A stretch of 64,000 nt of DNA from Candidatus Magasanikiibacteriota bacterium (GTDB lineage: Bacteria > Patescibacteriota > Patescibacteriia > Magasanikbacterales > UBA922): contig JBAYJP010000002.1 in NCBI GenBank assembly GCA_041665025.1, positions 196,820 through 260,819 on the forward strand, in the 5' to 3' direction. Below are positions 1-64,000 of this stretch, piece after piece. The position numbers and the translations under genes were made by a program. A model generated the notes under the pieces. That model saw only the letters and a program-made list of their open reading frames with translations. It was not told where the DNA came from and did not search any database. Position 1 is the stretch's first letter. The number at the start of each line of letters is the position of its first letter.

Positions 1-4
1 TTTT

Positions 5-3000
5 ATGGGACCTATAGATTCACGTTCTGTCCAGATGCTACGCCTTGGACAAGAGAACAATATACAGTTTAGCTATACAGATAATGGGCTTCGTTTTAAA
101 CGAGTATTTAGCGTCGAGGGAAGAAGTCCATTTGATATGGTCGAATATGATCGAAGGACTTCTATTATCCGCGAACCAGATGGAACCGTGGTGTTTGAAA
201 TGAAAGATATTGAAATCCCTAAACAATGGTCTCAGGTGGCGACCGATATTATTGCACAAAAATATTTTCGTAAAACAGGCGTACCACAATACGATGAACA
301 AGGGAAGCCGAAGATCAATCGTGACGGGTCTCCCATGCTTGGACCCGAAACGAGCGCTAAACAAACCATTCATCGTATTGCGGGAACGTGGAGATATTGG
401 GGAGAAAAATATGCATATTTTGCAAGCGAACAAGATGCACAGATCTTTTATGATGAAATTGTGGTTATGATGCTTCGCCAAATGGCTGCACCAAATTCTC
501 CTCAGTGGTTCAATACGGGCCTCAATTGGGCATATGGCATCAATAGTGAAGCACAGGGCCATTATTATGTAGATCCAGACACTGGAGTCATGACAAAAGC
601 AAAAGACGCATATACCCATCCACAGCCACATGCATGCTTTATACAATCAATAAAAGATGATTTGGTAAATGAAGGCGGTATTATGGATTTGTGGGTGCGT
701 GAAGCTCGACTATTTAAATATGGATCTGGGACAGGTACCAATTTTTCATCTCTCCGCGGAGCTGGCGAGCCATTGTCTGGAGGCGGAAAATCATCAGGAC
801 TTATGAGTTGGCTTCGTATTGGGGACAGAGCTGCGGGCGCTATTAAATCTGGCGGCACCACACGCCGTGCGGCAAAGATGGTTACCCTTGATTTGGATCA
901 TCCAGACATTGAATTGTTTATTGATTGGAAAGTAAAAGAGGAAAAGAAAGTTGCGGCTCTTATTGCAGCGGGGTATCCAAGCGACTACGAAGGAGAAGCA
1001 TACTCGACAGTATCTGGACAAAATTCCAACAATTCAGTACGCGTGCCCCATAAATTTATGGAATCGCTTGAACATGATGGTTCTTGGAATTTGACATGGC
1101 GTACTGATGGAAGTGTGTGTAAGTCAATTAAGTCGCGCGATTTGTGGGATAAAATTGCGTATGCTGCATGGGCCTGTGCAGACCCGGGCATCCAATATGA
1201 TAGTACGATAAATGAATGGCATACCTGTCCTCAGTCGGGGAAAATAAACGCGTCAAATCCTTGCTCTGAATACATGTTTTTGGATAATACGGCATGCAAT
1301 CTCGCTTCATTTAATTTGGCACATTTTTATAATCAAGAGAATCACGAGTTTGAAGTTAATAATTTTAAACATGCAGTCCGTTTGTGGACCGTGATACTTG
1401 AAGTAAGCGTGCTTATGGCACAGTTTCCCAGCCGTGAAATCGCGCAAGGTAGCTACGATTTCCGCACGCTTGGGCTTGGGTATGCAAATCTTGGATCAGT
1501 CCTTATGACTGCGGGTATTCCATACGAATCAGAAGATGCCTATGCATTTGCAGGGACAATAACTGCGCTTATGACCGCGGAAAGCTATAAAACAAGCGCG
1601 GAAATGGCGCGATTTTTGGGTGCTTTTCCAAAGTTTGAAAGTAACAGAAAAGATATGCTCCGTGTTATGAGAAATCATAAACGCGCGGCATTTAATGCGC
1701 CCGCAAGTGAGTATGAAAAATTGGATGTTATGCCTGTTGGTATCAATCCACAGTATGCGCCAGCGTATCTCATCGCCGCTGCACGGGAAAGTTGGAATGA
1801 AGTGGTAGAAATGGGAGAACAGTATGGATTTAGAAATGCGCAAACAACATTGCTTGCGCCTACCGGGACAATAGGGCTTCTGATGGATTGTGCAACTACT
1901 GGCGTAGAACCAGATTTTGCATTGGTAAAATTTAAAAAATTAGCCGGCGGAGGTTATTTCCGCATTGTAAATGAGTCAGTCCCTTCTGCCCTTAAAAATT
2001 TGGGTTATAATGAGACCCAAGTAACTGACATGCTCAATTACATGCGTGGTACTGCTGACATTACGCGCGCACCATATATCAATGCAGAAACCTTGAAGCA
2101 AAAGGGATTTACTGATGAAGATTTAAAACAAGTGAACAAAGCGTTGGAAGGAGCATTTGAAATAAAATTTGTTTTCAATGTATGGTCGCTTGGCGAAGAT
2201 GTATTGAAACGCACAGGGTTTACCTCAGTAGAATATAATGATCCAAATTTTAATATGCTCAAAGGCCTTGGATTTACTGATGAACACATAGAAGCGGCCA
2301 ATGAATATGTCTGCGGCACCATGACCATAGAAGGTACACCTCATCTGAAAGCAGAACATTATCCAGTGTTTGATACGGCAAATAAAAACGGCAAAAAAGG
2401 GAAACGATTTATTTACTACATGGGCCATGTAAGGATGATGGCAGCGGTACAGCCATTTTTGTCAGGTGCCATAAGCAAGACGATAAACATGCCTCATGAA
2501 GCAACAGTGGAAGATATTAAGCGAGCATATCAAGAATCATGGAAAGTCGGTCTCAAGGCAGTTGCCCTGTATCGTGATGGCTGTAAATTGAGCCAACCGC
2601 TTTCGACCAAATCAAAGAGTAGTACTGAAGATAAAAAAGAAAAAGCCGAACAAAAAATTATAGAAGAACACAAAGAAGAAGTATTACAAATTTCCAAAAT
2701 GGTGAACGCAGATGAAATGGACGATGCAATATTTCAGGCAAGCCAAATTTTGAGCCAACATGCAGGCATTCACACGCCGATGGAATCATATACCAAAGAT
2801 GGCGAGGTGGCAGAACGGCGCGTCTATTTGCACGGTGAAAAACGCAGGCTTCCGGCAAAACGCAGTGGTATAACCGTTGCTGCAAAAGTTGGCAACCAGC
2901 AGATTTGGCTGCGGACTGGCGAATATCCAAACGGCCAATTGGCTGAAATATTTGTGGACATGTACAAAGAAGGCGCTGCAGTACGAAGTTTGCTCAATAT

Positions 3001-3505
3001 GTTTGCTATTTCAGTATCCATGGGATTGCAATATGGCGTCCCGCTTGAAAAATACGTAGAAAATTTTGTCTTTACACGTTTTGAACCAAGTGGATTTACT
3101 GATCATCCAAATATCAAGAACTGTACATCCATTATTGACTTTGTATTCCGCGTGCTTGGTATGGAATATTTGGGGCGAACAGATTTTGTCCAAGTTCCGC
3201 CAAAAGGAATTCAAAAAAAGAAATTTGAAAATCTTGCAAAAATTGCAGAAAACAAATCTGCGCAAGAGACAATGGAATTAGAGACCCCAGCTGTAAAAGA
3301 AGGAGTGAGCGAGGACATGAGGGGTATAAACCAGAGTTCTCTGCCTATTCTGGAAAAAGAAGAAAACCAGACAAATGCATCGGATGCGGCGCTTTCCAAT
3401 ATGATGGGAGATGCACCGGCTTGTCCAACCTGCGGACATATTACAGTACGAAATGGAAGTTGTTATAAGTGTTTGAACTGTGGAGATAGTTTGGGGTGTA
3501 GTTAG
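5..3505 (+). CDS. nrdJ: Ribonucleotide reductase class II (adenosylcobalamin-dependent, NrdJ-type), with C-terminal Cys4 zinc-ribbon; 5' end may lie upstream of window
   Basis: 1166-aa ORF; N-terminal region 'DMVEYDRRTSIIREPDGTVVFEMKDIEIPKQWSQVATDIIAQKYFRK' and 'PCSEYMFLDNTACNLASFNL' typical of class II RNR; C-terminal 'CPTCGHITVRNGSCYKCLNCG'; no in-window stop upstream of position 5. Confidence 0.85.
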   Translation: MGPIDSRSVQMLRLGQENNIQFSYTDNGLRFKRVFSVEGRSPFDMVEYDRRTSIIREPDGTVVFEMKDIEIPKQWSQVATDIIAQKYFRKTGVPQYDEQGKPKINRDGSPMLGPETSAKQTIHRIAGTWRYWGEKYAYFASEQDAQIFYDEIVVMMLRQMAAPNSPQWFNTGLNWAYGINSEAQGHYYVDPDTGVMTKAKDAYTHPQPHACFIQSIKDDLVNEGGIMDLWVREARLFKYGSGTGTNFSSLRGAGEPLSGGGKSSGLMSWLRIGDRAAGAIKSGGTTRRAAKMVTLDLDHPDIELFIDWKVKEEKKVAALIAAGYPSDYEGEAYSTVSGQNSNNSVRVPHKFMESLEHDGSWNLTWRTDGSVCKSIKSRDLWDKIAYAAWACADPGIQYDSTINEWHTCPQSGKINASNPCSEYMFLDNTACNLASFNLAHFYNQENHEFEVNNFKHAVRLWTVILEVSVLMAQFPSREIAQGSYDFRTLGLGYANLGSVLMTAGIPYESEDAYAFAGTITALMTAESYKTSAEMARFLGAFPKFESNRKDMLRVMRNHKRAAFNAPASEYEKLDVMPVGINPQYAPAYLIAAARESWNEVVEMGEQYGFRNAQTTLLAPTGTIGLLMDCATTGVEPDFALVKFKKLAGGGYFRIVNESVPSALKNLGYNETQVTDMLNYMRGTADITRAPYINAETLKQKGFTDEDLKQVNKALEGAFEIKFVFNVWSLGEDVLKRTGFTSVEYNDPNFNMLKGLGFTDEHIEAANEYVCGTMTIEGTPHLKAEHYPVFDTANKNGKKGKRFIYYMGHVRMMAAVQPFLSGAISKTINMPHEATVEDIKRAYQESWKVGLKAVALYRDGCKLSQPLSTKSKSSTEDKKEKAEQKIIEEHKEEVLQISKMVNADEMDDAIFQASQILSQHAGIHTPMESYTKDGEVAERRVYLHGEKRRLPAKRSGITVAAKVGNQQIWLRTGEYPNGQLAEIFVDMYKEGAAVRSLLNMFAISVSMGLQYGVPLEKYVENFVFTRFEPSGFTDHPNIKNCTSIIDFVFRVLGMEYLGRTDFVQVPPKGIQKKKFENLAKIAENKSAQETMELETPAVKEGVSEDMRGINQSSLPILEKEENQTNASDAALSNMMGDAPACPTCGHITVRNGSCYKCLNCGDSLGCS

Positions 3506-3532
3506 TTTTTAAAGTAAGAATAAAGATAAAAC

Positions 3533-3560
3533 AAAAAATTCGCCATCAGGCGAATTTTTT
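3533..3560. terminator. Bidirectional intrinsic terminator (aaaaaattcgcc-atca-ggcgaatttttt)
   Basis: Perfect 7-bp GC-containing stem flanked by A-tract and T-tract, between convergent nrdJ and GC-island gene. Confidence 0.7.
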
Positions 3561-3622
3561 GGATCTTACTTTGTGCGCAAAGTTGATGTCCCTCCTTTCC
3601 TCCTTGTGGAACATCATGTTGA

Positions 3623-4198
3623 CTACAGCTCCCATGCGAAGTTCAGCCTGACGCCGAACATCATGAGGTCCATGTCGGTGGTGATGTTGTGAAGATAGCC
3701 GAATGGCAAGATGAGCGTGAGGTGGTCGCTGATGGGGAACGCGGGCATGACCACTGCGCCAACGATATCTTGGTCGGTTGGCGCGCCTCCATCGAAGTCA
3801 TGGACGTATCGATAGATGACCGAAATGCCGAGCAGAAGCGGGGCGTTGTTGATCTTGTAGTTCGCTCCGACCATGACCTGCAGGGCCGGTTCGAACTTCG
3901 CGAGCGACGTGGCGAATGCAGCTTCACCGAAGACACTGAAGCCTTCGCCGACCGGGACGATGAGGTCTACGCCGTGTACGATTCCGACAGGCATCCCTTC
4001 TCCCGTCTTCGTGTCCAGAACGTAGGAGATCTGATTCCCTACACCGATCTTCACCTGGGCGTTGGCTTCGCGTCCGAGGAGGCAGATACCTGTGCTGAGT
4101 ACGACGACGATGAAGAATGCAAGACTGACAAGCACCAGCCTTGCCGTCGTCTCTCCGCATGGCCGGTAGGGATCCTCGATATATTGGGGAGTCTTCAT
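3623..4198 (-). CDS. High-GC island gene: membrane-anchored/secreted beta-rich protein (N-terminal TM/signal, alternating hydrophobic beta-strand pattern, C-terminal aromatic 'NFAWEL')
   Basis: 191-aa ORF with strong SD (caGGAGAcaacaccATG); GC3-rich codon usage (GGC, GTC, CTG, ATC) unlike neighbours; TM segment LVLVSLAFFIVVVLSTGICLLG then ANA|Q. Confidence 0.6.
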   Translation of the reverse strand: MKTPQYIEDPYRPCGETTARLVLVSLAFFIVVVLSTGICLLGREANAQVKIGVGNQISYVLDTKTGEGMPVGIVHGVDLIVPVGEGFSVFGEAAFATSLAKFEPALQVMVGANYKINNAPLLLGISVIYRYVHDFDGGAPTDQDIVGAVVMPAFPISDHLTLILPFGYLHNITTDMDLMMFGVRLNFAWEL

Positions 4199-4364
4199 GG
4201 TGTTGTCTCCTGCCTGGTATTATCACCCCACAGGCTGGGTAGTTGAGAAAGAACATTTCAAGCTTGATAGCACAGTTTATCATGTAAAATTATATTTGTC
4301 AAGCATATTTAGCTAAAATAAGCTAAATAGTTCAGTATTTAACTATGATAATTTTGGTCTATAT

Positions 4365-4393
4365 TTGACAAAAATGGCTTAATCTAGTATATT
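4365..4393 (+). promoter_or_regulatory. Sigma70-like promoter for TrmB-like gene (TTGACA-17nt-TATATT), near-leaderless
   Basis: Consensus -35 TTGACA 4365-4370, 17-nt spacer, -10 TATATT 4388-4393, ATG at 4412 without SD. Confidence 0.5.
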
Positions 4394-4411
4394 TTATCTA
4401 TCATAAAAAAT

Positions 4412-5929
4412 ATGATAGAACAAGAGCTTAAACAACTTGGTTTTCATAAGAATGAGATAAAAGTTTATCTTGCGTTATTTGAATTGGGAAAGGGCAAGGC
4501 CGGCGAGATAATTGAAGCAGCTAATATTCACAGAAATTTGGTATACACCGCGCTAGATGTACTCGTTGGGCGCGGGCTTGTTACTAAAACAAATGTAAAT
4601 GGAATTGCAATGTTCACTCTTAGTTCTCCAGGTAATTTGCTAGAAGAAATTGATCACAAAAGACAATTGACTCAAAAAATTGTGGAAGAATTAAAAAGTA
4701 GGCAAGAAAAAATGTTACGTGAGATAACTATTTTTGAAGGATTTGATGGAATAAAACGAGCGACACGTCAGAATTTTCAAGCAGAAAAAGGTGAGACTGT
4801 GTATGTGCTTGGAGCTTCCACGCACGAGATTCTATCAGACTTATCTATGCGATGGCGCGCGTATGATAAAAAAAGAATAGAGAAAGGAATTGGATTTAAA
4901 GCATTGTATGGGCGAGGAACTGATCAGCACATTCTAGATGGAAAAAATGTATTACCTATGACAGAAGCAAAATACATGCCAAGCGATATTGATGCTCCGA
5001 TGTGGTTCAATATATGTGGTGATGTTAGTTCCATCGTTGCGATAGACAAAGAACCTATTGCAATCAATATAAAAAGCAAACAAATAGCAAATGGTCTAAA
5101 ACAATACTTTAATCATCTGTGGAACCAAAAAACTATAACATTTCAGGGAAATGAGGGTTTTGAAAAGGCTTTTGGTGATATATTACAAACATTACAAAGC
5201 GGAGATGAATTATTGGTTATGGGTATGTTTGATTTTGACCCAGAGTTTGCTCAAATGATTGCACAGTTTCATGAAAAGAGATCGAAAAAAGGCATTAAAG
5301 CAAAGATTTTATTGAATGAAAATGCATGCAAGCTTGGTGACATATTGAAATATTTACCACACACAAATATTAAATACATGCAAAAGGGGATTGTTACACC
5401 GGCAGTATTTCTTTTGTATAAAAACAAGACAGTAATTAGCTTGCCGAACCAAAGGACGTTCATTCAAATAGAGAATGAAGAGGCGACCGAATCGTTTCGT
5501 GTGTATTTTTACAATCTATGGAATCAAGAAGAAAGGATCTTGCAAGGTCCAGAGGCATTAAAAGAACTGTGGTTGGAAGGTATTGACACTAAAGAAATAC
5601 GATGGATTGGAGCTCGAGGTTATTTTGTGGATAATTATCCAAAATTTTTCGAGGAAATATGCCACAAAGCAGAACAGACGTCTGGTCTCAAATGTAAATT
5701 AATTATTGATCCAGGTTTTCGCGGTCATATCTTGACTCGTCTGTCATGGATTGAAACACGTTATAATTTGTCCTCAATAAAAAACCCCAATGCTGTTTGG
5801 CTTTTTGGTAATAAAGTACTTATTATAAGTTGGGCAAAAAAGGAACCAGTGATTTTCCTTACTACGAATTCTACTGTAGTACAAAGCTATAATGATTATT
5901 TTGAAGAATTGTGGAATATGAAAAAATAG
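4412..5929 (+). CDS. TrmB-family HTH transcriptional regulator with triplicated C-terminal domain
   Basis: N-terminus 'KNEIKVYLALFELGKGKAGEIIEAANIHRNLVYTALDVLVGRGLV' matches TrmB wHTH; three internal repeats ending ...YFNHLWNQK / ...YFYNLWNQEE / ...YFEELWNMKK. Confidence 0.7.
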   Translation: MIEQELKQLGFHKNEIKVYLALFELGKGKAGEIIEAANIHRNLVYTALDVLVGRGLVTKTNVNGIAMFTLSSPGNLLEEIDHKRQLTQKIVEELKSRQEKMLREITIFEGFDGIKRATRQNFQAEKGETVYVLGASTHEILSDLSMRWRAYDKKRIEKGIGFKALYGRGTDQHILDGKNVLPMTEAKYMPSDIDAPMWFNICGDVSSIVAIDKEPIAINIKSKQIANGLKQYFNHLWNQKTITFQGNEGFEKAFGDILQTLQSGDELLVMGMFDFDPEFAQMIAQFHEKRSKKGIKAKILLNENACKLGDILKYLPHTNIKYMQKGIVTPAVFLLYKNKTVISLPNQRTFIQIENEEATESFRVYFYNLWNQEERILQGPEALKELWLEGIDTKEIRWIGARGYFVDNYPKFFEEICHKAEQTSGLKCKLIIDPGFRGHILTRLSWIETRYNLSSIKNPNAVWLFGNKVLIISWAKKEPVIFLTTNSTVVQSYNDYFEELWNMKK

Positions 5930-5975
5930 AGAAACATTATTGCTATTTCAGTGCCTTTATGATTAAATCGTTTTT

Positions 5976-6779
5976 ATGTCACCTAGCAATCTAGAAATTT
6001 TGTATAAGTATCTTCAAAAAATCGAACACGTTTCTTATTTTGTTTTACCTGCAAAAGAGTCTGCAAATTGGGTGTTGGTTTTGAGGACATTATTTAGAAA
6101 GTTAAAAGAAGAAATTGGGAATGAAAAGCTACCCGAGTTTCAGGCTGTTTTTAATCTCTTGTGTGAAGATAGAATAAACGAATACAAATTAGCAAAAAAT
6201 TTACATAGTTTTCTTTTAAAATTATATACTAAATCCTTTGATCAATTCAGTAGTTTGCTCGATAACATAGAAAAAAGGTCACTGAATTTTTGGATGAGTG
6301 AAGAACAAGCATATAAGATGCGCATATCAAAAGAAAGGGTTCAAGTTGTCGAACATGATGTATCTCTTTTGCAAAATGAAATGCAGTTATATGCACTTGA
6401 TTATTTTTTTAGCATGCAAAAATGGTTTGCAACTTCTGATAACAAGCAGAAATTGGTACTAATTTTTTATGGGAAAAACAATTTACCTTCACTCAAGGAT
6501 GATGCATTGGAAGATGATATGCTTGACAAAGTTGTATACCAGATGTGGGATTGGAGATTGAAAGTCAAAATGGTGAATGATTATTTTGATTATAAAAAAT
6601 CTTTTGTTAACGCCAAAAAGGAACATATATCGGATAAACAGTTGGTTGAAATTGAAGAATCTCTGCGTCGTTATTGCAAACAGTTGCTTGATATATCAAT
6701 ACAACATGGAATTCAAAAAATTGAAAACGGATTACTGTTGCCATATGGAAATATATATCTAAACAAAATAATCTTATAA
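5976..6779 (+). CDS. Hypothetical protein (267 aa), apparently co-operonic with downstream methyltransferase (1-nt gap)
   Basis: Long ORF, no recognisable motifs; stop 6779 / next start 6781. Confidence 0.5.
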   Translation: MSPSNLEILYKYLQKIEHVSYFVLPAKESANWVLVLRTLFRKLKEEIGNEKLPEFQAVFNLLCEDRINEYKLAKNLHSFLLKLYTKSFDQFSSLLDNIEKRSLNFWMSEEQAYKMRISKERVQVVEHDVSLLQNEMQLYALDYFFSMQKWFATSDNKQKLVLIFYGKNNLPSLKDDALEDDMLDKVVYQMWDWRLKVKMVNDYFDYKKSFVNAKKEHISDKQLVEIEESLRRYCKQLLDISIQHGIQKIENGLLLPYGNIYLNKIIL

Positions 6780-6780
6780 T

Positions 6781-7929
6781 ATGAAATTTTTTGATAGAAA
6801 AGAACCTCCTAAAGAAGATGGTGGGGAAAGTGAAAAGAAAGAAAAGGCCTCGAATTTTAAGTTGAAAGATCTGTTTGCTCGTATTGTTAGAAAGATAACA
6901 AATCTTCTTTCAGCTCCATTTGGTGAATTTGGAGAAGACGAGAAAGAATTATTTGAGCGCCAATTTAATCCGCGTGAATATATTGAATTGTATTATCCAC
7001 CAATAGATAAGGAATCGGTTAAACACATTTCAGATATTTTAGCTCGCGTAGAGGTACGAGAGATGGGTGAAGATGGAGTTAAATTGACAAAGATAGATGG
7101 TAGGCTTTTGGCACGGCAGTTTGAACACGGTTCAACCGAGGGGAAATCCATCGAGTTGCTCGAAAATTATTGCATTTATGATTTTGTAGCTCGAAAGGCC
7201 TTGCCTGCAATGCTTACAAAACGACCTGAGGATCATTTTAGTGTTCTAGATGTTGGCGGTGGGCCAACGGTATATCAGCATATCCCTCTTCTTGGTGTAT
7301 CAGACAAAATTACGCACGCAGAATATTTGGAAGCAAATAGACAAGAGATTGCAACCTGGAAGCAGGAGAAAGGGTACGATTGGTCTAGTTATATCGCATG
7401 CTGGCAATCATACCTCGCACTGCATCCCGAAGCCTATTCAATGGCCATGAAAGATGTTAGAGATGTGTTAGATAATTTATCTACCAAAGATCCGAGCATT
7501 TATAATCAAGAGATGGCTAAACGTATAGAGGACGTAATACCTGTGGATGTTTTCAGCCCAAACATTCTTTCTAGCCAAGAAGGATATGATGCTGTTTCTG
7601 TAGGAAAATGGGGTTGTGTCGATTTGTTAACTTCCCATTTCTGTATAGAATCAGCTACTGCAGATCCCAATAGGTGGAGAATAGGAATAGGCAATATTGC
7701 AAAAAAAGTGAATGAGGGAGGTTTTCTTATTATGACAGCTATTCGAAATGCTGAATGGTATAAGGTGGGGGATAATAAATTACCTGCTGTTCCTGTTGAT
7801 TACACAGCCATAGCAAATGAATTGAAAAAACATGGTTTCAAAGTTCTTGAAGGTACCGAATTACTCACCCATAACCAAAAAGAAGTCGGATATGATGGTA
7901 TGATTTTTATACTCGTTCAAAAACAATAA
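6781..7929 (+). CDS. NNMT/PNMT/TEMT-family SAM-dependent small-molecule N-methyltransferase, with ~60-aa low-complexity N-terminal extension
   Basis: 'FNPREYIELYY' resembles NNMT 'FNPRDYLEKYY'; SAM motif I 'VLDVGGGPTVYQHIPL' resembles NNMT 'LIDIGSGPTIYQLLSA'. Confidence 0.65.
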   Translation: MKFFDRKEPPKEDGGESEKKEKASNFKLKDLFARIVRKITNLLSAPFGEFGEDEKELFERQFNPREYIELYYPPIDKESVKHISDILARVEVREMGEDGVKLTKIDGRLLARQFEHGSTEGKSIELLENYCIYDFVARKALPAMLTKRPEDHFSVLDVGGGPTVYQHIPLLGVSDKITHAEYLEANRQEIATWKQEKGYDWSSYIACWQSYLALHPEAYSMAMKDVRDVLDNLSTKDPSIYNQEMAKRIEDVIPVDVFSPNILSSQEGYDAVSVGKWGCVDLLTSHFCIESATADPNRWRIGIGNIAKKVNEGGFLIMTAIRNAEWYKVGDNKLPAVPVDYTAIANELKKHGFKVLEGTELLTHNQKEVGYDGMIFILVQKQ

Positions 7930-7934
7930 AACAT

Positions 7935-8483
7935 ATGCCCAAAATTTACACTAAAACTGGAGACAAGGGACAAACTTCTCTCCTCGGAGGCAAACGCATT
8001 TCAAAAAGCTGTCTTGAAATGGATGCCATAGGAGAAATAGACGAACTTAACGCTTTCCTAGGTATTTTGATTGAAGAAATAGAGGACGATTTTAAGGCTG
8101 AGAAAAGAAAGTTGATAGGAGTACAACGCAGTTTGTTTGTTGTAGGAGCTATCTTGGCATCAGTTCAGACGAAGTTAATAAAAGTTCCAAAATTAAAAAA
8201 TACAGAAGTTGTAAAATTAGAAACATGGATTGACAAAATGGAAAAGGAATTACCTCGTTTAACTCAATTTATTTTACCAACCGGTGCAGAAGGGGCGACG
8301 TGCAGTTTTTATGCGCGTGCAATTTGTCGGCGTGCAGAGCGACGTATCGTTCAATTATCTAACGTATATCCTTTGGAGCCAATTATTAATACATATATAA
8401 ATCGTTTAAGTGATGTGTTGTTTGTTTTTGGTAGATGGATAAATATGAAAGAAGGAATAAAAGAAATAAAGTGGAAAAAATGA
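7935..8483 (+). CDS. pduO: ATP:cob(I)alamin adenosyltransferase, PduO/MMAB type
   Basis: N-terminal 'KIYTKTGDKGQTSLLGGKRISKS...AIGEIDELNAFLG' hallmark of PduO-type ATR. Confidence 0.85.
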   Translation: MPKIYTKTGDKGQTSLLGGKRISKSCLEMDAIGEIDELNAFLGILIEEIEDDFKAEKRKLIGVQRSLFVVGAILASVQTKLIKVPKLKNTEVVKLETWIDKMEKELPRLTQFILPTGAEGATCSFYARAICRRAERRIVQLSNVYPLEPIINTYINRLSDVLFVFGRWINMKEGIKEIKWKK

Positions 8484-8837
8484 TTAAATAAAAAAACCGC
8501 CTCGGTCACTGCTTTTCGGCTTTATTTGTTTGAGTTTAAATAAAGCGGAGGTGAGATAGATGAAAGCAGTTTGCGCTGAGACGGTCTTTTTTAACCTTCC
8601 ATACAGATCGAGTACATAGGTAGCTAATTGAAGTTGAGTAGTTTAATATCCTCCTAATCCCCATGTTTTGTGTTTGTGTTTGTATTGTAGTTTTTACATA
8701 CGATCACCTCCTCAAAATTAATGGTAAGTTAGCTTCAGGAGATGTGCAGTCCCCTTACTGATAGTATTACTCATACAAAGTTAGTATAGTATCTCTACAT
8801 AACAAGTCAATCGCACACAACCGGGAAAGTGGATAAT

Positions 8838-8937
8838 GAGTGTATATCCTATGGATAAATAAAGGATTCTATAGTTACTCCTCGGCTCGGAAAAACAAAT
8901 GTGAATTTGCTCTTCTCTCACCTGCCTCGTAAATAAA
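8838..8937 (+). repeat. ~95-nt repeat element copy A (second copy at 38075-38160, opposite strand); contains GNRA hairpin caaat-GTGA-atttg
   Basis: ~90% identity with revcomp of 38075-38160, including 'TAGTTACTCCTCGGCTCGGAAAA' and 'TTCTCTCACCTGC'; followed directly by terminator. Confidence 0.7.
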
Positions 8938-8939
8938 AA

Positions 8940-8965
8940 ATACTGAACTGATTCAGTATTTTAGT
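8940..8965. terminator. Bidirectional intrinsic terminator (aatactgaa-ctga-ttcagtatt + T-tract)
   Basis: Perfect 9-bp inverted repeat flanked by A/T tracts, between repeat element and tRNA-Leu. Confidence 0.65.
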
Positions 8966-8968
8966 GTG

Positions 8969-9052
8969 TGCCGCGGGCGGGAATCGAACCCGCACTCTCT
9001 TGCGAGAAAGGGATTTTAAGTCCCTCGTGTATACCAGTTTCACCACCGCGGC
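8969..9052 (-). tRNA. tRNA-Leu (anticodon TAA), type II with long variable arm
   Basis: Manual fold: acceptor GCCGCGG/CCGCGGC, anticodon loop CTTAAAA, variable arm hairpin TCTC-GCAA-GAGA, T-arm GCGGG-TTCGATT-CCCGC; CCA not encoded. Confidence 0.8.
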
Positions 9053-9103
9053 ATGTCTAAATTATTGAGAAAATCATACCATATACTTGTGAAGATATCA
9101 AGG

Positions 9104-9132
9104 TTGACAAAATCGCAGTAATTGCCTATACT
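9104..9132 (+). promoter_or_regulatory. Sigma70-like promoter upstream of ftsH (TTGACA-17-TATACT)
   Basis: -35 TTGACA 9104-9109, 17-nt spacer, -10 TATACT 9127-9132. Confidence 0.5.
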
Positions 9133-9174
9133 CCCTCTTACTTTTATTGTAGAATTACTTTATATTTAAGTTAT

Positions 9175-11031
9175 ATGAAACACCTCGTAAAAAATTTTAT
9201 ATTAGTTTTTCTTACCCTTTTGCTCGTGGCGGCACTCCTCAGTACAGCCAATTTTGGTGGCGCGCAGAAAGCAGAGCAAGTAGGCATTAGCCGCCTGGTA
9301 ACTGAAATTAATAATGACAATGTCTCTGCTATTGAGGTCCAGGGCGATTTGATAAAGATCACTCTCAAAGCAGAAAATACACCACTTTTGGAAGTCAAGA
9401 AAGAAGCCGGTCAATCTTTTTCTGAGCTTATGAGCAATTATGGCGTAGATACCCAAAAACTTCAGCAAGTGAATGTCCAGGTAAAAGATCAGTCAGGGTG
9501 GAAATTTTGGGTTGCAGCTCTTGCACCGTGGCTTTTGCCCATATTGTTGTTTGTGGGCATTATTTATTTTTTTAGCCGTCAAGTACAAGGAGCAAATAAC
9601 CGAGCAATGGGATTTGGTCAAAGTACTGCTCGCCAAGTAAAACCAGATGATAAAAATAAGAAAACATTCGCTGACGTGGCAGGAGCCAAAGAGGCAAAAG
9701 AAGAGTTGCAAGAAGTGGTTGAATTTTTGAAAGATCCAAAACGATTTACTGATATGGGGGCCAAAATTCCAAAAGGTGTTTTGCTCATGGGCACACCAGG
9801 AACCGGTAAAACATTGCTTGCAAAAGCTGTCGCAGGAGAGGCAAACGTGCCATTCTTCCACATGAGTGGTTCTGAATTTGTAGAAATGTTTGTCGGTGTG
9901 GGTGCATCTCGCGTACGTGATTTATTTAACAAAGCAAAAAAAGCCGCTCCCGCTATTGTATTTATTGATGAAATTGACGCCGTGGGGCGCAAGCGTGGCG
10001 CAGGACTCGGTGGTAGTCATGATGAACGCGAACAAACACTCAACCAAATTCTTGTTGAAATGGATGGGTTTGATCCAAACCTCGGTGTGATTGTCGTCGC
10101 AGCAACCAATCGTCCTGATGTACTTGACCCAGCACTTCTTCGTCCCGGTCGTTTTGATCGCCGTGTAGTGATTGACATGCCAGATATCAATGATCGCGAA
10201 GAAATATTAAAAGTTCATGCCGTAGGTAAACCAATTGTCAAAGATGTTTCATTGCGAAAAATTGCAGAACGCACCCCAGGATTTTCTGGTGCCGATCTTG
10301 CAAATCTTTTGAACGAAGCTGCGATACTTGCGGTACGTAGAAATAAAAAACAAGTTGAAGAAGTAGATGTCTTGGAAAGTATTGAAAAAGTAATTCTCGG
10401 ACCGGAAAAAAGATCACGCGTCATGACAGAAAAAGATAGAAAAATGACTGCGTATCACGAAGCAGGACATGCGATAGTTGGACATTTTCTTCCACACTGT
10501 GATCCGGTTAGAAAAGTTTCTATTATCGGCCGTGGTATGGCAGGCGGATATACATTGTCTATGCCAGAAAACGATGTACGTTACAAAACGCTTATTCAGT
10601 TCAAAGATGAATTGTCTATGATACTTGGAGGCTATGTAACTGAGAAAATGATTTACGGAGATGAATATATTAGCACAGGTCCTTCGAGTGATTTAAAAAA
10701 AGCAACTGAATTGGCTAAGTCTATGATTTTGCGTTATGGCATGAGTGAAAAGCTTGGACCTCGCCAATATGGCGAAAATGATGAACTCATATTTTTGGCT
10801 CAAGAAATACATGAAAAAAGAAATTATAGCGAAAAAACGGCTGAACTTATTGATGTGGAAATTGATAAATTGTTGAGTGATTCTATAACACGCGCTGAAA
10901 ATATTATCAAAAAACAACGCAAGCAAATGGATGATTTGGTGGCAGTTTTGCTCAAGAAAGAAACTGTCGAACAGGATGAATTTAAACTGATTATGGGCCA
11001 CGAAGTAGTACATGACGTGGAAAAAAATTAG
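9175..11031 (+). CDS. ftsH: ATP-dependent zinc metalloprotease FtsH
   Basis: N-terminal TM, AAA+ Walker A '[23 protein letters not shown]', zinc motif 'HEAGHAIV', 618 aa. Confidence 0.95.
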
Positions 11032-11123
11032 ACAGATATTACAAAATACTAAAAAGATATTGAAAAGAAATTAAGATATTTACATTGATAAACTGTTTAT
11101 TGTTGACAGACTTATATCGCGTT

Positions 11124-11163
11124 CGTAACTTTATAACTTTACAACTTTCGACTTTATAACTTC
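11124..11163 (+). repeat. Tandem heptad/octad array 'nnAACTTT' (gtaACTTTataACTTTacaACTTTcgACTTTataACTTc); related copy on opposite strand at 17424-17462
   Basis: Direct visual repeat; ~34/38 identity with revcomp of 17424-17462. Confidence 0.6.
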
Positions 11164-11164
11164 A

Positions 11165-11185
11165 CCCCGCCTTGTGGCGGGTTTT
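11165..11185 (+). terminator. Intrinsic terminator hairpin ccccgcc-ttgt-ggcggg + tttt (ftsH terminator or attenuator before rlmI)
   Basis: 6-bp GC stem, tetraloop, T-tract; 12 nt upstream of the next ATG. Confidence 0.55.
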
Positions 11186-11196
11186 CGTTAGGACGT

Positions 11197-12384
11197 ATGA
11201 CTACTACATTGCCACAATTAATTCTCAAGCCAGGAAAAGAAAAACCAATAAAGAATTTTCATCATTGGATTTTTTCGGGCGCTATAAAACAATTCCCCAA
11301 AGAAGCAGAAGATGGCGATTTTGTGAACGTGTATAGTTCAAGTGGAGAATTATTGGGCAGTGCGTATGTGAACCGTAAGACTTCAATTACTGCACGCATG
11401 GTGTCTTTTGATAATGCCGAACCTTTGGATTCAATTGTTAGCCATATGGATAAGGCAATTGAAATGAGAAAGAATTTTTTTGATGATAAACAAACAAATG
11501 CATACCGTTTAATAAATAGCGAAGGAGATGGTATCCCAGGTTTAGTTGTAGACAAGTATGATGATGTGATTGTGGTACAGATAACAACACTTGGCATTGA
11601 AAAAATAAAAAAAGATATTGTAAATTATCTGGTTGCAAAATTAAAACCAATTTGCGTGTATGAACGGTCAGATATGCCTTCACGCAGAGAAGAAGGTTTG
11701 AAAAATCAGGTTGGATTGCTATATGGCGAAGACATAAAAGAAAAAATAATTAAAGAATGCGGGGCATTATTTAAGGTAGATTTTATTGACTCACAAAAAA
11801 CAGGATTTTTTCTGGACCAACGCGAGATGAGACAGCACGTAAAAAAACTAGCCAGTAATAAAACTGTTTTAAATTGTTTTTCATACACGGGAGGATTTTC
11901 TGTTGCCGCGGCTCTCGGTGGTGCTAAAAAGGCTGATTCAGTAGATATTTCAGACCCTGCAATTGAATTAGCTAAGGAAAATTTTACTCTCAATAATCTT
12001 AGTCTTAATTTCAATTCTTTTTTTACTGCAGATGTATTTGAATTTTTGCGTAAGGACTCAATCAAAGATGTATATGATTTTATTGTGCTTGATCCGCCAG
12101 CATTTGCAAAAAAGAGGGGAGATGTTGTACAAGCATGTAGGGGTTACAAAGATATTAATCGTCTCGCGTTACAAAAAATAAAATCATCAGGAATTCTTGT
12201 TACTTCATCTTGTTCATACTATGTGGATGAAAAGTTATTTCAACAAGTTGTGTTTGAAGCGGCGGTAGAGGCAAAACGTTCAGTGCATATTATTGATAAA
12301 CATCATTATGCGCCTGATCACCCGGTAAATATTTTTCATCCAGAGGGAAATTATTTGAAGAGTTTGGTGTTGTGGGTGGAATAA
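11197..12384 (+). CDS. rlmI: Class I SAM-dependent rRNA methyltransferase, RlmI/RlmK (PUA + MTase) family
   Basis: 'FSYTGGFSVAA' SAM motif, 'VLDPPAFAK' motif IV, 395 aa, N-terminal PUA-like region. Confidence 0.75.
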   Translation: MTTTLPQLILKPGKEKPIKNFHHWIFSGAIKQFPKEAEDGDFVNVYSSSGELLGSAYVNRKTSITARMVSFDNAEPLDSIVSHMDKAIEMRKNFFDDKQTNAYRLINSEGDGIPGLVVDKYDDVIVVQITTLGIEKIKKDIVNYLVAKLKPICVYERSDMPSRREEGLKNQVGLLYGEDIKEKIIKECGALFKVDFIDSQKTGFFLDQREMRQHVKKLASNKTVLNCFSYTGGFSVAAALGGAKKADSVDISDPAIELAKENFTLNNLSLNFNSFFTADVFEFLRKDSIKDVYDFIVLDPPAFAKKRGDVVQACRGYKDINRLALQKIKSSGILVTSSCSYYVDEKLFQQVVFEAAVEAKRSVHIIDKHHYAPDHPVNIFHPEGNYLKSLVLWVE

Positions 12385-12451
12385 TATAGAAATTGGAAAT
12401 TAGGGAAAGAAAATATTGAAAAAATATTGGGATATTGAGATATTATTAAAC

Positions 12452-12484
12452 AAAAAACCTCCGCTATAAACGGTAGGTTTTTTG
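12452..12484 (+). terminator. Intrinsic terminator after rlmI (aaaaaacctccg-ctataaa-cggtaggtttttt)
   Basis: Stem with one bulge followed by T-tract. Confidence 0.6.
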
Positions 12485-12582
12485 TCCTGTTTGTGCACAA
12501 GTTAGGTGTGCCGGTTTTTTACATGCCCACGGCCGCATGGATGACCAGTCCTTGCTAGTCTTTCCTCCTTGTGTGATGATGG

Positions 12583-13017
12583 TTACTTCCAGTACTGCTC
12601 GAAGTATTTTTCCATGCTCATGAAGTCAACCTGAAGTTCAATACCAAACCCGTAAGCGTAAGTAAAGTAACTGAAGACGCACAGTTGGTCATAATCGTAG
12701 GGAGAGTTGAGCTTGTGGGAGAGAGCCTCTTCCACATAACTCTCCGTGATTTCGATTACGACTCTTCCATCTTGCTTTGTGAATTCTTCTTCCCTTTTAG
12801 TGAGTTCCTCCCACTCTCTTTGACTTGTTACCTTTCCATGGGGCAAGAGTCCTGCTTCTTGCAGGAGTTTTGCCGTGCCCAGCACGAGATGAGGGGTTGA
12901 ACCTGGCATTACTTCCTCTCCCTGTTGTTGAGAACGTGGCGTAACCAGATATCGGTCCCGTCGTTTTACGGCTGATGGGACGGCGAAAAGAACATAGAAC
13001 CATCCGGGGTCGGTCAA
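12583..13017 (-). CDS. High-GC island gene 2b: hypothetical protein (144 aa)
   Basis: GC-rich codons; ATGA start/stop overlap with upstream gene; 'CTTTCCTCCTTGTG' motif 10 nt past stop as in island 1. Confidence 0.5.
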   Translation of the reverse strand: MTDPGWFYVLFAVPSAVKRRDRYLVTPRSQQQGEEVMPGSTPHLVLGTAKLLQEAGLLPHGKVTSQREWEELTKREEEFTKQDGRVVIEITESYVEEALSHKLNSPYDYDQLCVFSYFTYAYGFGIELQVDFMSMEKYFEQYWK

Positions 13018-13439
13018 ACGGAAAACCTAAAAGGATTTCTTTCGAAGATATTGCTTACATCTTTCTCCGTCTCTTTACCAGCGGAATTGTGCTTCCACAT
13101 GATCTTGTCACCGATCTGCGTGAATTCGCTGTTGATGGGGATGTAATTGATGACCGAACCAGTCACCCATGGGGTAGATCCTTCTTGGACATGTGCGAAT
13201 TCAGTTTCACCGTCGTCCAGAAGACGGTAGACGACCAACTCGTACGAGAATTGACGTACTTCAACGCCAATTGAAAACGCCTGTGGACCCTCTACCTCTT
13301 TCTTGTCAATCAGAAGGAGCAGGAACAGAAAACCCCACCCAATTTTTTCGTTGAATCCAAACCCTTCGCAGCTGTACGCCGACCTTGCGTCCATGATTTT
13401 TCTTTCAGCTTCCTTGCGACGCTCCCTCAGGCTTTTCAT
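13014..13439 (-). CDS. High-GC island gene 2a: hypothetical protein with one hydrophobic segment (start taken at internal Met with GGGAG SD; ORF extends to 13466)
   Basis: 'GGGAGtcaccaaATG' SD before Met10; GC-rich codon usage; hydrophobic 'IGWGFLFLLLLI'. Confidence 0.5.
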   Translation of the reverse strand: MKSLRERRKEAERKIMDARSAYSCEGFGFNEKIGWGFLFLLLLIDKKEVEGPQAFSIGVEVRQFSYELVVYRLLDDGETEFAHVQEGSTPWVTGSVINYIPINSEFTQIGDKIMWKHNSAGKETEKDVSNIFERNPFRFSV

Positions 13440-13620
13440 TTGGTGACTCCCCCATTTCGGGTACATTTTGCAGGCATTGGTGCCTACAGTGTTGCCTTCC
13501 CTGTGAAGAGGATATTATATAGTAATATGATATTTGACAAGAGTATACGTCTTAATAAATTTATAATTTTGTCATAAATAAGCTAATTTTCTTGTTAATA
13601 AAATATATTGTCGGAATAGA

Positions 13621-13649
13621 TTGACACAAAATAGACTATATAATATACT
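13621..13649 (+). promoter_or_regulatory. Sigma70-like promoter for second TrmB-like gene (TTGACA-17-TATACT), leaderless-type
   Basis: -10 ends 9 nt before ATG 13659; upstream shares 'ATATTTGACAA' and 'AAATAAGCTAA' words with the 4330-4370 region. Confidence 0.5.
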
Positions 13650-13658
13650 GTTTATCAT

Positions 13659-14456
13659 ATGAACCCACAACTATATAAACAACTCCAAGATGTTGGCTTG
13701 CAGGATAATGAGGCAAAGGTATACCTGGCCTTACTTGAGATTGGTAGGGGAACAGTTACCCAAATTAGCAGCCGTGCAGGTATGAACCGCACAACTGGCT
13801 ATGATATTTTGGAGCGTCTTAGTTTGCACGGACTTGTAAATCCAGTTATTACAAGCAAAAAGAAAAGAATATATGTGCCTGAACCACCTATACGCCTCAA
13901 ACAATTTTTGGAAAATAAAAAACGGCAAGCAGAGCGTCGTTTGAATGAAATCGGTTCATTATTACCAGAGTTGCAGGCGCTGTATAAGACCGAGCTGAAA
14001 CCAGTAATTAAGGTTGCGGAAGGAAAAAATGCTATGCAAAAGCTCTATATGAATGTAACTGAATCAAACAGCACTATATATTCTATATTGAATTTGAAAG
14101 GGTATGCGGAAGCATTTGATGAAATGGGAACAATACAGTCTGAAGAACGATTTAAAAAGGGAATAAAAGAAAAATGTTTGGCCGTGGATAGTGAAGTTGC
14201 GCGATGGTGGCATGATAAAACGTACAAAAAACAAAGTAAGGCTCGACAGGAGAATACAACATACCACTGGTTGCCGTGGGATGACCGGTACAAAACTGCA
14301 GGGGAAGTTAATATATTTGATGATAAAGTAATAGGCGTGCTATCTAAACCTGAAGAGAGTATAGCGTTTGAGATTCAAAGTCAGACTTTTGCTGACTTTT
14401 TGAAATTAGTTTTTGAGATGGCTTGGAAGAATACAAAAGGAAAAAACTCGGAATAG
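13659..14456 (+). CDS. TrmB-family HTH transcriptional regulator (single C-terminal domain), paralog of 4412-5929
   Basis: 'DNEAKVYLALLEIGRGTVTQISSRAGMNRTTGYDILERLSLHGLV' TrmB wHTH; C-terminal ends 'FADFLKLVFEMAWKN' like repeat ends of the other paralog. Confidence 0.7.
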   Translation: MNPQLYKQLQDVGLQDNEAKVYLALLEIGRGTVTQISSRAGMNRTTGYDILERLSLHGLVNPVITSKKKRIYVPEPPIRLKQFLENKKRQAERRLNEIGSLLPELQALYKTELKPVIKVAEGKNAMQKLYMNVTESNSTIYSILNLKGYAEAFDEMGTIQSEERFKKGIKEKCLAVDSEVARWWHDKTYKKQSKARQENTTYHWLPWDDRYKTAGEVNIFDDKVIGVLSKPEESIAFEIQSQTFADFLKLVFEMAWKNTKGKNSE

Positions 14457-14482
14457 AGTAAAAATGGAGAATGTGATATAAT

Positions 14483-14569
14483 ATGTACGAAATGCGAAAA
14501 CTTCGAAAGGTGCGAAAATGGCGATTTCGAATTTTTCGTAGATTTCGTGTTTCGTACATACATTAAAAT
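14483..14569. repeat. Palindromic TACGAAA-repeat element (terminal IRs atgtacgaaa...tttcgtacat); family member also at 57659-57734
   Basis: 10-bp perfect terminal inverted repeat plus internal cgaaa/tttcg words; sits in 5' leader of membrane-protein gene. Confidence 0.65.
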
Positions 14570-14597
14570 TGTTATTTTAGAGATAAACTTATTTAAT

Positions 14598-15584
14598 ATG
14601 CATGAACCAACCTATCGTGATGCATTCAAAGCAAGCTGGGAGCTTGCGTGGCATCATAAGTCTTTGTGGATTTTTGGATTGTTTGCCGCATTTTGGGGCC
14701 AACTGGGCATTATGGAATTATTGGCCAAAGTAGTATTTGGTGCAAGCACGCTTCATACGCCATCAGCATTTGTGTATGCAGTAAACTTTTTTACACAATA
14801 TAATTTCGTCGACTTTGCACGTGTGTGGCATCCAGGTTTGGATACTTGGGTATGGACATTATGGCTTGTGGTGATTTTTGTTGGTTTTGCGGTATTTCTT
14901 GCCTTCATTTCTACTGTTTCACAGGGTGCAATTGTACATAGTGCTGAAAAGTACATGGAAAAAAGAAAGAAAAAGTTTGAATCAAGCTCTGTCTCATGGC
15001 ATGAGAGCAGAAAATATTTCGGTAAATTATTTGCTTTGAATATTTTGCGCAAGATTATTGAAATCGCGTTTATTTCGTTTGCTGCATGGGGCATGGCAAA
15101 TGCCTTGATTGAGCCAAATGGATCTGATGTCGCGTTATTCTTGTTTTTGTTTGTACTTGCAGCTTTGATGGGAATGGTATTGTCTTTTATGCTCGTATAT
15201 TCAACAGGCTACGTAGTTATTGAAAAGAAAAAATTTGTTGAATCGCTTCACATGGCATGGAGACTTTTTACGCGCCATTGGCTCGTATCGTTTGAAGTCG
15301 GGTTTTTACTCATGCTTGCCAATCTTGTGCTTGTTGCACTTGTGCTCGTGGGGTTGTATCTCTTATTTTTACCAAGTCTTGTTATGTGGCTTATTGCATT
15401 TGCCATACAGAGTCAAGGTCTATATATTGCAGGTATGTTTCTTGGTTTTGGTTTATTTTTGGTCTATCTCGCCATACTTGGTTCAATGTTTACGGTATTT
15501 GTTACTTCCACCTGGTCATATTTGTTTGCGAAAATGCACAGAGAAGGTGTGGTGAGCAGAGTTGTACATTTTTTTAAACGATAA
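14598..15584 (+). CDS. Polytopic membrane protein of unknown function (ORF extends to 14547 via GTG inside the palindromic element)
   Basis: Multiple hydrophobic helices; ATG 'MHEPTYRD' chosen because upstream part lies within repeat element. Confidence 0.55.
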   Translation: MHEPTYRDAFKASWELAWHHKSLWIFGLFAAFWGQLGIMELLAKVVFGASTLHTPSAFVYAVNFFTQYNFVDFARVWHPGLDTWVWTLWLVVIFVGFAVFLAFISTVSQGAIVHSAEKYMEKRKKKFESSSVSWHESRKYFGKLFALNILRKIIEIAFISFAAWGMANALIEPNGSDVALFLFLFVLAALMGMVLSFMLVYSTGYVVIEKKKFVESLHMAWRLFTRHWLVSFEVGFLLMLANLVLVALVLVGLYLLFLPSLVMWLIAFAIQSQGLYIAGMFLGFGLFLVYLAILGSMFTVFVTSTWSYLFAKMHREGVVSRVVHFFKR

Positions 15585-15651
15585 ATTTCACATAACACAT
15601 AACATTCTTTCATGCATCATTCTGAATTTAGCATTCTGCATTATATAGCAT

Positions 15652-17418
15652 ATGCCGACCGGTCTCCCATCCATTGATGATTTAATTCCAAAAAAAACTA
15701 GTTTACCAACGGATGATTCTTCGGTTACTCAAAAAACAGCCGTACCGCTCAATGTCTCCCAGTCAGGTGCTGAAGAAAAATTTGGTAAAAAAATGGATGA
15801 AATAAAAAAGAAAGAACTGGAGACAGAAGCCATGCGCTTTGCTTCGCAAATTGGTGTACCGCACGTTGATCTCAAAAAATTTCCTGTTACTCACGAAGCG
15901 CTTAAGCAAGTTCCGCTCGAGACCGCAAAAGAATTGGGAGTTGTCTGTTTTTATGCAGATCAAGATGAACTGCGTTTTGGCGCTATTGATCCTACTCTCG
16001 ATGAGGTGAAGACTCTCATAGAAGAAGCCAGCGCTCGCTATCATGCAAACAGCGTAGTGTATGTCGTATCTGAGGTAAGTTTGGAAAGAGTATTGGAAAT
16101 GTATAAAGGCATGCCTACCATAAAAGCAATTAGCAAAGATATTGAAATTACCGCAGAGAGCCTGGATAATGTAAAAGCGCAGGTGGATGATTTTAAAACA
16201 GTAGATGAGCTTCTTCAGAAAAGTACCACGACAGATATTATTACTATTCTACTTGGTGCGGCGCTCAAAGTTGACGCATCAGACATCCATGTTGAAGCAG
16301 AGCAAGACAAGGTGGCTATTCGTTTTCGTTTGGATGGTATTTTGCATGATGTTTCCATGTTGCCCAAAGACATGCTGCATCAGCTCCTGTCGCGTATCAA
16401 ACTTACTTCATCGCTTAAAATTAACATTACTGACAAACCGCAAGACGGACGTTTTACCATAAAACTTGAAACTGGTGATGTAGATGTCCGTGTGTCAACT
16501 ATTCCGACTGTATTTGGAGAAAGTGTTGTCTTGCGTCTTCTCATGCAACACCAGGAAGGAATTTCTCTTGATGGACTTGGATTTTCACAGCGTGCCCTTG
16601 ATATTATTCGGCAAGAAATTTCTCGTCCGAATGGTATGATTATCACTACTGGTCCGACCGGAAGTGGTAAATCTACGACATTGTATGCGGTTTTGAAAAT
16701 TTTGAATAAGCCAGGTGTGAAAATTATTACGCTTGAAGATCCGGTGGAATATCGTCTTGAGGGAATCAACCAAAGCCAAATAGAACATGAGAAAGGATAC
16801 ACATTTGCAAAAGGATTGCGCTCAATTTTACGTCAAGATCCAGATATCGTCATGGTCGGAGAAATTCGTGATGGAGAAACAGCTGAAATTGCTATCCAGG
16901 CCGCATTGACCGGGCATCTGATGCTTTCTACATTGCATACCAACAGTTCTGCAGGTTCAATTCCCCGTTTGCTTTCTATGGGTGCGCAGTCATTTTTGCT
17001 GGCGCCAGCACTCAACTGTGCTATGGGACAGCGACTTGTACGGCGTGTATGTTCGACATGTCGAAAACAAGTTGCATTGTCAGCTATGGCGCCGCATGTT
17101 CAGGAACGAGCACAAAAAAATATTGAACTTATGCCAGAAACAGAACGAACAAAATTTTCTCAAAAAGAACTTTTGTTTTATACCTCAGTAGGATGCAAGG
17201 ATTGCAATGGTATCGGATACAAGGGGCGCATAGGAATATGTGAAATTTTCCAGGTTACCGATGAAATTAAAGATTTAATTTTGTCAGGCGTTGCGGCTGA
17301 ACATGAGATAGAAGATCATGCACGCAAACAAGGTATGACAACTATGGTTCAAGATGGTATACTTAAAGCCGCGGAAGGAATTACGACATTGGATGAAATA
17401 TTTCGTGTTATTGATTAA
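15652..17418 (+). CDS. pilB: Type IV pilus / type II secretion assembly ATPase (PilB/GspE family)
   Basis: Walker A 'GPTGSGKSTTLYA', 'GEIRD' , C-terminal Cys4 'CSTCRK...CKDCNGIGYKGRIGICE'. Confidence 0.9.
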   Translation: MPTGLPSIDDLIPKKTSLPTDDSSVTQKTAVPLNVSQSGAEEKFGKKMDEIKKKELETEAMRFASQIGVPHVDLKKFPVTHEALKQVPLETAKELGVVCFYADQDELRFGAIDPTLDEVKTLIEEASARYHANSVVYVVSEVSLERVLEMYKGMPTIKAISKDIEITAESLDNVKAQVDDFKTVDELLQKSTTTDIITILLGAALKVDASDIHVEAEQDKVAIRFRLDGILHDVSMLPKDMLHQLLSRIKLTSSLKINITDKPQDGRFTIKLETGDVDVRVSTIPTVFGESVVLRLLMQHQEGISLDGLGFSQRALDIIRQEISRPNGMIITTGPTGSGKSTTLYAVLKILNKPGVKIITLEDPVEYRLEGINQSQIEHEKGYTFAKGLRSILRQDPDIVMVGEIRDGETAEIAIQAALTGHLMLSTLHTNSSAGSIPRLLSMGAQSFLLAPALNCAMGQRLVRRVCSTCRKQVALSAMAPHVQERAQKNIELMPETERTKFSQKELLFYTSVGCKDCNGIGYKGRIGICEIFQVTDEIKDLILSGVAAEHEIEDHARKQGMTTMVQDGILKAAEGITTLDEIFRVID

Positions 17419-17423
17419 TGATT

Positions 17424-17462
17424 AGTTATAAAGTTGAAAGTTGTAAAGTTATAAAGTTCGAA
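17424..17462 (-). repeat. AACTTTAT heptad array, inverted copy of 11124-11163
   Basis: revcomp = ttcgaactttataactttacaactttcaactttataac. Confidence 0.6.
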
Positions 17463-17473
17463 TTGGCAAATTG

Positions 17474-17508
17474 ATATGTGATGTGTGCTATGTGATATGT
17501 GAAATATG
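17474..17508 (-). repeat. Heptad 'nTAnCAC' repeat array (4 copies) upstream of 17576 gene
   Basis: minus strand reads tttCACatatCACatagCACacatCACatat. Confidence 0.5.
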
Positions 17509-17575
17509 TTGAGATACATAGAGATAAATTGAGATAAAATTTTCGAAAATCAATATTTAATATTTTTAAAACGCT

Positions 17576-18730
17576 ATGGTTAACATAAAACGAAATACGG
17601 GGAATCCCGAACTTATTCCTTCAAACCAGCCAGTGAGATTTTATAAATTTATTGCGCTTAGTTTTTTGATAGTCACGGTTGTGTTGCTCGGGTTTATTGT
17701 GTTTATGTCTGCTAAACGCGCGGAAATTTCCATTGTAACTCGGTCCGAACCTATAAATGTCCAGGCCACGGTAACTATTGACCCTGTGCAAACTAAACAG
17801 ATTGTCTCTGGATTTGTCACAACAACATTGATTGAGGCAGAACAATCTTTTTCTCCGCAAGGAAATAAAAAAGAAGATGGCATTGCAGAAGGTGTGGTGA
17901 CTCTTGTGAACGATGGAGAGACCGAGCAGGCTTTGGTCGCTACTACACGCTTGCTCACGCCAGAAGGGATATTGTTTCGGATGAAAGACCGTGCAGTAGT
18001 ACCAGCCAAAGGGAGTATCGAAGTCTCTGTATATGCCGACCAAGAAGGTGTATCGGGAGATATAGGTCCTTCGACTTTTATCGTCCCCGGACTCAATGAA
18101 GCAAGACAAAAGATCGTCTATGCAAAAAGTACTGTAGCAATGCAAGGTGGTGTGCGCACTATTGGCACAGTGAATGAGGACGATATAGAGAAAGCAGAGA
18201 AGCAGATGCTTGAGGTATTGAAAAAAAATGGATCTGATGAACTAACTGCATTATATCCAAATAATAAAGGATTATTCGAAGTAGTGCAGTATGTATTTGA
18301 AAATGATGCAAAGCTTGGAGAAGAGGCCTCGACTTTTATGGTAAAAGGTAAGGCGACAGTCGTTGGGGTGTTCTATGATGAGAGCCAATTAAAAGCATAC
18401 GCAGGAGAGATATTGCAAAAACAAGTGGTGGATAATAGCGAAGTCTTGGAATCAGTACAGGGTGAACCGACCGTTGTACTCGATTCAAATGATTTGGAAA
18501 GAGGGACAGCTATTCTCGGTGTCACGCATACGGGACTTGTGAATATTGATCCCAATAGTCGAGAACTCCAAAAAATTATGTTTTTTGGCAAGACAGAAGA
18601 CGAAGTAAGACGTTATGTCATGTCGCTTAACCATGTGCAGGGAGTTGAAATGCATTTTCGTCCCATGTGGAATAGGAGCGTACCACATGTAGCGGATCAT
18701 GTAGTTGTCACGATAAAGCAGGTCGAGTAA
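17576..18730 (+). CDS. Hypothetical protein with N-terminal TM anchor (384 aa), downstream of pilB
   Basis: Hydrophobic 'FIALSFLIVTVVLLGFIVFM' then soluble domain; no motif recognised. Confidence 0.5.
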   Translation: MVNIKRNTGNPELIPSNQPVRFYKFIALSFLIVTVVLLGFIVFMSAKRAEISIVTRSEPINVQATVTIDPVQTKQIVSGFVTTTLIEAEQSFSPQGNKKEDGIAEGVVTLVNDGETEQALVATTRLLTPEGILFRMKDRAVVPAKGSIEVSVYADQEGVSGDIGPSTFIVPGLNEARQKIVYAKSTVAMQGGVRTIGTVNEDDIEKAEKQMLEVLKKNGSDELTALYPNNKGLFEVVQYVFENDAKLGEEASTFMVKGKATVVGVFYDESQLKAYAGEILQKQVVDNSEVLESVQGEPTVVLDSNDLERGTAILGVTHTGLVNIDPNSRELQKIMFFGKTEDEVRRYVMSLNHVQGVEMHFRPMWNRSVPHVADHVVVTIKQVE

Positions 18731-18742
18731 ATATACAACATA

Positions 18743-18793
18743 TACGAACTACGAAAGGTACGAAATTACGAAAGTGGAGATTACGAAGACGAA
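18743..18793 (+). repeat. Five direct TACGAAA repeats immediately upstream of thrS promoter -35
   Basis: tacgaac-tacgaaa-ggtacgaaa-ttacgaaa-...-tacgaagacgaa. Confidence 0.6.
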
Positions 18794-18796
18794 TAT

Positions 18797-18825
18797 TTGA
18801 CAGTTTTATAAATAATAGTTAAGAT
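18797..18825 (+). promoter_or_regulatory. Candidate promoter for thrS leader (TTGACA-17-TAAGAT)
   Basis: Consensus -35, 17-nt spacer, weak -10. Confidence 0.4.
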
Positions 18826-18830
18826 GTACC

Positions 18831-18987
18831 TGTCAGCGATTGATGCGTCTACCACACGCATGCCTGTGAAGGTTTCTTTTGAACTAAGCTGACACCAATC
18901 CAACGAGTTAAACTGCTGGGTGGAAACGTCCTAAGGACCCCGGTATATAATTCTAATACTATTAGAGTTATATACCGGGTTTTTTTA
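18831..18987 (+). promoter_or_regulatory. Candidate T-box-like riboswitch leader (Thr ACC specifier hairpin, GGGTGG T-box-like motif, intrinsic terminator) upstream of thrS
   Basis: Hairpin atgcgt-CTACCAC-acgcat (18843-18861) presents ACC; 'ctGGGTGGaaacg' 18916-18928 precedes 21-bp terminator stem 18937-18979 + T7 tract. Confidence 0.4.
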
Positions 18988-19035
18988 TTAAATTTTAAAT
19001 TAGAAATTAAGACTTATATATTTAATTAAATTAAT

Positions 19036-20814
19036 ATGGAAAATGACAAACTAGAAGCCCTTCGCCATAGTTGTGAGCACGTCCTCACCATGGCCATGCT
19101 TCGCATCTGGGGAAATAAAGTAAAAGCAGCTATGGGCCCGGCAACGGATGATGGATTTTATTTTGATTTTGATTCAGAAATAAAGATATCTGAAGAAGAT
19201 TTTGCAAAGATTGAAAAAGAAATGGCGAAGATTATAAAAGAAAATTTGTCTATTGCCAAAGATGAAATGACTGTAGCAGAAGCCAGAGAATTTTTTAATT
19301 CAAATATATACAAAGGAAATGAATATAAACACGAATGGCTCGATGAAATAGAAGGACGTGGAGAAAAAGTGAGTGTATACTGGATGGGAGAAAAAGGAGG
19401 GGATATCCCACATACGTTTGTAGATATTTGTGCTGGTCCTCACCTAGAATCAACGGGTAAAATCGGCGTATTCAAACTTCTCAAGGTCGCGGGTGCATAC
19501 TGGCATGGAGATGAGAAAAATAAAATGTTGCAACGCATTTATGGTACTGCATTTGGAACCCAGGAAGAACTCGATGAATATGTATCCATGCTTGAAGAAG
19601 CAAAGAAACGAGATCATAAAAAGTTAGGCAAAGAACTTGATTTGTTTACGTTCTCGGAATTAGTTGGTGCTGGTTTACCATTGTGGACGCCCAAAGGTAC
19701 ATTATTGCGAAATACATTGGATAATTTTGTGTGGGAATTGCGCCAGGCAAAAGGGTATCAAAAAGTAACTATTCCTCACATTACCAAAAAGGATTTGTAC
19801 GAAACGAGCGGGCATTGGGCAAAATTTTCAAACGATCTATTCAAAATTCAAACTAGAGAGGGCCATGAATTTGCGATGAAGCCTATGAATTGTCCTCATC
19901 ATACACAGATTTATGCCCACATACCTCGAAGTTATCGCGATCTGCCTCAGCGATACGCAGAGACAACAATGGTATATCGCGATGAACAGACAGGGGAATT
20001 AAATGGATTATCACGAGTACGCTGTATTACTCAAGACGATGCACACGTATTTTGTCGCGAGTCTCAGCTTAGAGATGAATTCTATGCGATTTGGGATATT
20101 ATTGAAACCTTTTATGCGGCGTGTGGTTTCCCTGCATTAAAAATTCGATTGTCTTTGTCTGACCCGGAACACATGGAAAAATATTTGGGAAGTAAAGAAC
20201 AGTGGGATAAAGCAGAAAGTCAGTTGCGACAATTTATTACTGACCGAGGAGCTACATTTTTTGAAGCCGTAGGCGAGGCTGCATTCTATGGTCCAAAGAT
20301 TGATTTTATGGCCAAAGATTCTCTTGGCAGAGAGTGGCAAGTGGCAACAATCCAGGCTGATCGCAGTATGCCACAGAGTTTTGATTTGTTTTGCAACAAT
20401 GAAGAGGGAGAACAGGAACGAATTGTCATGATTCATGCGGCTATTATGGGTTCGATTGAACGATTTCTGTCAGTCTTGATTGAACACCATGGTGGCGCCT
20501 TTCCGGTATGGCTTTCGCCCGTGCAAGTTCATTTTGCTCCGGTATCTTCCAAACATGTCGAGGGTGCAAAAAACATAGCACAAGAATTTTCTGACTTGGG
20601 CATTCGCATCGCACTTGACGATGCGGACGAAACTGTTGGAAACAAAGTACGCAAAGCCGTGGCGCAAAAAGTTCCCTACATCGTAGTTGTTGGTGACAAA
20701 GAAATTGCAGGAGAAGACTTTATGATACGCGTTCGAGGCATTGAAAAACAAGAGAAGATGGCGAAGGATGTGTTTGTTGAAAGAGTGTTGAGTGAAATAA
20801 AAGAGAGAAAATAA
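19036..20814 (+). CDS. thrS: Threonyl-tRNA synthetase lacking N-terminal TGS domain
   Basis: Editing motifs 'RHSCEH' and 'CAGPH', class II catalytic core, anticodon-binding C-terminus; 592 aa. Confidence 0.9.
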   Translation: MENDKLEALRHSCEHVLTMAMLRIWGNKVKAAMGPATDDGFYFDFDSEIKISEEDFAKIEKEMAKIIKENLSIAKDEMTVAEAREFFNSNIYKGNEYKHEWLDEIEGRGEKVSVYWMGEKGGDIPHTFVDICAGPHLESTGKIGVFKLLKVAGAYWHGDEKNKMLQRIYGTAFGTQEELDEYVSMLEEAKKRDHKKLGKELDLFTFSELVGAGLPLWTPKGTLLRNTLDNFVWELRQAKGYQKVTIPHITKKDLYETSGHWAKFSNDLFKIQTREGHEFAMKPMNCPHHTQIYAHIPRSYRDLPQRYAETTMVYRDEQTGELNGLSRVRCITQDDAHVFCRESQLRDEFYAIWDIIETFYAACGFPALKIRLSLSDPEHMEKYLGSKEQWDKAESQLRQFITDRGATFFEAVGEAAFYGPKIDFMAKDSLGREWQVATIQADRSMPQSFDLFCNNEEGEQERIVMIHAAIMGSIERFLSVLIEHHGGAFPVWLSPVQVHFAPVSSKHVEGAKNIAQEFSDLGIRIALDDADETVGNKVRKAVAQKVPYIVVVGDKEIAGEDFMIRVRGIEKQEKMAKDVFVERVLSEIKERK

Positions 20815-20836
20815 GTAGCTAAGTTCCGACATTACT

Positions 20837-21670
20837 ATGCTACATAAAAAAATAGTTTGGTTTATTGCACTACTACTAATAGTTTGTGCAAGTATTTTTG
20901 TACGGCATATTGATAAGAGATCTGCCGAAAAAGTCGTATATTTTCTTCCGCACCAAGATGATGAAATGGTGTTGCTCGGTTCTGTATACAATAATGTGAA
21001 GCAGGGGAAAGAGGTATATACGATTATGGTAGCAGATGGTGGGGGATCTTATATTATTGATGTGTTGAATGGAGAAGAATACTGTAAATTGCATAAGAAA
21101 TTTCATAAGCCTGAAGAAGAAGGTTACAAGACGATAACACGAAAAGAATTTAGTGCAGCGCGTAATGATGAATATGCCCGTACCATGAAATCTATTGGCG
21201 TGCCAGAAAATAATATTCTATTTGCAAATCCAGGAGGTAAAGATGGCAGTGACGAACCGTGGTACAGAGATAATGAATTAACACAAGAACAAGCTAAAGA
21301 AGTCATTCAAAGTTTTTATGATTTAGTTGGAAAGGGTACATATGTCACACTTGCGTCTGAGCAAAATGAATCAGATTTCCCACACAGCGATCATATTGTT
21401 ATTGAGCGTGCTTTAAAACAGTTTTCCGCCCAAGGCGGATCCACTTTGGGCGGAGATAAAGTTGCAAATAAATTATTTTTTGCAGACAGAGAAAATTCTG
21501 CCATTGCCATAGACTTGCTGGAGGATGTACAAAAAGCAAAAGCACTAGCCTTGCAAGAATATTCAGTCTGGAAACCAGAAGAAGGGAAGTTTGCGATTGG
21601 GAGGCATTCGATATTGGATAGGTTGAAGTTGTGGGGAGAGAGCGCGAGGGAGTTTGTGATTGGGAATTAA
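20837..21670 (+). CDS. PIG-L/LmbE family deacetylase with N-terminal TM/signal
   Basis: 'FLPHQDDE' matches PIG-L 'HPDDE' zinc motif region; 277 aa. Confidence 0.55.
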   Translation: MLHKKIVWFIALLLIVCASIFVRHIDKRSAEKVVYFLPHQDDEMVLLGSVYNNVKQGKEVYTIMVADGGGSYIIDVLNGEEYCKLHKKFHKPEEEGYKTITRKEFSAARNDEYARTMKSIGVPENNILFANPGGKDGSDEPWYRDNELTQEQAKEVIQSFYDLVGKGTYVTLASEQNESDFPHSDHIVIERALKQFSAQGGSTLGGDKVANKLFFADRENSAIAIDLLEDVQKAKALALQEYSVWKPEEGKFAIGRHSILDRLKLWGESAREFVIGN

Positions 21671-21704
21671 GATATTGGGAAAATATTGGATATTAGGATA
21701 TTTT

Positions 21705-21731
21705 AAAAGACAGCCTGGAAGGGCTGTTTTG
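21705..21731 (+). terminator. Intrinsic terminator (aaaagacagcc-tggaag-ggctgtttt)
   Basis: 6-bp stem + T-tract after PIG-L gene. Confidence 0.6.
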
Positions 21732-21733
21732 TA

Positions 21734-21762
21734 TTGACAAATAGATTTTTTAATGATAGGCT
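21734..21762 (+). promoter_or_regulatory. Candidate promoter reading into GC island 3 (TTGACA-17-TAGGCT)
   Basis: Consensus -35 at 21734-21739; weak -10. Confidence 0.3.
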
Positions 21763-21894
21763 AGCCCATCGTTTAAAAAAGAACGAAATAAGTTTGTATA
21801 AGATGTAAATTTATTTTGTCCTTTTTATTTTTGCTCAGTCGGGTACCTTAGCCCCGCCAGCGTGACGCGGCGGGTTTGACCGAGGAGTGTTGAG

Positions 21895-22107
21895 TTGAAA
21901 AAGATCGAGTTGAGGTCCCAAGCGGACCCGATGTCGCCGGCGCTTCCGCCGGCATGGTTCGTGATTACCGTCGAGGGGGAGGAGGTCTTCGATACGTTTC
22001 GGTTCGCGAGCGGTTGTGCGGCCGGAGTCGCTTTGGGCCAAATTCAGAGACACGGTCACGCCGAAATGCTCGACGAGGCTCGTCGTCTCTATGAGTGCTT
22101 CGTGTAG
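21895..22107 (+). CDS. High-GC island gene 3a: small hypothetical protein (70 aa, TTG start, GAGGAG SD)
   Basis: GC3-rich; 'GAGGAGtgttgagTTG'; stop TAG embedded in 17-bp hairpin. Confidence 0.45.
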   Translation: MKKIELRSQADPMSPALPPAWFVITVEGEEVFDTFRFASGCAAGVALGQIQRHGHAEMLDEARRLYECFV

Positions 22108-22142
22108 CTGGACGGGACAAAATCCCCCGTCCAGCTACACGA
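22100..22142 (+). other. Perfect 17-bp stem hairpin (tcgtgtagctggacggg-acaaaatcc-cccgtccagctacacga) between island-3 genes
   Basis: Exact reverse complementarity verified by hand; overlaps stop of gene 3a and abuts ATG of gene 3b. Confidence 0.8.
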
Positions 22143-22513
22143 TGCGTCTCGAGAAGAACGGTGAGCGCGAGACGCTCGTTGTGGAGGGACAGCGAACCCT
22201 TCACGACGGGCGGGTCAAGCACTTCGAGACCCGAAGCGTCGAGTGGCTCACCGGTCAGACGACCGAGCCGATCGGGACGGGAACTAAGTTCCTCGGTGTT
22301 CTTGGTGGGGAGGAGGAATTCCTCTTCCGTCCCATGCCCGTTTTCGGCGTCCCCGGTCGCTTGCTGTCTCGGGCCGGTCTGCTCGACTTCCTCCGCGACC
22401 GGGGTGTCGCGACGTCGGTCGACACACGGAGATGGCGTGAGGCCGAAAAGTCCGACGGCGACCCGGAAGACGAGGACTTGGCCGGGGCCGACGACCCTGT
22501 CTCCGGGGACTAG
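22142..22513 (+). CDS. High-GC island gene 3b: hypothetical acidic-tailed protein (124 aa)
   Basis: GC3-rich codon usage; in-frame ORF extends upstream to 22016 but overlaps gene 3a. Confidence 0.45.
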   Translation: MRLEKNGERETLVVEGQRTLHDGRVKHFETRSVEWLTGQTTEPIGTGTKFLGVLGGEEEFLFRPMPVFGVPGRLLSRAGLLDFLRDRGVATSVDTRRWREAEKSDGDPEDEDLAGADDPVSGD

Positions 22514-22526
22514 CCCGCGCTGAAGT

Positions 22527-22550
22527 CGCGCCTGCCTTCGGGCGGACGCG
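22527..22550 (+). other. UUCG-tetraloop hairpin (cgcgcctgcc-ttcg-ggcggacgcg) just after gene 3b stop
   Basis: 10-bp stem with one mismatch/one GU, cUUCGg loop. Confidence 0.5.
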
Positions 22551-22649
22551 ATAGAAGCGTGTGGCTGCAACAACGGCCGGCGCGTGTGATTCGATCGCAC
22601 GTCGCCGGCCAGGAGTTCAGTGTCCTGATGTACATCGGGATAGTGAATT

Positions 22650-22679
22650 AAAAACATCCCGTCATGGAGGGATGTTTTT
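22650..22679. terminator. Bidirectional intrinsic terminator (aaaaacatccc-gtcatggag-ggatgttttt)
   Basis: 7-bp stem flanked by A5/T5. Confidence 0.65.
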
Positions 22680-22680
22680 G

Positions 22681-23385
22681 TTATTTTATTGTTTCTATAT
22701 TTCCAGGAATCAGTGGAGGAGAAGGTTTTGTTGGTTTTAATCCAAATGCCTCTTTGGCTATGTGTAGGTCTCCGAGTGTCCCTTGCAAGAGTTGAAATCG
22801 TCTTACAAATTTTTCAAGTGTCTCAAGTTTTTTTCTATAACCCTCATTGTCTAATGCATTGATATCTTCAGCAGAAAGTGGGGCATGGTCAAATATTTTA
22901 CGAATTTTTTGTACTATTGTGCACAGATCTTCTGTATTAAGCATTTCTCCGCGTTTGCTTGGGCGGTTAATGACGTCAACAAGTTCATCAATTGTATTTT
23001 TTATCATTTCTACGGTGATATTTTTGTCCTTTGAATTTAATTCTTGGATTTCTTCCTTGTCGAATTCTTTTAAAATGTCTCCCAATTTTTGGCCGGGGTC
23101 AATTTTTCGTGCGCTTTCTATACTATGGTATTGTGCAACAAGGCGGTCTATTTCCCTATTTTCTTCTAACCCGAGATGAGGCTTTAGGCCAATTAATTCC
23201 ATCAGTAACCTAAGCAAATCGATCCATTTTTGTGAGTGTGTGCCTTCAAATTGTTTAAGTTCTATTTTAGCCAATTCTTGGAATGTTGCTTTGATTTCTT
23301 TAATAAGTGATCGTGCTTCTTCTTTTTTAGTATCTACTTCAAACGCTCGGCTGGCTTCTACAGTTTCTTCTATCATATTTTTCAT
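22681..23385 (-). CDS. Hypothetical helical protein (ORF extends to 23409; internal Met chosen to avoid overlap with ahcY)
   Basis: 235-242 aa, charged/helical, no motif. Confidence 0.45.
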   Translation of the reverse strand: MKNMIEETVEASRAFEVDTKKEEARSLIKEIKATFQELAKIELKQFEGTHSQKWIDLLRLLMELIGLKPHLGLEENREIDRLVAQYHSIESARKIDPGQKLGDILKEFDKEEIQELNSKDKNITVEMIKNTIDELVDVINRPSKRGEMLNTEDLCTIVQKIRKIFDHAPLSAEDINALDNEGYRKKLETLEKFVRRFQLLQGTLGDLHIAKEAFGLKPTKPSPPLIPGNIETIK

Positions 23386-23389
23386 TTTC

Positions 23390-24793
23390 TTAATACCTAT
23401 ACCACTCACTTTTATATGGTCCTTTTTCGTCTATACCAATATAGTCGGCTTGTGATTTGGTAAGTTTAGTAAGCTTCACCCCAATTTTTTCTAAGTGTAA
23501 TCGGGCGACTTCTTCATCCAAATGTTTTGGCAAGCGATATACGCCAATTTCGTATTTATTTTTCCATAAATCAAGTTGCGCGAGCACTTGGTTGGTGAAA
23601 CTGTTACTCATGACAAATGATGGGTGACCCGTAGCACAGCCAAGATTCATAAGTCGTCCTTCGGCAAGCATGTATAATGCGTTGCCGCCGGGGAATATAT
23701 ATTTATCTACTTGGGGTTTTATATTTATTTTTTGTATGCCTTTGGTTTTATTTAATTTTTCGACTTGGATTTCATTATCAAAATGCCCGATGTTTGATAC
23801 CACTGCCTGGTCTTTCATTTTTTTCATCTGTTCTACGGTGATAACTTCTTTGTTTCCTGTGGCCGTCACATATATATCTGCCTCACCCAGAGTATCTTCT
23901 ACTGTTTTTACTTCATATCCTTCCATGGCAGCCTGGAGAGCGCATATGGGATCAATTTCAGTTACAATCACGCGTGCACCTTGCCCTCGCAGAGCTTGGG
24001 CGCAACCTTTGCCCACTTCACCAAATCCGCAGACAACGGCGACTTTACCACCGATCATCACATCCATTGCGCGGTTCAGTCCATCAACCACTGAATGGCG
24101 GCAACCATATATATTATCAAATTTTGATTTTGTCACAGAGTCATTCACATTAATTGCCGGGAACAGGAGTTTACCTTCTTTTTCCATTTGATATAGACGA
24201 TGTACGCCGGTCGTGGTTTCTTCGCTGACACCTTTTACATGTTTTGCAACATTGGTCCAGCGAGTTTTATTTTTTGTATATTCTTTTTTTAACAATTTCA
24301 TCAATTCTCTAAAATCTTCTTGTTCTTTTGAATAATCTTTTTGTAATAATTTAGGATTGGATTCAATCTCAACGCCCTTATGAATCATGATTGTTGCATC
24401 TCCGCCGTCGTCAACAATAAGATTAGGCCCCTTGCCATTTTCGAAGTCTAATGCTTTCTCTGTACACCACCAATATTCTTCGAGTGTCTCGCCTTTCCAT
24501 GCAAAAATGGGTACTTTTGAATCGCGTACAACTGCTGCTGCCGCATGATCCTGCGTAGAGAAAATGTTACAGCTTGCCCAGCGTACATTTGCGCCAAGTG
24601 CTTTTAAGGTCTCAATAAGTACTGCAGTCTGGATAGTCATATGTAAACTACCCATGATATGTACGCCTTTCAGTGGTTTTTGTTTTGCGTATTTCTTGCG
24701 AATTGCCATAAGGCCGGGCATTTCTTGTTCCGCAATATCAATCTCTTTTCTGCCCCAGTCTGCGAGGGAGATGTCTTTGATTTTGTAATCCAT
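23390..24793 (-). CDS. ahcY: Adenosylhomocysteinase (S-adenosyl-L-homocysteine hydrolase)
   Basis: '[18 protein letters not shown]', NAD-binding '[28 protein letters not shown]', 467 aa. Confidence 0.95.
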
Positions 24794-24856
24794 AGGTTTT
24801 TTGATATTAAAAACACGCGTAGTATAGCGTGTCTTTGGAATAAAATCAATAATTAA

Positions 24857-25153
24857 TTAAGCACCTGTATACCCCTCAAACTCTTTTAAAAGTTTTTCTA
24901 GCTCTTTAATGTATCTTTTCATATCTGCCCTGTTCCAATGTTTATAATGTTTATCATTTTTGAATTCATCAGTGGCTAGCAGATTTCTAAGATGAGGAAT
25001 CATCGTTTCTCTCATTTGAGGAATAAGGTTTAGAACAGTTTCAGGGCCACTATATATCCATAATTGTCGTTTGCCTGCAATAATCTGTGATATCTCTTCC
25101 CCATGTTCCACTTGTTCTATTTGTCTTTCAAGTTCTCTAGACATATATTCCAC
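24857..25153 (-). CDS. Small hypothetical protein (98 aa)
   Basis: ORF only. Confidence 0.35.
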   Translation of the reverse strand: MEYMSRELERQIEQVEHGEEISQIIAGKRQLWIYSGPETVLNLIPQMRETMIPHLRNLLATDEFKNDKHYKHWNRADMKRYIKELEKLLKEFEGYTGA

Positions 25154-25226
25154 TGTTTAATAAATAAGATATTTAAAAACACAAGTAGCATATTATTTTC
25201 CTTTCTTTTTGTCAATCCACAGATAT

Positions 25227-26174
25227 TTATAGTTTCAAACTGATTGTTTCCCCATATGTCCTTTCATACTTTTTTTCAAATTCTTTTGTCGTAAACGTGT
25301 GATTCACCGTTCCATACTGTTCCACCGCATAGACAGCTGCGACACTTGCCATCTGTCCACATGTTTTCAGATCAAAACCACGTACGTATCCTGTAATAAA
25401 GCCTGCACGATATGCATCGCCGGCGCCTGTTGGATCTTCGACTGATGTGGCAGGACAAGGAGCTATTTCAAATACCTTTTCCTTTGTCGTAATAATTGAC
25501 CCTTTTTCTCCAAGCGTAGTAATAACTATTTCAACATGGTTTAAAAGTTCATGAGGATCCCAACCAGTCATTTCTTGGGTGAGCTTCATTTCATAATCAT
25601 TGCCAATATACATTTTTGCTTGTCCTATGATCATGCTTAATTCTCGAGGATTAAAAGCTGTTAATTGATGGCTTGGATCGAAGATGAATGGTATTTTTGC
25701 ATCATATAATTCTTTTGCATGTTGGATCATTGCTTCTTTTTTTGTCGGGGCAACAAGGGCAAGCTGTATATCTTCTTTTACGTCGGAGATATGCAATTCA
25801 ACTGCTTCTTCAAGTGCACCATTGTAAAAGGCAATAATTTGGTTGTCATCTTTGTCTGTCGTGATATGTGCACCCGCGGTAAGTAATTTTTTGGATAGAG
25901 GTATATGTGAAATTTTTATTTTATGAGTTTTGAAGAATTCAATGAGTTCTTGTCCATCTTTTCCGAGTGGCGCAAGTACAATCGGGTCTTGCCCAAGAAG
26001 TTTTGCGTTGTAGGCGACATTTGTGGCCACACCGCCAATATTTTTGCTTAGCTTATCAACCATGAAACATACATTTAAAATATGCAGTTGGTCTGGCAAA
26101 ATATGATTTTTGAAACTATCGGGGAAATCCATGATATAGTCGTAGGCGAGGGAACCGGAAATTAAAATGCTCAT
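25227..26174 (-). CDS. PfkB-family carbohydrate/nucleoside kinase (possibly adenosine kinase, adjacent to ahcY)
   Basis: C-terminal 'DPTGAGDAYRAGF' PfkB signature; 315 aa. Confidence 0.75.
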   Translation of the reverse strand: MSILISGSLAYDYIMDFPDSFKNHILPDQLHILNVCFMVDKLSKNIGGVATNVAYNAKLLGQDPIVLAPLGKDGQELIEFFKTHKIKISHIPLSKKLLTAGAHITTDKDDNQIIAFYNGALEEAVELHISDVKEDIQLALVAPTKKEAMIQHAKELYDAKIPFIFDPSHQLTAFNPRELSMIIGQAKMYIGNDYEMKLTQEMTGWDPHELLNHVEIVITTLGEKGSIITTKEKVFEIAPCPATSVEDPTGAGDAYRAGFITGYVRGFDLKTCGQMASVAAVYAVEQYGTVNHTFTTKEFEKKYERTYGETISLKL

Positions 26175-26207
26175 ATATACAAGATATTAATTTATTTTGA
26201 ATAAATT

Positions 26208-26280
26208 TTCACATACCACATATCACGTAACACGTAACAATCGATTTGGTATGTGATATGTGCTACGTGGTACGTGACAA
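26208..26280. repeat. Inverted arrays of 7-nt 'nTAnCAC' repeats (5 + 5 copies) centred on atcgat; right arm overlaps last codons of rumA
   Basis: ttCACataCCACatatCACgtaaCACgtaaca | revcomp arm ttgtCACgtacCACgtagCACatatCACatacca. Confidence 0.6.
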
Positions 26281-27618
26281 AACCACAAGTCCTTCGATAT
26301 GCGGCGTTCTTGGGAAAAAATTATACAGTCTATGAAATACTATATCATAATTTTGCGATAACATCTCTACATCACGCGCCTGAGTTGCGAGGTCGCATGA
26401 GAGATATATGATTGTCGGCGGCAAGACTTCGTTCAATCGTTTGGCGACATCTGGGTGCAAACCAGCACGGGGCGGGTCAACAATTATCGTCTTATCAGGC
26501 GTAATATATTCAAGCATTTTTTCGGCAGGCTTGCAGTGTGCTTCGCAATTAGTAAAATTATTTAATGCGATATTTTCTTGTGCGTATTGAATTGCTTCCT
26601 CATTATTATCTACCAACATGCACGGTTGTTTTCCTTGTGAAATTGTCAGCCCGATGGAACCTACCCCCGAATAGTAGTCGACAAGGGGTATGTTTGGGTT
26701 AATAAATTTCGAGATGTCTTGCAGAGTTTGTTCAAAAATAGGGATATTGATTTGGAAGAAACTAAGGAGGCCGAATTTTAAAAATGCAGAATGATGAATG
26801 TCGAATGCAGAATTGATAGACAGTTGTGTTACAAGATAATTTTGTCCCACTAAATATAATAGTTTTGTTGGTACTGAGGCGGGTGATTTGTGCGTAGAGT
26901 AATATAGTTGAAAACCGACAAGATTATCATCAAGTTCAGGGTAATCACCAAAGGGAAGCTGGTCTTTGATAAACAATGCAGCGATAGCTTTGCCTTGCCC
27001 ATTGCTCCTCACTATAAGGCTTTTTAAACTTCGCATGGGGATTTTGTGTGTGTTGACCCACGTCAAGATATATTGTGCCGTTTTATTTATAATGTCCTCG
27101 GCAAGTTGCGAACCTATAGCAGGAATATGTACTTTTTTACCGCGTTCAAAGAATGCCAAAGAGATTTTGGATGAATCAGCAACCCCCTCTTCCATCTCCC
27201 CCTTAGAAAGGGGGAGACAGTTGAGATCTACAAAACTAAATTCCATTTTATTTCGGTAATGGAAAAAGTTTTTTGGATCAGAAATAATGTCAGGATTTGT
27301 ATTTGAAAAAATATCTCCGCCCAGTCGTTTGTATGTTTCTATTGCGATTTGTTTTTTATATTCATCTTCTTTATCTGCATTAAGCATTTGCCAAGGACTT
27401 GTGGATAGAAAATGATTATCAACGGGTTCAATACGATCTGGCGATGATTTCAATATTTTTGTAGCCACTGCTTCTGCGAAGTCTTTTTTATTTTTTATAT
27501 ACTCTATCCCGACTTCTTCACCGGGTAGAGCATTCCATACAAAAATAGCCTTCCCATCTAAATGAGCCAAACCTTGTCCTCCTGAAACTAATTTTTCTAT
27601 GATAACTGTGTGAGCCAT
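26263..27618 (-). CDS. TRAM-domain RNA (uracil-5)-methyltransferase, RumA/TrmA family (ORF extends to 27663)
   Basis: N-terminal TRAM 'MAHTVIIEKLVSGGQGLAHLDGKAIFVWNALPGEEV', 'IVDPPRAGL', 'YLSCDLATQARD'. Confidence 0.8.
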   Translation of the reverse strand: MAHTVIIEKLVSGGQGLAHLDGKAIFVWNALPGEEVGIEYIKNKKDFAEAVATKILKSSPDRIEPVDNHFLSTSPWQMLNADKEDEYKKQIAIETYKRLGGDIFSNTNPDIISDPKNFFHYRNKMEFSFVDLNCLPLSKGEMEEGVADSSKISLAFFERGKKVHIPAIGSQLAEDIINKTAQYILTWVNTHKIPMRSLKSLIVRSNGQGKAIAALFIKDQLPFGDYPELDDNLVGFQLYYSTHKSPASVPTKLLYLVGQNYLVTQLSINSAFDIHHSAFLKFGLLSFFQINIPIFEQTLQDISKFINPNIPLVDYYSGVGSIGLTISQGKQPCMLVDNNEEAIQYAQENIALNNFTNCEAHCKPAEKMLEYITPDKTIIVDPPRAGLHPDVAKRLNEVLPPTIIYLSCDLATQARDVEMLSQNYDIVFHRLYNFFPRTPHIEGLVVLSRTT

Positions 27619-27930
27619 ACGCCACCCATTGTAAACGATTTGGTATATTATTTCAAATAACAAAAACTACTCGGCTGTCCCCGCAGAAATCCCAAATCTT
27701 TAGTCCGTATCACCTACGGAAGGTTTACCAGGGAGAACTGCGTGAGCGTCGAGTAGTTCTAGGCGTTCGTCGTCATAAACTACTTGCCTTATTCGCTTCT
27801 AAGTAGGTGTAAGCGATGAAACACCAGAGTATTTACATACTCCACATGTACTATAAATTTATACTAAAATAGTGTCAATTGAAAAAGTGGACAGACAGTG
27901 GAAAGAATGGGTATAAGTAGGTCATCTAAG

Positions 27931-28566
27931 CTATTTTTGATCTAAAAGGTTGATTTCAGTCAAAAGCGGGCAGTTTTTATGGGTACAGCGTGCGGAGCAG
28001 TATGTCCGACCGTATGCAATAAGACGGTTTGTGAGGTTAAACCATTCTTCTTTTGGAAAAATTTTTTGGAGATCCTGCTCAATTCTTTTGATATTTTTTT
28101 GTGTAGTCAAGCCAAACAAATGAGTTAATCGCCTCACATGCGTATCTACCGCGATACCCTCTATAATGCCATACGCATTCCCAAGTACCACAAGTGCAGT
28201 TTTTCTTCCTACTCCAGGAAACTTGATTAGTTCTTCTAGGGTTTTTGGCAATACACCGCCATGTATCTCATGCAGTATTTTTGCTGCTTGTCTTATGTGT
28301 CTGGCTTTGGTTTTGTAATAGTTTATCGACGATAAATTTTTTTCAAATGTCCTCGGATGTGCGTCCACATAATGTTGTAACGTTGGGTACTTTTGGAATA
28401 AATTTTTTGTAGCCTTATTTACTTGCGCGTCACTGGTTTGTGCAGAGAGCATGACTGCCACGAGCAATTCCCAATGGTTTGAAAATTTTAAAATAGTACC
28501 TGGAATGGGGAATAGGCGTTTGAGTTTTTTGAGAATAATTTTAGCATTTTGTTTGGCGTTATTCAT
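27931..28566 (-). CDS. nth: Endonuclease III (HhH-GPD with 4Fe-4S), ORF extends to 28605
   Basis: 'CSARCTHKNCPLL' Cys4 cluster, HhH 'LIKFPGVGRKTALVV', Lys in 'VDTHV'. Confidence 0.85.
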   Translation of the reverse strand: MNNAKQNAKIILKKLKRLFPIPGTILKFSNHWELLVAVMLSAQTSDAQVNKATKNLFQKYPTLQHYVDAHPRTFEKNLSSINYYKTKARHIRQAAKILHEIHGGVLPKTLEELIKFPGVGRKTALVVLGNAYGIIEGIAVDTHVRRLTHLFGLTTQKNIKRIEQDLQKIFPKEEWFNLTNRLIAYGRTYCSARCTHKNCPLLTEINLLDQK

Positions 28567-28622
28567 AGTTGAGAATATTTTATTCTTCATGTATAGTATG
28601 TGCATTCATCATAACAAGAATT

Positions 28623-29348
28623 ATGAGCATACGCCATCATTATAATCCTCACTTTATACACCATCACGTTTCTCCTTTCACGTCTCTTATTCGCGAGGTT
28701 GTGTTTGGTATGGAAGATGGCATGGTTTCTACCCTTGGCGCAGTGACAGGCATTGCTGCCGCCACACAGAATCATTCTACTGTTATACTTTCCGGTTTCA
28801 TTGTGGTAGCCGTAGAATCCATTTCTATGGGAGTTGGCTCTTATTTGTCCAACAAATCAGAGGCAGACGTTGAAAAGAGAAAATTGCATGAGGAAAGGAT
28901 TGAACTAAACGAATTTCCTGAAGAGGAAAGACAAGAATTGGAAGATATATATAAAAAAGATGGTTGGCCTGTCGATTTGGCTCATACTATGGCACAAGAG
29001 GCATCAAAAAGTAGGCACCTTTTTTTGCATGAGATGGCATGCCATGAGCTTGCCATATTTCCAGATGTAGATGAACATCCTGTAAAAAAAGGAGTGGCTA
29101 TGTTTTTTTCGTATGTTGCGGGCGGTGCTATTCCTCTCATCCCGTACCTAGTATTTAGTATAAAGACCGGTATTATCACTTCTATTATTATAACGCTTAT
29201 TGGGTTGTTTGCACTTGGTGTTGGCACAACAAGACTTACCAAGCGGAAATGGTGGAAAGCGGGTCTTGAAATGCTCATTCTCGCAAGTGTCGCGGCTATT
29301 ATTGGATATGCCGTAGGACAGCTAGCTGAAAATATTATAGGAAATTAG
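28623..29348 (+). CDS. VIT1/CCC1-family iron/manganese transporter (ORF extends to 28569)
   Basis: 'FGMEDGMVSTLGAVTGIAAA' VIT signature, TM-rich C-terminus. Confidence 0.7.
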   Translation: MSIRHHYNPHFIHHHVSPFTSLIREVVFGMEDGMVSTLGAVTGIAAATQNHSTVILSGFIVVAVESISMGVGSYLSNKSEADVEKRKLHEERIELNEFPEEERQELEDIYKKDGWPVDLAHTMAQEASKSRHLFLHEMACHELAIFPDVDEHPVKKGVAMFFSYVAGGAIPLIPYLVFSIKTGIITSIIITLIGLFALGVGTTRLTKRKWWKAGLEMLILASVAAIIGYAVGQLAENIIGN

Positions 29349-29353
29349 TTTTT

Positions 29354-30205
29354 TTATTTTTCAAGAGAGTATGTTGAATTGAAGTTGAAAATCATGTCTT
29401 CGTCTGACAACTGTTGTAATATCTTTTGTATGCGTGCTGGGTCATCTCCCAGCTTTTTTATTATTTGTCCCTTGGTGAGTGTGTTGTGGTTTGTGAGAAG
29501 TTTTAGGATGCTTCCGCGAATTTCTCTGTTAGATCCTTTGAATGCTGATTGCCTGGCGTAGTGTCTGCTTTTTATATTTGGATTTCCGTGCGTAGATTTT
29601 ATCATGGTTCCGTAGTCCATAAGCGCGCTATACCATTCTCGCGGATTTCGTATGTCCATTGTTTGTTCTACAAGAGGAAAAATATCTTTGTCAGAAATTA
29701 TTTTTTTGTCTGAAAAAAATTCATGAATAAACACGCTGCGTATATTTGTTTCAATAAAAATAGTTGGCTTGTTGAAAGCAAATGCACAGATAGAAGCGGC
29801 AGTGTTTGGCCCGATGCCAGGTAATTTTTTTAATGTTTCATCATTATCGGATAGTTTTCCTTTATAATCTCGTATAACAATTTCTGCAATCTTTTTTAGA
29901 AATAATGCGCGGCGATTATATCCCATGCCTTGCCAGGCCCTTAAAATTTCCGTTAAAGAAGCTTGTGCAAGAGATTTGAAATTAGGAAAGGCTTTGATAA
30001 ATTGAGGAAATTTTTCGGCCACTCTTTTTACCTGAGTTTGTTGTAACATTATTTCAGAAACCAAAATTCGATAAGGATTAAGAGACTTCCGCCAAGGGAA
30101 GTCCCGTTTATTTTTTTTGTAGTAAGAATATATTTTGTTTTGGAATTTTTTAATAGTCGTTGTTTCCAATTTGTCCGAGTTCCGGTGCATAGGGTGAGCT
30201 TTCAA
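29354..30205 (-). CDS. HhH-GPD DNA glycosylase, MutY-like (no NUDIX domain)
   Basis: 'FPWRKSLNPYRILVSEIMLQQTQV', HhH 'LPGIGPNTAASI'. Confidence 0.65.
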   Translation of the reverse strand: MKAHPMHRNSDKLETTTIKKFQNKIYSYYKKNKRDFPWRKSLNPYRILVSEIMLQQTQVKRVAEKFPQFIKAFPNFKSLAQASLTEILRAWQGMGYNRRALFLKKIAEIVIRDYKGKLSDNDETLKKLPGIGPNTAASICAFAFNKPTIFIETNIRSVFIHEFFSDKKIISDKDIFPLVEQTMDIRNPREWYSALMDYGTMIKSTHGNPNIKSRHYARQSAFKGSNREIRGSILKLLTNHNTLTKGQIIKKLGDDPARIQKILQQLSDEDMIFNFNSTYSLEK

Positions 30206-30806
30206 ATTTTTTATGTTCTAGTTTATGAAAGAAGATATCAAGAGATATTTTCAACCCAATAAGGATAATAAGAGCCGTTAATGAATTTCCCGTTATCGTT
30301 GTGATTCCTCCACCAAGTAATATGGTAAGATGAATAATAACAATTCTTTTGTATGGTTGTATAAATAAAAGTTTTGGGCTGACCTTTTTATATTCTCCTT
30401 TATTAATAAAATTGCGTATGTAAGAAACACCATGACTGACAAATAGCGAGATAATAGACAGAAAGATGAAAAGAACACCTGCGTCTGGTATGCCAAAAAA
30501 AGTAAAAACAAATATGCCATGGCCGAGGGTAAAAAATCCATAATGGAAGAGAAAAAAAGCAATAAAGAACCGCTTGTCCGGGTCAGGTTTGGAAACTCCT
30601 TCTACTGTGGTCATTGTCTTTCCTTGGGCTTTTGCCATTTTTATACAGTTGCATATACCGATGACGATGTTTTCAAACCAGTACATAAATAAGATAGTTG
30701 CAATATCCCAACGGAAAAACAAAACGCCGGCGAGCGGTAAGAGATTACTTATGATAAGTGAAATGAGAGGGGAACCATTTTTTAATTGGGCGATTTTACT
30801 TGGCAT
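30150..30806 (-). CDS. Polytopic membrane protein of unknown function
   Basis: 218 aa, ~6 hydrophobic helices. Confidence 0.45.
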   Translation of the reverse strand: MPSKIAQLKNGSPLISLIISNLLPLAGVLFFRWDIATILFMYWFENIVIGICNCIKMAKAQGKTMTTVEGVSKPDPDKRFFIAFFLFHYGFFTLGHGIFVFTFFGIPDAGVLFIFLSIISLFVSHGVSYIRNFINKGEYKKVSPKLLFIQPYKRIVIIHLTILLGGGITTITGNSLTALIILIGLKISLDIFFHKLEHKKFESSPYAPELGQIGNNDY

Positions 30807-31629
30807 ATTGTCTTGTGTAAACGTCTAGATATTTATCATAACATGTTTGTAATGTTTTAATTTCGTCGGTAATCATGTTAAATGAAGTTTCATTTATCAT
30901 ACGAATCGGGACGATTTTTCCTGATGTATTGGTAAAGAAAGCTCCATCAAAATCAAAAATATTCTTCAGTGCAATTTCTTGTTCAATGATTTCGTATCCA
31001 TTTTTTTCTGCACAGTCTATAACAGTTCGTCGTGTCACTCCGTCCAATACTGTTTCAACTGGCGGGGTATAGAGTTTTTTATCTTTGATGGTAAAAAAAT
31101 TTGATCGCGTCCCTTCGGTTACATTTCCATTATGGTCGATAAGTAATGCATCAAAACATTTTTGCTCCTGCGCTTTTTTGAAAATAATATAACTCGGGAG
31201 CATGTTAAGTGTTTTGGCTTCAGGCATGAAGCGCTCATAAGGGTATGTGATTGTTTTCACACCTTCCCGATATTCTTTTTTTTCTACAAATTTTGGTGCA
31301 AGTGTAAAAATATACAAGAGCGCGTCCTTAGCACTTTTCCCCCCAACCAAAATAATCTTTATATTTGAATCTGAGATATTATTTTTTTCTATAAGATTGT
31401 ACATCCATTTTTTTATCTCGTCTTTCTTCAAAAAATGGTCTAAACCTATTACTTCCGCAGAATGAAAAAGACGGTCGACATGGTCGTCAATGAAATATAC
31501 AAATTTTTTTCGAACTTTTAAATTTTCATATACACCAAAACCATAGGCAAACTCGATATGGTCTACTGCTAGTTTTGCGTCAGCCCTCTGTATGAGTTGT
31601 CCGTTGAGAGAACAATAATTCATAAACAT
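30796..31629 (-). CDS. Class IV aminotransferase (branched-chain / D-amino-acid aminotransferase family)
   Basis: 'EGTRSNFF' fold-type IV motif; 277 aa. Confidence 0.7.
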   Translation of the reverse strand: MFMNYCSLNGQLIQRADAKLAVDHIEFAYGFGVYENLKVRKKFVYFIDDHVDRLFHSAEVIGLDHFLKKDEIKKWMYNLIEKNNISDSNIKIILVGGKSAKDALLYIFTLAPKFVEKKEYREGVKTITYPYERFMPEAKTLNMLPSYIIFKKAQEQKCFDALLIDHNGNVTEGTRSNFFTIKDKKLYTPPVETVLDGVTRRTVIDCAEKNGYEIIEQEIALKNIFDFDGAFFTNTSGKIVPIRMINETSFNMITDEIKTLQTCYDKYLDVYTRQYAK

Positions 31630-31694
31630 TGATTACACAGATTTTAAGGGATTACACTGACATAGGCTCTAATCTATCTTCAGGGGGATCGGTA

Positions 31695-32480
31695 TTATAT
31701 ATCTATCTCAATTCCTATAGGGCAGTGATCTGAGCCATTTTGTTGGTCCCAAATAAATGCTGTTTTAACTTTTGGTAGAAGCCTTTTACTTGCGAGCACA
31801 TAATCAATACGCCATCCAATATTTCTTTTCCGCACGTTGAAGCGAAAACTCCACCAGGTATATTGAATTTTTTTTGGATTAAGCTCTCGATACGTGTCAA
31901 CAAATCCCGCTCTGAGAAATTTTGTCATCCACTTTCGTTCTTGGGGGGTGAAGCCAGCATTTTGTTCATTATCTTTTGGACGCGCAATGTCTATTTCTTC
32001 ATGTGCAACATTGTAGTCACCTATGGCAATAACCGGTTTTTTCTTATCTAATTTTTGTATATATTTTAAAAAATGGCCGTTGAATTCTTCTTTGAATGGT
32101 AAACGGGATAAATCATGTCGGGTGTTGGGGAAGTAGACATTTACAAGGTAAAATGCGTCAAATTCCAATGTTTGAATCCGTCCTTCGCCATTGAATTCCA
32201 TATGATTTGTATCTGTAGTGTGCCCTATAAACCGTTTTGCAAGCACGGATTTTTCTTTTAAGAGTGTCATAGTTCCTGCATACCCCGGACGTTTTGCAGA
32301 GTTCCAATATTCTGTGTATCCTCCAAAATCAAATTGAGTCTTTTCACGCATGGTATCAGCTATTTTTACTTCTTGAATACCGAGAATATCTGGCTTTTTG
32401 TCTATAAGAAAATCGGCAAATCCTTTTTTTCCGACTGCACGGATGCCATTGACGTTCCAAGAAAGGATAGAAAGCCTCAT
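31695..32480 (-). CDS. xth: Exodeoxyribonuclease III (AP endonuclease)
   Basis: 'LSILSWNVNGIRA', 'QEVK', C-terminal 'GSDHCPI'. Confidence 0.9.
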   Translation of the reverse strand: MRLSILSWNVNGIRAVGKKGFADFLIDKKPDILGIQEVKIADTMREKTQFDFGGYTEYWNSAKRPGYAGTMTLLKEKSVLAKRFIGHTTDTNHMEFNGEGRIQTLEFDAFYLVNVYFPNTRHDLSRLPFKEEFNGHFLKYIQKLDKKKPVIAIGDYNVAHEEIDIARPKDNEQNAGFTPQERKWMTKFLRAGFVDTYRELNPKKIQYTWWSFRFNVRKRNIGWRIDYVLASKRLLPKVKTAFIWDQQNGSDHCPIGIEIDI

Positions 32481-32489
32481 ACGTGTTTG

Positions 32490-32894
32490 TTATTCAATGA
32501 TTTTTATATATTCCAAATTTTGTATAAATTTTACGTAATTATCTGTACCATTTGAAATACATTGGTCGTGTATATCACAATACTGGGTAGTAATGTCACC
32601 CTTCATTTTGATAATTTTCCCGTCCAATTGTTCTTCGGTGAGTGACGTTTGTTTTACTTGTTCTTCTGACAGAAAGATATCGTTTACTATAATTTGGTCT
32701 CCTTTACTTAATCGTGCTGTCCCTTGCACAATTTGGTTTTTTTGAATCAAATCGTCTTTGGCTATTTGTGAGGAATCTGCTGAATTGTCTAGTGCGTTTT
32801 TGGAAGTAGGTGTGATATTTGAGGTTGCTGACGTACATCCCCAACCCATAAGAATTAGCGCGATTCCTGCACTATACATGAAAGATTTTTTCAT
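32490..32894 (-). CDS. Putative lipoprotein (ORF extends to 32930)
   Basis: 'MKKSFMYSAGIALILMGWGC' signal/lipobox-like. Confidence 0.45.
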   Translation of the reverse strand: MKKSFMYSAGIALILMGWGCTSATSNITPTSKNALDNSADSSQIAKDDLIQKNQIVQGTARLSKGDQIIVNDIFLSEEQVKQTSLTEEQLDGKIIKMKGDITTQYCDIHDQCISNGTDNYVKFIQNLEYIKIIE

Positions 32895-32919
32895 ATGGCC
32901 ATGATTAGAAATTATATTT

Positions 32920-33633
32920 TTATCGTGCATACTTCATGCTCAGATAAGACGTTCTTTTTTTCTCATCAAATTTTTCTATTGCGTATCGTAACATAGTTCT
33001 TGGCATATGTGTAGCGTGAAGTTTGAGGAATTTTTCCTCTGTTTGTATATCACGATTGCCAATTTCTCGGAGCATCCACCCTACTGCTTTGTGTATGAGG
33101 TCATGAGTGTCATGAAGTAATATTGCAGAGATGTTTAGTGTATCTTTAAAATCATTATTACGGATAAACGTAAATGTTGAGATAATCGCGATTCTTTTTT
33201 TCCAAAGATTTTTTGATCGTGCGAATGTATATAAAATTTTTCGTTGTTTTGGTTTGTCAAGCAAATATCGTCCGACAACATGGGGAGCAGAAATATCGAC
33301 CAGATCCCAGTTATTAATATATTTAGTGCTTTTTAAATACAGAGTACATGTGCGTTTTCGTGTGACATCATCTGCTTTGGGATATTTGTATACAAGAATA
33401 AGTAGAGCAAGCTGTCGATATTCGTGAATCGGACTTTGTAAAAGTTGTTGAACTGTGGAGAGTTCAATGTCCTTGTATTTTTTTGCGATAATCCGCATAG
33501 TTGGTCCGGTAACGCCAATAAATATATCACCTTCGCCGTATTGTCCTTTTTTTGTTTTAAAAAACCAAAGCGCATTTTTTGCACGTACCGGGTCAGCGTA
33601 CGACCTGAGCTCTTTTTGTATGTTTGCAAGTGA
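32920..33633 (-). CDS. DNA alkylation repair protein, AlkD/AlkC-like HEAT-repeat glycosylase (ORF extends to 33693)
   Basis: 'INNWDLVD' and 'KAVGWMLRE' motifs typical of AlkD family. Confidence 0.7.
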   Translation of the reverse strand, partial: SLANIQKELRSYADPVRAKNALWFFKTKKGQYGEGDIFIGVTGPTMRIIAKKYKDIELSTVQQLLQSPIHEYRQLALLILVYKYPKADDVTRKRTCTLYLKSTKYINNWDLVDISAPHVVGRYLLDKPKQRKILYTFARSKNLWKKRIAIISTFTFIRNNDFKDTLNISAILLHDTHDLIHKAVGWMLREIGNRDIQTEEKFLKLHATHMPRTMLRYAIEKFDEKKRTSYLSMKYAR

Positions 33634-33640
33634 CATATTT

Positions 33641-33925
33641 TTAGTTGAATGTAGGCCTTGTGTCTGGCTCATAATGCGCACGATCTGATCCAAATTGTTT
33701 TTTCAATTTTTCTTGTTGAGGTCCGAGGTCTAATTCCCAGTTGTAGGTGAGGCCAGGAAATTCTTCGGTCTCTATAATATGATAATGTGTTCCCCCACGA
33801 TTTTCAATGCTTACTTTTGCAACAGTTGCCAGTCCGCCTTTTCGGTCGTCTTCTCCATGGCTAAGAAACAGGTCAGAGGGAACATATATGTAGCCATTAG
33901 GAACCGGAGGTGGAAAAAAAGTCAT
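33641..33925 (-). CDS. Small hypothetical protein (94 aa from internal Met; longer ORF overlaps neighbour out of frame)
   Basis: ORF; possible remnant. Confidence 0.3.
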   Translation of the reverse strand: MTFFPPPVPNGYIYVPSDLFLSHGEDDRKGGLATVAKVSIENRGGTHYHIIETEEFPGLTYNWELDLGPQQEKLKKQFGSDRAHYEPDTRPTFN

Positions 33926-33942
33926 AGGTAAACACTGTAAAT

Positions 33943-34497
33943 TTATGAAGTTTTTAATATCTGGGCCTGGTAGATTGTCGCAACAAGTTGGATTATTCCC
34001 ATAATAATAAAAAGTGTGGAAAAAGAGAAATATGCAACGATAAGACCACCCATAACTACTGCTACACCGGTGACAATTTTTGCCCCGCCTTCGGCAAGCC
34101 CCCACTCAAACGTATCATGCTGTTTATCTTCATATCGCGCATATAGGGCATCCCAGGTGGGAGTAGCGAGTGCTGCAGCAATGCCAAGCCCTGCCTGGAC
34201 AAAAAATAAATGCCATGGCGAAGATACAAACAAATAAGCAAATGTGAATAGTGCATTTAACGCATATCCACATACCATGATTTTTTCTGTGTTTTTCTTT
34301 CCATCAGCAAATTTTCCCACTATAATATAGAAAATTCCACTCACAATAAGGTATGTAGCCCATGCCCACGTGATATCAAAAATATCACCCCCCATTTTTT
34401 CTGTGAAAATAGCAAAAAGGGGTCCGAGCATCCCTTCGCCCAAAAACCATATATTGGCTCCATACAAAAGAAGTTTGATTGGTCTATTGAGATGCAT
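33943..34497 (-). CDS. Six-helix membrane protein resembling half of an MFS transporter (possibly truncated)
   Basis: 184 aa, 6 predicted TM helices, 'GKFADGKK' loop. Confidence 0.4.
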   Translation of the reverse strand: MHLNRPIKLLLYGANIWFLGEGMLGPLFAIFTEKMGGDIFDITWAWATYLIVSGIFYIIVGKFADGKKNTEKIMVCGYALNALFTFAYLFVSSPWHLFFVQAGLGIAAALATPTWDALYARYEDKQHDTFEWGLAEGGAKIVTGVAVVMGGLIVAYFSFSTLFIIMGIIQLVATIYQAQILKTS

Positions 34498-34614
34498 AGC
34501 TTGAATTGATAAAATTTAATGCAGGCGTACTATATCATAGTTTTTGGTCTATTTCTACTCAAAAAAATCTTGATAATTCACATAAGAGCGGGTATACTAG
34601 AATCTCTTTTTACT

Positions 34615-36711
34615 ATGAATCTCAATTCAATTTTTTACCCCACATCAATCGCAATTATTGGCGCGTCTACAAAAGTCGGCAGTGTTGGTAATGATATTGT
34701 AAAAAATTTAGTCCAGCAGGGGTTTAAGGGGCGCATATATCCGGTAAACCCAAAGGCCGATACACTCTATGATTTGGAGTGTTTTCCAAATATTAATTCT
34801 ATCAATGATTCTGTTGAGTTGGCAGTTATTGTCGTGCCCGCGACAGCTGTGATTGAAGTAATGAAACAAGTAGCACAAAAAGGCGTGAAGGGAGTTGTGA
34901 TTATTTCTGCGGGGTTTCGAGAGGCAGGCAACGTGGAAGCTGAACAAGAAATAAAAAATATTTGTACAAAGCATGATATTGCCCTTATTGGGCCAAACTG
35001 TCTGGGCGTTATCAATGCGGAAAACAGTATGAATGCGTCGTTTGCCATGGTCATGCCTCAAAAAGGTAACGTCGCATTTATTTCCCAAAGCGGCGCATTA
35101 TGCACCGCAGTTTTGGATTATGCCCAAAAAGTCGGTATAGGCTTTTCAAAATTTGTGAGTGCGGGAAACAAAGCAGTCGTAGGCGAAGTAGAATTATTGG
35201 AATATTTGGCAGATGACCCCGAGACGTCGGTCATTGCGATGTATGTGGAACAACTGGTCGATGGAAATAAAATTATTGAAACAGCGCGGCACATTATTCA
35301 CGGCAAAAATCCAAAGCCAATTATTGTGATTAAATCAGGCAGAACTACTGACGGCGCATCTGCCTCGGCTTCTCACACAGGCGCGCTTGCAGGCAATGAC
35401 GCTGCGTATGAGGCGTTGTTTGAACAGGCAGGCATTATTCGTGCCGAGAGGATTTCTGAATTATTTGAGTATATTCGTGTATTTACTCACAATCCTTTAC
35501 CGCAAGGCAGACATGTCGCGATTATAACTAATGCAGGAGGTCCGGGAGTCTTGGCTACTGACGAAGCAATTGCCAGTGGTTTAACATTAGCCAGATTATC
35601 AGATATTTCGACTCAAACTTTAAAGGAACAACTGCCTCAATGCGCAAATATCCACAATCCCATTGATTTGCTCGGAGATGCAAAGGCAGACAGGTACAAA
35701 AAAGCATTTGAAATTCTTTTGGCTGATGAGAATGTCGATTCTCTCGCGATTATTCTTACGCCACAATCGATGACAGAAATAGAAGAAACGGCGCGCATGG
35801 TCATAGAAACACAAAAAAAGAGTGTGAAGCCTGTGGTGGTAAGTTTTGTCGGCGGCACCATGGTATCTCCAGCCATTAAACTTATGCGTGAAAATGGAGT
35901 TTGCATTATTGGTTTTCCTGAGCAATCAATCAAAGCCTTGGCAGCATTGACACAGTTTGCCGAATTAAAAAAACGCGATTATGATGGCTGCTTTGTATTT
36001 ACTGATGTTGATAAAAAATTTGTTAAGAAGTTTTTTAAAGATGCAAAAAAACAAGGAAGGATATCATTTCCTGAAGCCGAAGCATTGAAAGTCTTGGAAG
36101 CGTATAAATTTCCGTTGTTAAAAAGTGCCGTGGTTAAAACAAGAGAAGAAGCAGAAAAAATTGCCCCGTCCATTGGCTCTTTGTTTGCCATGAAAATTGT
36201 ATCAGAAGATATTTTGCACAAAACTGAGGCAGGCGGTGTGATGCTCAATGTTACGCTCGATCAAGTTGGAGATAAATTTGACACGATGTTGTCTGTGGTC
36301 AAGAAAAAAATGCCAGAGGCGAGATTGGATGGGGTATTGCTGGTTGAGATGGCGCCGGACAGTGTCGAAATGATTATTGGAAGCACGCGCGATCCAGGTC
36401 TCGGGCATGTAATCATGTGCGGGCTTGGCGGAATTTATGTAGAAGTTATGAAAGACGTTGCCTTTTGTCTTCCGCCCGTGAGCAGGCAAGATGTGTATCG
36501 CATGTTGGACAAATTAAAAGCAAAGAAAATGCTTGATGGTGCGCGTGGTGGATCTTCGCTTGATGTCGAGGCTCTTGTACAATGTGTGGGCAGACTTTCA
36601 CAGTTGCTTATTGATTTTCCTGAAATAAAAGAAATGGATATCAACCCCATTGCAGTCTTGCCAAAAGGACAAGGGGTGAGGGTATTAGATGAGAGGATAG
36701 TAATTGAATAG
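34615..36711 (+). CDS. acd: Acetyl-CoA synthetase (ADP-forming), fused alpha/beta subunits
   Basis: CoA-binding 'IAIIGASTKVGSVGNDIVKNLVQQGFKGRIYPVNPK', ligase-CoA and ATP-grasp halves; ORF extends to 34519 but ATG at 34615 fits homologs. Confidence 0.85.
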   Translation: MNLNSIFYPTSIAIIGASTKVGSVGNDIVKNLVQQGFKGRIYPVNPKADTLYDLECFPNINSINDSVELAVIVVPATAVIEVMKQVAQKGVKGVVIISAGFREAGNVEAEQEIKNICTKHDIALIGPNCLGVINAENSMNASFAMVMPQKGNVAFISQSGALCTAVLDYAQKVGIGFSKFVSAGNKAVVGEVELLEYLADDPETSVIAMYVEQLVDGNKIIETARHIIHGKNPKPIIVIKSGRTTDGASASASHTGALAGNDAAYEALFEQAGIIRAERISELFEYIRVFTHNPLPQGRHVAIITNAGGPGVLATDEAIASGLTLARLSDISTQTLKEQLPQCANIHNPIDLLGDAKADRYKKAFEILLADENVDSLAIILTPQSMTEIEETARMVIETQKKSVKPVVVSFVGGTMVSPAIKLMRENGVCIIGFPEQSIKALAALTQFAELKKRDYDGCFVFTDVDKKFVKKFFKDAKKQGRISFPEAEALKVLEAYKFPLLKSAVVKTREEAEKIAPSIGSLFAMKIVSEDILHKTEAGGVMLNVTLDQVGDKFDTMLSVVKKKMPEARLDGVLLVEMAPDSVEMIIGSTRDPGLGHVIMCGLGGIYVEVMKDVAFCLPPVSRQDVYRMLDKLKAKKMLDGARGGSSLDVEALVQCVGRLSQLLIDFPEIKEMDINPIAVLPKGQGVRVLDERIVIE

Positions 36712-36766
36712 AAATTTTCAATTTAAAAATATCCTTTGTAGGGATATTTTTATAATACACGATTCA

Positions 36767-37969
36767 TCAAGAAATAGACGCGGGAGGAAATATATCAGTT
36801 GGATCAGGTGTTATGGATTTTTTGTATGAGTGTCTACTCAAAAACCATGTGCCAACCATAAGTAATGCCCCAATAAGAAATGGATAATATGGCTGTATGC
36901 CAAATAAGGCGCCTCCGACTATAGGTCCGATGATAAGGCTCAATGAAAAAATAGATATACTGACGCCCATGACTTCGCCGTGCCGTCCGTCGCTTTTACT
37001 CACCATTTTGCTCGTAAGCACAACGCGCAATATGGACTGAGCAAATGCTACGCCTATAATTCCGGCTATAAATATGCCAAGCCACGGTATGCTCATGAGA
37101 AATAAACTTATTGCAAGTATAAAAATACTCCCATGTTCAAGTTGGTTTTCTTTGAAATATTTGAGCCACACACTTTTAAGCAAAAATCCTTGGTTGATGG
37201 TAAGTACGACGCCAACACCGGTCATAGAAATACCCGAAATTACGGCTCCAAACCCAAAGACTTTGTCGAGAAACAATGCAAAGACAGATTGATGCGCGGT
37301 TATTGCAATACCAAAAATAAACCAAACAAGAAAGTCAGAACGAAGATTTGCATTTCGTAAGCCACGCACAATAGGCGAGATAGGATTAATATCTATTTTG
37401 CCCACATGTTTTTCTGTATGGCTTTCGGGCAAGAAGAAATACGCAAGCAGAGCGTTTACTCCTGCCATAATCCCTACAAACCAAAAAGGTATCGCATGGC
37501 TGTATGTTGAGAGTAGTCCGCCTATCAAAGGTCCTACGATAAATGCCATGCCCACAATAGCTCCGATTGAACCAAGATTTGCCGTGCGTTCTTTGTCTGT
37601 CTTTGATAAGTCAGACAAATAACTTTGTGCAGTTGATATATTTCCTGCGGCAAGCCCGTCAATGATGCGACCGACAAACAATATCCATATGCTTGATGCT
37701 TCTGCAAATACAATCCAGCCGATTGCTGTAGAAATAATGCTTGCAATAAGAATAGGGCGGCGACCCAAGCGGTCTGACCACGCGCCGAGAAGCGGGGCGC
37801 TTACAAATGAACATGCGGCAAACACTGAAAATAGCAGCGTTACGGTAAAATCAGATACACCAAATGACTTCACGTAATAGGGAAGGATAGGAATGACAAT
37901 ACCCATGCCGAGTACGTCGACAAAGACGGTAAAGAGGATGATAGCTTTTTTTGATAAAAATTTGGGCAT
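36767..37969 (-). CDS. MFS transporter
   Basis: MFS motif A 'GAWSDRLGRRPIL', 12 TM pattern, 400 aa. Confidence 0.85.
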   Translation of the reverse strand: MPKFLSKKAIILFTVFVDVLGMGIVIPILPYYVKSFGVSDFTVTLLFSVFAACSFVSAPLLGAWSDRLGRRPILIASIISTAIGWIVFAEASSIWILFVGRIIDGLAAGNISTAQSYLSDLSKTDKERTANLGSIGAIVGMAFIVGPLIGGLLSTYSHAIPFWFVGIMAGVNALLAYFFLPESHTEKHVGKIDINPISPIVRGLRNANLRSDFLVWFIFGIAITAHQSVFALFLDKVFGFGAVISGISMTGVGVVLTINQGFLLKSVWLKYFKENQLEHGSIFILAISLFLMSIPWLGIFIAGIIGVAFAQSILRVVLTSKMVSKSDGRHGEVMGVSISIFSLSLIIGPIVGGALFGIQPYYPFLIGALLMVGTWFLSRHSYKKSITPDPTDIFPPASIS

Positions 37970-38074
37970 AGAAAATGTGTTTCTATAGTATACAGAGAAA
38001 TCTTATTGTACCAAAAAATGTATAAAAATTATAGCCCAGTAGGGTGTGAGGTGTGATATGTAATATGTATTTTG

Positions 38075-38160
38075 TCAATATGTTTTATTTACGACGCAGG
38101 TGAGAGAAAAGTAAATTCGCATTTACTTTTCCGAGCCGAGGAGTAACTACAGGATAATAT
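38075..38160 (-). repeat. ~95-nt repeat element copy B (see 8838-8937); GNRA hairpin gtaaat-GCGA-atttac with compensatory pair change
   Basis: Hand alignment ~90% identity to copy A. Confidence 0.7.
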
Positions 38161-38285
38161 ACCTCGCAGCTTGGTGCTAAAATTAATTTTTTATAAATTA
38201 CTGTAATACCTCGTGAGCTTGCTCTGAGGATTCTTTATATAAATAAAAACACTTTTTTAGGTGTTTATTATTTATGATAGTTTTT

Positions 38286-38333
<48 letters not shown>

Positions 38334-38356
38334 ACTTTTCTCGATCACGTATAGAG

Positions 38357-38443
38357 CGGAGGGAGCGAGATTTGAACTCGCGAACCAATTTCTTGGTTAA
38401 TGCTTTTCGAGAGCACCCCATTCAACCGCTCTGGCATCCCTCC
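38357..38443 (-). tRNA. tRNA-Ser (anticodon CGA), type II
   Basis: Manual fold: acceptor GGAGGGA/TCCCTCC, discriminator G, anticodon stem GTGCT/AGCAT, loop CTCGAAA, long variable arm, T-arm GCGAG-TTCAAAT-CTCGC. Confidence 0.8.
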
Positions 38444-38551
38444 GTTCTTCTACGTGACGAGGTGGCACCTTAAACCAACTCAGACACCACTCCATGCCTG
38501 GCTATTTTAGTATAGAATTAAGACAAAATCAATGGTTAAAAAAACGGAATG

Positions 38552-39184
38552 TTATTTCCGTCTTTTTTTAATTTCTTTTAATACGTTTTCTAGTTTGATT
38601 CCTTTTTGTACTAGCAACGTGAATAGATGATAAAGTACGTCGACACTTTCTTCAGCAGTTCGTTTTTTAGTTTCTTCTCTAACTGCTCGGCAGACTTCTT
38701 CAGCTTCTTCCATTATCTTTTCTTCAATTTTGGGTAGTCCTTTGGAAAATAGGTAAGTGGTATAGGATTTTTTAGGCATATTTTTTTTGCGATCCTGAAT
38801 CACACTAAATAATTCAGCGATAAAGCCAATGTCAGGTTGGGATTTTTTGTTTATCCCTTTTGGTTGTGGTATGTCAAAACATGATTCAGTAAGAAGATGA
38901 CAGGTCGGTCCTGCCGGTTTTACTTTTACGAGTATAGTGTCTGCGTCACAATCTATTTTGATATCTTTTACAAATAAATAGTTTTTGCTTTCTTCCCCTT
39001 TCATCCAAAGACATTTTTTTGTCCTGCTATAAAACCAGACTTTTTGTGTGTGTATGGTTTTTCTAAATGCATCTTCATTCATAAAACCCAACATAAGAAC
39101 ACGATTTGTGGAGATGTCCTGAATAATAGCTGGCGCAAGCCCACTCATTTTTTTGAAATTAATTTTTTTGAGTATTGTCTTCAT
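38552..39184 (-). CDS. hisIE: Bifunctional phosphoribosyl-AMP cyclohydrolase / phosphoribosyl-ATP pyrophosphatase
   Basis: HisI 'LAPAIIQD...FYSRTKKCLWMKGEES...DCDADTILVKVKPAGPTCHLLTESCF'; HisE-like C-terminus; ATGA overlap with upstream gene. Confidence 0.85.
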   Translation of the reverse strand: MKTILKKINFKKMSGLAPAIIQDISTNRVLMLGFMNEDAFRKTIHTQKVWFYSRTKKCLWMKGEESKNYLFVKDIKIDCDADTILVKVKPAGPTCHLLTESCFDIPQPKGINKKSQPDIGFIAELFSVIQDRKKNMPKKSYTTYLFSKGLPKIEEKIMEEAEEVCRAVREETKKRTAEESVDVLYHLFTLLVQKGIKLENVLKEIKKRRK

Positions 39185-40653
39185 AGCCGTATGGGCAGGT
39201 TATTGTTCTTTAGATATCGTTTCAATTTTTTGATTTTGATTTTTTCATAATGAAAAACCGTTGCTGCCAATACTGCATCTACGTTGGTTTGTTTCAATAC
39301 ATCGAGGAAATCTTTTTTTGTTCCAGCACCGCTCGAAGCAATTACCGGTATACGTACTGACCGAGAAATTTTGTTGAGAAGTTCTATGTCAAATCCTTTT
39401 TTTGTACCGTCTCTATCCAAACTATTCACGAGTAATTCGCCCGCACCTAGTTTTTCCATTTTTTTAGCAAATGTAATTGCATTTATGTCAGTCTTTTGTT
39501 TACCTCCTCGTATATATATCATCCATATTTTCCCAGTTTTTTTTGCATCAATAGAAATTACTAAACATTGCGAGCCGTATTTTTGTGAAATACTTTTTAC
39601 TAATGCTGGATTAAGAACTGCAGCAGTACATAGTGAAACCTTATCTGCTCCAGCGTTTAATAAACATTTTACGTCATTAATATCTGCTATCCCACCCCCA
39701 ACGGTAAAAGGTATGTTTATATTTTTCGCGATTTTTTCTACCAGTTCACGGAGAGTTTTTCTTTTTTCAGATGTCGCCGTTATATCCAAAAATACGAGTT
39801 CATCCGCCCCGCTTTGGCTATACAATTGAGCTAATTTCACTGCATCGCCTGCATCTGTCAGTTTTGTGAAGTGGATGCCTTTGACTACCTTTCCATCTTT
39901 TACATCGAGACAGGGGATTATTCTCTTTGTCAGATTATTTGGAGAAAAAATGGGCAATATTTTTTCTAGGCTTAATTTTCCTTCATACAAAGTTTTTCCC
40001 AAGACTACGCCATAGACTCCAAGTTTCTCCAGTTTTTTTATATCACCAATTGTGGTAATTCCTCCGGCGGCGATTATCTTAAAGCCATATTTCAGTATCT
40101 TTTTTATTAATGGTAAGTTTGGTCCGGTAAGTGTTCCATCTTTTTTAATATCAGTAACTAAAATATAGTTAACGCCGATCTGTTTTAATACATTCAGGAA
40201 CTTGTTCAGGGATACGTTGTTTGTTTTCTGCCATCCTTTGGACATAAGTACATTATTTTTGACATCGACAGCTATAATTATTCTTTCAGTGCCATATTTT
40301 TTTATTAGTTTAGGTATCAGATTATTTTTTTCAATAGCTGAAGTACCAATAATGACTTTGTCTGTACCCGAATCTAGCAGTTGGACTGCATCTTTGTATG
40401 TTCTAATGCCGCCGCCTATTTGGACAGGCAGACCGATTTTTTTTGTCATATTTATTATGAGTTTTTTGTTTACGGGGCGACCCATTTGAGCGCCTTCTAA
40501 ATCAATAATATGGAGGCATGAAGCACCAGCATTTTTGAATTCCATTGCTTTGCTCATAGGATTGCGGGTATATGTTTTAACACAAGAATAGTCGCCTTGT
40601 GTAAGACGAACGCATGTTCCCTTATAAATATCAATCGCAGGAATAATTATCAT
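39181..40653 (-). CDS. hisAF: Fused HisA (ProFAR isomerase) - HisF (IGP synthase cyclase subunit) protein
   Basis: N-half 'MIIIPAIDIYKGTCVRLTQGDY...QIGGGIRT'; C-half 'RIIPCLDVKDGKVVKGIHF...ELVFLDITAT...VGGGIADI'; single uninterrupted 490-aa ORF. Confidence 0.8.
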   Translation of the reverse strand: MIIIPAIDIYKGTCVRLTQGDYSCVKTYTRNPMSKAMEFKNAGASCLHIIDLEGAQMGRPVNKKLIINMTKKIGLPVQIGGGIRTYKDAVQLLDSGTDKVIIGTSAIEKNNLIPKLIKKYGTERIIIAVDVKNNVLMSKGWQKTNNVSLNKFLNVLKQIGVNYILVTDIKKDGTLTGPNLPLIKKILKYGFKIIAAGGITTIGDIKKLEKLGVYGVVLGKTLYEGKLSLEKILPIFSPNNLTKRIIPCLDVKDGKVVKGIHFTKLTDAGDAVKLAQLYSQSGADELVFLDITATSEKRKTLRELVEKIAKNINIPFTVGGGIADINDVKCLLNAGADKVSLCTAAVLNPALVKSISQKYGSQCLVISIDAKKTGKIWMIYIRGGKQKTDINAITFAKKMEKLGAGELLVNSLDRDGTKKGFDIELLNKISRSVRIPVIASSGAGTKKDFLDVLKQTNVDAVLAATVFHYEKIKIKKLKRYLKNNNLPIRL

Positions 40654-41234
40654 AGTACGCAAAAATTATGTAATAACCTCAAACCAGCTTTTCCCGATTT
40701 TTCCGGATGAAATTGGACCGCGTAGAAATTATTTTTTTGTATAATTGAGGGAAAACGTATTCCATAATCAGTTAGTCCAAGAATATCTTGTTCAGGTGAT
40801 TGAAAATAGTATGAATGCACAAAATAAAAATACTCATTATTTTTCAAATCATTTAGTAATGGCGACTTTGTTTTTATTTGTACACTATTCCAGCCTATAT
40901 GCGGAACTTTTAGTCTGCCGGCAAATTTATTTACTTTTCCGGGTATTATTGAGAGACACTCTGTTTCATCTTCCTCAGAATAATCAGCCAATAGCTGCAT
41001 GCCAAGGCAAATACCAAGAAAAGGGACATTGATATTTTTAATAATTGTATTAATGCTTCGTCTTTTCAATTCTCTCATTGCACTTCCGGCTCTGCCCTGT
41101 CCCGGAAAAATTATTTTTTTTGCATTCTTAATTTTGTTAGGGTCAGAAGTTACAGAGCATTCAAACCCAAGATGCCCTATTGCATTTTTTAGAGAGCCAA
41201 TATTGCTGGCATTGTAATCGATAATGGTAATCAT
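40650..41234 (-). CDS. hisH: Imidazole glycerol phosphate synthase, glutamine amidotransferase subunit
   Basis: 'GICLGMQLL', 'HIGWN', 'FYFVHSY'. Confidence 0.9.
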   Translation of the reverse strand: MITIIDYNASNIGSLKNAIGHLGFECSVTSDPNKIKNAKKIIFPGQGRAGSAMRELKRRSINTIIKNINVPFLGICLGMQLLADYSEEDETECLSIIPGKVNKFAGRLKVPHIGWNSVQIKTKSPLLNDLKNNEYFYFVHSYYFQSPEQDILGLTDYGIRFPSIIQKNNFYAVQFHPEKSGKAGLRLLHNFCVL

Positions 41235-41821
41235 AGTGTTCCTTTGGTTGTTGGTAATATATTCTTCATGCGCGGGTCGTTTTCTGCTGCCATTTTAAGA
41301 GTTCGGGCAAAAGCTTTAAAAATAGCCTCTACCATGTGGTGTTCATTGCGTCCGTATTTTATATTGATATGGATATTGGCTTGTAGGTTGTCTGCAACTG
41401 AGCGGAAAAAATCTTCAAACAGTTCAGTAGACATATCACCAATTTTTTCTCGTCTAAATTTAACATTCCAAACCACATAAGATCTTCCACCAATATCAAT
41501 CGCGACCTCGGCTAACGTTTCATCCATAGGCAATAAAAATCCATAACGTTGGATCCCTTTTTTGTTGCCCAGTGCTTTTTTTATGGCCTGTCCTAGACAG
41601 ATTCCAATATCTTCAACTGTGTGGTGTTCATCGACGTCCAAATCTCCTTTGCTGATTATGTTTATGTCGATTAATGACTGCTTTGATAATAATTCAAGCA
41701 TGTGGTCGAAAAAACCAATGCCCGTTTGTATATTATATTTTCCTTTGCCATCCAAATTTACTGATAGGGAGATATCTGTTTCACTTGTCTCCCGTTTTAT
41801 TTTAGATTTTCGTTGTTTCAT
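41231..41821 (-). CDS. hisB: Imidazoleglycerol-phosphate dehydratase
   Basis: 'GIGFFDHMLELLSKQSLIDINI', 'DVDEHHTVEDIGICLGQA'. Confidence 0.9.
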   Translation of the reverse strand: MKQRKSKIKRETSETDISLSVNLDGKGKYNIQTGIGFFDHMLELLSKQSLIDINIISKGDLDVDEHHTVEDIGICLGQAIKKALGNKKGIQRYGFLLPMDETLAEVAIDIGGRSYVVWNVKFRREKIGDMSTELFEDFFRSVADNLQANIHINIKYGRNEHHMVEAIFKAFARTLKMAAENDPRMKNILPTTKGTL

Positions 41822-41826
41822 ATGGG

Positions 41827-42336
41827 TTATAGTTTGAAATTCTCAAGCGTGAACTTCTGGTTCGTCTCTGTCTGTAGGAATCTGAGCCCTAGATTTTTTG
41901 CCAGCAATCTATCACTCTCTCTGTCTCCACAAACAAATGAAAGTTCTTTGTCTACGTCACGATTTCTTAAAAAATTATCAAATAATTTTGTCTTTGGTTT
42001 TCTACAATTGCAATTATCATCGGGCATGTGAGGACATAGAAGTAATGTTTCAAATGATACTCCATTCTGTTTGAATATCTGTACTAGTTGTTTTTGTACC
42101 GTGTCAAAACATTCTTGCGGGTATATGGTTGTGCCGAGTCCGTCCTGGTTGCTTGTCATTATTAATGTATATTGAGTGTCAATAATTTTGTGTAATCCGT
42201 CAATGACGCCGGGAAGAATACGGAGTTTTTTAATGGCATCAATTTGGTAGGGGATATCACCTCGTTTTGTTTCCTTAGGCGTTGGTTCGTAAATCAATGT
42301 TCCATCGCGATCTATGAATGCATATTTAGTTTTCAT
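41827..42336 (-). CDS. hisN: Histidinol-phosphatase, HAD-IIIA (HisB-N type)
   Basis: 'YAFIDRDGTLI', 'CNCRKPK' as in E. coli HisB N-domain. Confidence 0.75.
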   Translation of the reverse strand: MKTKYAFIDRDGTLIYEPTPKETKRGDIPYQIDAIKKLRILPGVIDGLHKIIDTQYTLIMTSNQDGLGTTIYPQECFDTVQKQLVQIFKQNGVSFETLLLCPHMPDDNCNCRKPKTKLFDNFLRNRDVDKELSFVCGDRESDRLLAKNLGLRFLQTETNQKFTLENFKL

Positions 42337-42346
42337 ACCACTGATT

Positions 42347-43411
42347 TTACTGATTAATTAGACTTTTGTACGTTTCAATAAATTGTTTAGTCTGACCCAC
42401 GGTGCCCATGGAAACTCTCACTGTATTATCAAACCCATATCCCTTGCGTGGGCGGATAAGAAATCCTCGTTCTCTTAGGTTGTTAAATATCTGAGCAGGA
42501 TTTTTTGGTCTAAACAATATAAAATGTGCTGAGCTCGGGTAAAACATTACCCCGTTTTCTCTAAAGAATTGTTCAAGCATTGGTTTGGATACTTTCATAA
42601 CTTGCTGTATGTAGATTTTTAGTGGTTGTAGGTTTTGTAATACTGCTCTTGCCGTATATAACCCAGCCATATTTATGTCATATGGTCCTCGTACCTTCGC
42701 CATCTCCCTAATCAATAGTACTGGCGCAATTACATAGCCAATACGCAGTGCAGCGAGTCCAAATGCTTTGGAAAATGTCCTGGTAATAACCAAATTTGGA
42801 TATTTTTCTATAAGAGGGATGGCGGTTATTCCGGAATATTCTGCATAAGCTTCGTCCACGTATACCAAGCCATTTTTCAATTTTTTTAATATACGTTCAA
42901 TATCATCCGGGGACACTTGTGTGCCTGTTGGGTTATTTGGGTTACAGACCACGACAAGTTTTGTTTTATCTGTTATGGCATTTAGCACATCTTGAAGCGG
43001 GAATGAACCATTGTCCGTATTATACGTTGGAGTTATGATCTTGTTTCCACATAGCTCGGCGCATTGATAGAACATAGCAAAACTTGGTGAAGGTATGATG
43101 ACTTCGTCGCCTGGTTTGGTGAATGTTTTAAATATAATATCTATACCTTGATCAGAGCCATTGATTATCATAATATTTTTTGGTCGCGTACTTGCATATT
43201 GGGCAATTCGTTCGTTTATGTCCCCATATTCCGGATAGCGTTGGAATACATTTTCTTGCGTAAGTTTTTCAAGAGCCTTTTTTACTACATCACCATAAGG
43301 TGTTGTCCGTTCATTGAAATCCAATAAACAACCATCAAAATAACGCCTGCCTTCAATTGGCGGATTATATGGATTCATAACTTGTATGTTTTGGTTTGCC
43401 AAGTTTTTCAT
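42347..43411 (-). CDS. hisC: Histidinol-phosphate aminotransferase
   Basis: Class II aminotransferase, 'TRTFSKAFGLAALRIGY' PLP-Lys region, operon context. Confidence 0.85.
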   Translation of the reverse strand: MKNLANQNIQVMNPYNPPIEGRRYFDGCLLDFNERTTPYGDVVKKALEKLTQENVFQRYPEYGDINERIAQYASTRPKNIMIINGSDQGIDIIFKTFTKPGDEVIIPSPSFAMFYQCAELCGNKIITPTYNTDNGSFPLQDVLNAITDKTKLVVVCNPNNPTGTQVSPDDIERILKKLKNGLVYVDEAYAEYSGITAIPLIEKYPNLVITRTFSKAFGLAALRIGYVIAPVLLIREMAKVRGPYDINMAGLYTARAVLQNLQPLKIYIQQVMKVSKPMLEQFFRENGVMFYPSSAHFILFRPKNPAQIFNNLRERGFLIRPRKGYGFDNTVRVSMGTVGQTKQFIETYKSLINQ

Positions 43412-44547
43412 ATTTGTTTCAAGAACCTTGTTTCAATACTATCTGCATGGGCATTGAGTCCTTCGGCCCGTGCAATTGTAGTAATAGTATTTTTTATCTT
43501 TTTTAATCCTTGTTTAGTTACTCTCTGTACTTCTATTTTTTTGCCAAAGTCTTCCACACTTAAAGCTCCATATGTTTTTGACCATCCGGCAGTTGGCAAT
43601 GTATGATTTGGTCCCGTGACATAGTCGCCAGCTGAGACTGGAGAATAATTTCCCAAAAATATTGATCCAGCATTTATTATTTTTGATAATATGTGTTTTT
43701 CATTTTTTGCCATAATTTCTAAGTGTTCGGGCGCAATCTCATTGACCAGTTTTATCGCTTCAGTCATGTTTGGAACTAATTTAACTTTTCCAATTTTTAT
43801 TTTTTGTGCAAGTTTTTTATCCCACGTAATGAGAATTGCAACAGAATCGGGCCCATGCTCCAGTTGAGATGCTAGATCTTTTTCAATAAATTTAGGGTTT
43901 GCAGTTTCATCGGCAAGGATAGCAATCTCTGACGGACCTGCAGGCATATCAATCGCAACCGTGTTGCTTACTTGTATTTTTGCCTCAGTCACATACTTGT
44001 TTCCTGGTCCAAAAATTTTGTAAACCTGCGGAATAGTTTTTGTTCCAAAAGCCATCGCTGCAATAGCCTGTGCTCCCCCGACTTGGTATATATTTTTTAT
44101 TCCGACTATATCAGCTGCCACAAGTGTTACTGCGGCAATGGGCGGAGGAGAACACATAATAATATCGCTGCAGCCGGCAAGCTTTGCAGGGATGCCGAGC
44201 ATTAAGACCGTTGAAGGATATTTTGCTCGTCCCCCCGGGATGTATAATCCGACTTTTTCTATTGGTCTAAATTCACGCCAGCAGGTAATCCCCGGACTTG
44301 TTTGGATTGGACGTTCGCGAACAGATAAGATATTTTTATTGAATTTAGTAATATTTTTTATGGCTACTTTAAGTGATCTCATTATTTCAGTATCAACTTT
44401 TTTGTATGCATCTTGAATTTGTGTTTGAGAAATTTTAAGAGTATCAATTTTTGCATTATTAAATTTGAGCGCATATTCTTCTAATGCCGTGTCACCATTT
44501 TTTTTGACGTTTTCAATTATCTGTTTGACGGTCTCTTGTGTTGTCAT
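43408..44547 (-). CDS. hisD: Histidinol dehydrogenase
   Basis: 'GGAQAIAAMAFGT', 'ILADETANP', 'DYVTGPNHTLPT' motifs. Confidence 0.85.
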   Translation of the reverse strand: MTTQETVKQIIENVKKNGDTALEEYALKFNNAKIDTLKISQTQIQDAYKKVDTEIMRSLKVAIKNITKFNKNILSVRERPIQTSPGITCWREFRPIEKVGLYIPGGRAKYPSTVLMLGIPAKLAGCSDIIMCSPPPIAAVTLVAADIVGIKNIYQVGGAQAIAAMAFGTKTIPQVYKIFGPGNKYVTEAKIQVSNTVAIDMPAGPSEIAILADETANPKFIEKDLASQLEHGPDSVAILITWDKKLAQKIKIGKVKLVPNMTEAIKLVNEIAPEHLEIMAKNEKHILSKIINAGSIFLGNYSPVSAGDYVTGPNHTLPTAGWSKTYGALSVEDFGKKIEVQRVTKQGLKKIKNTITTIARAEGLNAHADSIETRFLKQI

Positions 44548-45160
44548 ATTTTTTTATTAATTCTAGGAATTCTTTCTTTTTTTCATTTGCATAGGGGCTT
44601 TCTATGAGTATGGCTTGGGAATCCATAACTTTGTCTATGATAATAAGTCCATTATCTCTAAGAGTTTTGCCGGTCTGGGTTATATCACATACCGCATCGG
44701 CCATACCAAGGGACGGAGCTATTTCCACTGATCCGGAGAGTTCTACTATGTTGGCATAAATGCCTTGTTGTTTTAGAAACCTTTTAAAGATATTAGGGTA
44801 GGATGTTGCAATAGTTTTATTTTGTAATTGTCGTACCGATGTTATATCACTGTTTTGTGGTACCGCGATTACCAATGTACAGTCGCTGAATGTAAGATTT
44901 TTTGAAATGCACGTGGTTTCCGCCCGTTCTTCCAGAACATCTCTTCCAATAATTCCAAAATCAACTAGATTTTTGTTGATATATGTCGGAATATCATCAT
45001 CACGCAGAAAGATTATTTGATTTCCTGTCTTGCGACATGTGGTAGATAGTTTTTTATCTTCCATATCAAAATCAAAACCAAGGTTTCTAAGAAATAATAA
45101 GCTTTCATCACGCAGATGACCTTTTTTCTGTATAGCAATTTTTAGATTTTGTTGTTGCAT
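44513..45160 (-). CDS. hisG: ATP phosphoribosyltransferase, short form (HisGS)
   Basis: 215 aa, 'LKIAIQKKGHL', 'DFGIIGRDVLEE', lacks C-terminal regulatory domain. Confidence 0.8.
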   Translation of the reverse strand: MQQQNLKIAIQKKGHLRDESLLFLRNLGFDFDMEDKKLSTTCRKTGNQIIFLRDDDIPTYINKNLVDFGIIGRDVLEERAETTCISKNLTFSDCTLVIAVPQNSDITSVRQLQNKTIATSYPNIFKRFLKQQGIYANIVELSGSVEIAPSLGMADAVCDITQTGKTLRDNGLIIIDKVMDSQAILIESPYANEKKKEFLELIKKYDNTRDRQTDN

Positions 45161-45164
45161 ATGA

Positions 45165-45581
45165 TTATGTGATCATGCAAGAAATTGAATAAATATTTTG
45201 TCCCTTCTTTTGAATTTTTGTGATTGTAAATGTGCCAATCTCCTTTGTATTTTTTACGTGCGGGCCTGCACACGCCAATCTATTGAATCCTTCAATTTCA
45301 TATATAGATATGTTTGATACAGATTCGGGAATTAGGCTTACATCTGCTATTTTTTCAGCCCCAATTCTGGGCAGAATATAATTGATTACGTTATACCCTT
45401 TTTCTATCTCTGCATTTACTTCATCTTGAAGTTTTTGTGCTAAGTTACGGATATCAGTTATACATTCATAGACAACTCGGAACGAACCTTTTTTAAATTC
45501 CAGTGCCTTGCTTGTTATTTCATATTGATTTTTAAGTACGGTGTAGAGAATATGCTCGGCAGTATGAAGACGTGATTTCAT
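45165..45581 (-). CDS. AlaX-S-like tRNA-editing domain protein (aaRS second additional domain)
   Basis: 'HTAEHIL' and 'CAGPHV' zinc motifs. Confidence 0.6.
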   Translation of the reverse strand: MKSRLHTAEHILYTVLKNQYEITSKALEFKKGSFRVVYECITDIRNLAQKLQDEVNAEIEKGYNVINYILPRIGAEKIADVSLIPESVSNISIYEIEGFNRLACAGPHVKNTKEIGTFTITKIQKKGQNIYSISCMIT

Positions 45582-45610
45582 AAGATAAGATTAGGAGAAA
45601 TCTCCATGGG

Positions 45611-45683
45611 GGTGCCCAATGGGAGTTGAACCCATATTCTCAGTACCACAAACTGATGTGCTGGCCGTTGCACCATGAGCACC
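45611..45683 (-). tRNA. tRNA-His (anticodon GTG) with encoded G-1
   Basis: Manual fold: G-1 + GTGCTCA acceptor (one G-U), D-stem GTGC/GCAC, anticodon stem TCAGT/ACTGA loop TTGTGGT, T-arm ATGGG-TTCAACT-CCCAT, discriminator C. Confidence 0.75.
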
Positions 45684-45710
45684 GCCATAGAGATTTCTAG
45701 TAGAATAAAC

Positions 45711-45736
45711 AAAAAATCGCCTATTATAGCGATTTT
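45711..45736. terminator. Bidirectional intrinsic terminator (aaaaaatcgc-ctattata-gcgatttt)
   Basis: 6-bp stem with A/T tracts both sides. Confidence 0.55.
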
Positions 45737-45908
45737 GACCTCAAAGTAAAACTACCCGTGGTAGATTACCCGAGGTCGTTTGTATGGTGTGATATGTTGT
45801 AAGAATTAGTTAGGTTCATAGTGTTATAATGTATTAATACAATAATACATTTATATAATTTTGTCAAATAGGGAATGTGGATAAAAAATGACCATTTTAA
45901 TCATCTGT

Positions 45909-46190
45909 CTATTTTTCATTTTTCAAGGCCTTTCTGTAGCCGCCTTCCCCATGATTCAACCAATGCGCGATCCGTGTGACTGTGGTCGTACTCAAGCCTG
46001 TATTCCGGGCTATATCTCTATAGGGTACACCTTTGTCTATCATGTGTACTGCTTCCCAGCGCCGTGACATTTCTTCGAGTTCTTCAAGTGTACAAAGGTC
46101 GCGCAAAAAATTAAGCATATCATCTTCTTTTTTCAGAGAAAGAAATGCTTTGGCTAATTTTTTAAGTTGTGAATTTTTCCAGTTTTTCAT
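45909..46190 (-). CDS. TrpR-like YerC/YecD family DNA-binding protein
   Basis: 93 aa, 'RDIARNTGLSTTTVTRIAHWL' HTH. Confidence 0.6.
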   Translation of the reverse strand: MKNWKNSQLKKLAKAFLSLKKEDDMLNFLRDLCTLEELEEMSRRWEAVHMIDKGVPYRDIARNTGLSTTTVTRIAHWLNHGEGGYRKALKNEK

Positions 46191-47631
46191 ATGATGAAAT
46201 TAGTAACAATGCAATAATCCCCCAAAACAAAACCGCTAAATCATTTTTCATATAGGGTGTGTCAACGAGTCCCATGACAAGCATAATTATAATACTGCTT
46301 ATAAGAAAATAATGTAAGGTCGGGAGTTTTTTGTATTTTTTAAATAGTGAATATTGGATGTTAGATATTGAAATGAGAATCCAGATAAAACCAAATAGAC
46401 CAACCAAGCCAATATTAATCCATAAGGAGAGAAATAAATTGTGTTGAAGATGAAATATTTCGATGTTTTCTCCATTCACTTGTGTGTGGTAAGGCACGAT
46501 ACGATCCACATAAGACCTTAGACCTGCGCCAAGTATGGGGCGATCAGACAAGAGCGCAAGTGCTTCGCCCCACATAGCAACTCTGATCTGGCCAGAACGA
46601 TCTTGGGCAAAGACTTCTTGTTTTATATTCCCAAGTTGTGGAATACTTAGTATGCTTATTATACCTACAAGACCAATAATAACTGAGGGCCAGCGAGTTT
46701 TTTTATATATAAGAAGCAGAGTACCAATTCCCGCGGCAAGGCCAATGAGTCCACCCGTGCTTTTAGCATAGTATATAGCGAGTGGAGCTGTGATAAGATA
46801 TAAGATACAAGATACAAATAATAACCAAGTTCCAAATTCAAAATTTTTAAATTTGTGATGTGGTGATTGAGATTTATTTGCCCTTAGGCCCGGGTCTAGG
46901 GTTTCTTGTTTCTTGGTTATTAATTTTAAGTAGTAGGTTTTTGCCAAATAAATTGCCAGTGGCACAATCGGTGCTAAAAATAATGCCACTGCATTTGGAT
47001 ATCCATACCACCCGGTCACACGATAACTATTACCGTTTTGCCAAAAGCTCCACGGCACCATCCAGCCGGTGAAGTGTTGGTATATTGCGAAAACAGATGT
47101 CGCTAGACCACATAGGATAAAAGATAAAACGATGATATTGGTCGTTTTGGAAAAAAGGGAATAGGGATTAGGGAACGGGAGATTTTGTCTTTCCGAGTTA
47201 GACGATTCTTTTTGTTCCTTGTTCCCTGGTCTTTGATCTTTTATGGTCGTAACCAACATCAAGAACACTAAAAAAGGCTCTATGTAAAACGCTTTCCATT
47301 CCCCGGCGGCTTCTTTTAAATGTAGTGAAGAGAATACCGCGACTGTAGCTCCGAGTAAGAATACGCTAGAGGCAATAAAGAAGGTTTTGTATTTTAAGAT
47401 TAAAGATTTAAGATTGAAGATTATTGAGCGATTATATTTTATTAGCCAAATAATACATAGAATCCAGATCATCATTTCAAGAAGAGTCGTCGGAATGAGG
47501 CCAATGTCGAACCTGATGAGATAGGTGGGTAATAGGAGAAATAACAAAAATAGGCCGTGGTGGAAACGGTATAAAGTGATAAACGCAAAAAATAAGAAAA
47601 ACAGTATGTACAAAGAGATCATATCACCCAT
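46162..47631 (-). CDS. O-antigen ligase/polymerase (Wzy)-like polytopic membrane protein
   Basis: 489 aa, >10 TM helices with large loop, adjacent flippase. Confidence 0.6.
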   Translation of the reverse strand: MGDMISLYILFFLFFAFITLYRFHHGLFLLFLLLPTYLIRFDIGLIPTTLLEMMIWILCIIWLIKYNRSIIFNLKSLILKYKTFFIASSVFLLGATVAVFSSLHLKEAAGEWKAFYIEPFLVFLMLVTTIKDQRPGNKEQKESSNSERQNLPFPNPYSLFSKTTNIIVLSFILCGLATSVFAIYQHFTGWMVPWSFWQNGNSYRVTGWYGYPNAVALFLAPIVPLAIYLAKTYYLKLITKKQETLDPGLRANKSQSPHHKFKNFEFGTWLLFVSCILYLITAPLAIYYAKSTGGLIGLAAGIGTLLLIYKKTRWPSVIIGLVGIISILSIPQLGNIKQEVFAQDRSGQIRVAMWGEALALLSDRPILGAGLRSYVDRIVPYHTQVNGENIEIFHLQHNLFLSLWINIGLVGLFGFIWILISISNIQYSLFKKYKKLPTLHYFLISSIIIMLVMGLVDTPYMKNDLAVLFWGIIALLLISSYEKLEKFTT

Positions 47632-49060
47632 GCAAGGTTAATATTTCCTTTAACGTCTTTTTGGAAATTCCACCTATACCTACGAGTACAAGACCATATA
47701 CCAATATACCTATGAGTATAAGTGTGAGAACGTGCAAATTTTGTAATAAAAATAAGACTGACCCCATGGCTATACTTGCTAATGCAATTTTTACAAATGT
47801 TTTTAATTGCACCTGTTCTTTACTGTAGTATTTTATGGTAATAAATAGAAGCAGTCCTGCGTACCATTCAGAAAAGACCGTCATCCATGCGGCGCCAGAC
47901 AATCCGTAGCGTGGAATAAATATGAGGTAGCCAATTAATGTAATAATTGCATCTGAAATATAAATCCACATAGTTTGTTTTTGCCGGTTTATTGCAACAG
48001 CCACGTGTCCAAATACACCTCCCACAAATACGCCAAGAACCGCAAGCGAAAGAATTTGAAGTATGTTTCCCGCGTCAGTAAAATTATTACCAGCCACGAG
48101 GCGCATAATTTTTGTGGATAGTATTGCCATTCCTACGGTTGTCGGGATTGCAATAAGCATCATAGAGTCAAATGACATTTGGTAGCGATGTCTGAAATCT
48201 TCTCTGTGGTTGCGCGACCATGAATATGCCAGGAGCGGCAACATGACACCCATGATCATCATTGCCATTTGTGCGATGATATCAATCACACGATACGCCG
48301 CTCCATACATCCCAACTTCTGCTTGCGAGCGCATGACCGTCAAAATAAGCGTGTCGCCCTTGAGATACACGACGTTGAAAATAATGGAAATAGTAATGGG
48401 CCACATTTTATGCGTGATGGATTTCCATATTTGTTTGTCATATGCAAAACCGAGAGGGGTCTCTCTGTGTGTAAAAATGAGCAAGGCTAATGTGTACACC
48501 ATACTTGCCAATGTGACTATACCCATGATTGGCAGAAAACCTAAGCCCTTTGTAATAACCAAGTATAAGCCAGCAACCAAAGCAATTCTTCCGATATTTT
48601 CGGCAATGGTCTGTATGTGCATTTTGAGCCGTGATTGAAATAGGCCGGTGATAACTTGATTTATAGAAATGCACAAAAAAGAAATAGTGGTAAAGCTTAT
48701 CGCAATTTTTACTTCAAGAGGATACGGAAAAAACCAGGCAACAAATGGTGTTATTCCTAGAAAAATAAGAGCAGTAACCAGGCGATAGGTAAGTAAATTT
48801 TTGAATAAAAATTGTTTATCAAAATTAGGTTCGCTCATCATTTGGGCTGTCACTGGGATAAGGCCAAAATCTATTAATATGCCGATAAATTGCAGAAATG
48901 TAATCACGGTTATATACCACCCAAACTGTTCAGTGCCCAAATAGCGGGTCATCATGCCGATAGCCAATAAACCAAAAAATGTGGAAATGACTTTTCCTAC
49001 AAGTTGATATATGGTGTTGTGGGCGACTTGGCGGGTGAGAGACATGTTGGCACGTAACAC
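47624..49060 (-). CDS. Polysaccharide/lipid-linked oligosaccharide flippase (Wzx/MOP superfamily)
   Basis: 478 aa, 12-14 TM helices typical of MOP flippases. Confidence 0.65.
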   Translation of the reverse strand: MLRANMSLTRQVAHNTIYQLVGKVISTFFGLLAIGMMTRYLGTEQFGWYITVITFLQFIGILIDFGLIPVTAQMMSEPNFDKQFLFKNLLTYRLVTALIFLGITPFVAWFFPYPLEVKIAISFTTISFLCISINQVITGLFQSRLKMHIQTIAENIGRIALVAGLYLVITKGLGFLPIMGIVTLASMVYTLALLIFTHRETPLGFAYDKQIWKSITHKMWPITISIIFNVVYLKGDTLILTVMRSQAEVGMYGAAYRVIDIIAQMAMMIMGVMLPLLAYSWSRNHREDFRHRYQMSFDSMMLIAIPTTVGMAILSTKIMRLVAGNNFTDAGNILQILSLAVLGVFVGGVFGHVAVAINRQKQTMWIYISDAIITLIGYLIFIPRYGLSGAAWMTVFSEWYAGLLLFITIKYYSKEQVQLKTFVKIALASIAMGSVLFLLQNLHVLTLILIGILVYGLVLVGIGGISKKTLKEILTLHG

Positions 49061-49130
49061 ATAGCACTTAACACATTTGAAAAATTTAAATAATTGTTAC
49101 GTGATATGTGTTACGTGCTACGTGATACAG
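49045..49130. repeat. Inverted arrays of 'nTAnCAC' heptads in divergent promoter region
   Basis: plus gtaaCACatagCACttaaCAC; minus tatCACgtagCACgtaaCACatatCACgtaaca. Confidence 0.6.
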
Positions 49131-49211
49131 TGTAGCATTTTTGGCTAAGAATAGCAACTAATTGAAAGCAGGATTTGCATATGATATACTGTGTGTATTA
49201 ACTGATTTTTT

Positions 49212-51089
49212 ATGAAAAGATATTTCAAAATACCCCTTTTGTTGTTCCCTATCCTTATTTTGAGTTTGTTTTTTAATGTTGAAAGCCTAAAAGCAGCCTC
49301 ATTACCAGAAGTAAAAGTACGCGATGAAGGCTACGCAGTAAAATATATAAGCCAATCTGTGCCTGATCCTATTATCATTGAAGCGGGAAAGACAACGGCA
49401 ATCACATATACATTCAAGAATATAGGTACGAAGACGTGGGACAGTGGAAGCAAGCAGTATATTTCTGCATATACCATGGAACCTCGATACCGTGCATCAA
49501 TTTTCAAAAGTTCAAATTGGCTTGAGGCAGGACAAACTGCAAAAATTGAAGGAGTGGTGAAACCTGGGCAAACAGGCGAACTTACATTAGAATTAAAAGC
49601 TCCAGAAAAAACAGGGACATACACAGAAAAGTTTTGGCTTGCGGCAGATGGATATTCGTGGGTAAAGGGAGGTTATTTCTACGCAGTTATACACGTGGTT
49701 GAACCAAAAGAAATATTTTCAGATGTAACTACAGAAAATAAAGTTCCGGTTTCAGGTGATTACCAGGCAAAACGTATTTTGATAAATAAAAAATCATTTA
49801 CAGCTCGAGGCGGTGAAGCAATACCAGTAATAATAGGATATCAAAACATAGGAAAAGGTTCGTGGAAAAATTATACATTGACGAGCGGTGCTTCGGCAGG
49901 CCTAGCAGGAGACGTACGGCAACTAAGTTTTGCACATGACAACTGGAAGTCGCCCACAATCGTTTCTGAAGTCTCTGAAGAAATTTCATCAGGAAAAGTA
50001 ATCCGCCATGAATTTTTTATAAAAACGCCAAGCAAACAGGGGACGTATGTGTTGTCACTTTCACTTAAAACTGATGGAGTTACTATCCCGGGGTCAGAGA
50101 CAAGTGTGTCAGTAAATGTTACTGAGAATGCGCCTAATTACGTAGATGACGGAACGCCCGTAGCTATTGAAGCTCCTCGCTTGGCAGAAGAACCAAAAAT
50201 TAGAGTTGGACTGTGGAGAGACCCGGGGACAAAGGTTGATTTTATTTCTGCAGATGACACATATATGGTGTATGATGGCGAAACGCAGGTTGGAGAATTA
50301 CCAGTAAATACAAAAGCAACACTGACATTTAATAATGGCATATATGGTTACAAGAGCGGGGATGTGTCATTTTCTACAGGAAAATTTATTCGTTTAGTTC
50401 CTCAAAATAATTGGCGTGCAGTGTTCACTCTGATCAACTATGAGCGCTTGGTATCGTGGAAAGCAAAAGCAAATTTCAATGAGTACCGCGGAGCTATGGA
50501 ATTGCGCCAGACCGAAGATGCAAAGACGTTGTATGTCATCAATGAACTTATGTTTGAAGATTATGTGGCAGGTATTGGGGAAACTTCAAATGCATCACCT
50601 ATTGAATATATCAAAGCACTTCTTACCGCCGCACGCACATATGCGTTTTATATAAAAGAATATAGTAGCAAGCATGACAGTCGGTATTTCGATGTTGTGG
50701 CTCATACCGGAGATCAATTGTATTTGGGATATGTGAGTGAAAAATTAATGCCGCGCGTGGTCGATGCCGCTAACCAAACGCGAGGGTATATGATTACCTA
50801 TGACGCAGATTCAAATGTGGAAACCCCGTCAGATATTGTTATTACCCCATATTATGGCAATAGTGATGGACGTACGCGGAGTTGGACAGAGGTCTGGGGC
50901 GGCAAGACAAAGCCATGGCTTACATCAGTTGACGCAACGTATGACAAACGCGACGGAAGAAAAATGAATGGCCATGGTGTTGGTATGAGCGCGCGTGATG
51001 CCGCCATTCGCGCGGAAGAAGAAAGTGCCGATTGGCAGAGTTTGATTAAGTATTATTATACGGGTGTGGAAGTGGAGAAAGTTTATTAG
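49212..51089 (+). CDS. Secreted protein with two Ig-like (NBR1-like) N-terminal repeats and C-terminal SpoIID/LytB domain
   Basis: Signal peptide; repeated ~110-aa modules; 'LTAARTYAFYIKEY...VVAHTGDQLYLGY' SpoIID/LytB signature. Confidence 0.7.
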   Translation: MKRYFKIPLLLFPILILSLFFNVESLKAASLPEVKVRDEGYAVKYISQSVPDPIIIEAGKTTAITYTFKNIGTKTWDSGSKQYISAYTMEPRYRASIFKSSNWLEAGQTAKIEGVVKPGQTGELTLELKAPEKTGTYTEKFWLAADGYSWVKGGYFYAVIHVVEPKEIFSDVTTENKVPVSGDYQAKRILINKKSFTARGGEAIPVIIGYQNIGKGSWKNYTLTSGASAGLAGDVRQLSFAHDNWKSPTIVSEVSEEISSGKVIRHEFFIKTPSKQGTYVLSLSLKTDGVTIPGSETSVSVNVTENAPNYVDDGTPVAIEAPRLAEEPKIRVGLWRDPGTKVDFISADDTYMVYDGETQVGELPVNTKATLTFNNGIYGYKSGDVSFSTGKFIRLVPQNNWRAVFTLINYERLVSWKAKANFNEYRGAMELRQTEDAKTLYVINELMFEDYVAGIGETSNASPIEYIKALLTAARTYAFYIKEYSSKHDSRYFDVVAHTGDQLYLGYVSEKLMPRVVDAANQTRGYMITYDADSNVETPSDIVITPYYGNSDGRTRSWTEVWGGKTKPWLTSVDATYDKRDGRKMNGHGVGMSARDAAIRAEEESADWQSLIKYYYTGVEVEKVY

Positions 51090-51123
51090 CATTGATTTAG
51101 ACTGACTTAAATGGATTTAAACT

Positions 51124-51150
51124 AAAAACCGACCACGAGGTCGGTTTTTA
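51124..51150. terminator. Bidirectional intrinsic terminator (aaaaaccgacc-acgag-ggtcggttttta)
   Basis: 7-bp GC stem flanked by A/T tracts. Confidence 0.7.
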
Positions 51151-51163
51151 GTTTTCTATATTA

Positions 51164-52123
51164 CTAATTTTCAAAAAGTAGCGCATCAAAATAATTATTA
51201 TTTTTTGGGAGATGTACCTCAGTAGAAATCATTTTATGTAAAACTTTCTTTAATAAATATTCTAGTTTAAAACTAGCTGTCATGAAATCAGTCACATCAT
51301 CAAATAAAATTAATTTTTTTTTAACCGATTTACTTACTTCATCCTCTAACTCCTTAATAATTTTATTTTCGTGTATGATTCGCGAACGAATATCATATAA
51401 CACTCTAATGAACTCAAAGATGGTCTTTCTTTCCTGTGCACTTTTTCCAATAAAGAAAGCAGATCTCAATGCAACTTTGTATGTTGATTCGTGTCGTTCC
51501 CCAAAGATACTATCAAAAGCAATTATAAGATCTATCAGACATTCAATAATATCTTTATTTTCCCAAGAATTGTTAAGTCGTTTGATAATGTGATATTCTT
51601 TTGAATTCGATTGTCCTGTAAGTAATTCCATGTCTTTGCCCTTTCCGTCAATTCCTTTGCAAAAAAGGGAGTACTTATTGCAGAAAGTGCTAAATTCAGA
51701 AAAACCCACCTTGTCCATGGTTATACTTTCTTTTTCAGCAATTGAGTTTTTTCTTATTCTGTGATCATTTGTGGGCCATGGCCTAACAAAGAGTATATTT
51801 TTTGGATAAAAAATTCTTAATGAAACCAAAATGTTTTTTATTTTAGAATCACAAAAAATACGGTTGAAAAGCAATTTCTTTTTAAAATTAAAGATAATCT
51901 TTGTTTTTATAATTGCAATTTCTTCTCTGCACAGCGGAGAATTATTAGGGATTGAGAGCATAATATGTTCACCATCATTTTCTATTATCGGGCTTAACAT
52001 CACCTCAACATTTTCTTCGGAAAATAAGACATGACTGCTCTGTATCTCTAGACCACCAACAAAATACGTAAAAGAAGTAGGTGATTTTGCAATTAAGTTG
52101 GAAAAAATATTTGATCTCACCAT
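51164..52123 (-). CDS. Very AT-rich hypothetical protein with C-terminal HEPN-like R-x4-H motif (Abi-like candidate); ORF extends to 52165 through a terminator
   Basis: 'LYDIRSRIIHENK' Rx4H; ~28% GC gene bracketed by terminators 51124-51150 and 52151-52180. Confidence 0.45.
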   Translation of the reverse strand: MVRSNIFSNLIAKSPTSFTYFVGGLEIQSSHVLFSEENVEVMLSPIIENDGEHIMLSIPNNSPLCREEIAIIKTKIIFNFKKKLLFNRIFCDSKIKNILVSLRIFYPKNILFVRPWPTNDHRIRKNSIAEKESITMDKVGFSEFSTFCNKYSLFCKGIDGKGKDMELLTGQSNSKEYHIIKRLNNSWENKDIIECLIDLIIAFDSIFGERHESTYKVALRSAFFIGKSAQERKTIFEFIRVLYDIRSRIIHENKIIKELEDEVSKSVKKKLILFDDVTDFMTASFKLEYLLKKVLHKMISTEVHLPKNNNYFDALLFEN

Positions 52124-52150
52124 ACGGTATTTATTGCATTTTCGTTTTAT

Positions 52151-52180
52151 AAAAACCACCCGCATTGAGGATGGTTTTTT
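52151..52180 (-). terminator. recA intrinsic terminator (aaccatcc-tcaatgc-gggtggtt, one G-U)
   Basis: Hairpin + T-tract 5 nt past recA stop. Confidence 0.6.
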
Positions 52181-52184
52181 AAAT

Positions 52185-53240
52185 TTACTCCTCTACACTC
52201 TCCCGTTCTCCAACTTTACCTTTTTCTTCCTCAGGTGCCTCACCACGTTCCACCGCTTCCCAAATTTTTTCGCGTATTGCTTTCATAAGTTTTGGATTTG
52301 CGCGTAAAAATTCTTTTGCTTTTTCACGTCCAACACCAAGTTTTTCTTCGCCAAATGAATAGCTATTGCCGGATTTTTGGACTACTCTGTGCAATACCCC
52401 TGTGTCTATGAGGTCGCCCGAAACAGAAATTCCTTCGTTGTACATAATATCAAATTCAGTGGTGCGGAATGGCGCGGCGACTTTATTTTTTACTACTTTT
52501 GCTTTCACGCGATTGCCGATAATTTTTTCTGCTTGTTTTATTTGTGCGGCGCGTCGAACTTCAATACGGACCGAAGAATAAAATTTCAGCGCATTACCAC
52601 CAGTGGTTGTTTCAGGGTTTCCAAAAAACACGCCAATCTTCATGCGGGTCTGATTGATAAAAATAACAACTGTTTTTGTTTTGCTTACAATGCCGGTGAG
52701 TTTGCGAAGTGCCTGTGACATGAGGCGTGCCTGCAAACCCATGTGCTGGTCTCCCATTTCACCTTCGATTTCTGCTTTTGGAACAAGTGCCGCTACTGAA
52801 TCTACTACGGCCACGTCAACAGCATTTGAACGCACTAATGTTTCCAAAATTTCAAGTGCTTGTTCTCCTGTGTCTGGCTGGGAAATATACAAAGCGTCGA
52901 CATCAACGCCAATCTTTCGTGCATAGTCAGGATCGAGCGCGTGTTCGGCGTCAATAAATGCTGCAATTCCACCTAGTTTTTGGACTTCTGCAATAATATG
53001 CTGGGCAAGTGTAGTTTTTCCACTTGCTTCAGGACCAAAAATTTCTATAACTCTTCCACGGGGGACGCCTTTGACACCAAGTGCGATATCAAGGGAAATT
53101 GAACCAGTTGAGACCGCATCTACATTGCTTGCTTTTGCTTCTCCAAAACGCATAATGGCATTTTCGCCATATCGTTCTTTAATTTGATCAATAGCAGTCT
53201 GGGCTGCCTGGAGTTTTGGATTTTCAGCTTTTGTTGCCAT
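52185..53240 (-). CDS. recA: Recombinase A
   Basis: '[13 protein letters not shown]' Walker A, '[29 protein letters not shown]'. Confidence 0.97.
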
Positions 53241-53321
53241 AGTATGGTATGTTATGTTTCAGTTTAAAAAAGAGAGGAATGCCTCTCCCGCCACGTATTG
53301 TACCTGGTTGCCAAATTAGTG

Positions 53322-54035
53322 TCAATTGGTATTTTGAGTGCTTGGTGCCAAGGTAATATAGTCAATATTTTTGTATATGATATGGCGTGTTTCAGAGGTA
53401 TTCTTTCCATGTTTATTATATGCATTGATAACCAATGTGTTAATGCCCGGAGACAAAAGGATAGTTTGTTCAAAATTTCCTTTTTCGTCGTTATTAATAT
53501 TTTCTCCGTTGATAGTAATTTTTGTTTCAGGCTCTGTTGTGCCAGTGACTTGTATAGAATTTTTTTGCGTCACCATACCCTCGGTAGGTTCGACAACAGA
53601 AAGGCTTGGAGGTCTTAAAATATTTTTTACATGGAGGCCTAAATAGAAAACAAGAGATAATGTCGCGGCTCCCACAAGAGCATAACGTATGATAAGAGGG
53701 AGACTGCGTAAATGCCACTTGGAACATAAGAATTTTTTCTGCTGTGTGGCACGCGGTTTGTACGATAATTCTTCCTCTGTAAATTGTTCAATAAATGGCG
53801 TAGGGTCTTCACCAAGCGCACTCACGTATTTTTTTATGAAATTTTTTTGGTAGACAGCAGAATATTTGAGCATTTCAAAATTACATTCTTCTATTGCTTG
53901 TAAATATTTTTTACTAATTTTTGTTTTTTTCTCAAGTTCTTCAAGTGATATACCTGACGCATCACGCAGAGATTTCAAACGCAAACAAACCCGCTTGCTC
54001 GGGATCAGACATTTTTTGGAAAACATGGGGGACAT
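53322..54035 (-). CDS. RodZ-like HTH (XRE) membrane protein
   Basis: N-terminal HTH 'LRDASGISLEELEKKTKISKKYLQAIE', central TM, C-terminal beta domain. Confidence 0.6.
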   Translation of the reverse strand: MSPMFSKKCLIPSKRVCLRLKSLRDASGISLEELEKKTKISKKYLQAIEECNFEMLKYSAVYQKNFIKKYVSALGEDPTPFIEQFTEEELSYKPRATQQKKFLCSKWHLRSLPLIIRYALVGAATLSLVFYLGLHVKNILRPPSLSVVEPTEGMVTQKNSIQVTGTTEPETKITINGENINNDEKGNFEQTILLSPGINTLVINAYNKHGKNTSETRHIIYKNIDYITLAPSTQNTN

Positions 54036-54106
54036 AACCTGACTAATTTTTAATTTCGAATTTTGAATTTTAAAACAATATCACAATATCCAATTTATCC
54101 GGCGTA

Positions 54107-54125
54107 GTCCCGACTGGGTCGGGAC
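54107..54125. other. Perfect 8-bp GC hairpin gtcccgac-tgg-gtcgggac downstream of ftsK
   Basis: Exact inverted repeat; no clear U-tract on either strand. Confidence 0.5.
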
Positions 54126-54153
54126 GAAAACGGAATATCTGTTTAGTATTTTT

Positions 54154-56526
54154 TTAATATTTATTATCTTCATTTTCTGTTTCTTTTTCTACGATTTCAT
54201 CGCCAATTCCTTCATCAATAGTTTCATCTTCCTGATCGCCCAATTCTTCTTCAGTTATTCCATCTTTTGCCACTTCATTTTTTGTTGGTGCGTCAAACGC
54301 ATTGAATTCTGCTCCTGCATCCATTGTATCATTTACCTCAGTTTCTGTCACGAGAATTTCACGAGGTTTTGCACCGTCGCCTGGTCCTATAATTCCTTCT
54401 TCTTCGAGTTCATCCAAAATACGAGCGGCACGTGCATATCCAATTTTTAATCGTCGTTGTAAAAATGACGCACTTGCTTTGCCCGCTTGCACCAGAGCCT
54501 TGCGTGCCTCGTCAAAGAGCGGGTCTCGATCATCGCTTGCTCCGCCAAATAAATTTAGAGTACCGCTTTTTTGTTGGCCCGTGATTGATTCATCATATTC
54601 AGGTTCTTCGTCACCCTTGAGATAATCCACGACATCTTTGAGTTCTTCTTCAGAAATAAATGCTCCTTGAATGCGAATTGGTTTACTGAGTTCTGCGGTT
54701 TGGAATAACATATCTCCGCGACCTAATAATTTTTCTGCGCCCGGAGAATCGAGTATTGTGCGCGAATCAATTTGTGATGCAACAGAAAAGGCAATACGTG
54801 CAGGAATGTTTGCTTTCATAAGTCCGGTAATAACATCAACACTCGGACGTTGTGTTGCAACAACAATATGTATACCAACTGCGCGTGCCATTTGTGCAAG
54901 TCGAATAATGCCCGCTTCTACTTCATTTGCTGCTGATGCCATAAGGTCTGCGAGCTCGTCAATGACAAAGACAATATGTGGCATTTTGTTATCCGGATGT
55001 TTTGCATTGTATGAATGTATATCGCGCGATCCAACACTGGCAAGCACTTCAAATCTTCTATCCATCTCGCCAATGGTCCATTTGAGCGCGTTCACTGTTT
55101 TTTGGACATTGGTAATGACCGGAGTTAACAAATGCGGAATACCATTGTAGAGCGTGAGTTCAACTCGTTTGGGATCAACCATTATGATGCGTAGTGTTTC
55201 TGCGGTATTTTGAAACAACAAACTCATGATAATGGTATTTACGCATACCGTTTTTCCAGATCCAGTTGCGCCGGCAATCAGTAAATGTGGCATGCGCGGT
55301 AGATCTCCAAACCACACTTTTCCGGCCACATCTTTTCCAAGTGCTATCATCATACTGTGCTGACGATTTTTAAACTCTTTTGACTCAAGCAATTCTTTTA
55401 CTGACACCAGTGCGGCGCGTTCGTTTGGCACTTCAATACCTACAAGCGGTTTGCCAGGAATTGGCGCTTCAATTCTAATTGGATGAGCAGCAAGCGCAAG
55501 CGCTAAATCATTTGATAATCCAGTAATGCGTGAGAGTTTGACGCCTTTATCGGGTTTAAGTGAGTATTGGGTTACTGTTGGTCCTACCCGTATTTCACCC
55601 ATAGTAACGCCAATGCCAAATTGGCTAAATGTGTCTTGGATGATTTCTGCGTTTGCCACGATGTCGCCACTCGTTGGTTTCCCTCGTTTGTCAGACAAGA
55701 GGGTTAGTGGTGGCAAATTTTTTATAATTACTCGTTTTGACCAGACATCAGATGGCTTATGCTCTGGTTCTTCTTGTTCAGCAGATTCCTCATCTTCTTC
55801 GTGAGATTCGTTACCTACTTGTTTATTTATAAATTTTCGTTTTGGCTCTTCTTCCTCTATTTCTTCGTCATTCTCAACTACTTCATTTTCGTTCTCATCT
55901 TCATCATTTGTCTCTCTATAGTCGCCGTTGATTTTAATTTTTTGAGTTCCCGCTACTGGTTGATATATTTTTTTTGTGATATTGATAATACAGTGGCCAA
56001 ACCAGCCAAGGCCAGATAATATTTTTTGATGAAATAAAATAAATGCAGAGAGAGACGCATTGAAAATAAGAAAGAGTGCGATAATAAATAGCCCAACTAG
56101 AATGACATATCCGGCAATAATGCCAGTGTATTGCTTCAAAGGCCATGCGAGCATACCAAATACCCCGCCACCAAATCCATCCAAAGCTTGCTGCCACATG
56201 TCTCCTGTTTCAAAATGCATGTGCATCATGCCTGACAGGGCAAAAAATAAAAAAATAGCGCCCATACCATGCATGGGACGATAATGATATTCACCCGAGC
56301 GCAACAAAAATCCTGCGAGTAGTAGAATAACTGCAGGCACAACATAGCGGATAGATCCAAATAGGAAACTCAGAAGATATTCATCGAGCATGATGCCAAT
56401 TGCGCCAGCCTTATCAAAAAAACTAAGCATGATGATGACTGAAAATACCATGAGAAGAACTGCGATGATACCGCGAGAAAGAGTTGGATTAAAAGACGAT
56501 CCAGTTTGTCTGCGTCTGCGGGACAT
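54154..56526 (-). CDS. ftsK: DNA translocase FtsK/SpoIIIE
   Basis: N-terminal TM helices, acidic linker, 'GATGSGKTVCVNTII' Walker A, C-terminal gamma winged helix. Confidence 0.95.
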   Translation of the reverse strand: MSRRRRQTGSSFNPTLSRGIIAVLLMVFSVIIMLSFFDKAGAIGIMLDEYLLSFLFGSIRYVVPAVILLLAGFLLRSGEYHYRPMHGMGAIFLFFALSGMMHMHFETGDMWQQALDGFGGGVFGMLAWPLKQYTGIIAGYVILVGLFIIALFLIFNASLSAFILFHQKILSGLGWFGHCIINITKKIYQPVAGTQKIKINGDYRETNDEDENENEVVENDEEIEEEEPKRKFINKQVGNESHEEDEESAEQEEPEHKPSDVWSKRVIIKNLPPLTLLSDKRGKPTSGDIVANAEIIQDTFSQFGIGVTMGEIRVGPTVTQYSLKPDKGVKLSRITGLSNDLALALAAHPIRIEAPIPGKPLVGIEVPNERAALVSVKELLESKEFKNRQHSMMIALGKDVAGKVWFGDLPRMPHLLIAGATGSGKTVCVNTIIMSLLFQNTAETLRIIMVDPKRVELTLYNGIPHLLTPVITNVQKTVNALKWTIGEMDRRFEVLASVGSRDIHSYNAKHPDNKMPHIVFVIDELADLMASAANEVEAGIIRLAQMARAVGIHIVVATQRPSVDVITGLMKANIPARIAFSVASQIDSRTILDSPGAEKLLGRGDMLFQTAELSKPIRIQGAFISEEELKDVVDYLKGDEEPEYDESITGQQKSGTLNLFGGASDDRDPLFDEARKALVQAGKASASFLQRRLKIGYARAARILDELEEEGIIGPGDGAKPREILVTETEVNDTMDAGAEFNAFDAPTKNEVAKDGITEEELGDQEDETIDEGIGDEIVEKETENEDNKY

Positions 56527-56649
56527 AGGGAAGATAAGTAGTTGCGTAAGATCTTACGCAATAAACACAGATATTGTAGCATATTTTCTTTTAAAGAGGA
56601 ATGGATTTTCATTTGACGCACATGTATTGCCTGATATACTGAAAGTATT

Positions 56650-57174
56650 ATGGATAAAAATCAGACAATTATTCTTGGTGGTGGATGTTTTTGGTGTACA
56701 GAAGCGGCATTTTTACGTGTGCCTGGAGTTTTGAGCGTGAAGCCAGGCTATGCAGGTGGCAGCAAACCAAATTCCACTTATGAAGAAGTTTGTGCAGGCG
56801 ATACAGGGCACGCTGAAGTTGTAAAAGTAGAATTTGACCCGGCTGTCGTTCCACTTGAGAAAATACTTGAGCTATTTTTTCTTATACACGATCCCACATC
56901 TTTAAATCGGCAGGGGAATGACGTGGGTACACAGTATAGATCTATTATTTTATATAGTACTGATGAACAAAAAGAGTTTATAATGCGCTATGTTGAGCAA
57001 ATTAAAAATAATTATCAAAAGCCTCTTGTAACTGAAGTTAAAAAAAATGATGTATTTTACGAAGCAGAGGAATATCACCATAATTACTTTGCCCGGAACC
57101 TGGACAAAGCATACTGTCAGGTGGTTATTGCGCCGAAGGTAAAGAAAATTGAAGAAATATTAGAAAATTATTAA
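56650..57174 (+). CDS. msrA: Peptide methionine sulfoxide reductase A
   Basis: 'GGGCFWCTEA' active site. Confidence 0.95.
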   Translation: MDKNQTIILGGGCFWCTEAAFLRVPGVLSVKPGYAGGSKPNSTYEEVCAGDTGHAEVVKVEFDPAVVPLEKILELFFLIHDPTSLNRQGNDVGTQYRSIILYSTDEQKEFIMRYVEQIKNNYQKPLVTEVKKNDVFYEAEEYHHNYFARNLDKAYCQVVIAPKVKKIEEILENY

Positions 57175-57658
57175 TTATTTGATATTAATCTTTTCCACCC
57201 GAGGCGGACCAGCCTTGGGCTGGCAATCTTTGTAATCTTACAATCTTCCAACTCTTAGAAGAGTATAATCAATGGTTTTATCTGAGCTTATAAAGGGTAA
57301 AAGTATATACGTGTTCGGTATGAATTGTGGATAAAGTTGTGGCAAAATATGGCTTATTTGGTAGTGGACTGTTTATTTTAGGCTTAAATTAGATAAAAAG
57401 TAGGGCTTCTTGACAGATAGTTATCCACTTGTTCTCTATTTGACAAGGGGCCTTTTTTCAGGTATCCTAATGAGGCTATTGAATTCTTCACGAGAAATGG
57501 GTGAAAAATAGCTCAAATAAGCTTAAAACTGGTTTTCTCGTTCCTTCGGTTTCGTTTGGGGCGGAAATACCCGGCACCACATGCGCGCAATTTCTCTCGA
57601 CAAATAGCTTTGCAATACAAAAACCTTTCAAAAAAGGGATTTTTTGTTATCTATAGTC

Positions 57659-57734
57659 ATGTACGAAATACGAAAAATACGAAAGTACGAAAAATATTAT
57701 TTCGGATATTTCGCAGCTTTCGTATTTCGAACAT
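57659..57734. repeat. Palindromic TACGAAA-repeat element (IRs atgtacgaaatacgaaa / tttcgtatttcgaacat) 12 nt upstream of rpoB ATG
   Basis: 17-bp terminal inverted repeat (1 mismatch); same terminal words as 14483-14569. Confidence 0.65.
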
Positions 57735-57746
57735 AATCATTTTTTT

Positions 57747-60700
57747 ATGCCAACATACAAACGTCAACCGTTAAAAACTCTTGAGAGAAAGTTTTTTACC
57801 GAGAATCGTGATGCCATAGATGCACCGGATTTGATTGAGGTGCAAAAATCTTCGTATGAATGGTTTTTCAAAGATGGACTTCGTGAATTGTTTGATGAAT
57901 TATCTCCTATCACCGACTTTACCGGACGCGATTTGGAATTATATTTTGAAGATTATTATTTGGATGAGCCAAAGTTTGATGAGATTACGTGCCGTAATAA
58001 AAATACCACATTTGAAGCGCCACTCCGCGTGAATGTGCGTCTTGCAAATAAGAGGACTAATAAACAAGAAAAACAAGAAATTTATTTGGGTGATGTTCCT
58101 GTCATGACACAGCGCGGTACATTTGTCGTCAATGGTATTGAGCGTGTGGTCGTGTCTCAGCTCATTCGCAGCGCGGGAGCATTCTTTACGGCAGAGGTCA
58201 TTCGCGGACGCAGATATTATGGAGCAAAAATAATTCCAAACCGCGGAGCATGGATAGAAATTGAAACTGACCAGAATAATGTGATGTGGATCAAAGTAGA
58301 TCGTAAACGTAAAGTAGCAGCTACGTCTCTTTTGCGTGCGTTTGGTTATTCAGACGGTGAGTCTATTACCAAACTTTTCAAAGATGTAAACAACCACCCC
58401 AATATTGATTTTATTGATGCAACACTCAAAAAAGATATTGCGCAAAATGAAGAAGAAGGTTTGATTGAAGTGTATCGCAGAATTCGTCCAGGGGATTTGG
58501 CTACGACAGACAACGCACGCAGTTTGATCCATGCCATGTTTTTCAATTTCGATCGTTATGATTTGGGTAAGGTTGGTGTGTACAAATTTAATACTAAATT
58601 TGATTTAGGACTTTCTGAAGAAAAATTTGATGACAAACAAGAACGCGTATTGTCTCCAGAAAAATTGGTTCAAGTATTGCGCGAAGTAGTGCGTCTCAAT
58701 GTGACTCAAGAAGAGCCAGATGACATTGACCATTTGGGAAATCGCCGCGTACGCGGGGTTGGTGAACTCGTACAAAATCGTTTCCGCATCGGTCTTGCGC
58801 GCATGGAACGCATTATCAAAGATCGCATGAGCACCATGGATATTGATACCATTGCCCCAAATAAACTTATCAACGCACGCCCCGTTATTTCGGTCATGCG
58901 CGAGTTTTTCATGAGTTCTCAGCTTTCACAGTTCATGGATCAGGTAAATCCATTGGCAGAACTCGAACATAAACGCCGTATTAGTGCCTTAGGACCTGGC
59001 GGTTTATCACGTGATAGAGCAGGGTTTGAAGTCCGTGATGTGCATCGTACACACTATGGACGCATTTGTCCTATTGCTACTCCAGAAGGACCAAACATCG
59101 GTCTTGTTGGCCACTTATCTTCTTTTTCAAAAATAAATCGTTTTGGATTTTTGGAAACTCCATATCGCAAAGTTTTGCATGAAGTTGCAAATGAATCTCG
59201 CTTTACTGATGGCGAGGTTTCAGATGATGATGTTAAGGGAATTGTGAAAAAAGGGGAAACCATTACAAAAGAAATTGCAAAAAAACTCGAACAAGAAAAA
59301 AAGATTACCCATGTAAAAATCAAGCCTCATGTTACGAGCGAAATTGTGTATCTCAACTCATTTCAAGAAGAAAAAACAGTCACCGCAAGCGCCACGACAC
59401 GCATGGATGAACAGGGGCATTTTTTGGATGAGCGTACGCCAGCTCGTGTGCATGGCGAAGCTCAGGTCACTGAAGCAGAAACTATCCAGTATCTTGACGT
59501 TGCATCAAATCAAATTTTGTCGCTTGCAACCAGCCTTATTCCATTTTTGGAACATGATGATGCGACGCGCGCACTCATGGGTACAAACATGCAACGGCAA
59601 TCAGTACCATGCATCAAGCCAGAACCTCCACTCGTCGGTACTGGTGTTGAACGCACCGCTGCTGAACATAGTGGGTATGTATTCAAAGCTCCTGCAGACG
59701 GAGAGGTCACGTATGTTGATGGAGAACGGATTGAAATTACTGACAAGAAAGGAATGAATCATAAATTCCAGATTAATAAATTTGTACGTTCAAATGCATC
59801 GAGCTGTATCAACCAACGTCCGGTGGTTACTGTTAATCAAAAAGTGAAAAAGGGAGACCGTTTGACTGATGGACCAAGTATCAAAGACGGCGAACTTGCA
59901 CTCGGACAAAATGTATTTGTTGCGTACATGGTATGGGATGGTTTCAACTACGAAGACGCGGTAATTATTTCAGACCGGCTTGTACGTAGAGACAACTTTA
60001 CTTCCATTCATATTGAAGATTATACCACTGATGTCCGCGAGACGAAGCTTGGACCAGAAGTAGTGACTTGCGATATCCCAAATGTGAGTGAAGAAAAATT
60101 ACGCAATCTTGATGCAGAAGGTATTGTGCGTATTGGCGCCGAAGTTCATTCAGGCGATATTTTGGTAGGAAAAATTACACCAAAAGGTGAAACCGAATTA
60201 ACGCCAGAAGAACGATTGTTGCGCGCGATATTTGGTGAAAAAGCTCGCGATGTGCGCGATTCTTCACTTTACCTTGAACACGGTGAGCAGGGGAAAGTCA
60301 TTGATGTAAAAATATTTTCTGCAGAAGAAGGAGATAAACTTCAACCAGGTGTTATCAAACAAGTGCAAGTAACGGTTGCTGACCTTCGTAAAATTCAAGT
60401 TGGTGACAAAATGGCAGGACGCCATGGAAATAAAGGTGTTATTTCACGCGTAGTGCCTGCTGGCGATATGCCATTTTTGGAAGATGGAACTCCTGTTGAC
60501 ATTATTTTGTCTCCACTGGGTGTTGTTTCTCGTATGAACTTGGGTCAGTTGCTTGAAACCCATCTCGGGCTTGCGGCAAATGCCCTTGGTTACAAAGCAG
60601 CAACACCAGTCTTGAATGGTATTACTGAAGATCAAATTACTGAAGAATTGGTAAAAGCAGGATTCCCGGTGGATGGCAAATTGCAATTGTTTGATGGCAG

Positions 60701-61205
60701 AACCGGAGAACCATATGACCACAAGACAACAGTAGGGTACAACTACATGCTCAAACTCAATCACATGGTTGAAGATAAAATCCATCAACGCTCCATTGGT
60801 CCTTATTCGCTTATTACCCAACAACCTTTGGGAGGTAAAGCGCAGTTTGGAGGACAGCGTTTTGGAGAAATGGAAGTATGGGCTTTGCAAGCATATGGCG
60901 CCGCGCATACGTTGCAAGAAATTTTGACGATTAAATCAGACGACGTGCCAGGCCGTGCAAAAGCATATGAAGCTATTATCAAGGGTGAATTGATAACCAA
61001 AATCAATCTTCCAGAATCATTTAATGTGTTGGTTCGTGAAATGAAAGGACTTTGCCTTGACGTAGAATTATTGAAGCACATGGAAGATGGAACATACACG
61101 CATGTCGAAGAAATGAAAGCTCATGTGAGCGATGCACGCCCAGGTGATTATGGTACTGCGACAGAAAATGGAGAGCGACCAAAAAAAGTTGAACGTGTTG
61201 AGTAA
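57747..61205 (+). CDS. rpoB: DNA-directed RNA polymerase subunit beta
   Basis: 1152 aa; 'NMQRQ', 'GDKMAGRHGNKGV', 'RFGEMEVWALQAYGAAHTLQE'. Confidence 0.98.
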   Translation: MPTYKRQPLKTLERKFFTENRDAIDAPDLIEVQKSSYEWFFKDGLRELFDELSPITDFTGRDLELYFEDYYLDEPKFDEITCRNKNTTFEAPLRVNVRLANKRTNKQEKQEIYLGDVPVMTQRGTFVVNGIERVVVSQLIRSAGAFFTAEVIRGRRYYGAKIIPNRGAWIEIETDQNNVMWIKVDRKRKVAATSLLRAFGYSDGESITKLFKDVNNHPNIDFIDATLKKDIAQNEEEGLIEVYRRIRPGDLATTDNARSLIHAMFFNFDRYDLGKVGVYKFNTKFDLGLSEEKFDDKQERVLSPEKLVQVLREVVRLNVTQEEPDDIDHLGNRRVRGVGELVQNRFRIGLARMERIIKDRMSTMDIDTIAPNKLINARPVISVMREFFMSSQLSQFMDQVNPLAELEHKRRISALGPGGLSRDRAGFEVRDVHRTHYGRICPIATPEGPNIGLVGHLSSFSKINRFGFLETPYRKVLHEVANESRFTDGEVSDDDVKGIVKKGETITKEIAKKLEQEKKITHVKIKPHVTSEIVYLNSFQEEKTVTASATTRMDEQGHFLDERTPARVHGEAQVTEAETIQYLDVASNQILSLATSLIPFLEHDDATRALMGTNMQRQSVPCIKPEPPLVGTGVERTAAEHSGYVFKAPADGEVTYVDGERIEITDKKGMNHKFQINKFVRSNASSCINQRPVVTVNQKVKKGDRLTDGPSIKDGELALGQNVFVAYMVWDGFNYEDAVIISDRLVRRDNFTSIHIEDYTTDVRETKLGPEVVTCDIPNVSEEKLRNLDAEGIVRIGAEVHSGDILVGKITPKGETELTPEERLLRAIFGEKARDVRDSSLYLEHGEQGKVIDVKIFSAEEGDKLQPGVIKQVQVTVADLRKIQVGDKMAGRHGNKGVISRVVPAGDMPFLEDGTPVDIILSPLGVVSRMNLGQLLETHLGLAANALGYKAATPVLNGITEDQITEELVKAGFPVDGKLQLFDGRTGEPYDHKTTVGYNYMLKLNHMVEDKIHQRSIGPYSLITQQPLGGKAQFGGQRFGEMEVWALQAYGAAHTLQEILTIKSDDVPGRAKAYEAIIKGELITKINLPESFNVLVREMKGLCLDVELLKHMEDGTYTHVEEMKAHVSDARPGDYGTATENGERPKKVERVE

Positions 61206-61250
61206 TATACAGTACATTAATTATTTACCAATTTTTAATTACCAATTACT

Positions 61251-64000
61251 ATGGCACGCGACACTCTACATTCAATGAACTTTGATGCGTTGCGCTTGAA
61301 AATAGCCTCACCAGATACCATTCGCAAATGGTCATATGGTGAAGTATATAAGCCAGAAACCATCAATTATCGTACGCAAAAACCTGAAAAAGGCGGTTTG
61401 TTTGCCGAAGAAATTTTTGGGCCTACCAAAGATTGGGAATGTTATTGTGGCAAATACAAAAAAATTCGCTACAAAGGCATTGTCTGCGACAAATGCGGCG
61501 TGGAAGTTACTCATTCGCTCGTACGTCGTGAACGTATGGGTCATATCGAGCTTGCAACGCCAGTCTCGCATATTTGGTTTTTGCGCACGATTCCTTCGCG
61601 TACCGGTCTGGTGCTTGATTTGTCTATCCAAGCTTTGGAAAAAGTTATTTATTTTGCTTCATTTATCATTACACATGTTGATGAACAGCAAAGACAAGAA
61701 ACACGCGATGCTTTGAAAAAAGAATATACATCAAAAAAGAAACAAATTGAAAATGAATTTGGACAAAAAAGTGGGCATGCTTCCAAAGCTGAACTTGATG
61801 CACTGACTACTGAACACGATAGAAAATTATCCGCACTTGAAGAAGATTTCAAACAAGCAGATGACGAACTCAAAGAAATAGAAATGATGAATATTATTTC
61901 AGAGGCGCATTACCAGGAATTATCCTTGCGTTATGGACATATTTTTGAAGCGAGCATCGGAGCCGCGGCTATTAGAGGGTTGCTCGAACGACTCAATATT
62001 GACGAAACTGTTGCCCGTCTTGAAAAAGAAATCAAAAAAAGCAAAGGTGCAAAGCGCGAACGTTTATTGCGTCGTGTGAAATTATTGAAGAGTTTGGCGA
62101 AAAATGATATTCGTCCTGAATGGATGATTTTGACTAATTTGCCAGTTATTCCGCCAGATTTACGCCCCATGGTTGCGCTTGACGGCGGACGGTTTGCTAC
62201 GTCAGACCTAAACGATTTGTATCGACGCGTTATCAACCGCAACAATCGTTTGAAGCGTCTTATTGAACTCAACGCGCCAGAAGTTATTTGCCGCAATGAA
62301 AAACGCATGTTGCAAGAAGCCGTTGACGCGCTTATTGACAATAATGCCCGTGCTACAAAGACTGTTCGCGCTTCAACCGGACAAAAACGCCAACTGCGTT
62401 CGCTCGCTGATATTCTCAAAGGTAAACAAGGACGTTTTCGTCAGAACTTGCTTGGCAAGCGCGTCGACTATTCCGGACGTTCTGTTATTGTCGTTGGTCC
62501 GCACCTCGGCATTCATGAATGTGGTTTGCCAAAAATTATCGCGCTTGAACTCTTCAAGCCATTTATCATGTCAGAAATTATTAAACGCGAACTTGCGCAC
62601 AATGTGCGCAGCGCTAGCCGATTTATTGAAAGTAATGCACCAGAAGTGTGGGATATTTTGGAAGAATTGACCAAGAAAACTCGCGTGCTTTTGAACCGCG
62701 CTCCGACCCTGCACCGTCTTGGCATACAGGCGTTCAAACCACGTTTGGTAGAAGGTAAAGCAATCCAATTGCATCCACTCGTATGTCCTGCGTTCAATGC
62801 AGACTTCGATGGAGACCAAATGGCTGTTCACCTTCCATTGTCCGTACAGGCAAAGTGGGAAGCAGAAAATTTGATGGCATCTGAAAAGAATTTATTAAAG
62901 CCTGCCACGGGACATCCGGTAATTACTCCGCAGCAAGATATCGCGCTTGGTTGTTATTATCTGACCAAATATAATGAAACTGATACTGCTGAAGTTAAAA
63001 AATATTTTTCTTCAATTACCGAAGCGCGTTACGCATATAAAACTCGTGCTATCACACTCAAAGAGCGCATCAAAGTTCGTTTTGATGACATGAGCAAATT
63101 TCCTGATGGCACAAAGAATTTGGTAGAGACGTGTGTCGGTCGTGTGTTTTTCAACGAAGTGTTGCCAAATAAGTTACCCTATTACAATGAAACAATTACC
63201 AAAAAACAATTAAGTGGTATCATCCAGTTATTGCTTGAATTTTATGGACAGGAAGAGACAGCAGTATACCTAGACAAGATCAAAGAGCTTGGATTTAAAT
63301 ATGTCACTAAGTCAGGATACTCGCTTGGTAAAGATGATTTTCCTTCCATTCCAGAAAAGCAAGAATTGCTCGGACTCGCAGATGGTCAAATCCTTTTGGT
63401 CGAAGAACAATTTGCGCAAGGTTTGCTGACTGATTCAGAACGCCATGCAAAAGTATTGGAAATATGGTCTGATACCAAAGATAAATTGTTATCTAAATCA
63501 AAAGATATTCTTGACAAAGACAAATCCGTGTTTGCCATGATTGATTCTGGAGCTCGCGGTAATGTAGGACAGTTGGGACAGGTGATTGCTATGAAAGGGC
63601 TTGTGGCTTCTCCAAGCGGAGACATTATTGAATTGCCAGTCAAAGGAAACTTCAAAGAAGGATTTGATGTGCTTGAATTCTTTATTTCTTCGCATGGTAC
63701 AAGAAAAGGTTTGTCTGATACGGCTCTTCGTACGGCAAATGCTGGTTATCTGACTCGTCGTCTTGTCGATGTTGCACAAGAAGTGGTTATCCGCGCAGAA
63801 GATTGTGGAGACACGATGGGAGAATTATTTACCAAAGAACAGTCTGAACAAATGGGAGAAAAATTATCCGATCGCGTACTCGGACGTTTTGTATTATCAA
63901 GCGTGAAGTCAGGGAATAAAGTGATTGTAAAAGAGGGTGAAGTGGTTACTGAACAAGCGACGCGTGAGATTGAAAAATTAGGAATAGATGAAATTCATGT
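61251..64000 (+). CDS. rpoC: DNA-directed RNA polymerase subunit beta' (5' part; continues past window end; not in supplied ORF track because no stop in window)
   Basis: Hand translation: 'MARDTLHSMNFDALRLKIASPDTIRKWSYGEV...CYCGKYKK...CDKCGVEV' zinc finger; catalytic 'NADFDGDQMAVH' near 62800. Confidence 0.95.
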   Translation, partial: MARDTLHSMNFDALRLKIASPDTIRKWSYGEVYKPETINYRTQKPEKGGLFAEEIFGPTKDWECYCGKYKKIRYKGIVCDKCGVEVTHSLVRRERMGHIELATPVSHIWFLRTIPSRTGLVLDLSIQALEKVIYFASFIITHVDEQQRQETRDALKKEYTSKKKQIENEFGQKSGHASKAELDALTTEHDRKLSALEEDFKQADDELKEIEMMNIISEAHYQELSLRYGHIFEASIGAAAIRGLLERLNIDETVARLEKEIKKSKGAKRERLLRRVKLLKSLAKNDIRPEWMILTNLPVIPPDLRPMVALDGGRFATSDLNDLYRRVINRNNRLKRLIELNAPEVICRNEKRMLQEAVDALIDNNARATKTVRASTGQKRQLRSLADILKGKQGRFRQNLLGKRVDYSGRSVIVVGPHLGIHECGLPKIIALELFKPFIMSEIIKRELAHNVRSASRFIESNAPEVWDILEELTKKTRVLLNRAPTLHRLGIQAFKPRLVEGKAIQLHPLVCPAFNADFDGDQMAVHLPLSVQAKWEAENLMASEKNLLKPATGHPVITPQQDIALGCYYLTKYNETDTAEVKKYFSSITEARYAYKTRAITLKERIKVRFDDMSKFPDGTKNLVETCVGRVFFNEVLPNKLPYYNETITKKQLSGIIQLLLEFYGQEETAVYLDKIKELGFKYVTKSGYSLGKDDFPSIPEKQELLGLADGQILLVEEQFAQGLLTDSERHAKVLEIWSDTKDKLLSKSKDILDKDKSVFAMIDSGARGNVGQLGQVIAMKGLVASPSGDIIELPVKGNFKEGFDVLEFFISSHGTRKGLSDTALRTANAGYLTRRLVDVAQEVVIRAEDCGDTMGELFTKEQSEQMGEKLSDRVLGRFVLSSVKSGNKVIVKEGEVVTEQATREIEKLGIDEIH

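What the first reader, a model, noticed from the sequence alone, without database searches (positions are those of the whole stretch)
51124..52180. Very AT-rich single-gene islet between two terminators beside recA encoding a HEPN-like (Rx4H) protein - candidate abortive-infection/defence gene
The ~320-aa ORF has ~28% GC, well below its neighbours. It is insulated by strong bidirectional terminators on both sides (51124-51150 and 52151-52180). Its C-terminal region carries LYDIRSRIIHENK, matching the HEPN R-x4-6-H catalytic motif used by Abi-type RNases (e.g. Abi_2/AbiD-like, which have similar length). Compositionally deviant single genes next to recA/housekeeping loci are typical defence-island passengers.
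Basis: partly seen in the sequence, partly recalled or inferred. Interest (0 to 1): 0.5.

Follow-up and report, generated by a model that had tools for sequence, protein, structure and literature searches.

The report
Solitary compact HEPN RNase gene beside recA
A single, AT-rich gene wedged between recA and a cell-wall gene in a tiny-genome (Candidatus Magasanikbacteria) bacterium encodes a real HEPN-type ribonuclease with an intact catalytic motif. It belongs to a large, uncurated family distantly related to the anti-phage protein ApeA, so it is a plausible but unproven single-gene phage-defence toxin.

Summary
The gene is window 51164-52123 (-), 319 aa, 30.1% GC (not 28%). That is the lowest GC of 52 ORFs, but the cause is amino-acid composition; GC3 is ordinary. 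A very strong hairpin lies 3' of it and a moderate recA terminator hairpin lies 5' of it.

No Pfam, NCBIfam or PADLOC model covers the family, and the Abi_2/AbiD assignment is rejected. Compared with ApeA, the protein lacks the N-terminal domain and the ligand pocket.

The gene has no ortholog elsewhere. It is absent from 80 related recA loci, where efp is the commonest neighbour, and it has no partner gene. Relatives are solitary genes, several of them near integrases, restriction-modification genes or on plasmids.

Best reading: a self-contained HEPN RNase acting as an abortive-infection or defence toxin. The fold and motif are shown; the function is inferred.

The parts
51164..52123 (-). 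Protein-coding gene, 319 aa (deposited as WCW16_02745, hypothetical protein, Candidatus Magasanikbacteria MAG): a two-domain protein ending in a HEPN domain.
   Evidence: ORF list. Identical deposited protein P0001 on a 440-kb contig. Family HMMs match it at E = 1e-40 and 9e-42.
51614..52123 (-). N-terminal region (residues 1 to about 170): a predicted beta-sheet plus helices carrying the family's 'LRLFxxG' motif (here LRIFYPKN, around residues 100-107). Proposed sensor or regulatory domain.
   Evidence: AF2 secondary structure, pLDDT 45-90. Family HMM alignment runs from residue ~75-90. hhalign of the short against the long class covers it. The A1 profile aligns this part weakly with the Mid-domain region of Ec2ApeA, residues 176-330.
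51224..51601 (-). HEPN domain (residues ~175-300), with conserved R182, D198, D204 (Glu in 95% of relatives), E211, Y215, R220, Y243, R246, S247 and H251.
51371..51397 (-). Catalytic motif Y243-D-I-R246-S-R-I-I-H251 (Rx4H).
   Evidence: Read directly from the sequence. Y, R and H are invariant in alignment A1; over 152 sequences they are 99%, 97% and 100% conserved. R246 and H251 align with R502 and H507 of Ec2ApeA, and R502A is the catalytic mutant in bioRxiv 10.64898/2026.01.26.701840.
51119..51154 (.). Strong bidirectional intrinsic-terminator hairpin shared by the convergent SpoIID-like gene (+) and the HEPN gene (-).
   Evidence: Perfect 16-bp inverted repeat with a 4-nt loop. -25.6 and -23.8 kcal/mol, z = -7.8 and -7.3. 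Called by the terminator scan.
52151..52180 (-). Moderate terminator-like hairpin directly after the recA stop codon (52185-52187). It lies 28 nt upstream of the HEPN start codon.
   Evidence: 11-bp stem on the minus-strand RNA, -13.3 kcal/mol, z = -2.65, 3 of 200 shuffles as stable. Not called by the consensus scan.

Best explanation
The gene encodes a self-contained, two-domain HEPN ribonuclease from a large uncurated family that is a compact, distant relative of the anti-phage protein ApeA.

Proposed mechanism, by analogy with characterised HEPN enzymes:
- Two subunits pair through their HEPN domains, so that R246 and H251 from each form one composite, metal-independent RNase site.
- The enzyme stays inactive in healthy cells because of its own N-terminal domain or its oligomeric state. 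There is no antitoxin gene next to it.
- On phage infection or another stress cue it cuts cellular RNA, most likely tRNA anticodon loops or mRNA. Translation stops and the infection aborts.

What is shown: a real, intact gene; the HEPN fold and motif; family membership; no ortholog found outside this organism's own contigs and absence from 80 related recA loci; no partner gene.

What is inferred: RNase activity, dimerisation, the target, the trigger and the defence role.

The gene lies at a synteny breakpoint 3' of recA. Transcription must either read through the moderate recA terminator or start within the 28 nt after it.
For: Real gene and family:
- The exhaustive phmmer search gives 805 cluster representatives at E <= 1e-3, and all of the best 150 but one repetitive hit match residues ~175-300.
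- Family HMMs match the protein at 1e-40 and 9e-42 from residue ~75-90 to the end.
- The short and long classes are homologous over their whole shared length (hhalign probability 100%, E = 1.7e-54).

Catalytic motif: Y243, R246 and H251 are invariant in A1, and R182, Y215 and R220 are at least 90% conserved. The query keeps every conserved residue, with one Glu-to-Asp change at 204.

ApeA link: the A1 profile hits only ApeA in the PDB. E-values are 2.6e-5 for Ec2ApeA, 6.4e-4 for Ec3ApeA and 4.8e-3 for Ec4ApeA. In all three, helix H1 (IDLmIALEaL against LLNLWIAIESL) and the catalytic helix (aYdlRSkiVHG against IYRTRNLIVHTG) align in register. ApeA is an abortive-infection tRNA anticodon nuclease.

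Public annotation: RefSeq calls the plasmid homologues 'HEPN domain-containing protein'.

Accessory character:
- The closest non-self sequence matches only the C-terminal ~100-140 residues (29-43% identity, E >= 1e-10) in a library representing about 15 billion proteins.
- None of 80 related Patescibacteria recA loci carries a family member.
- At least 14 of those loci have efp in that position, and the second-closest relative has an HTH-Fic gene there.

Contexts of relatives: solitary genes next to a Schlafen/AlbA_2 protein, an integrase and an HTH_17 protein; an integrase, an HNH endonuclease and HipA; conjugative or large plasmids. Among 132 neighbours in metagenome loci, the most frequent families are type IIG/II restriction-modification, ResIII, integrase, transposase, MNT-like nucleotidyltransferase and NikA.

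No antitoxin: only 61 and 74 nt flank the gene, with no repeats or Rfam RNA.
Against: - No curated HEPN, Abi or defence model reaches threshold for the protein or its relatives. Pfam, NCBIfam and PADLOC give only scattered sub-threshold hits.
- The ApeA link rests on one profile. The long-class profile does not recover ApeA.
- The gene's own neighbourhood is housekeeping, not a defence island.
- Some relatives also sit among ordinary metabolic genes.
- The neighbour survey has no background control and its counts are small, at most 3 of 132 per family.
- No relatives were found in the phage or viral collections.
- No activity, expression or phage data exist.
- The N-terminal ~90 residues are modelled poorly.
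Confidence: 0.55

Rival explanations
1. It is the HEPN toxin of a toxin-antitoxin module, of the HepT/MNT, type III RNA-antitoxin or orphan-toxin kind. Its role would be addiction or stress-induced growth arrest rather than dedicated phage defence.
Against: There is no room for an antitoxin: 61 nt separate the gene from recA and 74 nt from the SpoIID-like gene. No tandem repeats or Rfam RNA occur there. No partner gene recurs across about 45 relatives' loci. At 319 aa with an extra N-terminal domain, the protein differs from the ~130-aa HepT toxins.
Confidence: 0.15
2. It is a housekeeping or stress-response RNA-processing RNase of this organism. It would be functionally linked to recA by read-through transcription as part of a DNA-damage response.
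For: It has the same orientation as recA and starts 61 nt after it. Only a moderate terminator lies between them, and no promoter-like site was detected. Some HEPN proteins are RNA-processing enzymes, such as Las1 (cited in bioRxiv 10.64898/2026.02.22.705581).
Against: The gene is absent downstream of recA in all 80 related species. No ortholog exists outside this organism's own contigs. The recA 3' flank is variable: efp, Fic, RibD_C and others occupy it in relatives. Relatives are scattered across Bacillota, Pseudomonadota, archaeal-type contigs and plasmids, and none of those loci had recA listed as a neighbour.
Confidence: 0.1
3. It is an inactive or decaying remnant, or a HEPN-fold protein that binds rather than cleaves, with no current enzymatic role.
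For: Sequence divergence is extreme: the N-terminal half has no pairwise-detectable homologue. The usual Gly after the catalytic His is Glu here, and the family's Glu is Asp at position 204. Composition is AT-drifted.
Against: The 319-codon frame is intact in 30% GC DNA, where stop codons are frequent (my estimate is about 1e-12 by chance). Every residue conserved at 90% or more is retained. Two contigs assembled from different public datasets carry it with 100% identity.
Confidence: 0.1
4. It is cargo of a small mobile element or prophage remnant inserted next to recA.
For: It has the lowest GC in the window, sits at a synteny breakpoint and is bracketed by hairpins. Relatives lie next to integrases and transposases.
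Against: There is no integrase, transposase, tRNA or flanking direct or inverted repeat. GC3 is ordinary. No phage or viral contigs carry relatives.
Confidence: 0.1

Closest known systems
ApeA (single-protein anti-phage HEPN system; Pfam HEPN_Apea PF18739 with ApeA_NTD1; structures 9hxb, 9hxd, 9hxi, 9hxj, 9hxm)
   Same: Both are stand-alone genes with a C-terminal HEPN domain. They share the Y-x2-R-[SN]-x-[IL]-V-H catalytic helix, and R246/H251 align with the catalytic R502/H507 of Ec2ApeA. They also share an H1 helix of the form [IL]-x-[LW]-I-A-[LI]-E-[AS]-L. The region before the HEPN domain aligns weakly with the ApeA Mid domain. ApeA is the only PDB family the A1 profile finds.
   Different: This protein has 319 aa against about 590-620. 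Nothing corresponds to ApeA residues 1-175, the N-terminal domain that forms half of the deoxydinucleotide pocket, or to the ~110-residue insertion between H1 and the catalytic helix that carries the pocket residues Y401, Y469 and R490. The Pfam HEPN_Apea model matched 1 of 51 relatives at E = 0.2, and no ApeA model was among the PADLOC hits. The long-class profile does not reach ApeA. The trigger and oligomeric state are therefore probably different.
Minimal HEPN toxins HepT (HEPN/MNT toxin-antitoxin; PDB 7ae2, 5yep, 8xdj) and related small HEPN proteins (TTHA0636, HI0074, YutE)
   Different: There is no MNT antitoxin neighbour, and this protein has an extra ~170-residue N-terminal domain. 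Sequence identity is only 7-16%. The Pfam HepT-like model matched 1 of 51 relatives at E = 0.12.
   Same: Similar length, the HEPN superfamily, and a single-gene abortive-infection logic.
   Different: No Pfam match for the protein at E <= 10 or for 51 relatives at E <= 1.
Other single-protein HEPN anticodon nucleases in phage defence (DARNA/PD-T7-3, HepS, PrrC)
   Different: The architectures differ: DARNA has an N-terminal HEPN domain plus a Pds5-like C-terminal domain, and PrrC is fused to an ABC ATPase. No PADLOC hit to any of them was found.

Membership tests
HEPN superfamily | Conserved R-x4-6-H catalytic motif | tested here: met
   R246-SRII-H251. Over 152 family sequences R is 97% and H 100% conserved, and the preceding Y 99%.
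HEPN superfamily | All-alpha four-helix HEPN core fold | tested here: met
HEPN superfamily | Match to a curated HEPN sequence model at its threshold | tested here: not met
   No Pfam, NCBIfam or PADLOC hit for the protein. Among 51 relatives there are only sub-threshold hits: HEPN_RiboL-PSP in 2, MAE_28990 in 1, HepT-like in 1, HEPN_Apea in 1, and Csx1/Csm6 in a few.
HEPN superfamily | Metal-independent endoribonuclease activity from a dimeric composite site | not testable with these tools
   Needs biochemistry or a multimer model.
ApeA defence family | Match to Pfam HEPN_Apea/ApeA_NTD1 or to the PADLOC ApeA model | tested here: not met
   The query gave no hit. One of 51 relatives matched HEPN_Apea at E = 0.2, and ApeA was not among the PADLOC hits.
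ApeA defence family | Detectable homology to solved ApeA proteins with catalytic residues in register | tested here: met
   A1 profile against the PDB: Ec2ApeA 2.6e-5, Ec3ApeA 6.4e-4, Ec4ApeA 4.8e-3. R246 aligns with R502 and H251 with H507. The link is weak, because the A4 (long-class) profile gives no ApeA hit.
ApeA defence family | Three-domain architecture of ~600 aa, with an N-terminal domain and HEPN insertions that form the ligand pocket | tested here: not met
   The protein has 319 aa. The aligned region starts at ApeA residue ~176 and skips residues 380-490. The pocket residues T36, S40, E74, R148, R152, Y401, Y469 and R490 have no counterpart.
ApeA defence family | Abortive-infection phenotype with tRNA anticodon-loop cleavage | not testable with these tools
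   Experimental property (bioRxiv 10.64898/2026.01.26.701840).
Abi_2 / AbiD-AbiF (PF07751) | Match to the Abi_2 profile | tested here: not met
   Absent from the Pfam results at E <= 10 for the query and at E <= 1 for 51 relatives.
HEPN-MNT (HepT) toxin-antitoxin | Adjacent MNT nucleotidyltransferase antitoxin gene | tested here: not met
   The neighbours are recA and a SpoIID-like gene, with gaps of 61 and 74 nt.
Defence-island passenger | Known defence or mobile-element genes in the immediate neighbourhood | tested here: not met
   Within 10 kb on each side lie rpoB/C, msrA, ftsK, an HTH_25 protein, recA, a SpoIID-like gene, a flippase, a Wzy-like gene and his genes. Several relatives do meet this feature.
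Accessory (non-core) gene | Absent from the syntenic position in relatives, with a patchy distribution | tested here: met
   None of 80 related recA loci has it. There is no ortholog above 50% identity. Strain-level polymorphism could not be tested, because the only two contigs are identical.

The most novel reading that the evidence does not exclude
The 300-340-aa class and the 430-490-aa class together form a previously uncatalogued family of single-gene 'mini-ApeA' HEPN systems. The family has at least 805 clusters at 50% identity and is spread across bacteria, CPR bacteria and archaeal-type contigs. These proteins would sense infection through their own compact N-terminal domain, using a trigger other than ApeA's deoxydinucleotides. 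In this CPR genome the gene's position just after a leaky recA terminator could tie its dosage to recA expression.
Probability: 0.3. Interest if true: 0.55.

Novelty: new variant of a known kind. Interest (0 to 1): 0.35.

Why it matters
CPR/Patescibacteria have tiny genomes and few recognised immune systems, so each credible defence gene adds to the picture of how they survive phages. The family is large, intact and missing from Pfam, NCBIfam and PADLOC, so current defence-finding pipelines do not see it. If it is a minimal ApeA relative, it gives a smaller scaffold for studying how HEPN anticodon nucleases are kept off and switched on without ApeA's ligand pocket. Set against that, HEPN RNases are a well-known effector class, and RefSeq already labels the homologues as HEPN proteins. 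The conceptual gain is therefore incremental.

Tried and rejected
- Single-sequence AlphaFold gave pLDDT 35 and was unusable.
- Foldseek with the whole model found nothing significant in the PDB or BFVD. The afdb50 library was unavailable.
- The word-indexed homologue search found only the protein itself, and with the family profile only 5 proteins.
- My third homologue search, with an Ec2ApeA fragment rebuilt from the HMMER output, returned nothing. A tblastn of that fragment against plasmids also returned nothing. So no ApeA alignment could be built for a profile-profile test.
A narrower alignment, A2, found no viral contigs and 43 metagenome loci.
- tblastn of a relative against the phage collection gave no match.
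- Abi_2/AbiD was rejected for lack of any profile hit.
- A weak Pfam hit to Plant_tran (E = 0.03, below the cut-off) and weak PHROG hits (phrog_28161, E = 4e-4, function unknown) were set aside as uninformative.
- recX, a common gene downstream of recA (my own knowledge), was considered. It was dropped because the protein is a HEPN-family member and nothing pointed to RecX.
- A mobile-element insertion was considered, but no repeats, tRNA or integrase were found.
- Recent horizontal transfer inferred from GC was downgraded after the GC3 analysis.
- The missing Shine-Dalgarno sequence was checked and is normal here: 11 of the 12 start sites examined have no SD-like motif upstream, and the one exception (Wzy) has it at -19/-18, too far upstream to serve.

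Full report
**What is there**

The window is the reverse complement of part of a 440-kb contig from a Candidatus Magasanikbacteria (CPR/Patescibacteria) MAG.

The finding's interval holds one ORF on the minus strand, 51164-52165, 333 aa from the first ATG. That ATG sits in the loop of the hairpin that follows recA. The deposited gene call starts at 52123 and gives 319 aa: hypothetical protein WCW16_02745.

The absence of a Shine-Dalgarno motif is normal for this genome. Of the 12 start sites I examined, 11 have no SD-like motif upstream, and the one exception has it at -19/-18, too far upstream to serve.

The neighbours are housekeeping genes. Upstream in the same orientation lie ftsK, an HTH_25 (RodZ-like) gene and recA (52185-53240). 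Downstream and convergent lies a 625-aa SpoIID-domain protein (49212-51089), followed by a flippase, a Wzy-like gene and his genes.

**Checking the observation**

- GC content. The ORF is 30.1% GC, against 39.3% for the window and 41-44% for recA, ftsK and the SpoIID-like gene. It has the lowest GC of the 52 ORFs of at least 100 aa (z = -1.65). The deficit lies in codon positions 1 and 2, while GC3 (0.275) ranks fourth and is unremarkable (z = -0.8). The low GC therefore mostly reflects a Lys/Ile/Asn/Phe-rich protein. It is weak evidence for recent transfer.
- 3' hairpin (51119-51154). This is a perfect 16-bp stem, about -25 kcal/mol and z about -7.5 on both strands. It is a convincing bidirectional terminator for the two convergent genes.
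- 5' hairpin (52151-52180). It is real and oriented to terminate recA, but only moderately stable (-13.3 kcal/mol, z = -2.65). The consensus scan did not call it. It leaves only 28 nt before the start codon, and no promoter-like site was found there. I infer that transcription either reads through from recA or starts at an unrecognised promoter overlapping the hairpin.
- Other features. There are no flanking repeats, no nearby tRNA and no Rfam RNA.

**What the protein is**

Curated libraries are silent. Pfam, NCBIfam and PADLOC give nothing, and PHROGs gives only a weak hit to a family of unknown function. The word-indexed search of 5.8 billion proteins found only the protein itself.

The exhaustive HMMER search of 1.84 billion cluster representatives found 805 proteins at E <= 1e-3. 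The best non-self hit scored 1e-10. Of the 150 listed, all but one repetitive hit match residues ~175-300.

The hits fall into two length classes, ~300-340 aa and ~430-490 aa. HMMs of either class match the query at about 1e-40 from residue ~75-90 to the C-terminus. The two classes align over their whole shared length (hhalign probability 100%, E = 1.7e-54), and the long class carries about 130 extra N-terminal residues. The query is therefore a divergent but full-length member of a large two-domain family.

Across 152 sequences the conserved positions, in query numbering, are:

| Position (query) | Conservation in family |
|---|---|
| R182 | 92% |
| D198 | 88% |
| D204 | Glu in 95%; Asp in the query |
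| E211 | 82% |
| Y215 | 78% |
| R220 | 94% |
| Y243 | 99% |
| R246 | 97% |
| S247 | 91% |
| H251 | 100% |

**Fold**

A single-sequence AlphaFold run was useless, with pLDDT 35. With the 51-sequence alignment the model reached pTM 0.76 and pLDDT about 90 over the C-terminal helices.

- the abortive-infection protein AbiA;
- HepT toxins 7ae2, 5yep and 8xdj;
- TTHA0636, HI0074 and YutE;
- Cas13b, Csm6 and Csx1;
- AF0298 and HepS.

**Closest characterised relatives**

The short-class profile, searched against all PDB sequences, retrieves only the anti-phage ApeA proteins: Ec2ApeA at 2.6e-5, Ec3ApeA at 6.4e-4 and Ec4ApeA at 4.8e-3. In each case the same two segments align in register:
- the helix before H1 plus H1 itself (…RFNssye…dRLIDLmIALEaL against …LHSMALQTNAVENQLLNLWIAIESL);
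- the catalytic helix (kkaYdlRSkiVHG against RRIYRTRNLIVHTG).

The family's invariant Arg falls on Ec2ApeA R502, the residue mutated in the catalytic R502A structure.

ApeA is an abortive-infection tRNA anticodon-loop nuclease. It forms decamers or dodecamers and is activated by 5'-phosphorylated deoxydinucleotides, which bind a pocket formed by its N-terminal domain and HEPN insertions.

The present family lacks both the equivalent of ApeA residues 1-175 and the ~110-residue insertion that carries the pocket residues. The Pfam HEPN_Apea model and the PADLOC models do not recognise it, and the long-class profile does not reach ApeA. I therefore treat it as a compact, distant ApeA-like HEPN family, not as a member of ApeA.

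RefSeq already labels plasmid-borne homologues 'HEPN domain-containing protein'.

**Is it an accessory gene?**

I fetched recA loci with 6 kb of flank on each side from 80 related species (recA identity 65-88%). The ftsK, HTH_25 and recA arrangement is conserved in most of them.

- None carries a family member.
- None has the SpoIID-like gene beside recA.
- In at least 14 of them the convergent gene after recA is efp, identified against PDB EF-P sequences at 5e-40.
- The closest relative has a RibD_C gene in that position.
- The second-closest has an HTH_3-Fic/DOC gene with reduced GC.

The HEPN gene therefore sits at a variable synteny breakpoint. efp is not in the 64-kb window. No ortholog above 50% identity exists in a collection of about 15 billion proteins. 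The two contigs that carry the gene are 100% identical, so within-species presence/absence could not be tested.

**Contexts of relatives**

Relatives are solitary genes with no recurrent partner.

- One lies beside a Schlafen/AlbA_2 protein, a tyrosine integrase and an HTH_17 protein.
- The Cupriavidus plasmid copy follows an HNH endonuclease and an integrase, and is near HipA.
- The Bacillus and Leisingera copies are on conjugative or large plasmids, near recombinases, an IS element and a P-loop NTPase.
- One copy on an archaeal-type contig follows an ATPase_2/DUF234 protein.
- Others sit among ordinary metabolic genes.

I scanned 132 neighbouring ORFs from metagenome loci. The most frequent families were Eco57I/type IIG restriction-modification, ResIII, DEAD helicases, integrase, TaqI_C, DDE transposase, MNT-like nucleotidyltransferase and NikA. 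PADLOC hits included restriction-modification components, mad2, PbeA and type IV restriction enzymes. Counts are small, at most 3 per family, and there is no background control, so this is only suggestive.

No relatives were found in the phage or viral collections.

**Mechanism**

Shown:
- an intact gene;
- a HEPN fold with every conserved catalytic residue;
- a family-specific N-terminal domain;
- no adjacent antitoxin gene or RNA;
- a non-syntenic, patchy distribution.

Inferred from established HEPN biology (Anantharaman et al. 2013, PMC3710099; the ApeA and DARNA preprints):
- HEPN-mediated dimerisation creates a composite R/H site.
- RNA cleavage is metal-independent.
- The N-terminal domain or the oligomeric state keeps the enzyme self-inhibited.
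- An infection or stress cue activates it.
- Cleavage of tRNA anticodon loops or mRNA arrests translation.

My confidence is about 0.9 that this is a HEPN protein, about 0.7 that it is an active RNase, and about 0.55 that its role is phage defence or abortive infection. The rivals are an orphan toxin-antitoxin toxin, a recA-linked housekeeping RNase, an inactive remnant and mobile-element cargo. Each is less well supported, for the reasons given in their entries.

**Verdict**

The specific Abi_2 analogy, the 'defence island' framing and the compositional argument are not supported.

The gene is a divergent member of a large HEPN family that current domain and defence databases miss, and its nearest characterised relative is ApeA. 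That makes it a new variant of a known kind, of moderate interest.

Noticed in passing
window 5976-6779 (+): A 267-aa ORF with the second-lowest GC in the window (30.3%; GC2 only 0.213) and no Pfam match. It lies between a TrmB-like regulator (4412-5929) and an NNMT/PNMT/TEMT-family methyltransferase (6781-7929). It may be another orphan accessory gene.
   Followed up: partly
L009 7168-8103 (-): In the second-closest relative (recA 85% identical), the gene directly after recA is an HTH_3 plus Fic/DOC protein, with GC 0.35 against 0.40 for the locus. The recA 3' flank therefore holds a different conflict-type gene in a sister lineage.
   Followed up: partly
L036 7182-7751 (-) and 13 other related loci: Elongation factor P (efp) is the commonest convergent neighbour downstream of recA in related Patescibacteria. 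It is absent from this 64-kb window, which indicates a rearrangement at the recA 3' boundary.
   Followed up: yes
window, 12 start sites (e.g. recA 53240, ftsK 56526, SpoIID-like 49212): None of the examined start sites has a Shine-Dalgarno-like motif at a usable distance upstream; the only match (Wzy) lies at -19/-18. This genome appears not to rely on SD-led initiation.
   Followed up: partly
loci L003, L004, L008-L012 and many others: Many contigs have Patescibacteria-type ftsK, rodZ-like and recA loci, with recA 75-88% identical to this Magasanikbacteria recA. Yet their GenBank records are titled 'uncultured Gammaproteobacteria bacterium', which looks like a taxonomy label error in those TPA assemblies.
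   Followed up: no
window 53322-56526 (-) and 80 related loci: The ftsK, HTH_25/RodZ-like and recA gene order is conserved across most of the 80 related Patescibacteria species sampled.
   Followed up: partly
P0010: A 2002-aa protein matched query residues 46-97 in 32 separate stretches. This is probably a repeat or compositional artefact of the AT-rich, Lys/Ile-rich N-terminal region rather than homology.
   Followed up: no
contig cA66Perp (ERZ1426824), gene at 1694-2662: A family member (P0018) lies on a contig that also carries archaeal-type ribosomal proteins (S3Ae, S13_N/S15) and CDC48. It directly follows an ATPase_2/DUF234 gene, so the family extends into archaea.
   Followed up: no
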